Positions 1 to 64,000 of a stretch of 64,000 nt of DNA are shown here, piece after piece. Numbering within the stretch: position 1 is the first letter of the stretch; each line of letters starts with the position of its first letter. Below the pieces are notes generated by a model. The model was not told where the DNA came from. It saw nothing but the letters and a program-made list of their open reading frames with translations, and searched no databases. Origin of the DNA: an uncultured Methanosarcinaceae archaeon (GTDB lineage Archaea; Halobacteriota; Methanosarcinia; Methanosarcinales; Methanosarcinaceae); contig CAVSHT010000014.1 of the NCBI GenBank assembly GCA_963727895.1, positions 32,001 through 96,000 on the forward strand, read 5' to 3'. A program made the translations under genes and the position numbers.

Positions 1-550
1 CAATAGCTTTCTTAACCATTGAGCGATAGTAATCCATATTAGTAGAATAATGTTCCTTTGCCAGTTTTGAGTTAGGATCTTTATCGGCTTCAATTTCTTT
101 AATTCTTTCAAGAGTTTGCTTTGCAGTGTCCAATATCCAAAGGTCTCGAGTTGCTTCGTTCACCTTCTCAATGGATTCAGGACGAATCGAGGTCAGGATA
201 TTTCCATCATCTGTTGTGTAGGTGCTGGTCTTACCTACAACTGCTACAAAAACTGGCATTTCGCAGTTGGAAAGGAACTGAGCTGCTTCTGGATGATACT
301 GTCCGGCATAGATTGTGAAAGAACCTGTAGGATCTGAAACCCTTCCTTTCCAGTATTCAGAATCGGTGCCGATATCTTCCTTTTCTATAAGTGTGCCTAC
401 AAGAAAGATGCGATTTACTTTAGTGCCTGTAGGGGTCAGGATATACTGTGGGGCATACTGATCACTTTCATCCTTTGAGACTAAATTCGAATCTTTAAGC
501 TCCTGGGCAAAGACCCTGCGAGCAACTTCCCTGTAAAAGTTTACTGCCAT
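1..550 (-). CDS. RPA-associated OB-fold protein (COG3390-like), runs off the left edge
   Basis: Not in the ORF track; translated by hand from ATG at 550: MAVNFYREVARRVFAQELKDS...LTPTGTKVNRIFLVGTL...GRVSDPTGSFTIYAGQYHPEA. Abuts the RPA stop codon. Confidence 0.85.
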   Translation of the reverse strand, partial: MAVNFYREVARRVFAQELKDSNLVSKDESDQYAPQYILTPTGTKVNRIFLVGTLIEKEDIGTDSEYWKGRVSDPTGSFTIYAGQYHPEAAQFLSNCEMPVFVAVVGKTSTYTTDDGNILTSIRPESIEKVNEATRDLWILDTAKQTLERIKEIEADKDPNSKLAKEHYSTNMDYYRSMVKKAI

Positions 551-1825
551 TTACTCCACCTCTGTTTCGTTGCTCATTTTCAGTTCAGTAAGTATTTCCT
601 CGAGTAATCCATTATCCAAGGAGGTTATGGGAGTAATCAAATCTGTAAGAATATAACGGTCAAGCTTGTGCCCGCTAGCAGTATAGTATCTGCCTATTAG
701 TTCATGTTTTAATTTATCCAATACTACTTCTGGATCAAGTGCATCTGCTGCCATCGCAATTGCACTTTCAAGAGAAAGCCCGACAAGCTCTTCGGTGATT
801 TCTCGATTGATAAGAATGTCCTGAGTGGTAGTTCCAGAGTCAAGGACAGCTTTTATCCTTAGGTCATATTCTCCCTTTATTTTCCCATGTTCAGGGCATG
901 ATGCCCCCTTAAGCAGAGCCCTCTTACATTCAGGACAGCGTTTTATAAGGCCTGAGCCTGTCTGGATGTCCACCATTGCTCCAGTATATGTGAAAGTAGA
1001 TGTACCGACTTCAATGTCTTCATTGAGCTCTTCTATAGAACTTGACCTGTTAAGCTGAATCTGGACTTTACCACCATATTCATTGACAACAACATTCTTC
1101 AACAAATAATTTTTACCTTCTTCCATGTCCAAAAGATCGGCACTGGCCCAGTTAGTGAATTTTATAACACCTGTGGGATCCCCAATAAGGCCGGCTTGCT
1201 CAATAGTTTTATGGGAGTTCTCCCAGAGCTGAACCACTTTTCCTTTGATGGTAACCCATTGACCCCCTACCAGGTCAACAATGTTTCTAAGTTCGGATTC
1301 CCTTGAAGTAGGTGTAAATTCACCGCCTCCGACTTCTATGTCTTCAGCTAACTTTTCTATTGAACTATTCTTGTTAAGCTGAACTTGAAACCTATCTTTG
1401 TACTCTCCAATGACAATGCTCTTAAAGAGATAACTTTCTCCTTGCTCAAGATTAGGCAATTCAGCGTTTTTCCATCCCGTAAACTTTATAATTCCAGTTT
1501 CATCTCCCAGAAGACCTACCTGAGAGATGGACTCGTGAGTGTTTTCCCAAAGTTGGATTACCTTTGCCTTAAGGTTGGCCCACTTTCCATTTTCCAAGAG
1601 ATCTATTATTTTGGTAAGTTGGGGTTCAGCCTGTCGAGTATAGAATTCATTTTTCGGAATTGAATATTTCTTTAAAAAGTAATTGGTCACACTACGCTGG
1701 GCTTCGTTTTTGGGAACCTTGAATTTTGTAATCATTTCGTCGAGTCTGCTTTCGATGTCTTCTAAAGACACATCGATGCCAAGCTTTAAAAATCGTTCTT
1801 TAATAAGGTTTGCAGTTTGCTTCAT
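551..1825 (-). CDS. rpa: Replication protein A (two OB folds plus C-terminal Zn finger)
   Basis: Two repeats of the KVxQLWE...GDxTGxIKFTxW OB fold; CPEC...CPEH Zn motif. Confidence 0.9.
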   Translation of the reverse strand: MKQTANLIKERFLKLGIDVSLEDIESRLDEMITKFKVPKNEAQRSVTNYFLKKYSIPKNEFYTRQAEPQLTKIIDLLENGKWANLKAKVIQLWENTHESISQVGLLGDETGIIKFTGWKNAELPNLEQGESYLFKSIVIGEYKDRFQVQLNKNSSIEKLAEDIEVGGGEFTPTSRESELRNIVDLVGGQWVTIKGKVVQLWENSHKTIEQAGLIGDPTGVIKFTNWASADLLDMEEGKNYLLKNVVVNEYGGKVQIQLNRSSSIEELNEDIEVGTSTFTYTGAMVDIQTGSGLIKRCPECKRALLKGASCPEHGKIKGEYDLRIKAVLDSGTTTQDILINREITEELVGLSLESAIAMAADALDPEVVLDKLKHELIGRYYTASGHKLDRYILTDLITPITSLDNGLLEEILTELKMSNETEVE

Positions 1826-2170
1826 TATTCTACCTCAAGCCTCTTGTTTATTTTTAAAGAGAGACAATTTATATTATGATTACACAGGATATAAAGCTAG
1901 GGAAAGCTGAATTAGAGTATTTTTTTCTCAAGGCAGAAGCATTTATGTAAGCTATTCTGTGACGTAATTTCTATTCATTGGTTATTATTTTAGGTGAAAT
2001 CGTTATCATTACATTGATCTTCACAAATTTTATCAAATTATTCAGTGAGTACTATAAAGTCTTCGTCTGCCAGCTAGATAATATTTTTTAAAAAGACAAC
2101 TATTAATGATACAACGAAAATGACACATTTCTTATAGATCAAATCTTAACCCAATACAAATAAAGAGTAG

Positions 2171-3277
2171 TTATGAAAAATCCAGAATAAGCGTCTGCCT
2201 CTCGTCTATTTCCTTAAGTTTTGCAACCCCTACACCCAAAAGTCTGAATTTTTTCCTTCCCTGAAATTCCGATAAGAGCTGTGTAGCTGTCCTTTTAATA
2301 ACAAAAAGATCTGACGTCCAAATCGGGATAGTTTTTGAGCGTGTATACGTGGTAAAGTCCTCAAAACGAACTATAAGGGTGACGGTTTTAAAAAGGAAAC
2401 GATGTTTCATGAGGGAGCTATGCACACTTTCAGTAAGCATTTCCAGAGATTTAGTAATCTTAACCAGATCGTTAGTATCTTTCTCAAAAGTCCCATGCCT
2501 GCTTATGGACTTTATGCTTTCTCTTTCTTGAACATCTCCAAAATCGAGTCCATTAGCCATCTGCTTCATCCTAAGACCCATTTTTCCGAATCTTTTCGAA
2601 AGCAGTTGAACATTATAGCTTGCAAGTTCTTCTACTTTAGTTATTCCCATCTCGTTCAAGGTTTCTGCGGTTTTATCTCCTATCCCCGGAATTTTTGAAA
2701 CTTTTAGAGGAAAAAGAAACTCTCTTGCATCTTCAAATCTGACAACTGTAAGCCCATCAGGTTTCTGAAAGCCAGAAGCAATTTTTGCAATGGGCTTATT
2801 AGGCCCAACACCTATCGAACAGGTAATACCTTCCTGTTTATGAACTTCATCCTTGATTCGAAGGGCGCAAATTGAAGCCTCTTCAAAATTCTTGATTTCA
2901 GGTCCTGGCACAATATAAGCTTTATCCACACTAACTTGCTGGAACTTTTCTGCAAAACCTCTCAAAAGTTCCATTATCCTTGAAGAAACTCCTGTGTAGA
3001 GTTTCATGTTCACAGGCAAGAATGCAGCACCAGGAAAGAGTCTATAAGCCTGGGATATTGGCATTGCAGAATGTATTCCATATTTTCTTGCCTCGTACGA
3101 ACAAGTACTTACAACTCCCCTGCCTAATCCGTCCTTAGGGTCAGAACCAACAATAACTGGTAATCCCTTCAGTTCTGGTCGTTCTCTTATCTCTACGGAC
3201 GCAAAAAAGCTGTCCATGTCTACATGGAGGATTATCCGCCTATCAAAATTATTTATTTCAAGATTGGAGGCAGGCAT
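2171..3277 (-). CDS. dinB: DNA polymerase IV (Y family); catalytic Glu replaced by Lys
   Basis: ILHVDMDSFFASVE, SYEARKYGIHSAM, KPDG motifs; SVDKAY instead of SxDEAY. Likely start is ATG at 3277. Confidence 0.9.
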   Translation of the reverse strand: MPASNLEINNFDRRIILHVDMDSFFASVEIRERPELKGLPVIVGSDPKDGLGRGVVSTCSYEARKYGIHSAMPISQAYRLFPGAAFLPVNMKLYTGVSSRIMELLRGFAEKFQQVSVDKAYIVPGPEIKNFEEASICALRIKDEVHKQEGITCSIGVGPNKPIAKIASGFQKPDGLTVVRFEDAREFLFPLKVSKIPGIGDKTAETLNEMGITKVEELASYNVQLLSKRFGKMGLRMKQMANGLDFGDVQERESIKSISRHGTFEKDTNDLVKITKSLEMLTESVHSSLMKHRFLFKTVTLIVRFEDFTTYTRSKTIPIWTSDLFVIKRTATQLLSEFQGRKKFRLLGVGVAKLKEIDERQTLILDFS

Positions 3278-3586
3278 TATTGTAAAATAGCATAGAACAT
3301 GTAAATAAGGCTTGAGAAAGTAGAATGAAAGTATTAACATTTTTCAAAAAAGGGCAGTGTGCCGATTTTGCCATGAGAGTACATGAGAAAAATATCCTCA
3401 CGTACTTTTTATGTCAAATCAAAAGTTTCCCTTTTCAACCATTTTTATAAAAATATTTTATGAAACGTTTCGGTTCTGTTTCAGTTTAACATCATCTCCT
3501 TACTTTATATTATGGGCTCTTCATACCGTTTCTTTATAGAAATATGCCTATTCAACCACTCGAAACGATCCTTAAATTTCAATAAA

Positions 3587-3992
3587 AAGTTCCCCCCTAT
3601 AGTGTTCCCCCTCTTTGTATAGTGTAAATGGTTGGAAAGGGTCTATCTATAATCGAAAAATATTCATTATCATTCGATTTATTTCCACTTTTTAACTTTG
3701 TAATGATGGCTATATATAACATTTTCTCTTCAATTTCTGGAAAAATCAATTCGAATAATCCTCAATTTTTCAATTCAGAAGTTCCCCTCTATAGTGTTCC
3801 ATTTTTACAAAAATATTTTTCAAATCGTTGCGGTTCGTTTCGCTTTAATTTTCATTCTATAACATTATGATAATGTCTCAATATACTGTTTTCTTCTCGT
3901 TACTTTATATGAAAACAGCTTTTTTGTTTCGCAACTGTCTTCAATTTTCGATAGAAAAGTTTCCCCCTATAGCGTTCCCCTATTTATATAGT
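3587..3992. repeat. Three spaced ~24-bp direct repeats AAGTTYCCCYCTATAGYGTTCC
   Basis: Copies at 3587, 3779 and 3957 in non-coding AT-rich DNA. Confidence 0.8.
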
Positions 3993-4280
3993 GATTTGTT
4001 GTGGAATCAAAATTATTCTAAATTATGTATCCTCTTAAAATTGTATGGGTAAAAGTAAATTTTATGTATTTGGTGAAAATTTAAAAATTTAACCAAGTCT
4101 GAGAAACAACCTCAAGCAATGCATTCAACTTTACAACTGTACAATAAAATTGTTGCGTATTTTTCGAGTTTGAAAATTCTCCATTGAATTTGAAGAGGAT
4201 ACGTTTAAAGAACATTTAATATTTTTAGGCATAATAAATTAAACAGGCTTTTTCCTGTTTTCTATTTTTTAAACTAAGAT

Positions 4281-4484
4281 GTTTTACTCTAAAAAGGGCA
4301 AATTTTGTCTGTCTGTCTGGTTCTCTCAGACGCATGTCTAGCTAATAATAGGTAACAAGACATGTTTTTCTACTGATGCTGATTTTGGCAGAGCAGACAC
4401 TAAAATGAGATAATATGTATAAATGTATAAAATAAGTAGACGCGTATTGTTTATACAGCCATAACAGGTTAAAGGCTGTCTGAG
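4281..4484. repeat. ~200-bp non-coding segment duplicated at ~42476-42676, rich in GTCT/AGAC
   Basis: Near-identical sequence at both places by eye. Confidence 0.85.
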
Positions 4485-5083
4485 ATACAGAGTTGTATTT
4501 ACGTATCCTCTTCAAATTTTATGGGTTTTCAATCACAGAAAAAAATGTATTATGTCAAGGCCGGTGAATAATTCCTCATTTTAGCCGGATTTAAATTCCC
4601 CAATTTCCAATCCTCAAGAGAAGTTTGGCTAAAATCTTTGGCTAAAATCTCTTTTTTCCATAGAAATTTTCAAGAATTTAGCCTACATTTTTGAGGGCAG
4701 GTTTCAACTGCGAAAAAATAAACACGTTTTGGATATATAAATAATTAAACACGTTTTGGATATATAAATAATAAAAGAAAAGAACAATAAAATACGGAGA
4801 CTTTTTTATATTATCGAAACATTAGTTGTAAAAAAGATTATTTTGGTAGGGTTCCAAGCTGCCAACGAAGAACCCTGACTCCCCTGAATATAGGAGAATA
4901 TCGTAATGATCAGTAGTTGTAATAGAGATAGCATTGCATATATATTTTGCGCACTGTATGATGAATACTGTTTTTATACAGGAGGCTTAAAATGAGCCTC
5001 GCTGATTATGTACATATAAAGTATATCCCTCTATTTTCTGATCCAGAATTTCTCAAGATCCTAGGAATGGGGGTAAGATATCT

Positions 5084-5767
5084 ATGATTTCCCTGTCAGA
5101 TATCAATCAAGCCTTTAAAAACGCATCTGAACCGGAAAGGATAGAATTTGTGGATTTGATTGCTCCTTATATGGATAAATTTGTAAACACCTCTTTTGAC
5201 GCGAGACTAGCAACTTCAGAGATAAGACCAGTTCAGAGACTTGCAGAAATTGAAACTGTTTTAGGAATTGAGGACTTTTCTTACGATGATGAAGACCATG
5301 AACCTACCATTCCTGAACAAATTACAAGGCTAAACAATATGGTGTCTAAAATAAACACTACATTAAAGCCTGAATTTATTGATAGATCTCTAATTTCTCC
5401 TTCTAAAAATATCACAGAAATTCGCGCTGATTTTCTCATTGAGTACATGAAAAACAATACTGACCTCCCCAAAGCTGCATCTCCTTTTGCAAACATTGAT
5501 ACTAGAATACTGGATTCAAGGGATTTTAAAAAATTCGTTGAAAATTATCTGCCTGAGGAGTACCAGCCTGAGTCTACAAAGAATCTTAGAAAGCTAAAAC
5601 GAGATGTTTTCACGGCAGCTGAAAAAAAATGTTCTACTAATAATATATTCATCGATAAAGCAGATCATGGAGTGAAGGAACTCAGATTGATTTTTGCAAG
5701 ACAAATTCCAGATGAAGAACTGCCTGCATGGATGACAAGAGTAACGGGAGCAACCGTAACTGCGTAA
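5084..5767 (+). CDS. Hypothetical protein, mobile-element type
   Basis: 227-aa ORF; a 31-codon ORF (4992-5087, GGAGG upstream) overlaps its start as ATGA. Confidence 0.6.
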   Translation: MISLSDINQAFKNASEPERIEFVDLIAPYMDKFVNTSFDARLATSEIRPVQRLAEIETVLGIEDFSYDDEDHEPTIPEQITRLNNMVSKINTTLKPEFIDRSLISPSKNITEIRADFLIEYMKNNTDLPKAASPFANIDTRILDSRDFKKFVENYLPEEYQPESTKNLRKLKRDVFTAAEKKCSTNNIFIDKADHGVKELRLIFARQIPDEELPAWMTRVTGATVTA

Positions 5768-6118
5768 CGGACAAGCCAAAAAGAAGGTTGAAAGCAAAAA
5801 CAAGGATCTCATGAAATCCTGATAATAAAAAGAAAAGCATTAAAAGATAAAAGTTAAGAATTAACTAAAAATAGTCTAAATTTGATACGGTTAGTATAGA
5901 ATATAAAAAATAAATAAGTAAAAAAAGAAATTAAGAAAACTAATCTTGAGATAAATCTTGTAAAGTACGTGACTTGGTCACAATAAGTTTCAATTGAGGA
6001 ATTATTAAAGGCTCAATGATTTTGAAGGAACCTAAAAAACTCAGTAAATTTACGATTTTTCTTAAGGGTTTTGTCTTGTCTGTAGTCTCGGACGCACAGA
6101 CGCTTGTCTATATATTAT

Positions 6119-6236
6119 TAGGACTTACGCACTTGAAGTCTAAAATCAAGAACAATCGACCTTGTGAATAATTTGGCGTTTTAGACAGTTAATAGTCTAA
6201 TGCTATTGATTTTGCAGTCCAACTGCGTGAGTCCTA
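6119..6236. mobile_element. MITE with TAGGACTTACGCA...TGCGTGAGTCCTA termini
   Basis: Imperfect 13-bp terminal inverted repeat, no ORF. Confidence 0.65.
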
Positions 6237-6321
6237 CTATATTCATAGTTGTTTTTGATACTATGCTCTACCTCGCAAATAAAAATGAAAAAAAGAAATT
6301 TGACTAAAAGAAATTTGACTA

Positions 6322-7341
6322 TCACTGTACTATTTCTATTTTATAAGGCTGTGCTGTGTTAATTTGAAGATAGTAGTCTCCAGCTCCTCTTTCTATTGTT
6401 GTATCGTTTCCGGCACCTATTATATTCGCTGCACTGTCTTTATAAGTTCCGTCAGCGTTGTATATATTTATTATAAAATTCATATCCCCATATTTCCCTG
6501 GTTTAGTTGCCCATGCTATCGTCCATTTATCAGAGGTGATATGGAAAGTTTCAGTATTTTTTATTGAACTTCCCGACCATTCCGCTACAACCTGAGGCTT
6601 GCTGTTCTCAGTAGTGTTAGATGGGTCCGCTGAATTTGATGAAGTGCTTTCTGTATCGTTTGAAGTTATTTCACTATCGGACGTTGATGTGGAACTTTGT
6701 TCTTCCAATGGATTTAGAGTATATGCCAGTTCCTTTGTCTCGGAATTTTCCACTTTTACTTTTTCATGTTGTGGCTCATATCCTGAGAGGTACGCGGTCA
6801 CAGAACGAGTTCCGGATTTCACAGACAACCCCTCGATTGGCGAAACACCTTCAGAAACTCCATCAACTGTGATAGTAGCACCTTCAGGATTTGTTACTAT
6901 GTTTAATGTTCCTCCGTTGATAGGAGTTGAAGTTGCTGCAGATGTAGAAGTAGATTTTTGAGTATTCTTTGCTGGAGTTGGAGTAGTCACTGGAGTGGAG
7001 GAAGTAGTATTTTGAGTTTCAGACGGAGTACTATTTACAGCCGACTGCCCACTTATTCCTGTAGAAGAATCAGCAGCAACTCCTGTATTTTGGGTTGTGT
7101 GTGGTGTTACTGCTGCTATTCCTAATATAAGAACAAATACAAGGACGAAGCGAATAGCTCCAGACATCTTAAGATTTATGCTTTTCTCGATTGGGTCAGC
7201 AATTGCAGGGATACAAACTATAGCAATCAATATACTAATTATAGCCCCTGCAATTTGACTTTGTAATAACGATCCAAAAGCAAGTAATAGGAACAACAAG
7301 CCTACAATCCATCTTATTATTTTTGAAAATGTAATTTCCAT
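6322..7341 (-). CDS. Membrane protein with PEGA domain and S/T-rich linkers
   Basis: N-terminal hydrophobic helices; GTLNIVTNPEGATITVDG...SGYEP PEGA motif. Confidence 0.8.
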   Translation of the reverse strand: MEITFSKIIRWIVGLLFLLLAFGSLLQSQIAGAIISILIAIVCIPAIADPIEKSINLKMSGAIRFVLVFVLILGIAAVTPHTTQNTGVAADSSTGISGQSAVNSTPSETQNTTSSTPVTTPTPAKNTQKSTSTSAATSTPINGGTLNIVTNPEGATITVDGVSEGVSPIEGLSVKSGTRSVTAYLSGYEPQHEKVKVENSETKELAYTLNPLEEQSSTSTSDSEITSNDTESTSSNSADPSNTTENSKPQVVAEWSGSSIKNTETFHITSDKWTIAWATKPGKYGDMNFIINIYNADGTYKDSAANIIGAGNDTTIERGAGDYYLQINTAQPYKIEIVQ

Positions 7342-7652
7342 ATTGATACATCTTTTATAAAATTCACCCTACACTTATTAAGTTAAAAAAGGAAATATTT
7401 CAGTTTTTCTAAAAATTTTTGTATTAATCGACTAATATTTTAATATTTTAAATATTGATAACATAGATAGAGTCCAAAATCCTAATTTAACATCGTTACT
7501 CTCTCGTTAACTAGAACATAAGACTCTATATATAAAATTTTTAATATTCATGATATAAGTTTTTTCTTTTGTTATAAAAACGAAATAAATATACACTTAC
7601 CTAAACTGATTTTATTTTGAAAAATTGTAATAAAATAAAAGGAGAATTACAA

Positions 7653-8066
7653 ATGTTGAAAAATCGTTTAGCGATGGTTATTATGGTAACATGTCTAATT
7701 TTGGGCACGGTTCCGTTTGCTCTAGGTGCTACAACTACAGCAAACACGAATGTTTATATCAGCACTTTATACGTTGGAGCACCTCATCAAACGCAAAATC
7801 AAGAATATGTTCAAATTAAGAATAAAGGAACAACGTCAGTAAATCTGAAAGGTTGGAAAATTAAAGATCAGGATGCGAAGCACACTTATACTTTTCCTTC
7901 ATATACGTTGAAATCCAAATCTACAGTAACTCTTAGAAGTGGAAGTGGTAAAAACTCTGGGAGCACGCTATACTGGAACAAAAATATTTTCATATGGAAC
8001 AATGAAGGAGATACTGCCTACTTATACAATGCTCAGGGGAAGTTAGTTTCTTCAAATAATGGATGA
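7653..8066 (+). CDS. Secreted lamin-tail-domain protein
   Basis: Signal peptide; EYVQIKNKGTTSVNLKGWKIKD and IWNNEGDTAYLYNAQG; GGAG before ATG 7653. Confidence 0.85.
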   Translation: MLKNRLAMVIMVTCLILGTVPFALGATTTANTNVYISTLYVGAPHQTQNQEYVQIKNKGTTSVNLKGWKIKDQDAKHTYTFPSYTLKSKSTVTLRSGSGKNSGSTLYWNKNIFIWNNEGDTAYLYNAQGKLVSSNNG

Positions 8067-8472
8067 GAGATCATAGAAGATTATTAAGTCTTTTTAACTC
8101 TTTCATCTTTATTACTTTTTTCATATTGAACTAATATTCAGAAGAGTTTCTTCTGCAAGTTTGATAGGTTAGTAAGTTGTATTTAAATTGTAAAAAATCT
8201 CGTGTTGTCGATGCGCAGGGGGCTTTGTGGGGTAAGCTTCCTGCAACTTATAATAGTAAATTGATCCTTGGCAATAGGCTTTTGACCTTCCAGTTTTTTA
8301 TCCATCTTTTGAATTTATAGAGTTTCTTGGTAATATAATGCACAACTTCAAAAGTTTTTTAAACTACTGCATCTTTAATGGTATTCGCTAGAAAAGAGAA
8401 GTTTATCCCCTCTATGTCCTCTTTTCTTTTATAACTCTGCATGATGTCGATTTTAACCTACATTTTCCAAGA

Positions 8473-8956
8473 TTACCAAAACTTCCACCACTTCTTATTT
8501 CCTTCTCCAGGTGCTTTAATGGCTTTTTGCTGGATAAGTGTCTGCATTTGCCTCATATAATTATCATAGAGATTTTTGATATCATCCTTATCTCTATGAG
8601 CTTGTTCAAGTTCCCCCACGAGGGCAAGATTATATTTTTCTAATTCAGTATTTTTAGCCTCTAATGCCCCAACTTTTACCCTCAGTTCTCCTGATAATGC
8701 CCCATTTTTATTCCTCACTTGCCCCTTCTTGTCCCGTTACCCTCCCTTGCCCTAATGGATCTCTATTTGCCCCATTGCTACCCTTTGCTTGCCCTTGCCC
8801 TTGCCCTTCTAAAACTAACTCTTATCCTGTTATTATTGTCTCAGTCCATGTTTTTGATCCTAATATTGATTCAACCTTATCATATAATTCTGGGGAAATC
8901 CATGCCCCAACTTTTTTTCTGTTGGGGTCACCTATCCGTTTCTTGCCCTCGACCAT
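8473..8956 (-). pseudogene. RHH + coiled coil + KKWWKFW-tail protein (nonsense codon at 8822 plus frameshift)
   Basis: MVEGKKRIGDPNRKKVGAWISPELYDKV...TIITG* then, in another frame, ...LEAKNTELEK...KKWWKFW. Confidence 0.7.
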
Positions 8957-9489
8957 GAAACAAAAATGTAAAAAGGAGTATGTAACGTTTTCGAACTGTA
9001 ATCTTTTGAAACCGGTAAAAGTATGAATTAATACAAATCTTGGCATATTTAGGAGAACCTAATTTTTAAATTGTTAAGACAATTGTGTAAATTTTAAGTA
9101 AATACATTTTATATTTGTATATTTTACAATAACTATGTGTTTCTTACCTTTTTTTGTTAAAGTACCGTATTGATAGGTCATAACTGCCATGTTCCTATAT
9201 ACTCTGAAATTACTCGATTTAGAAAAGTAATGTTTTTAATCGGTAACTTTGTTTTATAATCCGCTATATAAAATTTTGAATAAAATCGAAATGTTAATTA
9301 ATTTGCTCCTTAAATTATCTAACAAAATAAAGGAGATTGTAGAGTAATGGTTTAGGATTAGGATATTTTTTACCTAATTTTTCATTTGCGTTATCAGCAG
9401 ATTTTAAGGTTAACATTCTATATGCATGTGTTTTTTAATACTCGCTATTATAGCTGGTTTGAATCTAAAATATAACCCTAAATTTTGCT

Positions 9490-9885
9490 TTGAAGGAAGG
9501 TCTTCTAATTTTTGGTTTTATTAGTACTTTTGCTTTTTTGCTTTTTATTGTCATGACAATTGTCTTTGTTGGGATGGCATGTTTTTCTATTCCCAAATAT
9601 GGATATATGGATTATTTTGTACTCTCTTTTATCTGTCTCGTAATAGCGTTGATATTTATTGCTTATTTCATATATCTCATATTATACCATAGACGTAATT
9701 ACGGAACGTCCAATGGTGCTTATTTTATTGGTACGTTTGCAGTTTTGTCAATTATAGGATCATTTTACTGTGTTGAAAAAGGCGTTTCAGCAATACCTCC
9801 GGTAATTATGAGTGGAATTTTATTTTCAATTGGAGTCATCGTTGTAGTCTTTTTGGTTTTATTGTTCAGTGTTTATAATGAATGA
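9490..9885 (+). CDS. Hypothetical membrane protein, 5' end probably degraded
   Basis: Several hydrophobic segments; TTG start only. Confidence 0.45.
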   Translation: MKEGLLIFGFISTFAFLLFIVMTIVFVGMACFSIPKYGYMDYFVLSFICLVIALIFIAYFIYLILYHRRNYGTSNGAYFIGTFAVLSIIGSFYCVEKGVSAIPPVIMSGILFSIGVIVVVFLVLLFSVYNE

Positions 9886-10090
9886 TTTTTTATGCATATG
9901 CTCTTTGTATCACAATGTGCCCACTAAAGAAGACAAGGTGAAAATTAAACAGCAGGTTAAATATTAAGCTGCTTTTCGATAATACAGAAAATAAAAAGTC
10001 TTGGCAGATGTTCTGGACATGAACTCTAGGAAAAGTCACTCTATTTGAAATAAAACTGCTGCCTGATACAGAAAGGGTTATAGAACGCTT

Positions 10091-10165
10091 GATCAGGATA
10101 AAGGGAAACTTTCAAGTCCGGTTCTTAGAAAAGGGAGAGCGAGTAATCGCTCTTTCTTATTCAAC
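10091..10165 (+). mobile_element. Group II intron 3' remnant (domains V and VI)
   Basis: GATCAGGATAAAGGGAAACTTTCAAGTCCGGTTC is a 34-nt DV-like hairpin with GAAA loop, followed by GGGAGAGCGAGTAATCGCTCTTTCTTATTCAAC ending in AC. Confidence 0.75.
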
Positions 10166-10456
10166 ACTTCGTAGCGTCTAACTCATAATTTTACAATGGA
10201 ACCAAAGTTTCTTTTTGATTTATATAATTCCATATATATCTTTTAGTAAGGATAACTATAGCTGGGAAATATTTGGTTGATATACAGATGAATTACAGAA
10301 AAACTAAGAACTCAATTATCAAAGGATATTAGTGGGTGTATGGGTGGATGGAAATAACAAATAACATAAAAAAGCTGATTGCTATCTTAATAGTTATCTT
10401 GATGGTAGTCATGATGATTGCAATGTTGGGACCGATATGGATGAGATAATTATGAC

Positions 10457-10852
10457 GGTTCCGTTGCAAAAAATCTCAGAATAAGCATGTAAATCTATAG
10501 ACAATGAACAAAAGTTAAAATATTATAAAAGATTTATCAGTATTATAGAGCTATTCCAAATAATTAATTGATTACTGTTATTGTGATGGCAGTTTTGTAA
10601 ATCATAATTGACTATGCGTTTCTTACCTTTTTTAGCTCTTAACGATACGGTTATCGATAGGAAAAAATTTTTACCCAAAAATGAAATGGGCTTCCTGATA
10701 TTTAATTTTCACATATGCATGGTATTTTGTATTCCATAGTCTTTAGAATGACTTTTTACTAATTCGCTTAGCTCTGATTAGCCGATGTCGAAAATTTTCT
10801 TCGAGTAAACAAAATTGGATAAAATTTGAAGAAAATCCTTGACTTTTGGACA
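10457..10852 (-). mobile_element. IS6 right end fused to a dispersed non-coding segment
   Basis: GGTTCCGTTGCAAAAAA inverted repeat plus IS6 3' flank; related pieces at 18654-18821, 25945-26146, 9130-9178 and 40550-40790. Confidence 0.7.
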
Positions 10853-10974
10853 CTTACATTAATCCCAAATTTCTAGTAATAAGCTCAAAAGGTATGTTTC
10901 CATTGTAATATTTTGGCGTAGCCTCTAATCTTTATTATTATTGGACAATATTATCTCAAATTCTCCTTTTAATA

Positions 10975-11056
10975 ATTCCCCCTTTTATGAGCCTCTTTTC
11001 GATGTCCCTAATTTCGTAATCTGTAAAAGATAGGCTCTGATAATGTCTAAGACTAG
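10975..11056 (-). pseudogene. Tyrosine integrase extreme C-terminal remnant
   Basis: Matches 42145-42225 (SLRHYQSLSFT..E..DIEKRL). Confidence 0.6.
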
Positions 11057-11160
11057 TGTCAAGAAAATTTAGTTATTGATCATCTAAAGCTCAAAATCAT
11101 TGTGCACTGACAAGAAGCTACTAAAGATCATGCTCAATAATTAAATTGCCATGACACTAG
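11053..11160. mobile_element. MITE CTAGTGTCA...TGACACTAG (second copy 16708-16814)
   Basis: Terminal inverted repeat, CTAG flanks, two similar copies. Confidence 0.75.
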
Positions 11161-11161
11161 T

Positions 11162-11282
11162 GTTCATGTCCAGAGACCTTCCGCAGTAAATTTGATTTAA
11201 ATCTTCTGACATAGTCCAATGGAAATATGGAATTTTCCGGGAATTTCATTGAGTGTTACCGCAGAAGGTCTCTGGACATGAA
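11162..11282. mobile_element. Internally deleted derivative of the IS481-like element at 54214
   Basis: TTCATGTCCAGAGACCT...AGGTCTCTGGACATGAA ends. Confidence 0.8.
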
Positions 11283-11355
11283 TATTAATCGATAACTAAT
11301 GGAAAAATATCACTTCCTGGAAAACATCTTCGTGAAGTAGGAGAAAAAAAATCTT

Positions 11356-12726
11356 TTAGATCTTTTTCTTAAGCACTAAGTATCCTACTAAGATCAAAAA
11401 TAGGGGTAAAGCAATTGTCACTAGTACTTCAGCTGCTCCCTGCACTTCCTCTGCTTTACTATTATTTTCACTCTTGTTTAAGGCATTTCCTGCACCTACC
11501 AGGCTTTCTGTAGTATCCTGCAGTTTTGCTTCTATTTGGGTATTGTTTTTGTTTGCTTCTCCAGGATAGGTAATAGCAAAGCAAGAAAAACCAGGCGCTT
11601 TCGAAGTAAAATATGAATAATTATTATCTTCTCTGACCTTTTTGGTATAAAGCGGCTCCCAACTTTGATTATACCATTGAAGGGTTATAAGGGATTCATT
11701 AACACTATTATTTTTAATCCATGATTTTTCAACTCTGAATCCAATTACCCCATTTGCAAGGGATGTAGGAAGCCCTCCTCCGTTATCTCCTACCCAGATA
11801 TTCACATATTTATATACACTTCCGGAAGCACGTTCTGGGACAAAGTTGGACTTGCTCTTGAGTTCTTCTACAGTTGTGGTCGTCTTTTGAAATGTTCTTT
11901 TTGCATCGTACTCTATATACATAATGCATGTACTGTTTTGCAAAAAATCGTATCTTATATGATTGCCACTCATGATATTTCTGGTAGCAAGCTCTACTGA
12001 AGCAACATTTTTGGCTGGCTCTTTGGAAAAACTGCTTCTCACGTCACTAGAGCTAGAACTTGAGCTAGAGCTGCTCTGACTTTGGATAAGTTTAGTAGTA
12101 TCCGTGTTATTTGTTGTCTGATTAGATGTTATAGTAGGGGTAGTTGTTGTCTGATTAGATGTTGTAGTAGAGGTAGTTATTGTTTGATTAAATGTTGTAG
12201 TAGGGGTAGTTGTTGTCTGATTAGATGTTGTAGTAGGGGTAGTTGTTGTCTGATTAGATGTTGTAGTAGGGGTAGTTGTTGTCTGATTAGATGTTGTAGT
12301 AGGGGTGGTTGTTGTCTGATTAGATGTTGTAGTAGGGGTGGTTGTTGTCTGATTAGATGTTGTAGTAGGGGTAGATTTTTGCTCATAAATTTTTATTCCA
12401 ACATTATACCCTGAGAGGAATTTCAGATTGTATCCAACAGTGTATCCATCAGCATATCCTATATCTTGAGAAGTGGTGCTCTTTGGCGCGAAGTCAATAA
12501 GACCAGTTCCTGTATATTTAATTCCTTTAATTCCTATATCATATCCTTTGTCATATCCATTTATTAGTCCAATTTTATATCCTTCATCATATCCATCCAC
12601 GTAGTGCTGCTTATCCTTTGATCCCCAACTCGAATTCAGAGATGCGCTTACAACTATAGTCATCGCTGACATTAAAAAACAGATAGTCAGCAAAATACTA
12701 AGTACCTTTTTGGTCTGTCTCTTCAT
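11356..12726 (-). CDS. Cell-surface protein with PGF-pre-PGF domain and Thr-rich repeats
   Basis: Signal peptide, GYxxG repeats, (TPTTTSNQTTT)n, VYKYVNIWVG...APGFSCFAIT, C-terminal membrane helix. Confidence 0.85.
   Translation of the reverse strand: MKRQTKKVLSILLTICFLMSAMTIVVSASLNSSWGSKDKQHYVDGYDEGYKIGLINGYDKGYDIGIKGIKYTGTGLIDFAPKSTTSQDIGYADGYTVGYNLKFLSGYNVGIKIYEQKSTPTTTSNQTTTTPTTTSNQTTTTPTTTSNQTTTTPTTTSNQTTTTPTTTSNQTTTTPTTTFNQTITTSTTTSNQTTTTPTITSNQTTNNTDTTKLIQSQSSSSSSSSSSDVRSSFSKEPAKNVASVELATRNIMSGNHIRYDFLQNSTCIMYIEYDAKRTFQKTTTTVEELKSKSNFVPERASGSVYKYVNIWVGDNGGGLPTSLANGVIGFRVEKSWIKNNSVNESLITLQWYNQSWEPLYTKKVREDNNYSYFTSKAPGFSCFAITYPGEANKNNTQIEAKLQDTTESLVGAGNALNKSENNSKAEEVQGAAEVLVTIALPLFLILVGYLVLKKKI
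12110..12372. repeat. 33-bp tandem repeat, about 8 copies, coding
   Basis: Unit GTTGTTGTCTGATTAGATGTTGTAGTAGGGGTA. Confidence 0.9.
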
Positions 12727-13038
12727 AGTGGTTTTGACTCTGAATTTCTAATTAAAGCTACTGGTTCCATTGAAAAAAATCTGGTTTTTTTACAAAAAAA
12801 GTGAAAACCTTTACAATTAGAAACGTTGACCATTTTTATAACGCAAAAAAAGCACATAAAAGACCAATTATAGTCTTAAAGTGCGAGGAAAACATTTTTG
12901 CAACACGCGATACGAACAAAATAATAAAACGTTCGTTTTTGGAAAAGAATATTTTAAAAATTGATAGAAAAATAAGCGATTTTCTTTAAAAATACGAACC
13001 TTGCATATCAAAAAAAGTTCGGGTTTTGGAGTATTCTG

Positions 13039-13894
13039 GGTTCTGTTGCAAAAAATATCTGTTAAGGATTTAATCAAATAAAAGGGAAGTAAAGGATAAT
13101 GACATGCTATCTAATCCCTTTAAATGGAAGCATTTTGTGGGTGAAATTATTTTATTGAATGTTAGATGGTACTTAAAATATCCATTAAGTTATCGAAATT
13201 TAAAGGAAATGATGGCAGAAAGGGGAGTAGAAGTTGATCACAGTACTATCATGAGATGGGTACATCAATATTCACCTGAAATTGAAAAGAAGGTCTGAAG
13301 GCATTTAAGACCAACAAACGACTCTTGGAGAGTTGATGAAACTTATATCAGAGTTAAAGGTAAATGGAAATATTTTTACCGAGCAGTTGACTCAAATGGA
13401 GATACAATTGATTTTATGTTAAGTGCAAAACGAGACCAAAAAGCAGCGAACAGATTCTTCAAAAAAGCTTTGAATTCTAATCAGAATCAAATTCCAAGAG
13501 TAATCACAGTTGATAAAAATCCAGCTTATCCACCTGCTATAAATAAACTAAAAAATGACAAAATACTACCTATAAACGTAGGCATTCGACAAATCAAGTA
13601 TTTGAATAACATTATAGAACAAGATCATAGATCCATTAAACGAATAGTTAATCCAATGTTAGGATTTCAGTCTTTTAACACAGCTATTAAGACTTTAAAA
13701 GGAATTGAAGCGATGAATATGATTAAAAAAGGACAAGTCAAGAATCTAAATTACTCTGGTCTTAATGAAGCTAAATATATTAATCAATTATTTGGAATAG
13801 TTCTATAATATTGATACATCTTCTCGAATATTTTAACTTTTGTTCATTGTCTATAGATTTACATGCTTATTCTGAGATTTTTTGCAACGGAACC
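13039..13894 (+). mobile_element. IS6-family element, transposase interrupted by CGA>TGA at 13296; 8-bp target duplication GTATTCTG
   Basis: Inverted repeats GGTTCTGTTGCAAAAAA/TTTTTTGCAACGGAACC; near-identical to 38469-39324. Confidence 0.95.
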
Positions 13895-13910
13895 GTATTC
13901 TGTAGAACTA

Positions 13911-14161
13911 GGGTTCATGTCCAGAGACCTTCCGCAGTAAATTTGATTTAAATCTTCTGACATACTTGTAAACACAAATCAATATCTATAGTCAAGAGGC
14001 TAAATGATGCAACTTTTAATGATTTTCAGAACTTTCTTGTGATTGCGAAAATATATACAATTTACGTGAGCATTCATCATTTAACTATCGAAGTCTAGTG
14101 GAAATATGGAATTCCTCGGGAGTTTCATTGAGTGTTACTGCAGGAGGTCTGTGGACATGAA
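13911..14161 (+). mobile_element. Internally deleted derivative of the IS481-like element
   Basis: Both ends match 54214-55460. Confidence 0.85.
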
Positions 14162-16687
14162 GACTCATAGTGAAAAAAAGCTTGTATTCTGGAGTATTCC
14201 TACATCCGAGATATTGCAGGAACTCCAAACAACGGATGAAGGCCTAAAAAGTTCCGAAAGCGGTGAGCGTCTTAAGAGATATGGGGCTAATATTCTTAGA
14301 CCAAAGAAAAGGTCAGATGCCCTTAAGATTCTGCTTTCCCAATTCAAAAGTCCGATTACGCTTATTCTCCTTTTTGCAGCCGGAATTGCCTTTTTTCTTC
14401 ATGAACAAACAGATACCATAATTATTGTAACTATTGTCTTGATCAGCAGTTTGCTGGGATTCTGGCAGGAAAAAGAATCTGCAGATGCCTTTGAAAAACT
14501 GCTTTCTGTAGTGCAGATAAAGGCGGCAGTTATCAGAGACGGCAGGGAAACAGAAGTTCCAGTCAAAGAGATCGTGCCTGGAGATATAATAATCCTCCAC
14601 CCAGGAGACATGATTCCTGCAGACTGCTTGATTCTTGACTCAAATGACCTTTTTGTTAGCGAAGCTACTCTCACAGGAGAGAGTTATCCTGTAGAAAAAT
14701 CAATCGGTGCATTGAAGGCAGAAATCCCTATCGGACAGCGTATAAATTCTCTCTGGATGGGAACAAGTGTGGTTAGTGGAAGTGAAAAAGCACTGGTAGT
14801 GTTTACAGGGAAGAAAACCGAGTTTGGGAAAATTTCAGAAACGCTGAAACTCAGGCCTCCGGAAACTGAGTTTGAAAGAGGCGTTGCAAACTTTGGCCAT
14901 TTTCTGATGGAAGTTACGATGCTTATGGTGCTAGCTATCTTCGTGATCAACGTTTATCTCCAGCGTCCGGTACTTGACTCGTTTCTTTTCTCCCTTGCTC
15001 TTGCAGTTGGGCTGACTCCTCAGCTTCTGCCTGCAATCATTAGTGTTAACCTTTCCCACGGCGCAAGAGAGATGGCGCAAAATAAGGTGATTGTCAAGAG
15101 ACTAGCTTCAATTGAGAATCTGGGCAGTATGAACCTACTTTGCTCCAACAAGACTGGTACTCTGACTAAAGGAGAACTGCAACTTCACTCTTTTCAGGAC
15201 CTCAAAGGAGATCAAAATGAAAAAGTCCTCCTTTATGCCAGTCTCAATGCCTATTACCAGAAAGGTTTTGAAAATCCTATCGACAAAGCAATAGTTGTAC
15301 AGAATAAACTTGATTTGGCCCAGTATGAAAAACTAGACGAAATCCCTTATGACTTCATACGTAAACGGTTAAGTATCCTTGTCTCAAAAAGTGGCACTAA
15401 CCTGATGATTACCAAAGGTGCGCTTCCGAATATTCTTGAAATCTGTTCCATAGCAGAGGCTGAACCTGGAAAAACTGTAGACATTTCTGAGGTAAAGAAA
15501 CAAATAGAGCAACAGTTTGAAGAATTCAGCGAAAAAGGGCTTCGAACGCTTGGAGTTGCATACAGGGAAATGGGGCAGCAGAAAACTATCAAAAAAGAAA
15601 AGGAAAAAGGAATGACTTTTCTAGGGTTACTCTTCTTTTTGACCCACCAAAGCCAGACATTATAAAAACGATAGAAAGCATGGGACAGCTCGGAATTTCT
15701 CTGAAGATTATTACTGGAGACAACAAGTTTGTGGCTGCCAGTATCAGCCGGGAGATCGGACTTAAGAACTCCAAGGTTATAACCGGGATCGAACTTGATA
15801 AGATGAGTAACGAAGCCCTGGTTAAGCAGGTAAATGATACTGATTTTTTTGCAGAGATAGAACCGAACCAGAAAGAACGTATCATCCTTGCATTCAAAAA
15901 GAGTGGAAACGTCGTTGGCTATATAGGAGACGGCATTAATGATGCGTCTGCTCTTCATGCTGCAGATGTGGGAATTTCAGTTGACAGCGCTGCAGATGTT
16001 GCCAAAGACGCTGCAGACATTGTGCTGATGGAAAAGAATCTGGACGCACTTGTTGAGGGGATAAAGGGTGGGCGGAAAACCTTTGCCAACACCCTGAAGT
16101 ACGTCTTCATGGCTACAAGCGCCAATTTCGGGAACATGTTCAGCATGGCGGGAGCGTCCCTTTTCTTGCCTTTCCTTCCCCTGCTGCCCACACAGATCCT
16201 ACTAACCAATTTATTGACCGACTTTCCGGAGATGACCATAGCAACGGATTCTGTGGACAGGGAGTTGATCGAAAAACCCCGTCGCTGGGATATAGGTTTT
16301 ATCCGCAAGTTTATGATAGTATTTGGTCTTACCAGCTCTGTATTTGACTATCTGACTTTCGGCGTTTTGCTTCTTATCCTCCCTGGTAAGATAGAGCAAT
16401 TCAGAACCGGATGGTTTGTGGAATCCGTTATTTCAGCATCTATGATAGTCCTGGTAATTCGAAGCAGAAAACCTTTCTTCAAAAGCAAACCCGGAAAATA
16501 CTTGCTGGCAGTTACCCTGCTTGTTGGAGTCTTGACACTTTGTCTACCGCTGACTCCTTTTGCAGCTCCTTTTGGCTTCAAATCTCTCTCCATTTCCATG
16601 ATTTTAATACTCGGAGTCATAGTAGGACTATACATTCTTACGGCTGAGATAATAAAGAAAATGTTTTATAAAAAAGTAAAATTTTGA
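14157..16687 (+). pseudogene. mgtA: Mg2+-transporting P-type ATPase, frameshifted near 15640 and with phosphorylation-site D>N
   Basis: TGES, LAVGLTPQLLP, CSNKTGTLT, TGD, GDGINDA, ANFGNMFS; split across two frames. Confidence 0.9.
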
Positions 16688-16920
16688 GATCCAGGCCGTC
16701 TCAAAAACAGTGTCACGAAGATTTAGTTATTGGTCATCTAAAGCTCAGAATCATTGTGCTCTGACAAGAAGCTACTGAAGATTATGCTCAATAATTAAAT
16801 TGCCATGACACTAGTGCTTCGATTCCAAAATCAATTCCTTATTTCTTGGAAAAATCGTATCTCTTCAAATTAAGTGGAAAGGTCTTCACTTTCAATTCAA
16901 TGCACTTTTTTTTCTGATTA

Positions 16921-17050
16921 GAGCCTATCCAAAAAGTGGTTACCGGCTATAACTTTTACAATATGCAATATGCAAAACCGTAACGGATGCCCGGATATTT
17001 AGACCTATTGCAACTTTTCGATATGCATTATCGACTTTTCGGATAGGCTC
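16921..17050. mobile_element. 130-bp MITE GAGCCTATCC...GGATAGGCTC
   Basis: Terminal inverted repeat with TA flanks; relatives at 24555, 30463 and 38219. Confidence 0.8.
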
Positions 17051-17429
17051 TAATAACAGGCTTATGCTTCCAAACAATTGATTTTTTTTTGAATTCATTT
17101 TTTTCAGCAGGAATTAACTAATTTATAGGCTTCACAAGAAAATATCTTTATCAAAAACTCCAGCTTTGTATCTTATTTAAAATTTTTCTGTAATCAAATG
17201 GGTAAAATTGCTCTTTAAACTGTTATGTAATACATATTTTTACAGGAAGGCAAAAAAGAAGAAATTAGTTTGCTCCATAACCATATTAAGAAATTGAACG
17301 AAAGAAATAGGTTATCAATATTTCAATTATAATAATTGAATTAAAGAATTGTATAAATAAAGTAAAAGAGTAACGTAATATGTGATGTAAATGGTGAAAG
17401 GTTTGGGTAAAATATATAAAACTATTTTT

Positions 17430-18182
17430 GGCATTGATACTTAAACATAGTTATATACTATTAGAAAGTATATTTCTTCATGAACTGCCCCAGATGCAAT
17501 AGTTCCAGTCACAAAAAGAACGGTATAGTTGGTGGTCGTCAACGCCACAAATGCCATAATTGTGGATATAACTATACAGTAGAGCTAAAATCAACTGCTT
17601 TTTCCGCCTCTGTTAAAAGACAGGCTTTACAACTTTACCTTGAAGGATTAGGCTTTCGTTCAATAGGAAGAGTTTTAGGGGTGAGTCATGTTTCTGTCCA
17701 AAGATGGATCAAGAAATTTGGTCAGGAGTTAGAGGACCTAAAAAGTGAAAATGAGATATCTATTGTTGAAATGGATGAGATGCACACTTACATCGGTAAC
17801 AAAAAAAATATTGCTGGATCTGGATTGCTATTGATAGAGTTGGGAAAAAGTTCATCAACTGCTCTTTTGGTGGTAGAGGAACGGAAACTGGAAAACTACT
17901 CTGGGAAAAATTGAAGAAAAAAGAGATTGGAGAAGTGATGACAGATCACTGGAGAGCATATGCAGAGTTTCTTCCAGAAAAGATCCATACTCAATCCAAA
18001 GCAAAAACGTATACTGTTGAAGGATATAACAGCATATTGAAACAGCATATTGAGGCATTTTCTGGCAAGGTTGAGAAGAAAGACAGAGTGTTATACGAAG
18101 AGTATTGAAATGCTAAAGTACTCGGTTATTCTATTGATGAAATACAGAAATAAAGAACTGGCCATGTTTAGTTAACAATGCC
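17430..18182 (+). mobile_element. IS1-family element (InsA/InsB frames), InsB broken by a short duplication near 18030-18053
   Basis: GGCATTG...CAATGCC ends; CPRC...C..C Zn ribbon, EMDEM, MTDHW; A-run between frames. Confidence 0.9.
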
Positions 18183-18476
18183 GTCAAGTGAAATATTTTT
18201 CCAGAGTAAAGCTACTCCAACAATAAATCCTGAAATTATTGTGCTTTTATCCAAATTTGATAGCCATTTGAGTGCTTTAGAAAATATGTTTTGTTTCGAT
18301 GTATCTACATGATTAAATTCAGTCCTGATAGATGTGTATGGAATGTACTTAAGCCGGCATATGTCCATTTTTTTAGCTGAATTTTCGATTATTTTCTGTA
18401 GAGGACCTTCTATACTATTACCAACTTCCCACAACTCCCTGACACATTCCTCAAAAGCTCTTTCGTCCTTTCGCAT
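18168..18476 (-). CDS. Hypothetical protein fragment, 3' end runs into IS1
   Basis: 102-aa ORF, no recognised motif. Confidence 0.3.
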   Translation of the reverse strand: MRKDERAFEECVRELWEVGNSIEGPLQKIIENSAKKMDICRLKYIPYTSIRTEFNHVDTSKQNIFSKALKWLSNLDKSTIISGFIVGVALLWKNISLDGIVN

Positions 18477-18956
18477 TCTAGAATGTTTATATTTATATAT
18501 TTTTTATGCAATCCATTAATTTATCAAGAGACTGTATGAATGCTTCACCTTTCTGATTTCCTTTATATATTTCTCTACAGACAATTAATTTATTTTCCCA
18601 ATTTTCAATTTCATATTCAAGTTTTGGTACTTCATCCGTTGTTTTGATTACTTTAAGAAACGCATAGTCAATTATGATTTACAAAACTGCCATTACAATA
18701 CTAATAATCAATCAATTATTTGGAATAGTTCTATAATATTGATACATCTTCTAGAATATTTTAACTTTTCTTTGATATCGTAAATTTACATGCTTATCCT
18801 GAGATTTTTTGCAACGTAACCACTGTAATTTATGCATAGCTTTTTGAAATTTGCCATACTTTATTAGCTCTCGAAAACCAATAGCTATCGCCAATATTTG
18901 TGGAATGGCTTTATATAGTTAGAAATTTATACAGTATCTAGCGATTAATTTTCGAG

Positions 18957-19250
18957 GTGACTATTATAGCCGATGCGAGAAATTTTGTTTTACGAGATGA
19001 GAATGGCAATGAGCATGGAGTCTTCACAGGGAAACAGCCTCGTCAGGCTGCTTTGAAAGCTGCAAATCGGGGTGCTGGGACAAAATCCAAACCGGAGATT
19101 ATTCGTCTTAGAGAACGCGGAACAAAGAAAGTACACGTTTTCAAGGGATGGAAAGAAACTGTAAAAGCTCCCGAAAATAGGCCTAGCTGGATGCCTGAGA
19201 AAATAGATAAGCCCTTTGTCAAGAAAGAGAAAATCGAAACAATCGAGTAA
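18957..19250 (+). CDS. Non-histone chromosomal protein MC1
   Basis: RNFVLRDENGNEHGVFTGKQPRQAALKAANRG...RLRERGTKKVHVF...PSWMP. Confidence 0.95.
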   Translation: MTIIADARNFVLRDENGNEHGVFTGKQPRQAALKAANRGAGTKSKPEIIRLRERGTKKVHVFKGWKETVKAPENRPSWMPEKIDKPFVKKEKIETIE

Positions 19251-19660
19251 ATAAAAATCTTCTTTTTCAATTTTTACCCTAGAAAACTAAGTTAGGCAAC
19301 ATGACCTTAAAACAACTTTTTTCAGTATACTGTGACTTACCTCAAAACTGTATAGTTGTAACAGGCCAACGAATACAATTTAACGAGGTGATATGGATTG
19401 CTGACCTGCAAGACATCATTAATTGAAATAGGTTAAATTCTTTTTCGTTCTGTTCAAATACGAACTTTGTAGGTCAAAAGGTTCGCATATTAACACTTTC
19501 TGAAAAAGTAGTTTTTTAGGAAAATGTATAGGTTTTACAACGAAATTTTCGCTACATTTTTTATATTTTGCATTAGAAAAAAGTTATGTAAAATAAGTAA
19601 CACTCCATTAAAACATATGGGGTAACTCTTATTTCAATGGAAAAACGTAAAATAAAGTAA

Positions 19661-19870
19661 TTAGTCTGTTGCTATTATCACATCTGAAGCTTTGACTACA
19701 GCGTATACATCGCTTCCTTCTTTTAAGTTCAGACTTTCAGCTGATGTTTTTGTGATGATGGAAGTGATTTCTGCTCCTCCAGGTACTGCTATTACAATTT
19801 CAGCGTTTACCATACCAGTAACAATTTTTTTAACCTTGCCCTTCATTACATTGCGTGCGCTCAGTTTCAT
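19661..19870 (-). CDS. Mop/TOBE molybdate-binding protein
   Basis: MKLSARN...SIIT..SAESLNLKEG...AVVKASDV; GGAG upstream of ATG 19870. Confidence 0.9.
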   Translation of the reverse strand: MKLSARNVMKGKVKKIVTGMVNAEIVIAVPGGAEITSIITKTSAESLNLKEGSDVYAVVKASDVIIATD

Positions 19871-20034
19871 TATTTGCTCCTCCACTCTATTTTTTTAGTT
19901 ATTTTTATTATTCTTTAGTTATTTTACACATATCTATACATATATGAGTCTTACGAACTTGAGATCAGTTTATGGTTTCTATTTGGAGATTGATATCGGT
20001 TCAGCTCAAAAACGTGAAGAATTAAAATCATTTT

Positions 20035-20224
20035 CATGCGTCTTCGGTTAAGTGAAGAATCGTGACAAATTGCATCAATTCCTATAACATTTGTTAAATC
20101 TGTTAATAGATCATGAGCTGGAACAAGGTATCGATTTCATATAGATAAGCAAAGATTTAAGGCAGGCTTCTAGTGCAAAATCAATAGCTTTCAGGCAAGA
20201 AAATTCTTTAACCGATGACCAATG
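20035..20224. mobile_element. ~190-bp IS4-type MITE
   Basis: CATGCGTCTTCGGTTAAG...TTAACCGATGACCAATG; the right end matches the IS4 end at 51185. Confidence 0.8.
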
Positions 20225-20325
20225 AAAAAGTCTCAAACTTCTGTATTTTCTAAATATTCTGTATAATTTGCTGCTGGGATTGAAGCAAAAAGGACTAAAA
20301 TACATAGATTTTATGAAAATAAATT

Positions 20326-20592
20326 GCGTGCGGCCACCCCACCCTAAAGGATGGGGTATGCTTCGGGCCGCCTGCCCGGTTAATTGGAGACAGATAATTA
20401 AGCATCCTTTAACAAGGTTTCCTTACTATAAGTGATTGAAATTTTGACCTCGGTTTCCTATCCGATTTACGATCTACATAAAAGGAAGCTATGGTTTAGA
20501 TATTCAAAGAGAAATAAGAAGAGGCGAGGGTCCACTTCATCTCCAATCTAAAGAATGGAGTATTCGTGACCCTCTGCGCTCCCGTTGTAATA
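20326..20592. mobile_element. Non-autonomous IS200/IS605-like element with two related hairpins
   Basis: CCCCACCCTAAAGGATGGGG and CTCCAATCTAAAGAATGGAG hairpins at the two GC-rich ends, no ORF. Confidence 0.55.
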
Positions 20593-21523
20593 AAGTAGAA
20601 AGTAGGCGGGTATCTGGTCTATAAGCACATTGGGAAGAGGAAAGTTATGGCATATAAACCAGAAAATCCCGCATGACAACTATTACTTCTGTAATCAGTT
20701 AACTCCCATCGAAAAACATGTCAGAAACTATATAACGGGTAGAATCCCCCAAGATAAAGTACACTCTAAAAACCAATTTTTTAGAAAAAATAATTCATAA
20801 TAATCTTTAAAAGGAACAAATAATTAATATAAAACCTTTATTTGTTCACAATTTATGTTTATTCATAAATAAGGCATCTGATATCATTTTTGTCCTTACA
20901 AAATTCAATGTTAAAAGTAAGGAAAAAACAACGTTTAATGTACCAATAGAAGTATTTAAGTCCTTTAAATAAAAAATAAATCTTTTAATGAATGTAATTT
21001 ACTTGGGGAAGGATTGATACTACATTTAACTGGAAAAATAAGGTTTAATATTTCTTAAAAAACTAATCATTTTTCAAGGGGTATAAACGAGTTAGAAAAA
21101 TACAGTAATTTTTTCTTATAACTATTGTCTTTTTTTATTGTATTTCCAATAGCAAATATTATACCTATAATAACTCCGTTAGCAACCCCTCGCGTTAAAT
21201 CGTGAAATAAGTATTCTAATAATATGCTGACTATCAATGGTACTAAAAAAAATAAAAGTTGTTCCTTTATAGAAAAATTCTCCAAGTCCTCTTTGATATT
21301 TTACAGGAAATTATTTTTTGCTCCAGAATATATACCATTTCTTTTTTGGTTCTAGAAGCTGTTTCTACGTGATGTTATTTACTATGAAATAATTCTATGG
21401 CAATGCCAATACCAATGCCCAGACATATAAACCCGAAAATTAAGATAAACGACGACGAATTTTCAAATGCATATAGCATTGAATAAATACCAATTATCAT
21501 CAAAGCAGTAAAAACAAAAAGAG

Positions 21524-22194
21524 GGTATTGTTACTTAACTATATCTAGTTCTTTATTTCTTTATTTCATCAATGGAATTACCGAGTACTTTAGCATTTCA
21601 AGACTCTTCGTATAACACTTTGTCTTTCTTCTCAACCTTGCCAAAAAGTGCCTCAATATGCTGTTATATCCTTCAACAGTATACGTTTCTGCTTTGGATT
21701 GAGTATGGATCTTTTCTGGAATAAACTCTGCATATGCTCTCCAGTGATCGGTCAATCACTTCTCCAATCTCTTTTTTCTTCAATTTTTCCCTGAGTAGTT
21801 TTCCAGCTTCTGTTCCTCTGCTACCAAAAGAGCAGTTGATGAACTTTTTCCCAACTCTATCAACAGCAATCCAGATCCAGCAATATTTTTTTTGTTACCG
21901 ATGTAAGTGTGCATCTCATCCATTTCAACAATAGATATCTCATTTTCACTTTTTAGATTCTCTCACTCTTGACCAAATTTCTTGATTCATTTTTGGACAG
22001 AAACATGACTTACCCCTAAAAATCGTTCTATTGAGCGAAAACCCAATCCTTCAAGATAGCCACAATCAGAACATTTGTACCGTTGACGCCCGTCAACTAT
22101 ATCATTTTTTTATGACTGGAACTATTGCATCTGGGGCAGTTCATGCAGAAATAGAGGTTCTCATAATAAATAACTATAGTTAATTATCAAAACC
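21524..22194 (-). mobile_element. IS1-family element, degenerate with internal deletion
   Basis: Homologous to 17430-18182. Confidence 0.9.
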
Positions 22195-22329
22195 AAAGTT
22201 AGAAATAAGTGGATCAACTTTTCCAAAATGAGGAAATGAGTTTAATGAATTTGAATGGAATTCCATTGTTCTTATAGAATCGGAGAAAAACCAGAAAAAA
22301 TTAAAAAGACTCTGGATTTAAATCAGGAA

Positions 22330-22620
22330 TTAGTACCTGTGGTAGTACGGATGGTGGTATGGATGGTAGTATGGATGGTAGTATGGATGGTAGTATGGAT
22401 GGTAGTATGGATGGTAGTATGGATGGTAGTATGGATGGTAGTATGGATGGTAGTATGGATGGTAGTATGGATGGTAGTATGGATGGTAGTATGGATGGTA
22501 GTAGCCACCGTGGTGATAAGGCTGTGCGCTTACTGTCGCAGCTGTTAATGTTACTACAAAGAAAACTGCTAGCAAGACAGCTACTGCTTTTTTTGTTGTG
22601 TTAAATGTTTTTTTTCCCAT
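22330..22620 (-). CDS. Small secreted protein composed of (YYHP)n
   Basis: Signal-like MGKKTFNTTKKAVAVLLAVFFVVTLTAATVSA followed by ~13 copies of a 12-bp unit. Confidence 0.7.
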   Translation of the reverse strand: MGKKTFNTTKKAVAVLLAVFFVVTLTAATVSAQPYHHGGYYHPYYHPYYHPYYHPYYHPYYHPYYHPYYHPYYHPYYHPYYHPYYHPYHHPYYHRY

Positions 22621-23009
22621 GTAGTTCACTCCCCATATTTTTACTTAAGTTGATACAATTTCAAAACACCCCTTTTCAATTCAGATTCAGTCTGCAGATA
22701 CGTTTAGTAGTAAATACTATTCTATTAATTAATAATCCACGACAATTTTGGAAAGAAAACATTGTCGGTAAAATACTATTTTTATATGCCGTGATTTACA
22801 TGTTGATGAGGGCGATTTTAAAATTATAACACATGGGTATTATTATTATTATTTAAAGAATATAATAGATATAGAAATATAATTAAGAAACCTATAAAAA
22901 GTTAAAATTAGAATTATTTAGACTTAGTTTCCATAAATTTTATCTTAACAGAATAATTCTTCTAAATTATTTATTAATATGAAACTTATCGAAAGTTAAT
23001 GTGCCCTGA

Positions 23010-23134
23010 GGTTCATGTCCAGAGACCTTCCACAGTAAATTTGATTTAAATTTTTTGACACAGTACAGTGAAAATATGGAATTCCTTTGGAGTTTAATTG
23101 AGTGTTACTGCAGGAGGTCTGTAGACATGAACCC
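23010..23134. mobile_element. MITE of the IS481-like element
   Basis: GGTTCATGTCC...GACATGAACCC ends. Confidence 0.85.
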
Positions 23135-23148
23135 TAGCGATTTGGAGC

Positions 23149-23302
23149 GGTTCCGTTGCAAAAAATATCTGCTAAGGATATAATTAAAATAAAAAGGAAA
23201 TCAAAGGTAGTGACATGCTATCTAATTTCTTTAAATGGAAGCACTTTGGAGGTGAAATCATCTTATTAAATGTCAGATGGTACCTAAAATATCCATTGAG
23301 TT
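23149..23302 (+). mobile_element. IS6 5' fragment
   Basis: Inverted repeat plus MLSNFFKWKHF start. Confidence 0.85.
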
Positions 23303-23384
23303 TCTAAAACTTAAAGAATCAATTGGAATTACAGACCTTCTAGTGCATTGCCTATTCGCGCCTATTCGCCTAAGATCTGCTAAA

Positions 23385-23597
23385 TTAGAAGAGGCCTTGA
23401 TTTATTCCATCTTCTATAGCTTTGTTTATAGCAGGAAGACCATATTCTCTTCCACACTCTTGATATTCTAAAATAAATGCTTGAGCAATAAGTAAAGTAT
23501 TTGGCAATTGTTTTTGATATTTTTCATGGATAAATCTAATTAAGTCATTAAAAACATGCTCCGGTAGTTTTCTCTGAACCTTAGCATGTGATGTCAT
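23385..23597 (-). CDS. Small hypothetical protein
   Basis: MTSHAKVQRKLPEHVFNDL...IEDGINQGLF, 70 aa. Confidence 0.55.
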   Translation of the reverse strand: MTSHAKVQRKLPEHVFNDLIRFIHEKYQKQLPNTLLIAQAFILEYQECGREYGLPAINKAIEDGINQGLF

Positions 23598-23774
23598 TAC
23601 ACAGTTATGGATTCTAAAGATAATAATCTTATGTGATTTTATTACAAATGATATATATTGATACCCTTTACACAATTAACAATAATGTTAATCCTCTCAA
23701 ATTGGCATTTGTACAAAATATCAATTCTTATTTTGTGTGATATCATAAATTTAAATAAGTTATTGAGTAGAAAA

Positions 23775-24040
23775 GGTTCCGTTGCAAAAAATCTCAGAAT
23801 AAGCACGTAAATCTGCGGACAATGAACAAAAGTTAAAATATTCTAGAAGATGTATCAATATCATAGAACTATTCCAAATAATTGATTAATATATTTAGCT
23901 TCATTAAGAACAGAGTAGTTTAGATTCTTGATTTTTTATTTTTTAATCATATTTATAACTTCAATTCCTGTTAAAGTTTTATTAGCAGATTGAAAAGAAT
24001 GAAATCCTAACATTGGATTAACGATTCGCTTTATAGATTT
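23775..24040 (-). mobile_element. IS6 3' fragment
   Basis: Reverse complement of the transposase C-terminus and right inverted repeat. Confidence 0.85.
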
Positions 24041-24554
24041 AGGTAGTATGCTAATTCTGATATAGAGGTTTTAAAGTAAAAGCTGTACATTTTAGGAAAA
24101 ATCTAATTCTGCAGAATGCTTTGATATACGAACTTTTTTGATATAGAACGTTCGTATTTTAAGTAAAATTTTGCAAGTTTTGCCATCCTATACCTCAGGA
24201 ATAAGCATTAAAAACGAACTTCTCTATATTATGTTCGTATACCAATTTTAAAATAATATCAAAAAAGTTAATACTTTGGCCAAAATGTTGACTAATCATT
24301 TTTTGAATTATATGTGAAGTTGTGCGTCATTAGAAAGGTGTTAGGATTTTAATATGGTTGGGATTCTTTAAATCAACTACGCAGGGACGCACACAAACCT
24401 CTAAAATATGTAATACAACTGAATGTATATATATATATATTTTGAATATGTTATATAAAATTAAAACATATTTATAGCTAATTTATTCTAGTAAGTTGAT
24501 TATCTATGATCCACTTAAACGCTTCAGATCTTGAAAAGAAGTTCTGCTTAATAA

Positions 24555-24684
24555 GAGCCTATCCCAAAACTCAAAATTGTGTCTCTAAATTTCAAATTAT
24601 AAATAACCAATCGAGTTTCCGATAAGGAAAATGATTCTGATACTTTTATTTATGTGAAAATCAAATTGGTTTTGGGATGAGCTT
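24555..24684. mobile_element. 130-bp MITE (GAGCCTATCC family)
   Basis: GAGCCTATCCCAAAAC...GTTTTGGGATGAGCTT. Confidence 0.7.
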
Positions 24685-24730
24685 ATATACTGTCTATAAG
24701 ACGTAAAAAAATTATCGGGAGGTAAAAAAG

Positions 24731-25347
24731 ATGATTTATGAACTGATGACTATGCATCTACATCTTTGGGGAACAAAAAAGCTGTGGAAGGTATTTTAAA
24801 CTATAAAAATACATCACAAAGTAATGGAAGATTACTGGGATGCTGGAAAGTTGAAGTTGGTCCTATTGGGCCTGATTGTTTGCTTATATTACGGGAGTTT
24901 GATAATTCAGAAGATCTATTGGAAGAAAGGGAAAAATTCTTATTAAATAATAATCCTTTCGATATAGGCGATGTGTTAAAAGGATTTAAGGTGGAGTCCT
25001 TTATGCCATTTCATTTTATGCCTCCGATAAAAAGTGGTCAATTGGGGCCAATATACGAATTCAGAGAGTATCAACTTGCTGTAGGTGGTATTAAAAAAAG
25101 CATAGATGCATGGGAAAAAGCTTTGCCAGCACGGCAAAAAATATCACCTGTAGTAATAGCAATGTATGCCTTGGACGGACCGGCTCGTATAGTGCATATC
25201 ATAGCGTATGAAAGTTTTGAATTCCGACTTAACGTGAGACAAGAATTATATCAAAAAGGAATTTGGCCACCAAAGGGAGCACCTGAGGAGATTATAAAGG
25301 CTACGAATATGATAGCGTTACCAACATCCATTTCACAGTTAACTTAA
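24731..25347 (+). pseudogene. NIPSNAP-family protein, frameshift near 24770
   Basis: GGAGG then MIYEL at 24731, out of frame with the body; GPIYEFREYQL...AWEKALPAR...GIWPPKG. Confidence 0.7.
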
Positions 25348-26929
25348 TCAGCAAATGTTTTTATAAAATGTCGTGAAAAGTTTATTTCACGACATTTAAC
25401 TTGACTATGTCACATTACAAGGTAAAACGTTATTATTAGATCTCATATCAAAAGTATATTGTTCGTAGTGAAATCGATAACTGCAATTGGAATAACTGTC
25501 TAATCTGATATAGTCAGATTAAGTCCAGGTAATATATCCAGTGAATATTGGTATCCACAGACAAATTAACTTTTTTGCACAGGATACAGTGGATGCAATG
25601 GAAATGCACCAATTCAAAAATGGATTAAAATCTTGAAAACTTCAATTGGAATTACATTTCATCTCATTAACACTATTAGTAAGAAATAATTAATAATTTG
25701 TAATACTCTATTTATATACTGATTTCACTTTTACCTTTGTTTCGTGTGGGAAAATAAAATTTAGGCAAGCCTTCTAAAATGACAAATTAAACTGAAGTTT
25801 CCAGGCGATTTTGTTCACTCGCCAAAAGTTACCAGAATCGGCTGACATGGCCTATGTGTTTTTGTTAATATCTATTCCAATGACTATGTAACGGTTTTGA
25901 AAAAACGTTAGTTAGAGACTTGATATTTCGAAGGGCTATATTTTGCCTTCGATAACCGTATCGTTAAGAGCTAAAAAAAGTAAGAAACACATAGTCAATT
26001 ATGATTTACAAAACTGCCATCAAAATACCAGTAATCAATTAATTATTTGGAATAGTTCTGTAATATTGATAAATTTAAAATATTTTGACTTTTGTTCATT
26101 CTCCATATATTTACATGCTTATTCTGAAATTTTTTGCACCAGAACCCGAATATTTTGTAAAATTGGTTTTATTGAGGACTTTCAGTATATTCAATAAATA
26201 TATGACAATTTCACTATATTGAATATATCGAAAAGATATATAATCTTAAAATTAAATCTATATTTAGAAGGTTCTAATGACTCGATTCTAAAACTACTTG
26301 AATCCTGATATAACCACAATAAATCTTATTTTCATCATAGCTTCTAAAAACCACTTCCTTGAAAAATCGAGTTGTGGAGCCCTCTTACAGACAGACAAGG
26401 CTGCAGGTTATATCTTGCAGCCACAAGATCAACTTTTTGATCAAAAGTATTTGCTTTTCTTATATTATTCCTAAAATTGATATACAAGCATATATGAACA
26501 TAATAGAAAAAGGTTCGTTTTTATTGTTTATTCTTGTAGAATAGGATCGAAAAATCTGCAAAATTTCATCCAAAATCCGAACGTTTAAGTCAAAAGGTTC
26601 GTATAATGAAGTGCCCTAAAAATTAGAATTTTAGATTGTTTGCTTCATCGTAGAGTTTACTTCTACCATATAATTTTTGCAACAGAACCTTTAAATTTCT
26701 ACTTATTTCAGCAAAATCCTTTTCATAATTTTTTTGTAATGTAACCAACTCGAAAACTTCTTTTTTGTTCCTTTTTTGATTTTTTGGATCAAATTCTTAG
26801 ATTTAATAAAATCCTTATCTCTGAAATACTATCTAAATAATGTTGGTTCAATGAGATAATTATTTATAATCAGTATATGTAGTGTATATCAGAGTACAGT
26901 CGAAAAAAAGTGTGTAGTGGGGAAAGAGT

Positions 26930-27339
26930 ATGAGAATTCGAGTGGTTAGTTCAAGAGAAGAAGTCTTTACATTAAATCCTAATGAGCGTATTGTTCACCT
27001 GGCCTTTAGACCGTCAAATAAGGACGTCTTTGCACTGGTTGAGACTTGACCAAAGATTGAGGTAGTTCAGTTACCATAAGTCTTACATGGCTACGATTTC
27101 AAAATCCATGGAAATGTTCCTTGAAATGCAGAAGGATCCAGCCTATCGAAGGCGATGTTTGGGGTCATAGAAAAGATATAAACGAGTATTACACTGTCCC
27201 GTCCTCAGTCACTGAAAAAATAAAGGATATGAAATCCGAAGGAAAACTCAATGAGGATATTGAAGCAAAAGTTTCAAGGGAATATAGGCTTAATCCTAAA
27301 ATGGTTGCCTATATCATGAACAAGGAAACTTCTGCCTAA
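26930..27339 (+). pseudogene. DUF1699-family protein (nonsense codon plus frameshifts)
   Basis: MRIRVVSSREEVFTLNPNERIVHLAFRPSNKD...ET*PKIEV...IEGDVWGHRKDINEYY. Confidence 0.85.
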
Positions 27340-27745
27340 ATTTAAGCAGGGTAAAAATATCAGCAAGTAAGTAAGCAAATACTTCACTGAAGATTAATCT
27401 TTACAAAGAAGTGTTGAATCTTGAGACTTTATCATCTTCTGAGTCTTTGATTTATTGCAGTCAAGCATAAGTGGAACTGGTAATTGGTAGTCTCAGAAGA
27501 TATTAAAAAGTCTCCTTTTTTGGCGTTGTAGAACTTCTCTGAAATTAGAGGAAAGAAAAGCTACTTTTTACTCTGTGATTAATACCATTAGATCATGGGC
27601 AGTTTTGAAGACCAGTAATCTATGAATCAGACTATTTTTGAACCTTATCCAAAAAGCCTGGTGGGATTGTACTCTATAAATTCCACCTCTAGGAAGACTC
27701 CTGGGAATAAACTCATAGACTATGAAATTCTGGGTGGGGTAATTT

Positions 27746-28864
27746 ATGAAAAATCTAGGCAATTTGCTTTGTTTTTTATTACTCATTTATCTAACCAAAT
27801 TTTTTATCTCCTGGCCTTATACTAAAACTTACGAGGATTCCAGTATATCAGATATAGCAGACATAGGAGAGAATTTTGTCGGAACAGATATCGTGAATTC
27901 TGAGCCTTGTAATTCCTTGACTACAGAAGAGTCAATTACTTCTGGACAAATAATCCGAACTTACTCATGGAACTATGAAGGTCACTGTTGTCACCTTACT
28001 TTGCCTCTTGACAATAAGCTCTATCATGAATATAAGTCCAGGACTAGAGATAGGGACTACGATTTGTTTGCTTCAGATTCATATGACGACTGGTTAATCA
28101 CAAATATCTCAGAGAATTTATATTCTCTCTCAAAAGATTGTGGGCTTGAAGAGAGCGAAGTTCCAGGTCTTTGTATCTCGTTTGTTCAGTCCTTAAACTA
28201 TACTTCGGATCTTGAAAGTACGGGTTATGAAGAGTATCCTCGTTTTCCTTATGAGACTCTCTATGATAATGGCGGGGACTGTGAGGACACCTCAATTCTA
28301 GCCGTCGCAATTCTTCAAAAGATGGGTTATGATGTTGTCCTTTTGGAGTTTCCAGGACACCCGGAACATCCGGGGCATATGGCTATTGGAATAAAGTGTA
28401 GCCCTGGGCAAAAAGGCAAGAGTTTCGAGTACAAAGGCAACAATTACTATTATGTGGAGACCACAAGTAGTGATTGGCAGATAGGGGAAATTCCCGAAGA
28501 ATATGCAAACCAGCCTGTAAAGATCATTCCTGTCTACAAAAGGCCTGCAATTAATCTTGATTTCAAAGCTCAATGTGAATACTCAGGAAAAGAAGGAGAT
28601 GTAGATGTTAACGTAACTGTAAGAAGTGTGGGTTCTGAGGTAGCCAAAAATACAACTGTGTACGTTATCCTTCAGACTGCAGATGAAACTAATGTTTGGA
28701 ACGAAATTGAAAGTTCTCCAGTTACAATTGAGCCAGAAGGAATTTACAATTACACTGCTACAGGTCTTACTGTTCCTTTGGGAAGAAAATTCAGGGTATA
28801 TGTACAGGCATCGGGGGATAATATGGCATCTGAAAATATAACTAGCGAGTGGGTTAAAATCTGA
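27746..28864 (+). CDS. Transglutaminase-like protein with C-terminal beta-sandwich; start uncertain
   Basis: PRFPYETLYDNGGDCEDTS, HMAIG, YYYVETT. Confidence 0.8.
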   Translation: MKNLGNLLCFLLLIYLTKFFISWPYTKTYEDSSISDIADIGENFVGTDIVNSEPCNSLTTEESITSGQIIRTYSWNYEGHCCHLTLPLDNKLYHEYKSRTRDRDYDLFASDSYDDWLITNISENLYSLSKDCGLEESEVPGLCISFVQSLNYTSDLESTGYEEYPRFPYETLYDNGGDCEDTSILAVAILQKMGYDVVLLEFPGHPEHPGHMAIGIKCSPGQKGKSFEYKGNNYYYVETTSSDWQIGEIPEEYANQPVKIIPVYKRPAINLDFKAQCEYSGKEGDVDVNVTVRSVGSEVAKNTTVYVILQTADETNVWNEIESSPVTIEPEGIYNYTATGLTVPLGRKFRVYVQASGDNMASENITSEWVKI

Positions 28865-29424
28865 GAACTTCTGCATCTGATAACACAAAGTGAGTAAACA
28901 AATGTTATAGGAAGCAGGCCAGAAAATGCAGTATTTTTCCTCCGAAAACGACCTACTGTATTTTAACCTAATTACAAAGACAGGCATGCATCTGGCCCTA
29001 TGGAACATATTTGAAAGAGGAAGGTTATGGCATACAGGCCAGAAAATCCCGCATGCTAACTATTACCTCTATGTTTTAGTTAATTTCTGTTGAAAAAATA
29101 TTAGAAGCTACAGTTCTGCAACTATTTTTTAGTTTTTAAAAAACAAATGTTTTTAAGGACTTAGTTCTTACCATATCGAATTTTGACTTCAAATATATAT
29201 CAAATTTGCTATAAGACCCTTAAGCGAAATCAATATATCAATATTCATAAAAAAACAGGAATTTTGCGAAATACATCTATATCAAAAAACTATAAATGTA
29301 ATTAAAAGATGACAAAATTTTATTTGTAAAAGTTATTTTTTAGACCAGTTAGGAAAAAAGAGCTGACATATATAATTATTTAAGAACGATTGCTTACAAA
29401 TGTCAAAAAATCTGCACTAAAAAG

Positions 29425-29493
29425 GGCATTGTTACTTTAATATACCTAGTTCTTTATTTCTGTATTTCATCAATAGAATAACCGAGTACTTTA
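29425..29493 (-). mobile_element. IS1 right-end fragment abutting the truncated ADH
   Basis: GGCATTGTTA...ACCGAGTACTTTA matches the other IS1 ends. Confidence 0.8.
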
Positions 29494-30405
29494 ATCACAT
29501 ACATGCCTGTCAATAAGATGTGTAAAATAAGCTTTGCTAATCATGATCAGGCCTGCACCGTGTGGAAGTTCCTGATGATAAGCCGACATTGCATGTTCCA
29601 GGGAATGTTGACTTGTGCAACGCCCCACACACATTACAGTCCCTGAAAGCGTATTACCAAACGCAACCTTTTCACGTATATCCAAATCATTTCCGTATTT
29701 CACCGCTTTTGTAAGATTTTGTCCTACATTTTCAATTGCTGTGATAGCATGCATATTACTCATAAGGTTGACACCATTCGAAACATAGCCTTCTACACTA
29801 TGAAACAACGCATCGAATCCTTGATAAGCCGTGTATTTGGGCGGCACAGAAAGCATAAGTTCCGGATCGACAATTACCAAAACTGGAAACAGATCGTCAT
29901 GTACAAATCCGGTTTTCTCATGCTTTTCTTCATTGGTAACTACTGTTCCTGGATCAGTTTCGGAACCTGTTCCTGCTGTTGTTGTAATGGCTATAACAGG
30001 GAGTGGTTTATGTTCCATTGCCTTTCCTTTTCCTGTTCCACCAAACACATAATCCCAATAATCGCCATCGTTAGTGGTCATTACAGCAATTGCTTTTGCC
30101 GCATCCATACAGCTTCCTCCACCTAAAGCGACAATAAAATCACAGCTATTTTCTTTTGCAAAAACACTACCTGCCATAACTGTTGATTTCAATGGATTGG
30201 ATTGAACTTTGTCAAACACCACGGTTTCGACTTCTGCTAATTTCAATTGTTCTTCTGTTCTTGCAAGATAACCGTTTGCTCTTGTGGATTTTCCTTTTGA
30301 AATAACGATCATAGCTTTTTTGCCAGGAATTTTCTGGGTGTGCAGATTGTTTAATTGACCTGCCCCAAATAAAGTTCTAGTAGGTACATACATGTTAAAA
30401 CTCAT
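29491..30405 (-). pseudogene. Iron-containing alcohol dehydrogenase, C-terminally truncated
   Basis: LGGGSCMDAAK, TTAGTGSE, DALFHSVE, HSLEH, PHG; ends at the IS1 fragment after 304 aa. Confidence 0.85.
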
Positions 30406-30462
30406 ATCAAATCCTCAATCGTAAGTCTTGTACTTCTTATGCATTTGATGAATTCAATTCAT

Positions 30463-30570
30463 GAGCCATCCCAAAACCAATATTTTCTTAAGTAAATTTT
30501 TCATGATCATAAGCTAAATTCTCTTACTTTCGAGATTCAAATTCGCAATTTTGGTTTTCGAGATAAGCTC
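30463..30570. mobile_element. Degenerate MITE (GAGCCTATCC family)
   Basis: GAGCCATCCCAAAACC...GGTTTTCGAGATAAGCTC. Confidence 0.55.
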
Positions 30571-30584
30571 GTTAGTAGAATATA

Positions 30585-30659
30585 TGACTGATTAGTCAAT
30601 CATCAATGTGATTATTATTATATAAACGTTTACCCATATTAGGATTGACTGATCACTCA
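30585..30659. promoter_or_regulatory. Probable TetR operators TGACTGATTAGTCA upstream of adh
   Basis: Palindrome at 30585-30598, variant at 30646-30659, identical copy at 31270-31283. Confidence 0.7.
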
Positions 30660-30676
30660 TAAAGGGGGTAAAAAAA

Positions 30677-31254
30677 TTAATTTTTAGCTAGCCCTCTCCA
30701 GATAATCTGAAATCCATCCTCTAAAACCTTATTTTCATCCAGTGATGAATCTGAATCAAGGATAAGATTCACTACCGTTCTGCTAGCCTGATAAAACATT
30801 GCAATGGTCAGCTCCACAGAAAAATCTCTGATTTTTCTCATTATTACTCCTTCATTCACAAGATCATGGAAAAAGACATACTCTTTCATCACTTCTTCAC
30901 GCGTAAATTTTGTGATATAGGGAGAATAGCAGAACTGCCCGACAAAAAGAAATTCTTCCTGATTGTCTACTCCCCATTTGACCAAATTTGACCATATTTT
31001 TCTTAATTTGCCAGGAAAGGTGTTCTCAGCTTCGATATCTTTCTCCATAGCGTGACTTAAGTCTCCTTTAACCTCAAAATACAGGCTGTTTATAAGGTAT
31101 TCCTTTATGGGAAAATAATTGAAAAGCGTGCCTGTGGCTACACCTGCTTCTTTTGAAATCTGAGCAGTGGATGTACCATGAAAGCCTCTTTCAGTGAAGA
31201 GTTTCAGGGCTGCTTCCATAATAGCTGTTTTTTGTCTTTTACCTGTTCGCTCAT
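30677..31254 (-). pseudogene. TetR/AcrR regulator, 1-nt frameshift in an A-run near 31230
   Basis: MSEQVKDK out of frame with TAIMEAALKLFTERGFHGTSTAQISKEAGVATGTLFNYF. Confidence 0.8.
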
Positions 31255-31269
31255 GTAATATCTCTATGT

Positions 31270-31283
31270 TGACTGATTAGTCA
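31270..31283. promoter_or_regulatory. Probable TetR autoregulatory operator
   Basis: TGACTGATTAGTCA 15 bp upstream of the tetR start. Confidence 0.7.
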
Positions 31284-31680
31284 GTTTATCTTTATATTAA
31301 CTTGTAAGGTAAATACCTTATGGTACTTTTTTCATGACTTTAGATACTATTACAATTCTGTTCAATCAAATCTATGAGAGATGAACTTTTTTAAGTTTGT
31401 CTTGCTATAAAAAATTCGTATCCTAATAGCTTAACAATACCTGTATTACAAATTATGACACTTTTAAAAATAGATTAGACTTTTAGCCTCACTTCTTTAA
31501 CTTCTTTAATGCAACCCTTAAAACCTAACACATTTAAAACTATGTTATAAGTAAATGATTAAAAACGAAGACGCATTTTTGAATCCTTTTACAGCTTTTT
31601 CTGAAAAAAAACAATTGACTTACTAAAGCAAATTAAATTGTTTTAGTGATATTGAAGTGAATAGATTTTTTCAGCGAGTT

Positions 31681-32736
31681 TTATATCATTAACCCAATCA
31701 AAAATCCAATTATTGCGCCAGTATTAAGAAAAGGTAAACCTGCATGCATTCTTCTACGAGATGTGAAATGCATAAGTCCTATGACACCGAACCAGACGTA
31801 CCTATCATTGCGCCAGCCACTGCATAATGAACATTCATGAATGTCTTAGCTGAGACCACAAGTAGTGATGGAAAAGTTAGATCACCAAAACCTATGTAGA
31901 TTGCTTTACCAGTACCATCAGGATTTATCTGTGCATCGAAAACTGAGTATGGTAACTGCTTTGGGATAATAAAAGACAGTGGTATTCTTATTGACTTCAA
32001 AAAAGAGGATTTATTTTCTCTTGGGTGATTCTTTTTTGGATGATTATTATTTAGGTGATACTCCTTTGGATGATAATTCTCTGGATAGTACTTCTTTGGA
32101 TGATTATCATTAGGGTAATCTCTTTTGGATGGTGCTCTAATTGACCTGTTACAGCTTTCACATCTGAGTACTTTATTATGTCCATTCCGTTTACCATTAC
32201 TTGCATGTGTTTTGTTTTGTAGACGGCAATATAATCTTCAACTGCTGTGAACGCTAAAATTGTTAAGACAGGATATATCGAAAAGTTAGACCCTAAATAC
32301 ACAACGATTGCACTAATTTCTAAAATTCCTGTAAGGTCAATGACATACCATTCTGGAAACAAAAAAAGCAACGCTGTTACAATAATTGATAATAGAGTGG
32401 CGATAATTATGGCTTGGTCGCCTGTGAACGATATAAAACCTAGAAGTACTAAAAAAATTATTCCAATAATAAGTGCTGTAAACGGATACTGAATTAATGC
32501 AATAAACCATTGAATTTTCAATTTGATTGCAAGCAAAACAACTAATAGTGACAAATATTATCATGAAAATGATTTGAGTGGCGTTGAATATAGAATTAGG
32601 GTCAGTTGTATACTGCAAGTCGTTTGAAGTTATAAAAGAGTGAATCGGTGAAGTTAAAAACAATGCGAGTGATTGCACTATGATGAACAAACACATCATT
32701 GATAAGTGTAAATCTGTAATCTTTTATTTCTACCAT
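31681..32736 (-). pseudogene. Presenilin-like GxGD intramembrane protease, multiple frameshifts
   Basis: PEWYVID, EDYIAVYKTKHM, IGFGDL, HAGLPFLN spread over different frames. Confidence 0.85.
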
Positions 32737-33025
32737 CAAATCACTTTTTCATCATTTTAATCCGAGCCTTTTCTGTTTTATTGGTCAAAATAATTACTTG
32801 GTTAGTAAGTAGTTGGATTAAGAACATATCTTTATGGTTTTAATGGGGTACTGTGTAGATTACAAGGTATGGGATAAATACTCAATAAGCTTCGACTTCA
32901 TTCAATAGGTCAAACCCTGTCACTAACAGAACCTATTATTTCATAAAGAAAAAAACTCTTTCGTAAAAGATATGCATATACCTATGATTAATATATATGC
33001 ACAGTCCTAAGATTTCTTTTTATAT

Positions 33026-33691
33026 TTATTCAAGCCAGCTAGTGACCTCTTCAACTGGTGGACGAACTGAAGAAGTAAGTTCTTCAGCAGAGTAACCAAT
33101 TGCACAGCCATTAAAAGCCCATTTACCTGGATTAATCCCAAGCAATGCACTGAATTCAGGATTGTCATCCATCTGAGCTGTTGCAGAAACTAACTGGAAT
33201 CCAAGACCAAGTGCAGTTGCTTTCAACCACATATTTTCCATACAGTGCGCAAGCGATTGCTGCTCTACTGCCGGAAATCCCTTCTTTTCGGCAACAACAA
33301 TAAAGTAAGGAGCTGATTCAATACCCGGAACCTTTCCACTCTTTTTGATCATACCAAGTCTTTTTGCAAACCCTATGGCTTGTTTTCGGAGCTCTGGGTC
33401 GCTCTTCATAGCTAGCTCAAGATTTGAAGACATTGCCCCAACTTCTTGAAAGATGAGAGAAGATACTCTTATCATGCTGTTTGAATCCCTTTTCATGACG
33501 AAAAACCTGCGGAAATAATCTTTTGCGTCGCCAACAGTCGCAGCAGCAAATGGAGCATGAAGACCTGCATTAATTATACTTATGATGTCCTTTTCTGGAG
33601 GAAACTCCTGCTTGAATTTACGGTGAGTCCTACGATCATTTATAATTTCATCTAACAATATATTTTTCGGGTTAAAGTTTTCCGTATCCAT
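33026..33691 (-). CDS. Nitroreductase-family protein
   Basis: IINDRRTHRKF, AGLHAP, ENMWLKATALGLG, AIGY. Confidence 0.9.
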   Translation of the reverse strand: MDTENFNPKNILLDEIINDRRTHRKFKQEFPPEKDIISIINAGLHAPFAAATVGDAKDYFRRFFVMKRDSNSMIRVSSLIFQEVGAMSSNLELAMKSDPELRKQAIGFAKRLGMIKKSGKVPGIESAPYFIVVAEKKGFPAVEQQSLAHCMENMWLKATALGLGFQLVSATAQMDDNPEFSALLGINPGKWAFNGCAIGYSAEELTSSVRPPVEEVTSWLE

Positions 33692-33728
33692 ATTTACATC
33701 ACATCTCTTTTCATAAAATTACCTAATT

Positions 33729-33945
33729 TTCATGTCCACAGACCTCCTGCAGTAACACTCAATGAAACTACCGAGGAATTCCATATTTCCATTGGACTTC
33801 GATAGTTGAATAATGAATGCTCACGTAAATTGTATCTATTTTTCACAATCACAAGAAAGTTCTGAAAATCATTAAAAGTTGCATCATTTAGCCTCTTGAC
33901 TATAGATATTGATTTGTGTTTACAAATATGTCAGGAGATTTAAAT
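33729..33945 (-). mobile_element. Partial derivative of the IS481-like element
   Basis: Reverse complement of most of 13911-14161. Confidence 0.8.
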
Positions 33946-34047
33946 AAGGAAGATTATAAGAGTTAAAGCAGATATAACTGTTTCTCCCGGATTTTCAGGT
34001 CAGCTTTAAGGCAGGCTTTAGACCTGATATTTTTTTGTTGTGAGATT

Positions 34048-34196
34048 GGTTCCATTGCAAAAAATTCCTTATCTCATTTTGAGGCTATAATTAGTGCTTT
34101 TATGTATTATTTTTGGCTGATATAATTGATTGATTTCCCTAATTATAAAAGTTTTTAGTGATTTTGTAAAATGCTCTGATTTTTTGCAATGGAACC
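34048..34196. mobile_element. 149-bp MITE with IS6-type inverted repeats (relative at 63397-63545)
   Basis: GGTTCCATTGCAAAAAA...TTTTTTGCAATGGAACC. Confidence 0.8.
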
Positions 34197-34203
34197 TAAA
34201 TTC

Positions 34204-35610
34204 TTAGCAAATACGAGCCAGACCATCTTCAGGTGGGCAGAGTTTTTTTGTTCCAGATTCTTTACCGTTTTCAAGAAACTTACATGCATTTTCAATATCG
34301 TTGACAAGAATAGTCACCATGTCCGATGTGAAGTTTTCTCTTACAACAATGCGCATTATCTCAATATTCTCAGCATTTTTCGGAAGACAGTAGGCGGGAA
34401 CTATCCAACCCCTTTCCCTTAGCTTATACGAGAGCTGCTGCAGAGAATAGCTAGTTTCCTCTTTTTGTCTGAAAGCAATTATGGGAAGTCTTTCTCCATT
34501 GTTTAGCATTTTGAAACGGCCCAAACTGTCAATTCTCTCGGCGAGATTTTGGGAAATCTCAAGGATATTCTTCATAATTCCAGTATAACCAGCTCTGCCG
34601 AATCTCAATATATTGTAATATTGGGCCACAACCATTGCACTCCCTCCCGAAAAGTTCAGGGTGTACGAATCTTCCATTTCTCCAAGGTAATTTACATGGA
34701 AAATAAGATCTTGGGAAAGATCACTTTCGTCGCGGAAAATCAACCATCCAAGACCTGGATAAGTCAATCCGTATTTATGCCCTGAAACATTTATTGATTT
34801 TACTCTTTCCAATCTGAAATCCCATTTAAAATCAGGCTCGGTAAATGGTAATATAAAGCCACCACTTGCAGCATCTATGTGGATGGGTATATCCCAATCT
34901 TTTTCCTTCTTATATTCCATAAGCAAATCGTTAATGTCCTTTATAGGATCAATTTCTCCAGTAAAAGTTGTTCCCAGAACACAACCAACACAAATTGTGT
35001 TCTCATCAATCTGCTCTGAAACAGCAGCTGCTGTAATTGTACGCTCATCTTTGTTTATAGGAATTTTTCTAGCATCGACGTCAAAGTATTTGGCAAATTT
35101 ATCCCAGCAAACGTGAGCATCATTTCCAAAAATTATGTTTGGTTTACCTGTGCCTCTTCCTGAGTTTTTCCAGCTCCATTTGTGAGCCAGTAAACCTAGC
35201 ATTATGGCTTCTGATGAACCTACAGTTGCTGTGCCCATAAATTCTTTATCATGACCATTAAAAAGGCGTCCAAGCATATTTACAAGATTTTTGTGAATAA
35301 CCTTGTCAGTTTGAGGATATTCAAAAATATCTATTATATTTTTGTTAATGTTTTCCATGACAAGCTTATCGGCTTCAGGTCCCATCCATGTGTTAACAAA
35401 ACTTGCTAGATTCAAAAAAGGATTGCCATCGAGGCTCTGTTCATCGTGTACCAGTTGATAAGCAACTCTTGGACTCATTCCTTCATTGGGAAATTCATAT
35501 TTTGGAATTCCTTTTTCTACTGCTTTTGGAAGATATCTAGCACTGTATGCTCCAACACGATACTTTTTAGACTCATCTAAATGTTCCAGGTTTACTTTTC
35601 TAGAAATCAT
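34204..35610 (-). CDS. gadB: Glutamate decarboxylase (PLP-dependent)
   Basis: LNLASFVNTWM, GSSEAIML, IHIDAASGGF, SINVSGHKYGL. Confidence 0.9.
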   Translation of the reverse strand: MISRKVNLEHLDESKKYRVGAYSARYLPKAVEKGIPKYEFPNEGMSPRVAYQLVHDEQSLDGNPFLNLASFVNTWMGPEADKLVMENINKNIIDIFEYPQTDKVIHKNLVNMLGRLFNGHDKEFMGTATVGSSEAIMLGLLAHKWSWKNSGRGTGKPNIIFGNDAHVCWDKFAKYFDVDARKIPINKDERTITAAAVSEQIDENTICVGCVLGTTFTGEIDPIKDINDLLMEYKKEKDWDIPIHIDAASGGFILPFTEPDFKWDFRLERVKSINVSGHKYGLTYPGLGWLIFRDESDLSQDLIFHVNYLGEMEDSYTLNFSGGSAMVVAQYYNILRFGRAGYTGIMKNILEISQNLAERIDSLGRFKMLNNGERLPIIAFRQKEETSYSLQQLSYKLRERGWIVPAYCLPKNAENIEIMRIVVRENFTSDMVTILVNDIENACKFLENGKESGTKKLCPPEDGLARIC

Positions 35611-36399
35611 GACTTTTTAACCCCTCAAATATGATTATAAAATACTCTACCTTCCACAGCTTACTATTAAAAACAAAAAGAAAATAAGAAGCTTGTGGGC
35701 ATAGAATCTAAGTCTCTAATTAATCATCTTTTCTATTCATTAAAATAGATTCCATGTGTTTTTCGTTAAATGAGAAATTGTGTCTAGCCCCTCAATATTT
35801 ATCAAATATTTTAATAAATTGTGAGATGGAACATATTTACGGATTACGCTGATAAGTTTATCTTTAGATTTTGCGGATATTTCGAGATAAGAACTTTAAT
35901 ACATACAACGTTCGGATTTTTAGAAAAAATTACTTATTTTTCAATCAAAATTTAGAATATTCTTCACCAACTGCGAACCTTTTAATATTTACTTCGTAAA
36001 GATTTTTCATGAATGATGTACTTGTAACCCTTGATAGAACCAAGGTTTTTACAATAACAGAATCGGGTATTATTATATGTGGTAATAAATTTATAGAAGA
36101 ACTTATAAGAAATAGGTATCTATACAATATCAGATAGGACTATTTTGATTAAAGACATTGGATTTTATTAAAAGATATTTACATTCTTTTATATAGCAGG
36201 ATTAGTTAAAGAAAATATCATGCATATTAAGATAGAACTTTTTTTTAGAATTCTTTTTTTTATTTGATAAATAATTTAAACTATTATATTCAAACTATCT
36301 AATGAGATATCATATTAGACTATGTATATAGCAACAAAAGATCTAGCTCTCTAAATCGTTTGGTTTAGAACATAATCCAACCATATAGGAGTTCAAAAT

Positions 36400-36678
36400 A
36401 TGAATAAACATAAAGGAATAAGGGCAGTATCTCTGCTTGTTGGAATTCTGCTTTTCATGGCATCAATACAGACTTCATTTGCGGCATTCAATATCAAAAA
36501 TTGGGACTGGAATACACCATTTGGGAACAAAACCACGGAGAATGCAACATGGAGCAATACAACATGGAGTTCAACAAATGGTTCTGCTCCATCTTCTGAT
36601 CTCATAAACATTAATCCGTTTTTCGGTTCTACGAACTTTTCAATACCGCCTATAAAGCAACTGCCGAAAATACAATAA
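36400..36678 (+). CDS. Small secreted protein
   Basis: Signal peptide, AGGAG upstream, NxT/S-rich. Confidence 0.55.
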   Translation: MNKHKGIRAVSLLVGILLFMASIQTSFAAFNIKNWDWNTPFGNKTTENATWSNTTWSSTNGSAPSSDLININPFFGSTNFSIPPIKQLPKIQ

Positions 36679-36685
36679 AATAATG

Positions 36686-36856
36686 GGTTCCGTTGCAAAA
36701 AATATCTGCTAAGGATATAATTAAAATAAAAAGGAAATCAAAAGTAGTGACATGCTATCTAATTCCTTTAAATGGAAGCACTTTGTAGGTGAAATTATCT
36801 TATTGTGAAGGTTTTCGAAGATTTTATAAAATGCTCTGATTTTTTGCAACAGAACC
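36686..36856 (+). mobile_element. Hybrid IS6 5' fragment / MITE end
   Basis: Left inverted repeat and first codons of IS6, joined to a right end like that of 34048-34196. Confidence 0.75.
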
Positions 36857-36891
36857 GATATATTTAGATAAGAATACCAAGAAATGAAAAG

Positions 36892-38148
36892 TCACCATAT
36901 CTGTACAGAACAGATTCTTCGTATATCTGGACGGTAGGTCATAAATCTAACAAATGCTCCATCTCGATAAATGGCATCCGCTAACATATCTGGGTCTCCA
37001 ATAAAAACAATCTCACTCGTAAGGCCTCCACGCCCACGACTTGAAACGTTTGCATTGATAATTCCCATCATTTTAAATTTAGATATTTTTTGAGAAATTG
37101 CAGCTAATGATAATGGTTCTTCTTCTGCAAATTTACACATATCACGATATATTCGATAAACATCACCAGTGACAATGAATTTTCCGGTCTTCAGATATTT
37201 CTCAGCATAAATCATTGCTAATAAAGCAAACTTTTCATGGAAAGCCATGTTTAAAACAAACTGCAAGTTGATGTCCTCCTTAACTTTTATAGAAGCCATC
37301 ATTACGTGTCCTGGTTGAACATTTGAACATTCTGTTTTAATTGCAAAATTACCTGCAGCTTGTAAAAGGAAAATTGCTCTTCTTGCATCTCCTTCGTCCT
37401 TTGCAGATTCTTCAGCACAGAGTTCTACAGTACCTTCACAAATTACATTTGGGTAAAAAGCTAGAGGAATCCTCATATTTAAGATGTCAATTAATTGTCT
37501 CTTGTTATATGGAGGAAATACAATTGTTTCTCTTTGCATAGAAGAATCAACTCTTGGATCAAGAGAATTAACAAATTCACCCGTATTGGAAACACCGATA
37601 ATATGAATGAACTGTCTTTCATTCAATTCTTTGAATTCTCCTGAACGGCTGAAATTGTAAAGGACATTGTCGTCTTTCAGAAAATCAATTTCGTCAAAAA
37701 TAACCGTTAAAGAATGACCTTGTTTTTTGAGATATGAATAAAATAAGTCATAGTAATACCCACAAGATACTCCACTTTTTGGTAATGGTTCAGAATAGCC
37801 CAATTCACGAAGCAGAAAACTTAGAATTTTAGTTGTTGTGTTATGTTTTTTACATGGAACAGTGATATGTTTTAAATTGACTGAGCCTCCTGCTTCTGAA
37901 TACAGTTGTCTAAGTACATGCTTAATTACAACTGTCTTTCCTGATCCAGGAGGGCCATATATAAAAGCATGTCCAGGCTTTCCATTTCTGAAGAGAGGAT
38001 AAAAAATTTCAGCTATAGAATTTATTTCCTCATCTCGGCCTACTAGAACACTTGGAATGTAGTCGCTTTCAAGAACATAAGAATCCTTAAATATTTTTAC
38101 TTTTTTGAAATCAAAAAGTTTTTTGGGAACAGTAGAATCTAATTCCAT
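36892..38148 (-). CDS. cdc6: Orc1/Cdc6 replication initiator
   Basis: DYIPSVLVGRDEE, Walker A GPPGSGKT, Walker B IFDEID, FPPY, GDARRAI, C-terminal winged helix with GRGG. Confidence 0.92.
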   Translation of the reverse strand: MELDSTVPKKLFDFKKVKIFKDSYVLESDYIPSVLVGRDEEINSIAEIFYPLFRNGKPGHAFIYGPPGSGKTVVIKHVLRQLYSEAGGSVNLKHITVPCKKHNTTTKILSFLLRELGYSEPLPKSGVSCGYYYDLFYSYLKKQGHSLTVIFDEIDFLKDDNVLYNFSRSGEFKELNERQFIHIIGVSNTGEFVNSLDPRVDSSMQRETIVFPPYNKRQLIDILNMRIPLAFYPNVICEGTVELCAEESAKDEGDARRAIFLLQAAGNFAIKTECSNVQPGHVMMASIKVKEDINLQFVLNMAFHEKFALLAMIYAEKYLKTGKFIVTGDVYRIYRDMCKFAEEEPLSLAAISQKISKFKMMGIINANVSSRGRGGLTSEIVFIGDPDMLADAIYRDGAFVRFMTYRPDIRRICSVQIW

Positions 38149-38218
38149 TCAAACATCTCCACTTTAATAAAACTATATAAAGCACAAGAAGATATTTAAT
38201 GATTTTGATTTTGTATAA

Positions 38219-38348
38219 GAGCCTATCCTAAAACTCAAAATTTGCTTATTAGGTATTCAATTTCATATATTCAACCAAGCTTTTGATTGTGAAAACAATT
38301 CCGAAAATTCCCAACAATTAGGAATAAAGTAGCTTTTGGGATAGGCTC
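38219..38348. mobile_element. 130-bp MITE (GAGCCTATCC family)
   Basis: GAGCCTATCCTAAAA...TTTTGGGATAGGCTC. Confidence 0.8.
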
Positions 38349-38468
38349 TAATAGTACCAATAAAATGAAAAACATGATCAAAAGGATTTTTTTGATAATA
38401 TCTCAAAACAAGACAGTGTGTGCGCTGGTAAAGTGGAAACGTTTTTCTTGACATTAAGCCGAAAAAGA

Positions 38469-39324
38469 GGTTCTGTTGCAAAAAATATCTGTTAAGGATA
38501 TAATCAAATAAAAGGGAAGTAAAGGATAATGACATGCTATCTAATCCCTTTAAATGGAAGCATTTTGTGGGTGAAATTATTTTATTGAATGTTAGATGGT
38601 ACTTAAAATATCCATTAAGTTATCGAAATTTAAAGGAAATGATGGCAGAAAGAGGGATAATAGTCAACCATACAACCATTATGAGATGGATACATCAATA
38701 TTCACCTGAAATTGAAAAGAAGGTCCGAAGGCATTTAAGACCAACAAACGACTCTTGGAGAGTTGATGAAACTTATATCAGAGTTAAAGGTAAATGGAAA
38801 TATTTTTACCGAGCAGTTGACTCAAATGGAGATACAATTGATTTTATGTTAAGTGCAAAACGAGACCAAAAAGCAGCGAACAGATTCTTCAAAAAAGCTT
38901 TGAATTCTAATCAGAATCAAATTCCAAGAGTAATCACAGTTGATAAAAATCCAGCTTATCCACCTGCTATAAATAAACTAAAAAATGACAAAATACTACC
39001 TATAAACGTAGGCATTAGACAAATCAAGTATTTGAATAACATTATAGAACAAGATCATAGATCCATTAAACGAATAGTTAATCCAATGTTAGGATTTCAG
39101 TCTTTTAACACAGCTATTAAAACTTTAAAAGGAATTGAAGCGATGAATATGATTAAAAAAGGACAAGTCAAGAATCTAAATTACTCTGGTCTTAATGAAG
39201 CTAAATATATTAATCAATTATTTGGAATAGTTCTATAATATTGATACATCTTCTTGAATATTTTAACTTCTGTTCATTGTCTATAGATTTACATGCTTAT
39301 TCTGAGATTTTTTGCAACGGAACC
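38469..39324 (+). mobile_element. IS6-family element with intact transposase (38534-39238); no target duplication
   Basis: WRVDETY, TVDKNP, NNIIEQDHR DDE motifs; both inverted repeats present. Confidence 0.95.
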
Positions 39325-39770
39325 TACTACAGTCAAAAATAGAATTTACTCAGAATTTTATAGAATCTGTTTTCCACTTTAGCAATGCACATGCTATATA
39401 CTACAGTCAAAAATAGAATTTACTCAGAATTTTATAGAATCTGTTTTCCACTTTAGCAATGCACATGCTATATACTACAGTCAAAAATAGAATTTACTCA
39501 GAATTTTATAGAATCTGTTTTCCACTTTAGCAATGCACATGCTATATACTACAGTCAAAAATAGAATTTACTCAGAATTTTATAGAATCTGTTTTCCACT
39601 TTAGCAATGCACATGCTATATACTACAGTCAAAAATAGAATTTACTCAGAATTTTATAGAATCTGTTTTCCACTTTAGCAATGCACATGCTATATACTAC
39701 AGTCAAAAATAGAATTTACTCAGAATTTTATAGAATCTGTTTTCCACTTTAGCAATGCACATGCTATATA
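39325..39770. repeat. Six perfect 74-bp tandem repeats, non-coding
   Basis: Unit TACTACAGTCAAAAATAGAATTTACTCAGAATTTTATAGAATCTGTTTTCCACTTTAGCAATGCACATGCTATA at 39325, 39399, 39473, 39547, 39621, 39695. Confidence 0.97.
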
Positions 39771-39935
39771 CAAAGGAACTCTATTTATTATAGTTGTTCA
39801 GCATCTGTTGTGTTTATGAATAAGGGTGGGACAATTCGTTTTATGGTGTCAATTGGTATTGCTGTTTTAATGGGTATATTAAGTGCTCTCGTTGTAGTGA
39901 TACATAATCCAAAAAAATAGTGTGCCTGAATATTG

Positions 39936-40430
39936 TTACCATAATTTCCACCACGGTTTACCCTTCTCAGCTGCAGGCGCTTCAATCTGCTTAACCTCAA
40001 CATTCTTGAAGTAGTGAGCAAATACATTAAGCGTTTCTACTTCTTTTGTAAGATCTTCTATTCGCTTATCTTTTTCTTCAAGAAGCTTTTCTATACCAGT
40101 AAATCTTCCTTTTAATTCTGCAAATTCTAAAGGGTTCGGAGCAGCTTGTATTATGCTTTTTAGTTTATGTATTTCGTCCTTATTACTTTGTATTATGGTG
40201 TATTTTTCTTGTAATTCTTTTTTTAGTTTTTGTATTTCGCTTTCTTGTTCGTGTAATACCTTTGTATTATTTAGTGTCTTTTCTTACGTATTATTTAATA
40301 AATTTTCTAAAGCTTTTGTAATACAAGCTGTTTTATCGTTATATTCTTCTGCCTCCACAGCTGTGACTAACAAGTCATGCAGGCTTTTAGGGATTTTAGC
40401 ATTAATAGGAACACGTATTTCGCCGGTCAT
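39936..40430 (-). pseudogene. RHH + coiled coil + KPWWKLW-tail protein (one internal TAA at 40284-40286)
   Basis: Not in the ORF track; by hand MTGEIRVPINAKIPKSLHDLL...KALENLLNNT*EK...KDKRIEDLTKEVETLNVFAHYFKNVEVKQIEAPAAEKGKPWWKLW. Confidence 0.8.
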
Positions 40431-40860
40431 ACTGGCGTATTATGGTGTAATATTTTAAAAATATAGTCTATCTTATGAGCATGAAATAATTGAATTTCAA
40501 AAGTATTTAAATATATATATTTAAGATCCATTTTCACATATTTGATAAATACCTATGTGTTTCTTACCATTTTTGAGTTAAAGTATGTTATTGATAGAAT
40601 TAATTTTCTATCCACAAATGGAATGAGCTTCCTTATATTTAATTTTCGCATATGTATTGGTTCTTGCAGTTCATAGTATGTAGAATGAATTTTTACAAAT
40701 TCACATCGCTTTTATCAGCCAATATCGAAAATTTTTGTTGAGTGAACAAAATTAGTTTGAAATCTAAAATTTTTTCTGATTTTTGGCACATGGACTATAT
40801 AGTATTGTAACAAGAAAGTTAGTTGTAAAGGAATACATTTTACAAAATGAGAAGATAACT

Positions 40861-41109
40861 ATGATAATAACTCCATTTTATTATTGCAGAAATTGCAGGA
40901 AACTTTACCCAGGAAACAAGGTTGAAATTGCAAATGCTCCAATAGACAAACTTGTATCTGCAGCACGTTATACCCTTGGATCACAGGATCATATATTTAG
41001 AATTGGAGGCAAGACTATCCAGCTATCAGATTTGCATCATTGCAATGATCATGAGGTAGGATTAGCGAATTTTATAAAATTCCAGATTACTAAAGAAAAG
41101 AAAGAATAA
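40861..41109 (+). CDS. 82-aa CxxC...HHC putative Zn-binding protein, copy 1
   Basis: MIITPFYYCRNCRKLYPG...LHHCNDHEVG; paralog at 42733. Confidence 0.7.
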   Translation: MIITPFYYCRNCRKLYPGNKVEIANAPIDKLVSAARYTLGSQDHIFRIGGKTIQLSDLHHCNDHEVGLANFIKFQITKEKKE

Positions 41110-41277
41110 GATAAACAAAATTAGCATTTTTTGGAAAAAACTGAATTTCAGAAGCATAACTTTTTCTAAAATCTATGTATTTTTCATTTAGCGAAAATTA
41201 GTTTGCCTAAGCAAGAAAAACGGATAAAGTAGATAGATCTTTGTAGAAAAAACGAAGCTGGTGAAATTTGGACTAAA

Positions 41278-41631
41278 TTAACTTTTTTTGATTTCTTCCA
41301 GTATCTCTTCTAGTGGCTCTTTCAGAGAAGGGATATCTTTCTTTACAGTGCTCCAAATGATGGGAAGATCTACTACAAAATATCCATGAACTACTTTGTC
41401 ACGGATTCCAGCCATGAGTTTCCATGGAACTTCTGAATGTTCATTTTTTAGGGACTCAGGAATATTCTTTGATGCTTCTCCAATGATTTCCAAGGCTTTC
41501 ATTACAGCATATACTGTTTTTTTATCACTAGAAAATTCATCAAATTCAATTCCTTTAATGAATTCCTCTATATCGGCAACAGATTCTATAATATCAAGTA
41601 AAAATTGGGTAGAATCCCGCCTGTAAGTCAT
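41278..41631 (-). CDS. HEPN (DUF86) RNase toxin, HepT-like
   Basis: LEIIGEA, PW, RDKVVHGY (Rx4HxY). Confidence 0.9.
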   Translation of the reverse strand: MTYRRDSTQFLLDIIESVADIEEFIKGIEFDEFSSDKKTVYAVMKALEIIGEASKNIPESLKNEHSEVPWKLMAGIRDKVVHGYFVVDLPIIWSTVKKDIPSLKEPLEEILEEIKKS

Positions 41632-41936
41632 AAAGATATAACCTCATTAAGAATATGTTTTCCAACATTCTGTTTGAGACCTGTTCTAGTTACTAGATCT
41701 ACTTTTATTCCCAAGAGGTCACTTAGATAGTATTCAAGTTCAATGTATTTCAAAAGACCGGGTATTTTATCAAATTCTACTAGAACATCAAGATCACTAT
41801 TCTTTGTTTGCTCTCCACGGATGTAAGACCCAAAAACTCCTATATAGCTTACGCTATATTTTTCTTTTAATTCAGGTATATGTTGCCTTAATATCTTGAT
41901 AAAATATTCTGAATCTTTTAGTTCTTGAGAAAGCAT
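41628..41936 (-). CDS. Minimal nucleotidyltransferase antitoxin, MntA-like
   Basis: FGSYIRGEQTKNSDLD (GSx10DxD); 4-nt overlap with the HEPN gene. Confidence 0.9.
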   Translation of the reverse strand: MLSQELKDSEYFIKILRQHIPELKEKYSVSYIGVFGSYIRGEQTKNSDLDVLVEFDKIPGLLKYIELEYYLSDLLGIKVDLVTRTGLKQNVGKHILNEVISL

Positions 41937-42149
41937 TTTATATAGAATCCTCCAAGTATCTTCTCACAAACGTGGTAAAATAGTGAATACCTCATTAATG
42001 AGAATATGCATAATATCTATTTGTCATTTTCTCCGATTTGTTTTTAATTGATGCCTATTTTTAACATAAAAAGCTATGTGCATTAATTTAATTTTTGTAA
42101 CATGAATATATTTATTATAAATGTTTAGGAATCATCTTGTAAGAATTCC

Positions 42150-42480
42150 CTATTCTATGAGCCTCTTTTCGATATCCTTCATTTCATAATTTGTAAAAGA
42201 AAGGCTCTGGTAATGTCTAAGACTGGTAATAGGATCGTGTCTTTGCTTTCTGTATATTTCAATCTCTGGTATCCCTGATTTCAGCATCCAACTTTCAATA
42301 GTCTTCCTGGGAGTTTTTGGATTGACCTTTGGAGTAATACCGGCTTTGTAGCTCCATCTTTCAAGGTCCTCAAACCAAGTATTACGTGCTGGTGGTTTCT
42401 TGCTTTCTAGAAAAGCCTTGAAGAGATAGGGAAATGTAGCCGGTAACTTATCAATTGTTCTCTTTACAAGTTTTTGTTTT
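42150..42480 (-). pseudogene. Tyrosine recombinase/integrase C-terminal fragment
   Basis: KTPRKTIESW...QRHDPITSLRHY; the 5' part is replaced by the 200-bp duplicated segment. Confidence 0.7.
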
Positions 42481-42732
42481 ACTCTAAAAAGGACAAATTT
42501 TGTCTGTCTGTCTGGTTCTCTCAGACACATGTCTAGCTAATAATAGATAACAAGACATGTTTTTCTATTGATGCTGATTTTGGCAGAGCAGACACTAAAA
42601 TGAGATAATAAGTATAAATGTATATAATAAGTAGACGCATATTGTTTATACAGCCATAACAGGTTAAAGGCTGTCTGCGAAAAAGAAGAGATAACTACAA
42701 AAGAATGTCTTTTACAAAATGAGAAGATAAGT

Positions 42733-42981
42733 ATGATAATAACTCCGTTTTATTATTGCAGGAATTGCAGAAAACTTTACCCAGGAAACAAGCTTGAGAT
42801 TGCAAACATTCCAATAGAAAAACTTGCATATGCAGCACGTTATACTCTGGGGTCGCAAGATCACGTATTTAGGATCGGAGGAAAAGTTATTCAGCTTTCA
42901 GATTTGCATCATTGCAACGATCATGAAGTCGGATTAGCGAACTTTATAACAATCCATATTACTAAAGAAGAAAAAGAATAA
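42733..42981 (+). CDS. 82-aa CxxC...HHC putative Zn-binding protein, copy 2
   Basis: Highly similar to 40861-41109. Confidence 0.7.
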   Translation: MIITPFYYCRNCRKLYPGNKLEIANIPIEKLAYAARYTLGSQDHVFRIGGKVIQLSDLHHCNDHEVGLANFITIHITKEEKE

Positions 42982-43259
42982 GAGATATAAATTTTTTCCA
43001 ATATACTTTCTTTTCCTGAATACTTTAACTTTTGTTCATTATCCATAGATTTACAGGCTTATTCTCAGATTTTTTGCAACGGAACCTTCGACTGAAATAA
43101 AATTTAAACATGAGCCTGAAAATAAATCTGTACTTATTCTCAGAGCTCGACTTTTTAAACTTAAATTCTGTTGAGCATAGCAAATTCTGTGCCTAAAATC
43201 CTTATATTGCTCTACTATTCAATCTAAAAACCACTTTTCATATAGCTAAACGTCTGTGC

Positions 43260-43974
43260 TTAACGTGTGATATGTAAAACTGGTGATACTGTTTTGTCTA
43301 TTGTCTCCCATGGGTTACACCTAACAGGCCATACTACTGTGTGAGTACCTGATGTATAATAACTATGGGTTCCAGAAGCTAGATTTGTATAACTGTCTGC
43401 AATTTTATACTTTGTATTTGCTCCCCAAGTACTTGTCGATGCTATGGGACTTGCACCATTGTCTTTATGCAGGTATGAAGATATAGAGATATATGGAATT
43501 GTTGTAGAGGTAGTTGGATAAACCACTTTTGAACTTGATGCAAAATCTATCTGACCTTGAACCTTTGCTGTTATAAAAGAGTCATCTTCTACTTTGTACG
43601 TGCCGACGCCAATTATATCTTGAGGGGTTATTTGACTATTTATATTATTTGATTCCGAACTTTTACTTGCACTCACTGTTTTTTTGCCTAGTTGTGTATT
43701 ACTTGAATCTGGCCAAACCATTGGTTCTGTCTTTATACGCTCTACAATATCGTTAGGAAGCACTTCTAATGATCCTGGATACACCTTTTCCATAAATTCT
43801 GCAGTTGTTATATTTTTTCCCCAGACCTGAGATAAAACTGTACTATTATTTGAAAAAAATTGATATGATTTTAAAGGCTTATTATTCTTTGTCACGGTAT
43901 TGCTATTTTCATCTGCCAATGCTAACGGAGTTAGGAGAATTGCCAAAATGAATATTCCTATTATTAATTTTGGC
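43260..43974 (-). pseudogene. Secreted protein whose start codon was removed by IS1
   Basis: Signal-like KLIIGIFILAILLTPLALA runs into the IS1 end, with an in-frame TAG inside the IS. Confidence 0.6.
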
Positions 43975-44641
43975 GGTATTGTTACCTAAATATATCTAGT
44001 TCTTTATTTCTGTATTTCATCAATAGAATAACCGAGTACTTTAGCATTTCAAGACTTTTTTATAACACTTTGTCTTTCTTCTCAATCTTGCCAGAAAATG
44101 CTTCAATATGCTGTTATATCCTTCAACAGTATACGTTTCTGCTTTTGATTGGTATGGATCTTTTCTGAAGAAACTCTGCATATGACCTCCAGTGATCTGT
44201 CATCACTTCTCCAATCTCTTTTTTCTTCAATTTTTCCCAGAGTAGTTTTCCAGTTTCCGTTCCTCTGCTGCCAAAAGAGCAGTTGATGAACTTTTTCCTA
44301 ACTCTATCAACAGCAATCCAGATCCAGCAATACTTTTTTTGTTACCGATGTACGTGTGCATTTCATCCATTTCAACAATAAATATCTCATTTTCACTTTT
44401 TAGATTCTCTCACTCTTGACCAAATTTCTGTATCCATCTTTGGACAGAAACATGACTTACCCCTAAAAATCGTCCTATTGAGCGAAAACCCAATCCTTCA
44501 ATATAGCCACAATCAGAACATTTGTACCGTTGACGCCCGTCAACTATATCATTTTTTTGTGACTGGAACTATTGCATCTGGGGCAGTTCATGCAGAAATA
44601 TATGTTATAAGCATATATATCTATTTTTGATTACCAATGCC
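43975..44641 (-). mobile_element. IS1-family element, degenerate
   Basis: GGTATTG...CAATGCC ends; similar internal deletion to 21524-22194. Confidence 0.9.
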
Positions 44642-44755
44642 CTATTTTTAGAGTGAAGAAAAAACTATGGCAAATGTAGAATTCTATCGGTTAATTGGAA
44701 TTTTAGTAAAAAAGTAAAAGAAAGAAGGATTGAGAAAATCCTTCATTCTGAAAAT

Positions 44756-46781
44756 TTATTTGTTCTTCCTGACAATGTAGACAACTAACAGCAGTCCAAA
44801 GATTGCTGGAATACCCTCAAAGCCAGGAGTATTCTTTTTTGTTGTGGTATTGTTTGCAGCTGATGTAGCTGAAGTTGTTGTAACTGGGGTCTCCGTGTTT
44901 GTAGGAGTACTTGCGTTTACACCTGGAGTTGGAGTAACACGTTGTGTTATTGATACTTGTTGTGTTATTGATACTTGTTGTGTTATTGATACTTGTTGTG
45001 TTATCCGACGTGGTTGCAACTGTTCCATTGTTGAGGGTTTGCTGAACGTATGGGTAGTATCTGAGTGCATCTGAGTCGGCGACCTTGAAGTACATTCCCT
45101 GTCCAATTTCCTGATCAGAATCTCTAGTCAGACTGAATGTATCTTTGTTGTTGATGGTAATGGTAGGTCCATTAATGGCTACATTATCGAGTTTGCCGAA
45201 TTCATTGCTAGTATCGATCTTAATAGCGTTTGCGTAATCAATAAGCCAGATACCATCAATCTGTGCAATGCTGTCGACTGCGCCCTGGAATACCTGGTCG
45301 ACATGGACTTTCAGGACAGGAACATTGTCTTCGCCCTGTACATTGTCAATTTTAGAGGTCCAGACTCCATCTCCAGAGTCAGTTGAGACAATTTGGTCAT
45401 CCACATACTGTCCGTCCTTATCGAATTCAAGCCAGACTTTCTTACCGTCAACATCTACCTGTTTTGCCTCGAGAGTGTAGCCCTGACCAAGGTCAAGTTT
45501 ATCTCCGGTCTTCAGGGTGTACTTGTCGTCGCTGTCAAGAATGAGTTTGGCAAGCTTGCTAGCATCGTTGGATTTCAGAGGAACATACTTCTGCGCAAAG
45601 AAGCCGAGAACTGGGTAAGTTCCATTGAAAACATCACTGGCCTTATAATCAACACTTTTTATAGTGGTGCTGTAGTTGAGGCCATATTTCGGAATAGTTC
45701 TTCCGCTAACACCAGAAACGCTCAAAGTTTCGGTTCCAACATTCTTATTCAGATCGTAGAAGAAACCAGCAAAGTTGTTTGAAGTCCAATTGTAAGACTG
45801 TTCGCCGGAAACAACGGTTCCTCTTATATCATAGGTTCCAGAAGTTGTTTGCTGCTTAAAGGCATAGAATCTGAGCACATCGGAGTCAGCAACTCTGAAA
45901 TATAATCCCTGTCCAATTTCTTGATCAGAGTCTCTAGTCAGACTGAATGTATCTTTGTTGTTGATGGTAATTGTGGGACCATTGATGGCTACATTGTTTA
46001 GTTTACCGAATTCATTGCTAGTATCGATCTTCATAGCGTTTGCGTAGTCAATGAGCCAGAGACCATCAATCTGTGCAATGCTGTCGACTGCACCTTGGAA
46101 GACCTGGTTAACATGAACTTTCAGGACAGGAACTTTGTCTTCTCCCTGCACGTTGTCAACTTTACAGGTCCAGGTGCTATCTCCAGAGTCAGTTGAAACG
46201 ATCTGGTCATCCACATACTGTCCGTCCTTGTCGAATTCAAGCCAGACTTTCTTACCGTCAACATCTACCTGTTTTGCCTCGAGAGTGTAGCCCTGACCAA
46301 GGTCAAGTTTATCTCCGGTCTTCAGGGTGTACTTGTCGTCGCTGTCAAGAACGAGCTTTGCAAGCTTGCTAGCATCGTTAGATTTGAGTGGGATATACTT
46401 GTCTGCGAAGAAACCGAGCACACTGTAGTTGCCCCAATCTCCGTACTTGTAATCGGTTTGACCAATCGTTGTCGTATATACTAAACCGTTCTCTCCTATA
46501 GTCCTGCCAGAATTACCAGCAACTTTCTTAATAGAAAGAGACTCGGTTGTCACATTGCTGTTAAGGTCGTAATAGAATGCTGCAAATTTATTAGCATCCA
46601 TTGTAACATTACCGCCACTCTGGTTAAGAATGTCAACAATATTAGAGCCATTATACACTGGACCACGGATCTCAACTGTACTCACTGCTGAGGTTGTATT
46701 ATTATCACCAGCCATTGCAGCGGATGAAAATACAGTTAGAAGCATGAGAGTAGCCAGTGTAACTGCTACAAATCTCTTCAT
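44756..46781 (-). pseudogene. Major S-layer protein (two DUF1608 domains); PGF-CTERM anchor out of frame
   Basis: VEIRGPVYNG, FAAFYYDL, duplicated domain; TPGFEG-helix-RKNK is in another frame after an 18-bp repeat near 44940. Confidence 0.9.
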
Positions 46782-47074
46782 TTTATTGTTTCCTCCATAT
46801 TTGTTAAGAGTTATTATATGTAAAAAGAATTATCGGGATCAATAATGAAGGGCTTTCACCATTCGTCATCAATCAAATCTTGTATTCCGTCAATTGTCGA
46901 AGAATATCTCGTGTCTCGTCATCCCGAAAATTAGTTTACGCTGTCTTATAAAATAGTGCCTTTTAAATCTTTTGTGGTCCTTGATTTATGTAATTCAAGT
47001 GCACGAAATATGTTTTCGATATGTTTTGCCAGTATTATCGGATTGAACATGTTAACTATTTAAAATATTGACTA

Positions 47075-47137
47075 TTCGAATATTGTATTATTGTTCGACA
47101 ATTGTACTAATCTTCGACTAATGTACCAGAATCTATA
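47075..47137 (+). promoter_or_regulatory. Three 19-bp-periodic TTCGA-N4-TGTAY repeats followed by CAGAATCTAT
   Basis: Units at 47075, 47094, 47113; same motif at 49290 and 49309. Confidence 0.65.
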
Positions 47138-47860
47138 TCATGACAGGTGAGAACTGAAAATCGAAGGTTATTGTGTTAATAAATCGGGATCAACACTACA
47201 TCTAGACCTTCCTCATGTAAGACTATGGCGGATTTCTTCCATGTGAGACTGTGGCGGGTTTTTCCAAGTTTCTTCCATGTTTCCCGCCACAATAAATAAT
47301 TTAAACTTTTGTTCAGTAAGCATAAAAGTTTTTATCCATTTTATTCGGTTTATTTTTAAGAACGTATAATTCAGCTGATCTCTTAATGGGATTTTAGCTC
47401 GCAATTCAACATTCTCTTGCAAGCGTATTTTGAATTTAGTTTATCTCGACTATGTCAGATATGAATGTGATAATAACTTTATATTTTGACAGATCATATT
47501 TATTTACAATTATGTCATTAGACCACATTTTTCCTTTATATAAATTCTAATATTGAAAAAGGATTAATATGCTTCTAAATAGAAAATTTAGAATATCTAG
47601 TTATTTATATTCAAAAAAACTTATTCTCCAGCTGTATTTTTATTTGGGAAACACTGGCACAATATCTAATCTAAAAAATAAGACTCATTATTCCTTAAAA
47701 AGTGGACCCATTTTTAAGGACCCTAAATATGTTTCAATAGAGTAAAAAACCAGTGAAACAGGACTTAGAGAATGAGACTAACACAAAACGCTGATCTTCC
47801 AGCAATACCTAATTGATGTTTTTCCTTAGGTTACCTACAACATGGCTTGTGATTCAGTTT

Positions 47861-48049
47861 CATGCGTCTTCGGTTAAGTGAGGAATCATGATAAATTGCC
47901 TCCATTTACACAACAGTTGTTATAAATTTTAACATATTGTGGACTGGAACAATGTATCGGTTTCATGTAAAAGGTTCAAAGTTTAATCGGAATTAAGGAG
48001 CAAAATCAATAGCTTTCAGGCAAGAAAATCCCTTAACCGATGACCAATG
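47861..48049. mobile_element. ~190-bp IS4-type MITE with 10-bp target duplication GATTCAGTTT
   Basis: Flanks 47851-47860 and 48050-48059 are identical. Confidence 0.9.
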
Positions 48050-48172
48050 GATTCAGTTTAAATGTCATACTGAAGGTTTCTTTAATAAGTGCTAAGTTTA
48101 CTGAAAAAGAATAGATAGAAGCTGTATTACGATCATGTTGAAATAATATCAACCAAACTATAGATGACTAAA

Positions 48173-48697
48173 CTACTTAGAGTTCTTGAATTCCCACATT
48201 TCAATAAAACCATCAACGAGAGTATCAAGAAAGCTTTCTTTGTAGCATATAAGCAGTTCGACAACTATGGTAGGATCAATGATTGTAAAGTTACTTATCC
48301 TTCCGGTTTTTTTTCTTTCAATTACTCCGGCTTCAACAAGTTTGTTCAAATTCCAGGAAATGGTCGAAGGTGAGAGGCTAATAGCTGAAGAAAGATCTTT
48401 ATTATTAAGATCAGGATTATTAAGTAGTTGAATAAGAATGTGCCTGCAGCTGAATCTTCTTAACAAAGACAGTATTTTTCTCTCTTTTTCGTTTAAGTTC
48501 TTATCTATTGCAAAATAGCGGACGTAATCATCATCATTTGAAGCTACTATCAGTTTTTTCTTTTCCAGATACTGAAGGTGATACTGCAAGTTTCCCACTA
48601 CCACGTTCAACCTTCGCTCGAGTTCTCTGAAGTGGATTCCAGGAGATTTTGTTATTTGTTCGTAAATTCTCCTTCTTGTATCGAGTTCAATTTCCAT
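48173..48697 (-). CDS. Double winged-helix transcription regulator (ArsR-like)
   Basis: PGIHFREL...GNLQYHL and SPSTISWNLNKL helices. Confidence 0.85.
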   Translation of the reverse strand: MEIELDTRRRIYEQITKSPGIHFRELERRLNVVVGNLQYHLQYLEKKKLIVASNDDDYVRYFAIDKNLNEKERKILSLLRRFSCRHILIQLLNNPDLNNKDLSSAISLSPSTISWNLNKLVEAGVIERKKTGRISNFTIIDPTIVVELLICYKESFLDTLVDGFIEMWEFKNSK

Positions 48698-48704
48698 TTC
48701 AACC

Positions 48705-48974
48705 TTAATCTTTTATAAATATAGAAAGACAAAACAGTGCTAGGATAATAAAATTCAGGGAGGTCCCAAATATTTCAAAATATTCACTTATTTTCGGAGA
48801 AAATATATTACCTACATCTAAAAACTCCATTAGTGAATAGAAAAAAAATGCTGCAGATAACAGAAACAGTTTTTTTCTCCTATCTCGCATATATGCAAGA
48901 AAAGAAATGATAAAAAGAAAGAACGCTAAAAAACTTGATGCTAATTGAAGCATTGAATCTAGATCAAGGGTCAT
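48705..48974 (-). CDS. Small three-helix membrane protein
   Basis: Hydrophobic, directly upstream of the regulator on the same strand. Confidence 0.7.
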   Translation of the reverse strand: MTLDLDSMLQLASSFLAFFLFIISFLAYMRDRRKKLFLLSAAFFFYSLMEFLDVGNIFSPKISEYFEIFGTSLNFIILALFCLSIFIKD

Positions 48975-49289
48975 GGTTTTAACTTATCTCCGGCACTTCT
49001 TATCAGATTAAGAGTAATTTTTGAACTGCATTTAAGTGTTTCAAATAAATATATTGTACTAATTGTTTTCCCTCTGTTTTAAGGAAGTAATCGATATTTA
49101 TTCATCATATAATCACAAATATAAATTTTTGAATATTGAGGCGATTATTATTTTTTGTATTTAGCTAAAATAGTTTATCATACTTTAATGAGATAACTTG
49201 AAATATGTATCATGCTACTGATAACGCTTATACAAAATAAAAACTTCAGGTAAAGTTCTTTATTAATAGTCGGTTTATTTTTCTGATAA

Positions 49290-49331
49290 TTTGAATACTG
49301 TACCAATATTCGAATACTGTACCAGAATCTA
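49290..49331 (+). promoter_or_regulatory. Two 19-bp repeats upstream of the COG4705-dedA genes
   Basis: TTTGAATACTGTACCAATA and TTCGAATACTGTACCAGAA. Confidence 0.65.
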
Positions 49332-49483
49332 TCTATTTGTAAGTATTTATTAAAAGTATATGAATCAATGAATATTTTTTCAAATAATTAAAAAAAGATG
49401 ATTCAAAAATGATATCTAACAACGATGAGAAAAATTCATCTAATTCTTATGAAGTCGCTTCCTCTTTATCATGAAGTCGACAG

Positions 49484-50230
49484 ATGTTGAGTAAGGTTCC
49501 AGAAGTTACAATTTTCTTCTGGATCATTAAAATCATGGCAACAACCGTGGGTGAAACAGCTGCAGACTTCCTTACTTTTAATCTAAATTTTGGCTTGACC
49601 CTCACAACCATTATAATAAGCAGTCTCTTGATTATCGCACTATTCTTTCAGTTTAGATCAAGAAAATACGTGCCAGGGATCTACTGGCTATCTGTTGTAA
49701 TGATCAGCATTGTTGGTACATTGATTACTGACAATCTTGTAGACAACTATGGAGTAGCCCTAGAGACAACCACCATTATTTTCGCCTTTGCAATGGTGGC
49801 TACATTTGCAGCTTGGTATGCAAGTGAAAAAACACTGTCAATTCACTCCATCTACACTACCAAGAGAGAGGCATTTTACTGGTTAGCTATCTTGTTTACA
49901 TTTGCCCTAGGTACCGCTGCTGGTGACCTCACATCAGAAGGTCTCGATGTAGGTTATTGGAAGGCAGCAATCATGTTTGCTACACTTATTGGAATAGTAA
50001 CCGTATCTTACTATCGCTCCAAATTGAATCCAGTGGTAGCTTTTTGGATAGCTTATATCTTGACACGTCCTCTCGGTGCTTCTATTGGTGATTATCTGTC
50101 GCAGCCTCTTAATGCTGGTGGTCTTGCTCTTAATACAATGGGAATAAGTGCAATTTTTCTCGTAACTATTTTGAGCTTAGTTATTTATCTTACCAAGACT
50201 GAAAAAGATAAAAGCCATATTGTGGAGTAA
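49484..50230 (+). CDS. COG4705/DUF347 membrane protein
   Basis: SKVPEVT..FW..K..ATTVGETAAD, REAFYW, TFALGTAAGD, LTRPLGASIGD. Confidence 0.9.
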   Translation: MLSKVPEVTIFFWIIKIMATTVGETAADFLTFNLNFGLTLTTIIISSLLIIALFFQFRSRKYVPGIYWLSVVMISIVGTLITDNLVDNYGVALETTTIIFAFAMVATFAAWYASEKTLSIHSIYTTKREAFYWLAILFTFALGTAAGDLTSEGLDVGYWKAAIMFATLIGIVTVSYYRSKLNPVVAFWIAYILTRPLGASIGDYLSQPLNAGGLALNTMGISAIFLVTILSLVIYLTKTEKDKSHIVE

Positions 50231-50530
50231 AGATTAATCCAACAACATGATCTGCAATTATATATTGAGCACAGTTTTAAATTAAACCGGAAATATGGCT
50301 ATAAATAACTTTGGAAAGTCCTAATTTTTGACTAGTTCATAGATTCCAAATTATGGATCTAAAATTGAGTTTAAAAATCAAAGCTGTTCAATGAATTTTT
50401 CATAAAAACAGATGGACGCGAATAAGGAGTTGGAATAGCATATTCATCTATGCTGTTTGAACAGGAAAATACCAAATTGAATAATTTTTGTCAGCTATAA
50501 CTATAACAAATATGTTGTAGAAGTGTTCAT

Positions 50531-51178
50531 ATGGAAAATTTAACCTATTTTGTAGACCTATTTATGCATCTTGACACACATTTAAGTGCAATAACACATC
50601 AATATGGTCTATTAGCATATTTACTATTGTTTGCTATTATCTTTTGTGAGACAGGTCTGGTAATTACTCCTTTTTTACCAGGTGATTCTCTTGTCTTTGA
50701 AACTGGAGCTCTGGCTGCCAGTGATTCATTCAATTTATTTACTATTTTAGTTGTTTTATGTCTTGCAGCCGTTGCAGGAGATACTGTCAATTATCAAATA
50801 GGTCATTTATTAAGAAATAGAGTAGCAAGCCGTGAAAATATATGGTTTATTAAACAGGAATATCTTGATCGTACACATGAATTCTTTGAAAAGTATGGGG
50901 CAAAAACAATAATTATAGCTCGCTTTGCCCCTGTTATCCGTACTTTTGCACCATTTGTAGCAGGAATTGGAATAATGCCCTATTCAACATTCATCAGCTA
51001 CAATGTCATTGGAGGAATTGCATGGGTAATGTTATTCCTTTTTGGAGGATACTTTTTTGGAAACTTGCCAATTGTAAAGGATAACTTCAGCTTTGTGATA
51101 CTTGGGATAATTTTGGTTTCACTACTTCCAGGTATTATTGCATATATTCACAGTAAACGAGATTCAAAAAGTATATAA
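50531..51178 (+). CDS. dedA: DedA-family membrane protein
   Basis: ETGL...PFLPGDSL, GDTVNY, ARFAPVIRTFAPFVAG. Confidence 0.92.
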   Translation: MENLTYFVDLFMHLDTHLSAITHQYGLLAYLLLFAIIFCETGLVITPFLPGDSLVFETGALAASDSFNLFTILVVLCLAAVAGDTVNYQIGHLLRNRVASRENIWFIKQEYLDRTHEFFEKYGAKTIIIARFAPVIRTFAPFVAGIGIMPYSTFISYNVIGGIAWVMLFLFGGYFFGNLPIVKDNFSFVILGIILVSLLPGIIAYIHSKRDSKSI

Positions 51179-51184
51179 TAACCC

Positions 51185-52569
51185 CATTGGTCATCGGTTA
51201 AGGTTTAGACTGTAATTCTTGCCACTGGTTTTATAGTAATCAAATATATTAAATTTGTCCAATGGTACTCCAGTCCTCCCTTACTCTTGAAAGTATGATC
51301 TGTAATATTTTTCCTAAAACATGGTTAAATAAACTTGCCAAAAAAACAGATTTTATAAAACGTGAACGTAAAATTAAATCTGATGTAATTTTTTGGGTAT
51401 TAACTCTTGGCTTTTATATCCGTAATCAGAGTACAATAGCAGGTTTAAAGCGTCTATATGAAATAGAAGCAAATACCTCGATAAGCGATAGCAGCTGGTA
51501 CTATCGTTTCACTCCAGAACTTGTTGAGTTTCTTCATCAATGTGTAATTCATGGTATAGAAGAACTTGCAAAAGAACCTGGTATAAAACTCAGCAAGAAA
51601 CTCGAAAACTTCCAGGATGTTGTCATTCAGGACAGCACAATTGTTCGTCTTCATTCCTTTTTAGCAGATAAGTTTCCAGCAGCAAGAGCTAAAACAGTAG
51701 CTTCAGGCGTAAAAGTAGGAGTTGTGGTAAGTGCAGTTGCTAACGGACCTAAAACCCTTGCTTTATATTCTGAAAAAACAGCTGAAATAAAAACATTAAA
51801 AATAGGTCCCTGGATCAAAGACCGTATTCTTCTTGTTGATCTTGGTTTTTACAAAACTCAGATGTTTGCAAGGGTTGAAGAAAATGGGGGATATTTTGTG
51901 TCCAGAATAAGGAAGAATATGGATCCATTTATTGTTTCTATAGAAAATGGAATTCTGGAAAAAAAGAGTGAAGAGTTCATAGGAAAACGTGTCAGTGAAT
52001 TTACCAAGCAATACTCAGGTGAGGACCTTGATGCAGTTGTAAAAATAGCATTCAAGAGAAGAGCATATAAAGGCAAGCAAAGAAAAGATGAGATGCTTGT
52101 ACGTCTTGTTGCGACATATAACTTTGAGGAAGAAAAGTACCATATATACATAACAAACATCCATAACGATGTTTTGGATGCAAATGACATTGTAAAATTA
52201 TATGGGGCAAGGTGGAAAATTGAATTGCTTTTCAAGGAGTTGAAAAGTGGATATGCACTTAATGAACTCAATACAAAAAATGTGCAGATAATTAAAGCCT
52301 TTATATGGATGTCAATATTAACATTAATCGTTAGCAAAAGAATTTATTCTTTTGTAAGAAATTCACTAATCGATCCTGAAAAGAAGTTGCGATATACACA
52401 GTTGCGATGGAGCAAAATATTTGCAAGTAACGCATTGGATTTATTAAAACTACTGCTAAAATGTTGTGACGGAAACAGAATTTTCGAAACTTTGATGCAT
52501 GTTTATATAAGTCAAGGTTTAGACCCACACGTCAATAGAAAAAGGTTTAGAACTCCATGGTTTGAATAA
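51185..52569 (+). mobile_element. IS4-family element, transposase 51262-52569; right inverted repeat not found
   Basis: IQDST, VDLGF, YGARWKIELLFKELK (YREK); left end CATTGGTCATCGGTTAAG. Confidence 0.9.
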
Positions 52570-52941
52570 TGGATTGGGCATAAATAGGAGATTGGGGAAG
52601 GATTAATACTACATTTAACTGGGAAAATAAGGTTTAATATTTCTTAAAAAACTAATCATTTTTCAAGGGGTATAATCAATTTCTTAAATAACAGAAATTT
52701 TGCGAAAGGTATCTATATCCAAAAACTACAAATGTAATAGAAAGACAGCAAAATTTTATTTGTAAATGTTATTTTTTAGACCCGTGAGATAAAAAAGAGT
52801 TAAAGGATAAAATTATTTGAGGGCAATTGCTTATAAATATCAAAAAGTCTGCACTAAAACGGAAGTGAGCAAAGAATACTGGATAGTTTTTAATCAACTG
52901 AAAAGAGGTTCTGCATGTGTTCTATTATGGGAGGAGCGCAA

Positions 52942-54183
52942 ATGAAGAACCAAGGGATTTCAGAAAAAAATATAGTTTCAATAAGGTTTTTGTGCATATG
53001 TATTATAGTACTCATTATAATTGGTGGATTTTTGTCTTCGGGTTCTATTGACAATTTCGCGAATCATTTTTGTGGTTATCTTGGTTTAAAAATGGAACCT
53101 CAAGAACAAGAGACAGTCTTTACACCTGACCCTACTTCATTTACCATTCCTTCAATTCCTGAATATTCATCTAAGAAAAAAGAACTTACTCCTGTTTTTA
53201 GAACCAGACTCCAGCCTGGCTTTTTCCTGAGAAGCGATTATCGGATGTCAGAGTTTTTCCAGGGCGGGATGGGATATATGAAAATCAGCATCAAAAACGA
53301 AGGACGAAATTCAATCTTTATTGAGAGATACGGGATTTCAGTTAATGCCTCCAAAAACCAAATTTATTCCAAGGACTGTGGAGTTTTGATCTATCCAGAA
53401 GAAGAGAAAAGTCTCGGAATAATTGCAGTTAAAGTGCCTGAGGAAGAAACAGCCAGTCTTAATATTGTCCTTTGGCTACTTGCCGAGACTTCACAAGGTA
53501 AATGGCATGAATACGAGCCCTATTTTCTTAGAGGATTTACTGTAGATTTGAAGACCATGCCTAAAAAAGTCGACTTTGTTTACCAATATGATCCAGCTTT
53601 TTACTTTAAAAAACTAAATCAATTGGTGGAACCAGCTGACCCTAGTGTCAGAAATACTGCAAACAAGATAGCCCGTTCATACTCAGGAGCTTATAATATT
53701 TATCAAATCTGTGCAATCTTTGACAAGGTCAGAGATCAAATTGAATATGTCAATGATCCAAGAAGCCATGATTATTGGGCACCTGCTAATGAAACTTTAA
53801 AAATAAAAGGTGGAGATTGCGATGACAAGGCAATTCTCCTTTCCTCCATGATTGAAGCTATGGGAGGTACAACCCGGATTTACCTGACTGATACCCATGC
53901 CTTCGCAGCCGTTTATATCGGCAATAGAACCAAGGTAACTGAAGCTGTAGTCAGGGGAATAAGAGCTTGCTATGGAAACGTCGACGTTAATTACCTGACC
54001 GACAAATATGGTTCCTGGCTGATGCTTGACCCTACGGCAAGCCTTTATGCAGGTGGTCTCCCAGGTACAACGGCTCAAGTAAAAATTCAGACCACTGGAA
54101 AAAACGAAACACAAAGGACTTGGACCTTCTTTAAGACAAGTGAAGTAAAAGTAATTGATATTCAACGACTGATATCAACTTAA
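52942..54183 (+). CDS. Membrane-anchored transglutaminase-like protein
   Basis: N-terminal helix; YVNDP, GGDCDDKA, HAFA, LDPT; GGAGG before ATG 52942. Confidence 0.85.
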   Translation: MKNQGISEKNIVSIRFLCICIIVLIIIGGFLSSGSIDNFANHFCGYLGLKMEPQEQETVFTPDPTSFTIPSIPEYSSKKKELTPVFRTRLQPGFFLRSDYRMSEFFQGGMGYMKISIKNEGRNSIFIERYGISVNASKNQIYSKDCGVLIYPEEEKSLGIIAVKVPEEETASLNIVLWLLAETSQGKWHEYEPYFLRGFTVDLKTMPKKVDFVYQYDPAFYFKKLNQLVEPADPSVRNTANKIARSYSGAYNIYQICAIFDKVRDQIEYVNDPRSHDYWAPANETLKIKGGDCDDKAILLSSMIEAMGGTTRIYLTDTHAFAAVYIGNRTKVTEAVVRGIRACYGNVDVNYLTDKYGSWLMLDPTASLYAGGLPGTTAQVKIQTTGKNETQRTWTFFKTSEVKVIDIQRLIST

Positions 54184-54213
54184 AAGAGGATTAGAAGCCT
54201 CTATTATAAGTTA

Positions 54214-55460
54214 GGGTTCATGTCCACAGACCTCTTGCAGTAAATTTGATTTGAATCTTCTGACATATTTGTAAAAACAAATCAACATCTATAGTCAATA
54301 GGCTAAATACTGCAACTTTGTTGAGATACAAAATGTTATTTTTTGCAGCAATTATAGGCGTTACTATATGTCTGAAATATATGTTTATAAATGGGAGGAT
54401 ATCCGAAAATATTTTCCACCTGAAAGAGTGGCAGAAATTCGAGCCAAAATCCTTGAACTGCGAAAATCTGGAAAATAGACCGATAGAGAACTGTGGAAAA
54501 TGTATGGAATGAGCGAACATACTTTCTATTATCTTGTTGAAAAAGCAAAAGACGGAAGTAGAGCAGAAGACTTGAAGGACACGCCTTCGAAGCCTAAAAA
54601 TCCATATCGAAAGCTAACGGATGAAGATAAAGCTGAAATAATAAATCTCTATTTGAATGATACAAACAGAATCGAATCATCTAAACATGCGTTTGTTGAT
54701 GCAATGGAAAAAACAGACCATGTCTTAAAACCAGAGAGAGTACAGCAATTGACGGGATTAATGGATAAAGCTGTGAAGGGAATTCGAAGAATTGCAGCTT
54801 CATTCAATAGAAAAAAGGAGAACAAAGAAAGCTCAGTTTGTGTTGGCAAATCATGGGTTCATCATATTCTTACTATTGCTGGGCTTACTGGAAAACAGAA
54901 GACGGCTATAAGTTCCAAACATCTTCAACGCCCTCAAGAACCATTGAGCTCTTTCAATATGGACTATACTCAACGGAGAATTGGAAATGGTGAGACTGCG
55001 TATGTTTTTGGTGTACTTGATATTTTTAACAGTGGTATTGTAATCCTTGATACCCATAAGACAAAATCAGGTGCCAATGTGGTAGAATCTCTTCACCAAT
55101 TACGCAAAATGGTACCAAAAGATGTTGTAATCGAGATTCGATCTGATGGAGGTTTGGAGTTTAATAATGCGACTGTGCGTGAATATTGTAATAGAAATAA
55201 TATTATACATCATATTCTTCCAAAGGCACATCCGTGGTTGAACGCTTTCATTGAACGAGCAATAGAGACTTTGCAATATGAATTCATAAATTTACAATAC
55301 CATGCAACGTTTAATGATTTTCAGAAATTTCTTGTGATTACTAAAAATGGATACAATTTACGTGAGCATTCATCATTCAACTATCGAAGTCCAGTGGAAA
55401 TATGGAATTCTTCGGGAGTTTCATTGAGTGTTACTGCAAGAGGTCTATGGACATGGACCC
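54214..55460 (+). mobile_element. IS481/IS3-like DDE element; transposase from 54368 with in-frame TAG at 54476
   Basis: 30-bp inverted repeats GGGTTCATGTCCACAGACCTCTTGCAGTAA; FNMDYT, IRSDGGLEF, FIERAIETLQYE; TA on both flanks. Confidence 0.85.
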
Positions 55461-55848
55461 TAACATTGGATTAACAATTCGCTTTATAGATCTATGATCT
55501 GGTTCCGTTGCAAAAAATCTGGCTTTTTACAAATAGCTCAATTTTTCAATTAATATAAAATTCTGAGATATAATTCGTATTATATTATATCATTTAGATG
55601 ATAATAACCTGATAATATAATTTTAAATCAGTTTTCATTAAATATGCGATGAAAATAGAATTTATTGACAATTTAAGGACTTACATTTTGAAGAATCCAA
55701 AATTAAACATTATGAACTTGGTATTTTATGTAGTGAAATTTTACATCAGAAATATCTCAGACTAACCGTATTGTCCTTAAATTGAGTCATCAAATTGAAA
55801 AACTGATTAAAATTGTATCATTGTAAACAATAATGGGAGTGAAAACAG

Positions 55849-56154
55849 ATGGGAAAACAAACACTTGGTAGAATAAAAAAGACACTAGCTATTTTGTTGG
55901 TAGTCTTATTTGTGCTATCAGTAACAGCTGCGACGATAAACGCGAAGACGGAAAAAAGTAATTCAGGAATCAAAAGTGCAACTAAGACTACAGTAGCAGG
56001 CAAAAATGCTACTGCAACTAAGACCACAGTAGCAGGCAAAAATGCTACTGCAACTAAGACCACAGTAGCAGGCAAAAATGCTACTGCAACTAAGACCACA
56101 GTAGCAGGCAAAAATGCTACTGCTACTAAGGTCACTGTGACTAAGAAAGTCTAA
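55849..56154 (+). CDS. Small secreted protein with (ATKTTVAGKNAT)x4
   Basis: Signal peptide similar to that of 22330-22620; 36-bp tandem repeat. Confidence 0.7.
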   Translation: MGKQTLGRIKKTLAILLVVLFVLSVTAATINAKTEKSNSGIKSATKTTVAGKNATATKTTVAGKNATATKTTVAGKNATATKTTVAGKNATATKVTVTKKV

Positions 56155-56346
56155 GACTGTCTTATGATTTTAGATTGTCTTATGGTTTTGGAGTAAATAT
56201 TAACATTTAATTATTTTTTAGTTTTAATTCATTTTTAATTTTGAACTTTTTATTATTTTCTTGGTTTGATAATGACTGTTTGGGTTTGCTTGTTTGTTCT
56301 TGCCCATATCCCAGCAAATTATATGGTTCCGTTGCAAAAAAAATTA

Positions 56347-57019
56347 GGTATTGTTAATTAAATATACCTAATTCTTTATTTCTGTATTTCATCAATAGAA
56401 TAACCGAGTACTTTAGCATTTCAAGACTCTTCGTATAACACTTTGTCTTTCTTCTCAACCTTGCCAGAAAGTGCCTCAATATGCTGTTATATCCTTCAAC
56501 AGTATACATTTCTGCTTTGGATTGAGTATGAATCTTTTCTGGAAGAAACTCTTTATATGCTCTCCAGTGATCTGTCATTACTTCTCCAATCTCTTTTTTC
56601 TTCAATTTTTCCCATAGTAGTTTTCCAGTTTATGTTCCTCTGCTACCAAAAGAGCAGTTGATGAACTTTTTCCCAACTCTATCAACAGCAATCCAGATCC
56701 AGCAATATTTTTTTTGTTACCGATGTAAGTGTGCATCTCATCCATTTTTGGACAGAAACATGACTTACCCCTAAAACTCTTCCTATTGAGCGAAAGCCCA
56801 ATCCTTCAAGATAGAGTTGTAAAGCCTGTCTTTTTACAGAAGCGGAAAAGGCAGTTGATTTTAGCTCTACTGTATAGTTATAGCCACAATCAGAGCATTT
56901 GTACCGTTGACGCCCGCCAACTATACCGTTCTTTTTGTGATTAGAACTATTGCATCTGGGGCAGTTCATGAAGAAATAGAGGTTCTCATAATAAATAACT
57001 ATAGTTAATTATCAAAGCC
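56347..57019 (-). mobile_element. IS1-family element with internal deletion
   Basis: InsA 56682-56969, InsB 56354-56605. Confidence 0.9.
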
Positions 57020-57136
57020 CATTTTTACGATAAGTATAGACTTTTTTTTAAACAACCTGTCAAATTGTTCTAATTTTCTTATTCAACCTTCTAAACGCCA
57101 AAAATTAAGAAAGGAACTGTTCCCTTTCTTTTTCAT

Positions 57137-58375
57137 TTATTCATATCTTAGAGCGTCCACAGGTTTAAGTTTCGATGCCCTGTATGCAGGGACCACTCCA
57201 GAGATCACACCCATAAAGACAGCAAGTGCTAGCCCATAAACCATTAGTCTAGGAGAAAGTGATATGCTTGTCCCGCCTCCTCCTCTCATCATTGTAACAC
57301 CGATCATTGGAAATACAGCTGAAAGAAGAGATCCTAAAATCACTCCAAAAACACCGCCAACAAAGCCTACCATTGCAGAATTAAAGAGGAAAATCATAAG
57401 AATATCTCTATTTTTCGCCCCTATGGCTTTCATTGTCCCTATTTCTTTCGTCTTTTCAAGGACAGAAGTAAACATGGTGTTTGCAATTCCTACAGCTCCT
57501 ACAATAAGCGATACAGCAGCAATTGCTCCCAAAAAGAGACTCATTGAATCAATCATGCTGGTAACAGTACTAGCCATTGATGCTGTGGTGGTTACAGTAA
57601 AATCCTGATCACTTGCTTTATTATCATGCCTGGAGATCAAGAGTTTTTTTACAATTGCACTGTCTGCTGCATCTACAACAGCTGGACTCTGAGCCTCTAT
57701 TTGAATGGAATCATACACGTTTTTTTGCGCATCTGTAATCACGTTTACTGCGGCATTTATAGGCATATATATTTGATTGTCTTCACCTCCACCCTGTGAT
57801 GTCAAAATTCCAATGACTCTTACGGACTTCCCACCGACATCTATTACCTGGTTAATTCCAATGTCTTTTTTGTAGATTCCAGTAGCTACTCCACTTCCTA
57901 TAACTGCAACATAATTATCTGCTGGTTCGAGTAACCTTCCTGAATCCAGGGTAATAGTATTCATGTACCTCCAAACTTGTGGGTCTATGCCAGTAACGGA
58001 AAGAGAAGCACTTTCTGAGTTGTAGCTTATATTTACTCTACCAGAAATCTCACCAGTAATATATTTTAGATCTGCTATACCACGAAGAGCATCAATATCT
58101 TTGTCTGTCAACTGAACATCAGTTGTAGTAGCTCTTCTTCCAAATCCTCCAAATCCTCCAGACTGAGCTCTTGAGTATCCTGGAGATATAGTAATATGTG
58201 CTAAATCTAAAGTGGAAAGTCTGCTCTGCACCTGTGCCTGCATGGCATCCCCCAGAGAGACTATTCCGACTACTGCACCAACTCCTATTACGATTCCTAT
58301 GATCGTGAGCCAGCTTCTAAGTTTGCTGTGCACGAGCATGTTCAGGGCTAGCTTCAAGTAAGTTGCATTTCTAAT
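57137..58375 (-). CDS. MacB/FtsX-type ABC permease
   Basis: RSWLTIIGIVIGV, GIANTMFTSVLEKTKEIG, PAYRASKLKPVDALRYE; the expected start position reads ATT (58375). Confidence 0.9.
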   Translation of the reverse strand: MRNATYLKLALNMLVHSKLRSWLTIIGIVIGVGAVVGIVSLGDAMQAQVQSRLSTLDLAHITISPGYSRAQSGGFGGFGRRATTTDVQLTDKDIDALRGIADLKYITGEISGRVNISYNSESASLSVTGIDPQVWRYMNTITLDSGRLLEPADNYVAVIGSGVATGIYKKDIGINQVIDVGGKSVRVIGILTSQGGGEDNQIYMPINAAVNVITDAQKNVYDSIQIEAQSPAVVDAADSAIVKKLLISRHDNKASDQDFTVTTTASMASTVTSMIDSMSLFLGAIAAVSLIVGAVGIANTMFTSVLEKTKEIGTMKAIGAKNRDILMIFLFNSAMVGFVGGVFGVILGSLLSAVFPMIGVTMMRGGGGTSISLSPRLMVYGLALAVFMGVISGVVPAYRASKLKPVDALRYE

Positions 58376-58404
58376 TGGACACCCCTCCTCAGTATTTTCC
58401 TTTT

Positions 58405-59883
58405 TTAATACTTTGGAATTTCTGAACTTGAGTCAGCTGAGGATGTTTCACCTTTGTTTTTTTTAGCTTCCTGTTTTCGCCTATGGTATAGGTAGACCCC
58501 CGCACCTATAATTACTATTCCCAAAATATATAGCAGATTTGAACTGAAACCACTGCTTCTGTTACCTCGTGTTCCTGACCTGCTTCCAGTGCCAAACTCT
58601 GTAGATGCAGACGTCTGGATTATTACATCTTTGTCAACTGTTATTCTTTCTCCTTTTGCATCTGTATATTCAATCTGAACTTTTAATGGATTTGAGTTCA
58701 TTGAAGATGAACTTGAATTATCTCCTGTTGCATATCTGTTATTTGCGGCATCGGGTAATGTTCCTGAATTGTCATCTCCAACCCGTGTATTTGTGAGATT
58801 AAAAGAAGCTATTGTATAGTCCCCTTTCTCCAGATTCCCAACAATCGTTGAAGGACTTCCTGACACCTTGTATCCATCTTGATTCGGTATAGAGACTTTC
58901 ACAGCATATGCTATGTTATTACCCACATTTGCTACTGAGAGAGAAGTCTCTCCTGCGCTACTTTCTGAAAAAGAAACATCAAAATCCGTTGCTCCTCCTA
59001 CAAAAAGTCCTGCTGTTGTCTTAATGCTTTTTGCGCTTGAGTCCAAATTTTCATACGAAAGGTTCACATCTAAAGTGTAAAGTCCTGGAGTAGCACTTAC
59101 GTCTGCCATTACAGTATAATCGACTTTTACAGATTGACCTGCAGCCAGATACTTGATATATTTTGTGTTATCTGAATATACAGGCAAAATAACTCCTTTC
59201 GGATCAGTCCAGGAGAAAACCAGGTTTTTCAAAGGAGAAGTTCCGGTATTTGTAACAATAAACTCTAAAGGTTCTTCCTTTGCTATATCAATATCAGCCT
59301 TGCTTACAGTCACAACCTGAGCGTATTCTTTACCCTGAACCTGAATCTGAATTGTTTTTGTAGTAGTGTAAGTAGTTGCTGAAGATCCTGATCTGCTTTT
59401 ATAAGTAGTAACGATGTCAAGATCATAAGTGCCTTCTGAGGCGTTAGAATCAGTCATAAGTTTGAACTTCAGAACCCCAGCATTATCATTCTTCTGTCTT
59501 GCATTTAGATACGCGATACTCTTTTGAAGATCTTCTCCGGAAAGTTTGCTGAAAGGATATTCAGGATTGAGTGTAACTTGTGTGTCTTTCAGGTCAGTGT
59601 TTCCGATGTCCTGCACGCTGAGAGTAAGTTCGACAGGTTCCCCAGGCCTGGCATTGTCAGGGTTTTGATTAGTCACACTCACTTGCACATCTGCAGAATT
59701 TATATTCCCATTTGATGCACTGATTGTTGTTCCAGATACAGCCGTATTGAGGTTTTGATTAATTAGATTTGCCTGCACAGATGAAGAATTCAAACCATTT
59801 AATTCACCTAGTGCTGTACCCGCCTCTAAGCATATGACTATTGAAAACAACAGCAAAAATGTTAATAAAGATAACTTTCTCAT
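58405..59883 (-). CDS. COG1361-type surface protein of the ABC operon
   Basis: Signal peptide, QNPDNARPGE, NTG/NVG beta-sandwich repeats, C-terminal membrane helix. Confidence 0.8.
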   Translation of the reverse strand: MRKLSLLTFLLLFSIVICLEAGTALGELNGLNSSSVQANLINQNLNTAVSGTTISASNGNINSADVQVSVTNQNPDNARPGEPVELTLSVQDIGNTDLKDTQVTLNPEYPFSKLSGEDLQKSIAYLNARQKNDNAGVLKFKLMTDSNASEGTYDLDIVTTYKSRSGSSATTYTTTKTIQIQVQGKEYAQVVTVSKADIDIAKEEPLEFIVTNTGTSPLKNLVFSWTDPKGVILPVYSDNTKYIKYLAAGQSVKVDYTVMADVSATPGLYTLDVNLSYENLDSSAKSIKTTAGLFVGGATDFDVSFSESSAGETSLSVANVGNNIAYAVKVSIPNQDGYKVSGSPSTIVGNLEKGDYTIASFNLTNTRVGDDNSGTLPDAANNRYATGDNSSSSSMNSNPLKVQIEYTDAKGERITVDKDVIIQTSASTEFGTGSRSGTRGNRSSGFSSNLLYILGIVIIGAGVYLYHRRKQEAKKNKGETSSADSSSEIPKY

Positions 59884-60806
59884 TTTAATTCCTCAGATTC
59901 AATTTTCGTTCGTTTTTCTATTTTTTCGATCTCACCATCCCTAATGTACACAACTCTTGTAGCGTATTTTATGATATCCAGATCATGAGTCACAATAATG
60001 ATTGTCTTTCCTTCTCTTTCATTCAGCTCGTTTAAAAAATCTAAAATATAGTTTCCAGTCTTTGTGTCGAGGTTTCCTGTAGGTTCATCTGCCAGAATAA
60101 TGGGTGGATTTACAGCAAGAGAACGAGCTATTGCAATTCTCTGTCTCTGTCCCCCTGAGAGTTGAGACGGAAGATTCTCTTTTTTTTTTGACAGTCCCAC
60201 AATTTCAAGTAGATATAAAGCTTTTTGTTGAGCTAATTGTCGATTTTCTTCCTGAAATTCCATAGGTAGAAGCACATTTTCATAGGTGTTCAAGGTTGGA
60301 ATAAGGTTAAAACTCTGGAAAATGAATCCTATCATCTGTCCTCTGATTTTAGCAAGCTCAGATTCATTAAGCTCTGAAATGTCCTTTGAATTAAGGCAAA
60401 CAGTACCGCTTGAAGGCAAATCTAGGCAGCCCAGAAGGTTCATAAGCGTACTTTTTCCGCTTCCGCTTGGTCCAAGAACAACAAGAAACTCCCCTTCGTA
60501 GATTTCCAGGTTTATTCCTTTAAGAGCTGCAAACTCAACCTCTCCCATCTGGTAAATTTTCCAGACATCTGTCAGTTTGATAAGAGGCTCGTCTTTGTTT
60601 TTGGAAATCTTTAACACATTAGAGCTTTCAGTAAAATTATTTCCAGAATTGATATATGGATTATTTTTTAGATCCTCTTCTGAATCATTTCCCTCTGAAC
60701 CATTCTCTGATTCATCGTAGAAATTCGCCTTTTTTTCGAATGAATCTATAAATTTTGAGGGATTCATTTTTGTATTAAATAAATCAATTATTTCCCCAAG
60801 TGTCAT
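59880..60806 (-). CDS. ABC transporter ATPase (LolD/MacB type)
   Basis: [29 protein letters not shown]. Confidence 0.95.
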
Positions 60807-61306
60807 ATATACCCCCTAAAAAGCTATCCGTTTCTGAACTGAACCTTTCTTTGTGGGGCTGATCAAAAAGAATAAGGCTTAGTTTATTCTACTCTTTTCA
60901 ATTTGTCTATCAATTTTTCATCGATGTACAAGCTTAAGCATCTTTTTGATTTATATTAATCAATTCCTTCTGGACATACTGCTCTCATAACCATCGGCGA
61001 AACGTTCTTTATTGAACTTTGTCAGTGGACAAAAATAATCCTCAAGCTTGCAATGCGCTTCATCCTGATGGGAATATTCGATTTCTCCGTTGATTGACTT
61101 TACTACCTTCTTCCCAAGACCCTGTGCGGATTCTTTAGATTTCTCAAGTGCAGAGGATCTTTCCCTATCACCACACCAATACCCAAGTAATGGTAATGCC
61201 AAGACTCATTAACTGATTAATAATTTTATTACTGTGTATGTATTATAAATAGTATGCCATTCAACTAATTTTCTCAAAGAACTTGAAGTATTCTGAATTG
61301 CCATGA

Positions 61307-61771
61307 GTGAAAATAATGAATGAAGAAGAAACACCTATCCAGTGGATTGAGGATATTGACAAAGTCGCTGCACTTGTCTCATTTACATATCGCTCTGTCC
61401 AGAAGCATTTTGTGAAAGAACTGGTTCCATACCATATAGGATGGGGCCATTTCTCTATCTTGATGTCTCTGTATCATCAGGAAGGTCAGAGTCAGGATGA
61501 CCTTGCACGGTCGAGAGGGTTTGATAAAACGATGATTGCAAAATCTATTCTAAAAATGAAAAAAGAAGGCATTGTCTACCGTATAATAGACCCAGAAGAC
61601 AAAAGAATCAAAAGGCTCTACCTTACTGAAAAAGGAAAAAAAATGAAGCCTGAAATGCGAAAAATAGGTTCCGAGCTGAATTCACTTTTGCTCAAGGATT
61701 TTGAATCAGATGAACTACAATCTGTTATTGGGATAATTCGAAAGATTGCTTTGAATGCAGCTAAGCTCTAA
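61307..61771 (+). CDS. MarR-family regulator
   Basis: SQDDLA...DKT...DPEDKRIKRLYLTEKG. Confidence 0.9.
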   Translation: MKIMNEEETPIQWIEDIDKVAALVSFTYRSVQKHFVKELVPYHIGWGHFSILMSLYHQEGQSQDDLARSRGFDKTMIAKSILKMKKEGIVYRIIDPEDKRIKRLYLTEKGKKMKPEMRKIGSELNSLLLKDFESDELQSVIGIIRKIALNAAKL

Positions 61772-62186
61772 AAAGGGCTCCGTTGCAAAAATCCTAAAAT
61801 TTGAGTAAAACTTGAGTTTCACAGCATAAAACATGGAAAAGAAAAATATTTTTCAGATAACATTCAGATTTAGGCAGCTATTCCAAATGTTTTATCCTAA
61901 AATTAGTTAGTCTCATAATTTTTACTGTGTTTCAAATACGAACCTTTTTTGACAAACAACGTTCGGATATTTACTCATTTGGACGTAGTTTTCCAAGCTA
62001 ATTATTTATATAAAATTTAAAATACGAACTTTTTAGGTAAATGTTCATATATTTAAAATCACGATACATGACTAGAATCTTTTGATTTTGATTCCATTGA
62101 AGTAGATTTTTTAATTATACCTCTTTCCTATAAAATAAGTTCTCTGATCGTTAGTAATATTCCTTTTCGATGGTAGGATAACCAAC

Positions 62187-62392
62187 TGTACATTATCTGT
62201 ACATAGCTGTACACAGTCTGTATGTACAGAAGTGCCTGTACAAAACAGGAAAAATTATGTACTGTGTACAGCAGATAGACTGTACATGCCTGATGAGCTA
62301 ACGGAAAAAAGTAAGAGAATAAACGTCAGAATCCCGATTGAATTGTACAGTCGGGTTGTACAGTCTTACGGAATTACTGAAGCAGTTGTACA
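62187..62392. repeat. Ten TGTACA palindromes upstream of and inside the RHH gene
   Basis: At 62187, 62198, 62208, 62223, 62237, 62265, 62281, 62344, 62357, 62387. Confidence 0.9.
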
Positions 62393-62750
62393 GGGATTAG
62401 AGATACTTATAAACGGGGCGGGCCCACAAACACAAGATAACTCAAATGATGAGCTTGTAATAAGTTTGAAGGATAGGATAGAGAGTTTGGAGAACCAATT
62501 AAAAGTAAAAGATTCTCAATTAGAGAGTATTGATTCTCGAATGGGTGACAGAATAAGAAACTTAGAGGAACAATTGAGAGCAAAGGATTCTCAACTTGAG
62601 AAACAGGCATATTCTTTGCAGTCTGTTATTCAGGAAAATAGCAGGCTCAACCTCAAGTTATTACCAGAATCACAAGAAACGAAGAGCACACAAGAAACGA
62701 AGTTGACCCGATGGCAACATTTGAAGAGCTTTATGTTTGGGTCACAATGA
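62286..62750 (+). CDS. RHH + coiled coil + amphipathic-tail protein (intact)
   Basis: KRINVRIPIELYSRV...ITEAVVQGLEILI; LKDRIESLENQLKVKDSQLE heptads; RWQHLKSFMFG tail. Confidence 0.75.
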   Translation: MPDELTEKSKRINVRIPIELYSRVVQSYGITEAVVQGLEILINGAGPQTQDNSNDELVISLKDRIESLENQLKVKDSQLESIDSRMGDRIRNLEEQLRAKDSQLEKQAYSLQSVIQENSRLNLKLLPESQETKSTQETKLTRWQHLKSFMFGSQ

Positions 62751-62756
62751 TAAATT

Positions 62757-62864
62757 AAAGTAGAAACGCTTAATGTAGTAGCCCGTTACTTCAAGAATGT
62801 AGAGGTCCAGAAAATTGAAGCACCCGGCGAAAAGAAATCCTTTTTATCCAGGCTGAAATTTTGA
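62757..62864 (+). pseudogene. C-terminal remnant of a fourth family member
   Basis: VETLNVVARYFKNVEVQKIEAPGEKKSFLSRLKF matches the C-terminus of 39936-40430. Confidence 0.7.
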
Positions 62865-62884
62865 TAGATAAAAAGTAAGAAGGC

Positions 62885-63199
62885 TCATATTTGAGCCATG
62901 TAAATATCATAATTTCCGTTCCGATTATCTTGATACACTACTTTATTGCTATACATTGCAGGATTTTCAACATAATCAAATGGTAATTCAATATTCTTCT
63001 TAGCTTTAAAATCATAGAGATAGGTATGTATCCCAGTAAACATATCATTATACATTATCCGATTACCATATATTGAAAGACACCACGATATTCCATCAGC
63101 TATCTCAGTTGTCTTTTTTGTAGAAATACCATAAATCATAATCCGACTCAAATATGCTCCTTTTATAAAAAAAGGTAGAGACTCTGTGAAGGGAATTAA
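62885..63199 (-). pseudogene. Cell-surface beta-propeller repeat fragment
   Basis: IYGNRIMY, PAMYSNKVVYQDNRNGNYDIYM. Confidence 0.7.
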
Positions 63200-63396
63200 T
63201 TGCATAGAGGTTCAAACTTTGCCTAGATCTGAAAGGACGCTGACTTACTGATGGTGTTTTCTTGTGTGAACGGAAACAAACCTATGAAGGTAAGATGCTC
63301 AACGACACCGATAGGTAAGAGGCTTACCGACAATTTGTTAGTGGGCTGTTAGCCAGGATCACAAAATCAGTTATGCATAATAACTGGTGCCTGATG
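63200..63396 (+). mobile_element. Possible group II intron 5' remnant (start of domain I)
   Basis: Higher-GC non-coding segment starting TTGCATAGAGGTTCAAAC, cut by an IS6-type end; assignment rests on recalled resemblance only. Confidence 0.45.
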
Positions 63397-63545
63397 GGTT
63401 CCGTTGCAAAAATTTTCTTCTCACACTTTAAAGTATAATTGTACCTTTATTGTACTATTTTTTCAGGTGAGCGTGATGATTAACTTTTCTAATTGTGAAG
63501 GTTTTCACTTGTTTTGTGAAATAATCAGTTTCTTGTAACAGAATC
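63397..63545. mobile_element. 149-bp IS6-type MITE
   Basis: GGTTCCGTTGCAAAAA...TTGTAACAGAATC; similar to 34048-34196. Confidence 0.7.
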
Positions 63546-63764
63546 ATTCTTTCCAATCCATACAAAACAGCAAAAAGCCAAAATTTTCTCAACATAACCT
63601 AAAAGGATATTAATCAGATGGAGAAAGCCAAGCTCAAAGATGCTTTTTTATATTTGTTTGAGATATATAATAAAATTTATTCCACCTAGACTTTCACAGT
63701 TGAACTAAGAAAGAGTAGCATGATGCTTTAAACTATAGAAATGTAACATAGATGAGGTCATTTA

Positions 63765-64000
63765 ATGATAGGCGTAGAGGAACTTATACCGATTTTCGCA
63801 ATAATTGTACTCCTTTTTGGGGCAAACAAACTTCCGGAGTTGGCTCGTTCCATGGGAAGTTCGATGGGAGAATTTAAAAAAGCCCAGAGGGAATCTGAAC
63901 TAAATTTTAGACAATTTGAGAAATCCATAAATGAACCCATAGCTTCAAAGAGCAAGATACAGGAGACCGCTGAAAAGCTTGGAATTGACGTCGAGAACAA
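63765..64000 (+). CDS. tatA: Twin-arginine translocase TatA/E, runs off the right edge
   Basis: By hand: MIGVEELIPIFAIIVLLFGANKLPELARSMGSSMGEFKKA; GAGGT upstream. Confidence 0.9.
   Translation, partial: MIGVEELIPIFAIIVLLFGANKLPELARSMGSSMGEFKKAQRESELNFRQFEKSINEPIASKSKIQETAEKLGIDVEN

Follow-up and report, generated by a model that had tools for sequence, protein, structure and literature searches.

Why do ten copies of one short palindrome crowd around the start of a single small gene, and what does the protein encoded there do with them? The initial annotation of the window (the whole 64-kb stretch of archaeal DNA analyzed here) had described this arrangement and had suggested a plasmid-type partition system without an NTPase, built from a ribbon-helix-helix (RHH) domain, a coiled coil, and an amphipathic tail. 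The explanation that we favor, at a probability of roughly 0.45 for the statement as a whole, is that the gene encodes a dimeric RHH protein that binds its own locus, probably represses its own transcription, and also tethers that locus.

A CTGTACA Array Spans the Start of the Target Gene

Ten of the 21 TGTACA sites in the window fall within positions 62187–62392, confirming the reported ten sites in ~206 bp and their excess over chance. All ten extend to the 7-mer CTGTACA on one or other strand, and the resulting ten-heptamer array (62186–62393, 208 bp, both strands) extends from the putative promoter over the start codon to codons 20–36, reaching through the first 108 nt of a gene for a 154-residue protein. 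Forward copies start at 62186, 62197, 62207, 62236, and 62280, and reverse copies (TGTACAG) at 62223, 62265, 62344, 62357, and 62387. These positions verify each finer detail of the earlier description: the first three sites are spaced by 11 and 10 bp, the site at 62281–62286 contributes its final A as the first base of the in-frame ATG at 62286, and three sites (62344, 62357, and 62387) lie inside the coding sequence. The density of CTGTACA is 10 per 301 bp, compared with 0.033 expected from the rate in the remainder of the window. Genome-wide, the heptamer occurs at 0.117 per kb with 431 single sites, and the target array is its sole true cluster in the 3.67-Mb assembly; other genomic “clusters” of CTGTACA or ATAATAC turned out to be palindromes counted twice or simple TATTATTAG repeats.

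Tandem Repeats Finder (TRF) flags only the first 3.5 copies (62186–62222), as an 11-bp tandem repeat, indicating that the array is dispersed and of mixed orientation rather than a plain tandem repeat. Rfam gave no match across 61500–63500. The VVQ and LYS codons of the target coincide with TGTACAG sites, and in relatives the downstream sub-array is carried by linker codons. Arrays that run into coding sequence in this way would be a clear example of a protein whose sequence has been molded by the sites that it binds.

The Target Gene Ends at Two Successive Stops

The gene occupies 62286–62750 on the forward strand, including its TGA, with a TAA directly after, and its ATG overlaps the seventh heptamer. 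The target has 55 homologs at E≤1e-3; the conserved start is ATG 62286 and not GTG 62232, and the homologs P0001 (91% identical), P0005, and P0012 share the target's end point. The first reading, in which the gene reached 62864, is thus not borne out, as the target ends at 62750 like its intact homologs. The predicted RHH DNA-binding domain (residues 1–46, 62286–62423, forward), delimited from an AF2 model and structural matches in the PDB, consists of a β-strand, KRINVRIP (residues 9–16), and helices at residues 18–26 (or 27) and 30–42. It is followed by a predicted parallel, in-register dimeric coiled coil (residues 53–125, 62442–62660, forward; helix 53–124 at a pLDDT of ~96), which contains the most conserved stretch of the family (L93, Q96, K100, D101, Q103, K106, and Q112). 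The C-terminal tail (residues 133–154, 62682–62747, forward) ends in TKLTRWQHLKSFMFGSQ and represents a minority “FGSQ” tail type of the family.

Behind the two stops lies an in-frame remnant of another C-terminal module, VETLNVVARYFKNVEVQKIEAPGEKKSFLSRLKF (62754–62864, forward). This remnant is co-conserved with the FGSQ tail type in relatives, bears an extra stop in locus L037, and is absent from L008; intact versions of the module terminate the paralog at 39936–40430 and locus L058. Read-through into the remnant was considered and rejected because of the two successive stops. The aromatic/basic tail of the initial annotation therefore stands in part: the real tail, TRWQHLKSFMFGSQ, is indeed aromatic and basic, whereas “KKSFLSRLKF,” probably the segment originally noted, lies beyond the TGA TAA. 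The target has no co-directional neighbor gene. Homology to relatives stops directly after a MarR gene, small multi-copy repeats surround the target, and IS elements are abundant in the window.

Two further genes in the window had been credited with the same architecture and with a different motif each. The motifs are real, if weaker (CTTGCCC ×6 and ATAATAC ×5), but both genes are broken. The paralog at 39936–40430 (reverse strand; β-strand RVPINAKIP, tail ending in KGKPWWKLW) carries an in-frame TAA at codon 49, and its five ATAATAC copies form a local cluster at ~40148–40437. The second (8473–9046, reverse strand) survives as an N-terminal piece (8822–9046, KKVGAWISPELYDKV) and a C-terminal piece (8473–8718, ending in NKKWWKFW), the frame being lost in the linker, where the six CTTGCCC copies sit (~8622–8800). 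A link to a replication origin was discarded, since only the broken paralog at 39936–40430 is near an Orc1/Cdc6 gene.

The Protein Is Predicted to Be an RHH Dimer with a Long Coiled Coil

The AF2 model of the N-terminus (pLDDT 78.7) was compared with 48,161 PDB representatives in an exhaustive VIA-align search, and nearly all of the 50 best matches were RHH proteins. These included ArtA (3gxq, Z 4.7, rmsd 3.1 Å over 45 residues), ω (1irq, Z 4.7, rmsd 2.0 Å over 40 residues), Arc (Z 3.8), ParG (Z 3.8), ORF56, SvtR, PutA, AmrZ, NikR, and CopG-like proteins, all at low absolute Z values (≤4.7), as a domain of 40 residues would lead one to expect. Foldseek returned nothing from the PDB with either the full or the N-terminal model, and a profile of 46 N-termini found nothing below E 1 among PDB sequences. 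The target matches no Pfam or NCBIfam family, target and paralogs alike giving only sub-threshold coiled-coil noise; two homologs carry precomputed Pfam accessions (PF28422 and PF27954) that lie outside the Pfam copy searched. Curated RHH models gave no hit for the target, while RHH_5 matched 3 of the 46 members (best E 0.009), a RelB-like model 2 (1.4e-4), and CcdA 1. Pfam returned no HTH family match. The RHH-like N-terminus that had been read from the sequence is thus supported by computation, as a predicted fold.

Homodimer prediction gave an ipSAE of 0.56, compared with 0.00 for the best of three controls, with a contact agreement between runs of at least 82% and a partner pLDDT of at least 75; in calibration, 20 of 30 proteins with a solved homo-pair structure reached the same mark, versus 1 of 23 with a single-chain structure. 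The predicted interface comprises residues 7–42, with residues 7–21 of both chains, and the in-register coiled coil at 54–125, with i-to-i contacts such as 61–61 and 93–93. The target protein is accordingly modeled as a dimer held together through its RHH part and a parallel coiled coil of ~70 residues, in line with the long coiled coil first proposed.

Homologs Carry Private Arrays That Track the β-Strand

The expectation that homologs would have motif arrays of their own is upheld at 27 of 46 distinct N-termini, each of which sits in a private array with 5–16 copies of its own 6-7-mer (for example, GTGTAA ×12, TGAGCA ×11, AGGAAG ×16, and ATCCCA ×10). At the other 19, the top 6-mer has only 3–4 copies, which is the background level; five or more copies occur in 206 of 2141 null windows. 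The top GC-containing 7-mer reaches at least five copies at 23 of 56 family loci versus 45 of 2141 ORF starts in this genome, and at least seven copies at 14 of 56 versus 14 of 2141. The high scorers of the null are three family members and fixed-period tandem repeats; intergenic tandem repeats are common in this genome. Paralog arrays in the same genome use ATGAGCA, GTGTAA, and TGTAATCA.

The arrays are phased. Among 148 distances between same-orientation neighbors, 53 are 10–11 bp and 21 are 21 bp, and 104 of the 116 distances of up to 45 bp lie in the ranges 9–12, 19–23, 30–33, or 41–44 bp. Site positions peak at −25 to −1, +50 to +75, and +125 to +200.

The motif also follows the β-strand, as the initial annotation had anticipated. 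Pairs of loci with at least 7 of 9 identical β-strand residues carry at least four copies of the partner's motif in 19 of 30 ordered pairs, compared with 0.2% of ordered pairs with <34% strand identity, and 0 of 2000 permutations matched the strand–motif correlation, statistics that overstate independence because array and N-terminus overlap physically and are inherited together, and because the loci are related. Examples of the pairing are R-N-R with CTGTACA, R-N-F with ATGAGCA, R-S/N-Y with GTGTAA, K-Q-W with TCCCA, and K-N-W with AGGATA. Locus L043 (strand KRINIRIP, 52% N-terminal identity) carries TGTACA ×7 as in the target, within flanking spacers that are only 59% alike. Between L039 and L076, 53% of motif columns are aligned; these loci have 7 and 4 upstream copies and 9 and 8 copies over the whole −250 to +200 region. 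Motif identity is kept there while site positions turn over.

An Aromatic and Basic Tail Is Widely Shared

At least three aromatic residues among the last eight together with a net charge of at least +2 are found in 33 of 46 distinct family tails and in 16 of 2143 control ORFs. A W-rich tail terminates 149 of 186 relatives of at least 100 residues, and variants include KKPWWRFW, KKKWYQFW, and LKSFMFGSQ. In two of 66 members (L064 and L066), the tail is replaced by a hydrophobic, transmembrane-like segment, with Kyte-Doolittle means over 19 residues of 1.67 and 1.62. For the target's tail, the helical hydrophobic moment is low (0.03–0.28), indicating that it is not a clean amphipathic helix, and the MinD-like membrane helix initially invoked is not evident for this copy.

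The tail KKPWWRFW also ends, in identical form, MerR-HTH coiled-coil proteins of the Bacillus cereus group (Pfam DUF3967), one of them plasmid-borne. These proteins share with the family the order DNA-binding domain, coiled coil, and tail; they differ in having a MerR HTH rather than an RHH domain. The target itself carries the other tail type, FGSQ. In a single BLASTP comparison, a Bacillus DUF3967 protein aligned with the family at 31% identity over 97 residues (E 3e-7). The DUF3967 model (PF13152) has no hit at E≤10 among the family genes of this genome, and no private motif array was seen at six Bacillus DUF3967 genes inspected (of 20 Bacillus/Paenibacillus loci). Our literature search found one incidental mention of these Bacillus proteins, which are uncharacterized. 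As an alternative, a tail common to bacteria and archaea could be a self-association peptide.

The Family Is Chromosomal and Unevenly Distributed

The family is found in Methanosarcinaceae and comprises 425 clusters (50% identity, E≤1e-3). Members occur in 46 of 59 genomes of the genus Methanosarcina at up to 22 matches per genome; copy number thus ranges from 0 to 22, and many copies are fragments or pseudogenes. Sister genera have one syntenic copy between carB and gatE (in 6 of 6, 3 of 3, and 1 of 1 genomes sampled), whose own motif, CTATCA, has 30 copies within 4500 bp close to the start versus 28 copies in 76,108 bp elsewhere. The patchy copies and pseudogenes are more easily reconciled with a dispensable or selfish element than with a core function in Methanosarcina, and the one conserved carB–gatE copy in sister genera makes a cellular role plausible. 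Source names of members are absent or spurious (“chromosome segregation ATPase,” “hypothetical protein”), and a literature search found no description of the family.

Neighbor genes differ at every locus: we saw no conserved neighbor, and genes for integrases, replication, or capsids are not regular neighbors. A search of 72,556 plasmid records and 50,697 phage records gave no relative, nor did a viral contig collection searched with P0005, a query that finds close relatives only. With genes that are chromosomal and multi-copy, and with no relative recovered from these collections, the initial proposal of plasmid partition is not sustained. Its NTPase-less character holds up as regards ParA/MinD-type ATPases: a search of this genome for AAA_31 and CbiA (ParA/MinD) gave no match closer than 130 kb to a family copy.

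Known Systems Share Parts of the Design

The staphylococcal plasmid protein pSK1 Par acts via repeats upstream of its own gene. According to passages of PMC11500499, oligomerization of RocS (Streptococcus pneumoniae) precedes membrane binding by a single weak amphipathic helix, and pSK1 Par shares the RocS module, a coiled coil with DUF536 and a C-terminal amphipathic helix. On this partial account, both proteins resemble the family, as predicted, in having an N-terminal DNA-binding domain, a parallel dimeric coiled coil, and a short C-terminal peptide of putative membrane type, as well as in acting as single proteins with no dedicated NTPase gene beside them; a weak anchor that needs multivalency, as in RocS, would fit a family protein assembled on 10–16 sites. 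RocS and pSK1 Par have a MerR-type winged HTH in place of the predicted RHH, whereas the family is archaeal and chromosomal, with many paralogs of private specificity and arrays that enter the coding sequence. With PF04394 (DUF536), three of the four best genome-wide hits fall in family genes, all sub-threshold (17.4 vs 20.7 bits), and E≤10 is reached by 6 of 40 C-terminal modules (best 3.1e-4), which does not exceed what unrelated coiled-coil families give. DUF536/NikA-like clusters in the ESM Atlas (0.87–0.89) are a lead only. Membership in DUF536 or DUF3967 is thus not demonstrable, the hits to the former being sub-threshold and the model of the latter having no family hits in this genome.

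On the side of DNA recognition, the ω repressor of pSM19035 has a double role as repressor and centromere-binding protein, and its heptads are contiguous. R1 parC consists of about ten short repeats in helical-turn phase around a promoter, a layout that the family array shares. Like the family protein as predicted, ω is an RHH dimer (PDB 1irq and 2bnw, by entry titles) with 7-bp non-palindromic/palindromic units in direct and inverted orientation, many of them at its own promoter. Family sites lie one or two helical turns apart, unlike the ω heptads, and ω has neither the long coiled coil nor the aromatic tail. It works with the δ ParA ATPase, as part of PMC2441792 describes, whereas no such ATPase gene is near family copies in this genome.

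Sections of the review PMC9178275 present ParG, ParR, and archaeal SegB as centromere-binding RHH proteins and state that the C-terminal 17-residue peptide of ParR binds ParM. ParR-parC (type II) and ParG (TP228), so far as these sections cover them, also repress their own operons. The ParR peptide links its complex to something else, as the family tail may do; it feeds an adjacent ParM filament, whereas the family has no adjacent partner gene, and ParR and ParG are without the coiled-coil spacer and membrane-type tail. SegB of Sulfolobus SegAB, in the portions of PMC8682754 and PMC9178275 that concern it, is likewise an archaeal RHH protein with centromere-like sites next to its own operon, and it forms higher-order DNA complexes like those proposed for the family. 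In the same portions, SegB differs in having the ParA-type SegA encoded beside it and in being without a coiled coil or aromatic tail. No search showed a sequence relation between SegB and the family. By analogy, the family's architecture appears to be close to that of RocS and pSK1 Par, and its DNA recognition to that of ParR-parC or the ω heptads.

A Proposed Self-Binding Tether and Its Alternatives

To account for these features together, we infer DNA binding, repression, contact with the membrane, and a part in positioning or segregation, if any, in the following model. One RHH dimer would read one heptamer through the β-strand residues R10, N12, and R14. With sites set whole helical turns apart, the dimers are proposed to line up on one DNA face and to bind cooperatively. 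Occupied sites at about −20 and at −6 to −7 from the ATG would occlude transcription initiation, resulting in autorepression. The assembled complex would display a brush of 10-nm coiled coils, whose many weak basic/aromatic tails could jointly fasten the locus to the cell membrane or, alternatively, to a single shared partner. If these steps hold, the family would be a set of orthogonal, NTPase-less, self-addressed DNA tethers. We consider specific self-binding with autoregulation highly probable; the tethering component is more tentative, at slightly worse than even odds.

A plain autorepressor would need only the first part of this model: the protein would occupy its private operator array solely to set its own level, and might also act at single sites elsewhere, the coiled coil would stabilize dimers or tetramers, and the tail would have no anchoring role. 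Most loci do have sites at or overlapping the start (about −20, −7, and +50 to +75), which is the classical layout of an RHH autorepressor; the fold matches include Arc, CopG-like proteins, ω, AmrZ, and antitoxin RHH domains; and the 431 single CTGTACA sites are possible targets. A regulator with itself as the only clustered target has no output, however, and 10–16 phased sites far exceed the needs of repression. Nor does this account extend to the tail, which is the feature most widely shared across paralogs of differing DNA specificity, is swapped for a transmembrane-like segment in two members, and recurs unchanged on the Bacillus MerR-HTH coiled-coil proteins. We regard it as unlikely, though a serious contender.

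That so many DNA specificities share a tail implies a single shared partner, and that partner might be a protein instead of the membrane. The array would then be a centromere and the protein a partition adaptor with its motor in trans, the tail peptide docking on a host protein (an NTPase of ParA/MinD-like or actin-like type, a protein of the division machinery or cytoskeleton, or the sliding clamp) as ParR docks on ParM. The precedents, a ParM-binding C-terminal peptide of ParR and RHH proteins that bind centromeres, are those given in the consulted sections of PMC9178275. In this genome, however, the family copies have no ParA/MinD-type gene in their vicinity, and the tail varies in sequence while keeping its basic/aromatic chemistry, a pattern more in keeping with lipid binding than with a specific docking groove. 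Because the Bacillus tail is identical, the partner would moreover have to be conserved across domains, and by eye the tail does not resemble the canonical PIP-box consensus. We judge such an adaptor improbable.

Still less probable, in our estimate, is that the genes are relics of mobile elements, that is, stability, incompatibility, or immunity modules of integrated plasmids or proviruses that diversified against cross-talk and have no role for the host chromosome. The variable copy number with its many fragments and pseudogenes, the IS-rich window, the loss of homology right past the MarR gene amid small multi-copy repeats, the diversified private specificities typical of incompatibility and immunity systems, and the plasmid location of one Bacillus protein with the same tail would all suit this origin. 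Against it stand the plasmid and phage records and the viral contigs (the latter covered for close relatives of P0005 only), which yielded no relative, the inconsistent neighbors, among which no integrase, replication, or capsid gene recurs, and the fixed housekeeping position that sister genera keep for their single copy. A chance cluster or a neutral repeat expansion unrelated to the protein is scarcely credible, because, although TRF counts the first 3.5 copies as a tandem repeat with an 11-bp unit and intergenic tandem repeats are common in this genome, ten copies stand where ~0.03 are expected, in both orientations, with unequal spacers, and continuing into the coding sequence, and the same design recurs with other motifs at dozens of homologs, tracks the β-strand, and keeps its motif while positions turn over in L039 and L076.

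Carried further, the self-binding tether that we favor would turn the family into a naturally occurring collection of orthogonal, self-addressed tethers. Each paralog would inscribe its binding array in its promoter and even in its coding sequence, assemble there as a phased RHH/coiled-coil brush, and anchor its own chromosomal address to the membrane without an NTPase, serving either to position or distribute chromosome copies in polyploid methanogens or to secure its own selfish retention (drive). This extension is speculative and we give it rather poor odds; it would account for the one conserved syntenic copy of the sister genera as well as for the explosive, pseudogene-rich expansion in Methanosarcina.

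Our analysis defines a previously unannotated archaeal protein family, whose dozens of natural β-strand/heptamer pairs provide a ready data set for an RHH recognition code and offer orthogonal operator/repressor pairs as genetic tools in methanogens. An NTPase-less DNA-membrane linker with a defined site, as proposed here, would be a directly testable candidate for how chromosomes are organized or distributed in polyploid methanogens. If the tethering part of the model is true, the RocS/Par principle would extend to archaea with a different DNA-binding fold.

The target gene and its C-terminal end

The open frame at 62232–62750 (+) holds an in-frame ATG at 62286. The homologues begin at the corresponding MPDE... 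(protein relative P0002 at the matching position, P0004 two residues before it), and we therefore place the start of the target at 62286, giving a product of 154 residues. The frame closes with TGA TAA (62748–62753), and the intact relatives P0001 (91% identity), P0005, P0008, P0012, P0014 and P0016 share the common end ...TRWQ(H/Y)LKxFxFGSQ. Hence, the gene is whole and ends at 62750, rather than at 62864 as in the initial annotation, and the basic and aromatic tail quoted there is most likely an in-frame remnant behind the stops; the true tail shares this aromatic and basic character.

This remnant, VETLNVVARYFKNVEVQKIEAPGEKKSFLSRLKF (62754–62864, +), is a relic of another C-terminal module, intact in the paralogue at 39936–40430 and at the relative locus L058, and elsewhere it again accompanies FGSQ-type tails, at ~79% DNA identity between genomes. 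It is decaying: it contains a TAG in L037, is lost in L008, and follows a double stop in the target, and in L010 it is fully open after one TGA. The module behind FGSQ-type genes (62754–62864; L010, L037) is recognisable as VETLNVFAHYFK..IEAP..KKWWEFWK and has the appearance of a vestige left when a module was inserted or replaced. Orphan C-terminal fragments, numerous at other places, point to frequent recombination at the conserved 3' end.

The window as a whole is decaying chromosomal sequence rich in IS elements, with a split P-type cation ATPase (two ORFs) and several transposases (IS240-type DDE, DDE_Tnp_1, rve) at 14106–16684, 13416–13805, 38534–39235, 51262–52566 and 54500–55471. Homology with the relatives breaks off directly after the MarR gene at 61771, and short stretches flanking the target (61776–61888, 63199–63395, 63397–63543), multi-copy in related genomes (e.g. 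five copies, 90% identical, in G041), resemble miniature mobile elements. The two further family genes reported in the window do have local motif enrichments of their own, ATAATAC (five copies) near 39936–40430 (−) and CTTGCCC (six copies) near 8473–9046 (−); as assembled both are pseudogenes, the former with an in-frame TAA at codon 49 and the latter split between frames in the linker. Three direct repeats of ~60 bp each (39600–39790) are flanked by an IS240-type transposase gene and the paralogue at 39936–40430, 1.5 kb from a second Orc1/Cdc6 gene (listed with 36895–38148 (−) and 38534–39235 (+)), in a region that could be origin-like or an integrated element; the source genome has three Cdc6_C matches. 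A HepT-like RNase/MNT nucleotidyltransferase toxin-antitoxin pair (41281–41936, −) lies 0.85 kb from the same paralogue.

Private motif arrays surround genes of the family

Ten of the window's 21 TGTACA palindromes sit in 62187–62392, as the initial annotation had counted, and direct reading extends all ten to the heptamer CTGTACA. Forward copies start at 62186, 62197, 62207, 62236 and 62280, and reverse copies (TGTACAG) at 62223, 62265, 62344, 62357 and 62387. By k-mer count, 301 bp of the target region hold 10 CTGTACA, where the remainder of the window predicts 0.033; the whole 3.67-Mb assembly contains 431 (0.117 per kb). Other apparent CTGTACA clusters in the assembly were rejected as the palindromic CTGTACAG counted twice. 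Tandem Repeats Finder scores just 62186–62222 (11-bp unit, 3.5 copies); beyond 62222 the array consists of dispersed sites in mixed orientation, and an Rfam scan of the target region matched no family. The A of the ATG at 62286 is the final base of the seventh heptamer, in agreement with the reported overlap, and the three sites reported in the coding sequence are read as L-Y-S and twice as V-V-Q. Most relatives carry II(E/K) where these codons stand in the alignment, so the protein sequence is visibly shaped by the sites.

The three intact paralogues that we looked at first each lie in their own motif: ATGAGCA (seven copies), (A/G)GTGTAA (12 copies, in 11-bp steps) and TGTAATCA (four copies). 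We fetched 40 further relative loci, placed family ORFs by profile, and scored the commonest GC-containing 7-mer from −300 to +200 of the β-strand at 56 N-terminus-bearing loci, using 2141 ORF starts of the source genome as the null. The top 7-mer reached at least five copies at 23 of the 56 family loci versus 45 of the 2141 ORF starts, and at least seven copies at 14 of 56 versus 14 of 2141; the high scorers of the null are three family members and one-orientation, fixed-period tandem repeats (periods of 12–30 bp). Private arrays are the rule and not a peculiarity of the target, as the homologues had been expected to show. Counting against this reading, the top 6-mer stands at just 3–4 copies, the background level, for 19 of 46 distinct N-termini. 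For five source-genome paralogues the motif's sole true cluster is at the gene itself (assembly 84% complete).

Across 28 array-bearing loci, neighbouring sites of the same orientation are spaced by 10–11 bp in 53 of 148 cases and by 21 bp in 21, and of the 116 distances no longer than 45 bp, 104 belong to the ranges 9–12, 19–23, 30–33 or 41–44 bp. This helical-turn spacing indicates that the sites share one helix face. Relative to the ATG, sites peak at −25 to −1, −125 to −50, +50 to +75 and +125 to +200, with a pair near −20 and −7 in most loci and a downstream sub-array in the variable-linker codons of many.

The motif co-varies with the predicted β-strand

The proposed co-variation of motif and β-strand is borne out, in that the same or nearly the same strands go with the same motif. 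SKRINVRIP and SKRINIRIP (target, L043) accompany TGTACA (10 and seven copies), K(R/K)RINAFVP (L002, L038) TGAGCA (seven and 11), KQRI(S/N)CYIS (L003, L055) GTGTAA (12 and nine), KKIQVWVP and KKLQVWVS (L039, L076) ACTCCC (nine and eight), and KRKINCWIP (L033, L070, L072) AGGATA (eight, six and six). Likewise, K(V/I)RVTARIS (L008, L013, L057) goes with (G)ACACC/CACCAA, and K(V/I)RVNAR(V/I)P (L034, L061) with CATACA/GTATGA, one shared site (GTATGAC/TCATACA). When at least 7 of 9 strand residues are identical, 19 of 30 ordered pairs hold at least four copies of the partner's motif, versus 0.2% of 647 pairs below 34% strand identity. The correlation was matched by none of 2000 label permutations, the loci compared being related to one another.

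The array physically overlaps the N-terminal codons, so that array and N-terminus are inherited together. Two observations count against pure descent: copy numbers persist although the inter-site spacers, aligned globally, are only 55–69% alike, and the ACTCCC sites of L039 and L076 occupy non-aligned positions. The strand triplet R-N-R occurs both with CTGTACA (target) and with the related but different GTATGAC (L034, L061); thus, further residues must contribute.

A predicted ribbon-helix-helix domain on a parallel coiled coil

Pfam and NCBIfam scans returned nothing but sub-threshold coiled-coil noise. The full-length AlphaFold2 model (34-sequence alignment, mean pLDDT 80.9) displays an extended segment at ~9–16, helices at 18–26 and 30–42, a long helix at 53–124 (pLDDT ~96) and a final helix at 133–151 with lower confidence. 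The N-terminal 46 residues modelled alone (pLDDT 78.7) gave no Foldseek match. When this model was aligned to every one of 48,161 PDB representatives, the best matches were almost purely RHH proteins, consistent with the RHH-like N-terminus initially predicted: ArtA (3gxq; Z 4.7, rmsd 3.1 Å over 45 residues), the omega repressor (1irq; Z 4.7, rmsd 2.0 Å over 40 residues, 20% identity) and omega on heptad DNA (2bnw), followed by ORF56, CopA, SvtR, PutA, AmrZ, NikR, MazE9, Arc and ParG. The evidence is the consistency of this list; the absolute Z values are low, and a domain of 40 residues permits little more. Of the 46 N-termini, three are matched by the curated model RHH_5 (best E 0.009) and two by RelB-like; an N-terminal profile found nothing below E 1 in the PDB.

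The homodimer prediction of the target scored an ipSAE of 0.56 versus 0.00 for the best of three controls, with at least 82% contact agreement between runs and a partner pLDDT of at least 75; this mark is passed by 20 of 30 known homo-pairs and 1 of 23 known single chains. The predicted interface comprises residues 7–42 and the long coiled coil noted initially, modelled as parallel and in register (contacts 61-61, 68-68, 90-90, 93-93, up to residue 125).

Family build and alternative C-termini

A word-indexed protein search found 55 relatives (E≤1e-3), and an exhaustive profile search of clusters at 50% identity found 425 (E≤1e-3), 195 (≤1e-10) and 23 (≤1e-30). Record titles name Methanosarcina and uncultured Methanosarcinaceae. 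Within the genus, 46 of 59 genomes have matches (E≤1e-5), at most 22 in any one genome, and many of these are C-terminal fragments only; of 301 genomes sampled across the class, 43 have a match, and all except two of these belong to the same family-level group. Besides the target, open N-terminus-bearing copies in the source genome lie on contigs C3 (three), C17 and C4. Neighbours differ locus by locus, with no consistently adjacent gene; plasmid, phage and viral-contig collections (the last queried with P0005) yielded no relative, and a literature search found no paper describing the family. Pfam accessions PF28422.1 and PF27954.1, precomputed on homologues P0003 and P0006 and absent from the Pfam release that we scanned, suggest that some of the family may already fall under a newer Pfam entry.

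The alignment is a mosaic: the N-terminus varies, the coiled coil differs in length and there is a conserved stretch (L93, Q96, K100, D101, Q103, K106, Q112), followed by alternative ends. Among 186 stored relatives of at least 100 residues, 149 ends are W-rich (e.g. KKPWWRFW), 16 are of the FGSQ type, seven are zinc-ribbon-like and 14 are other, mostly truncated. The zinc-ribbon-like end (CxxC...CxxxC followed by basic YYRK; loci L013, L057, L076; proteins P0045, P0048, P0053, P0054, P0075) has a weak PLATZ-like Pfam match (E 1.6e-4, below cut-off), and its bearers keep private arrays (CACCAA, ACTCCC).

Of 46 distinct tails, 33 combine three or more aromatics in the last eight residues with a net charge of +2 or higher over the last twelve, compared with 16 of 2143 control ORFs. 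The helical hydrophobic moment of the target's tail is low (0.03–0.28) and gives no support to the amphipathic helix that had been suggested. Two of 66 family ORFs, orthologues from complete genomes (L064 in G001, L066 in G036), keep the RHH and coiled-coil regions and carry a ~30-residue hydrophobic end (Kyte-Doolittle 19-residue means of 1.67 and 1.62). Neither has a motif array; a transmembrane-like end without an array would fit the multivalency idea discussed below, though these two represent one lineage only. The identical KKPWWRFW end occurs in Bacillus cereus-group proteins built of a MerR-type HTH, a coiled coil and Pfam DUF3967 (loci L148, L158 and L160–L179, including one B. toyonensis plasmid), one of which shares 31% identity with a family member over 97 residues (E 3e-7; BLASTP, single comparison). 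This shared end and the hydrophobic end of L064/L066 both favour a membrane role of the tail. The DUF3967 model did not detect the source-genome family genes, private arrays were absent at six Bacillus DUF3967 genes inspected, and a literature search found no characterisation of DUF3967.

Relation to known systems and putative function

On its DNA side the family is comparable to RHH proteins that bind centromeres or act as repressors at iterated sites: omega on heptads (PDB titles), ParR and ParG (passages of PMC9178275), and archaeal SegB (passages of PMC8682754 and PMC9178275). These systems differ in encoding an NTPase alongside, whereas the 130 kb around each source-genome copy gave no AAA_31 or CbiA match, in line with the NTPase-less module initially proposed; the target has no co-directional neighbour.

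The build is also similar to that of RocS and pSK1 Par, for which PMC11500499 describes a parallel, DUF536-bearing coiled coil between a DNA-binding domain and a C-terminal membrane helix; there, the single membrane helix is insufficient and oligomerisation is needed. Their DNA-binding fold is a MerR-type wHTH, as opposed to the predicted RHH here. Three of the genome's four best DUF536 matches fall in family genes, below threshold (17.4 bits, cut-off 20.7), and at E≤10 DUF536 matches 6 of 40 C-terminal modules, no better than other coiled-coil families; bacterial RHH (NikA-like)+DUF536 clusters in the ESM Atlas (0.87–0.89) are a lead only. Given the different fold and the sub-threshold DUF536 matches, we regard the family as working like RocS and pSK1 Par, not as a member of their group.

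Both the array and the design shared across the family are real and lie far outside chance expectation. Their most economical reading is putative specific self-binding with autoregulation, to which we assign a probability of about 0.8. It is plausible, at slightly less than even odds, that the protein would in addition act as a multivalent tether, attaching its locus to the membrane or to some common partner.

A single conserved copy in sister genera

Three sister genera have one full-length copy per genome (6/6, 3/3 and 1/1 genomes sampled; one of the six in the first genus shows two matches). All of these copies read ...KKQLNVRIS...KKKWYQFW, and at three annotated loci the gene sits between carB and gatE. 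The copy's own hexamer, CTATCA, occurs 30 times in 4500 bp around the starts versus 28 times in the remaining 76,108 bp of these loci, a contrast somewhat inflated because the hexamer was picked from those start regions; its sites recur at −31/−32 and +77. This conserved single copy argues for a cellular function older than the expansion of the family in Methanosarcina.
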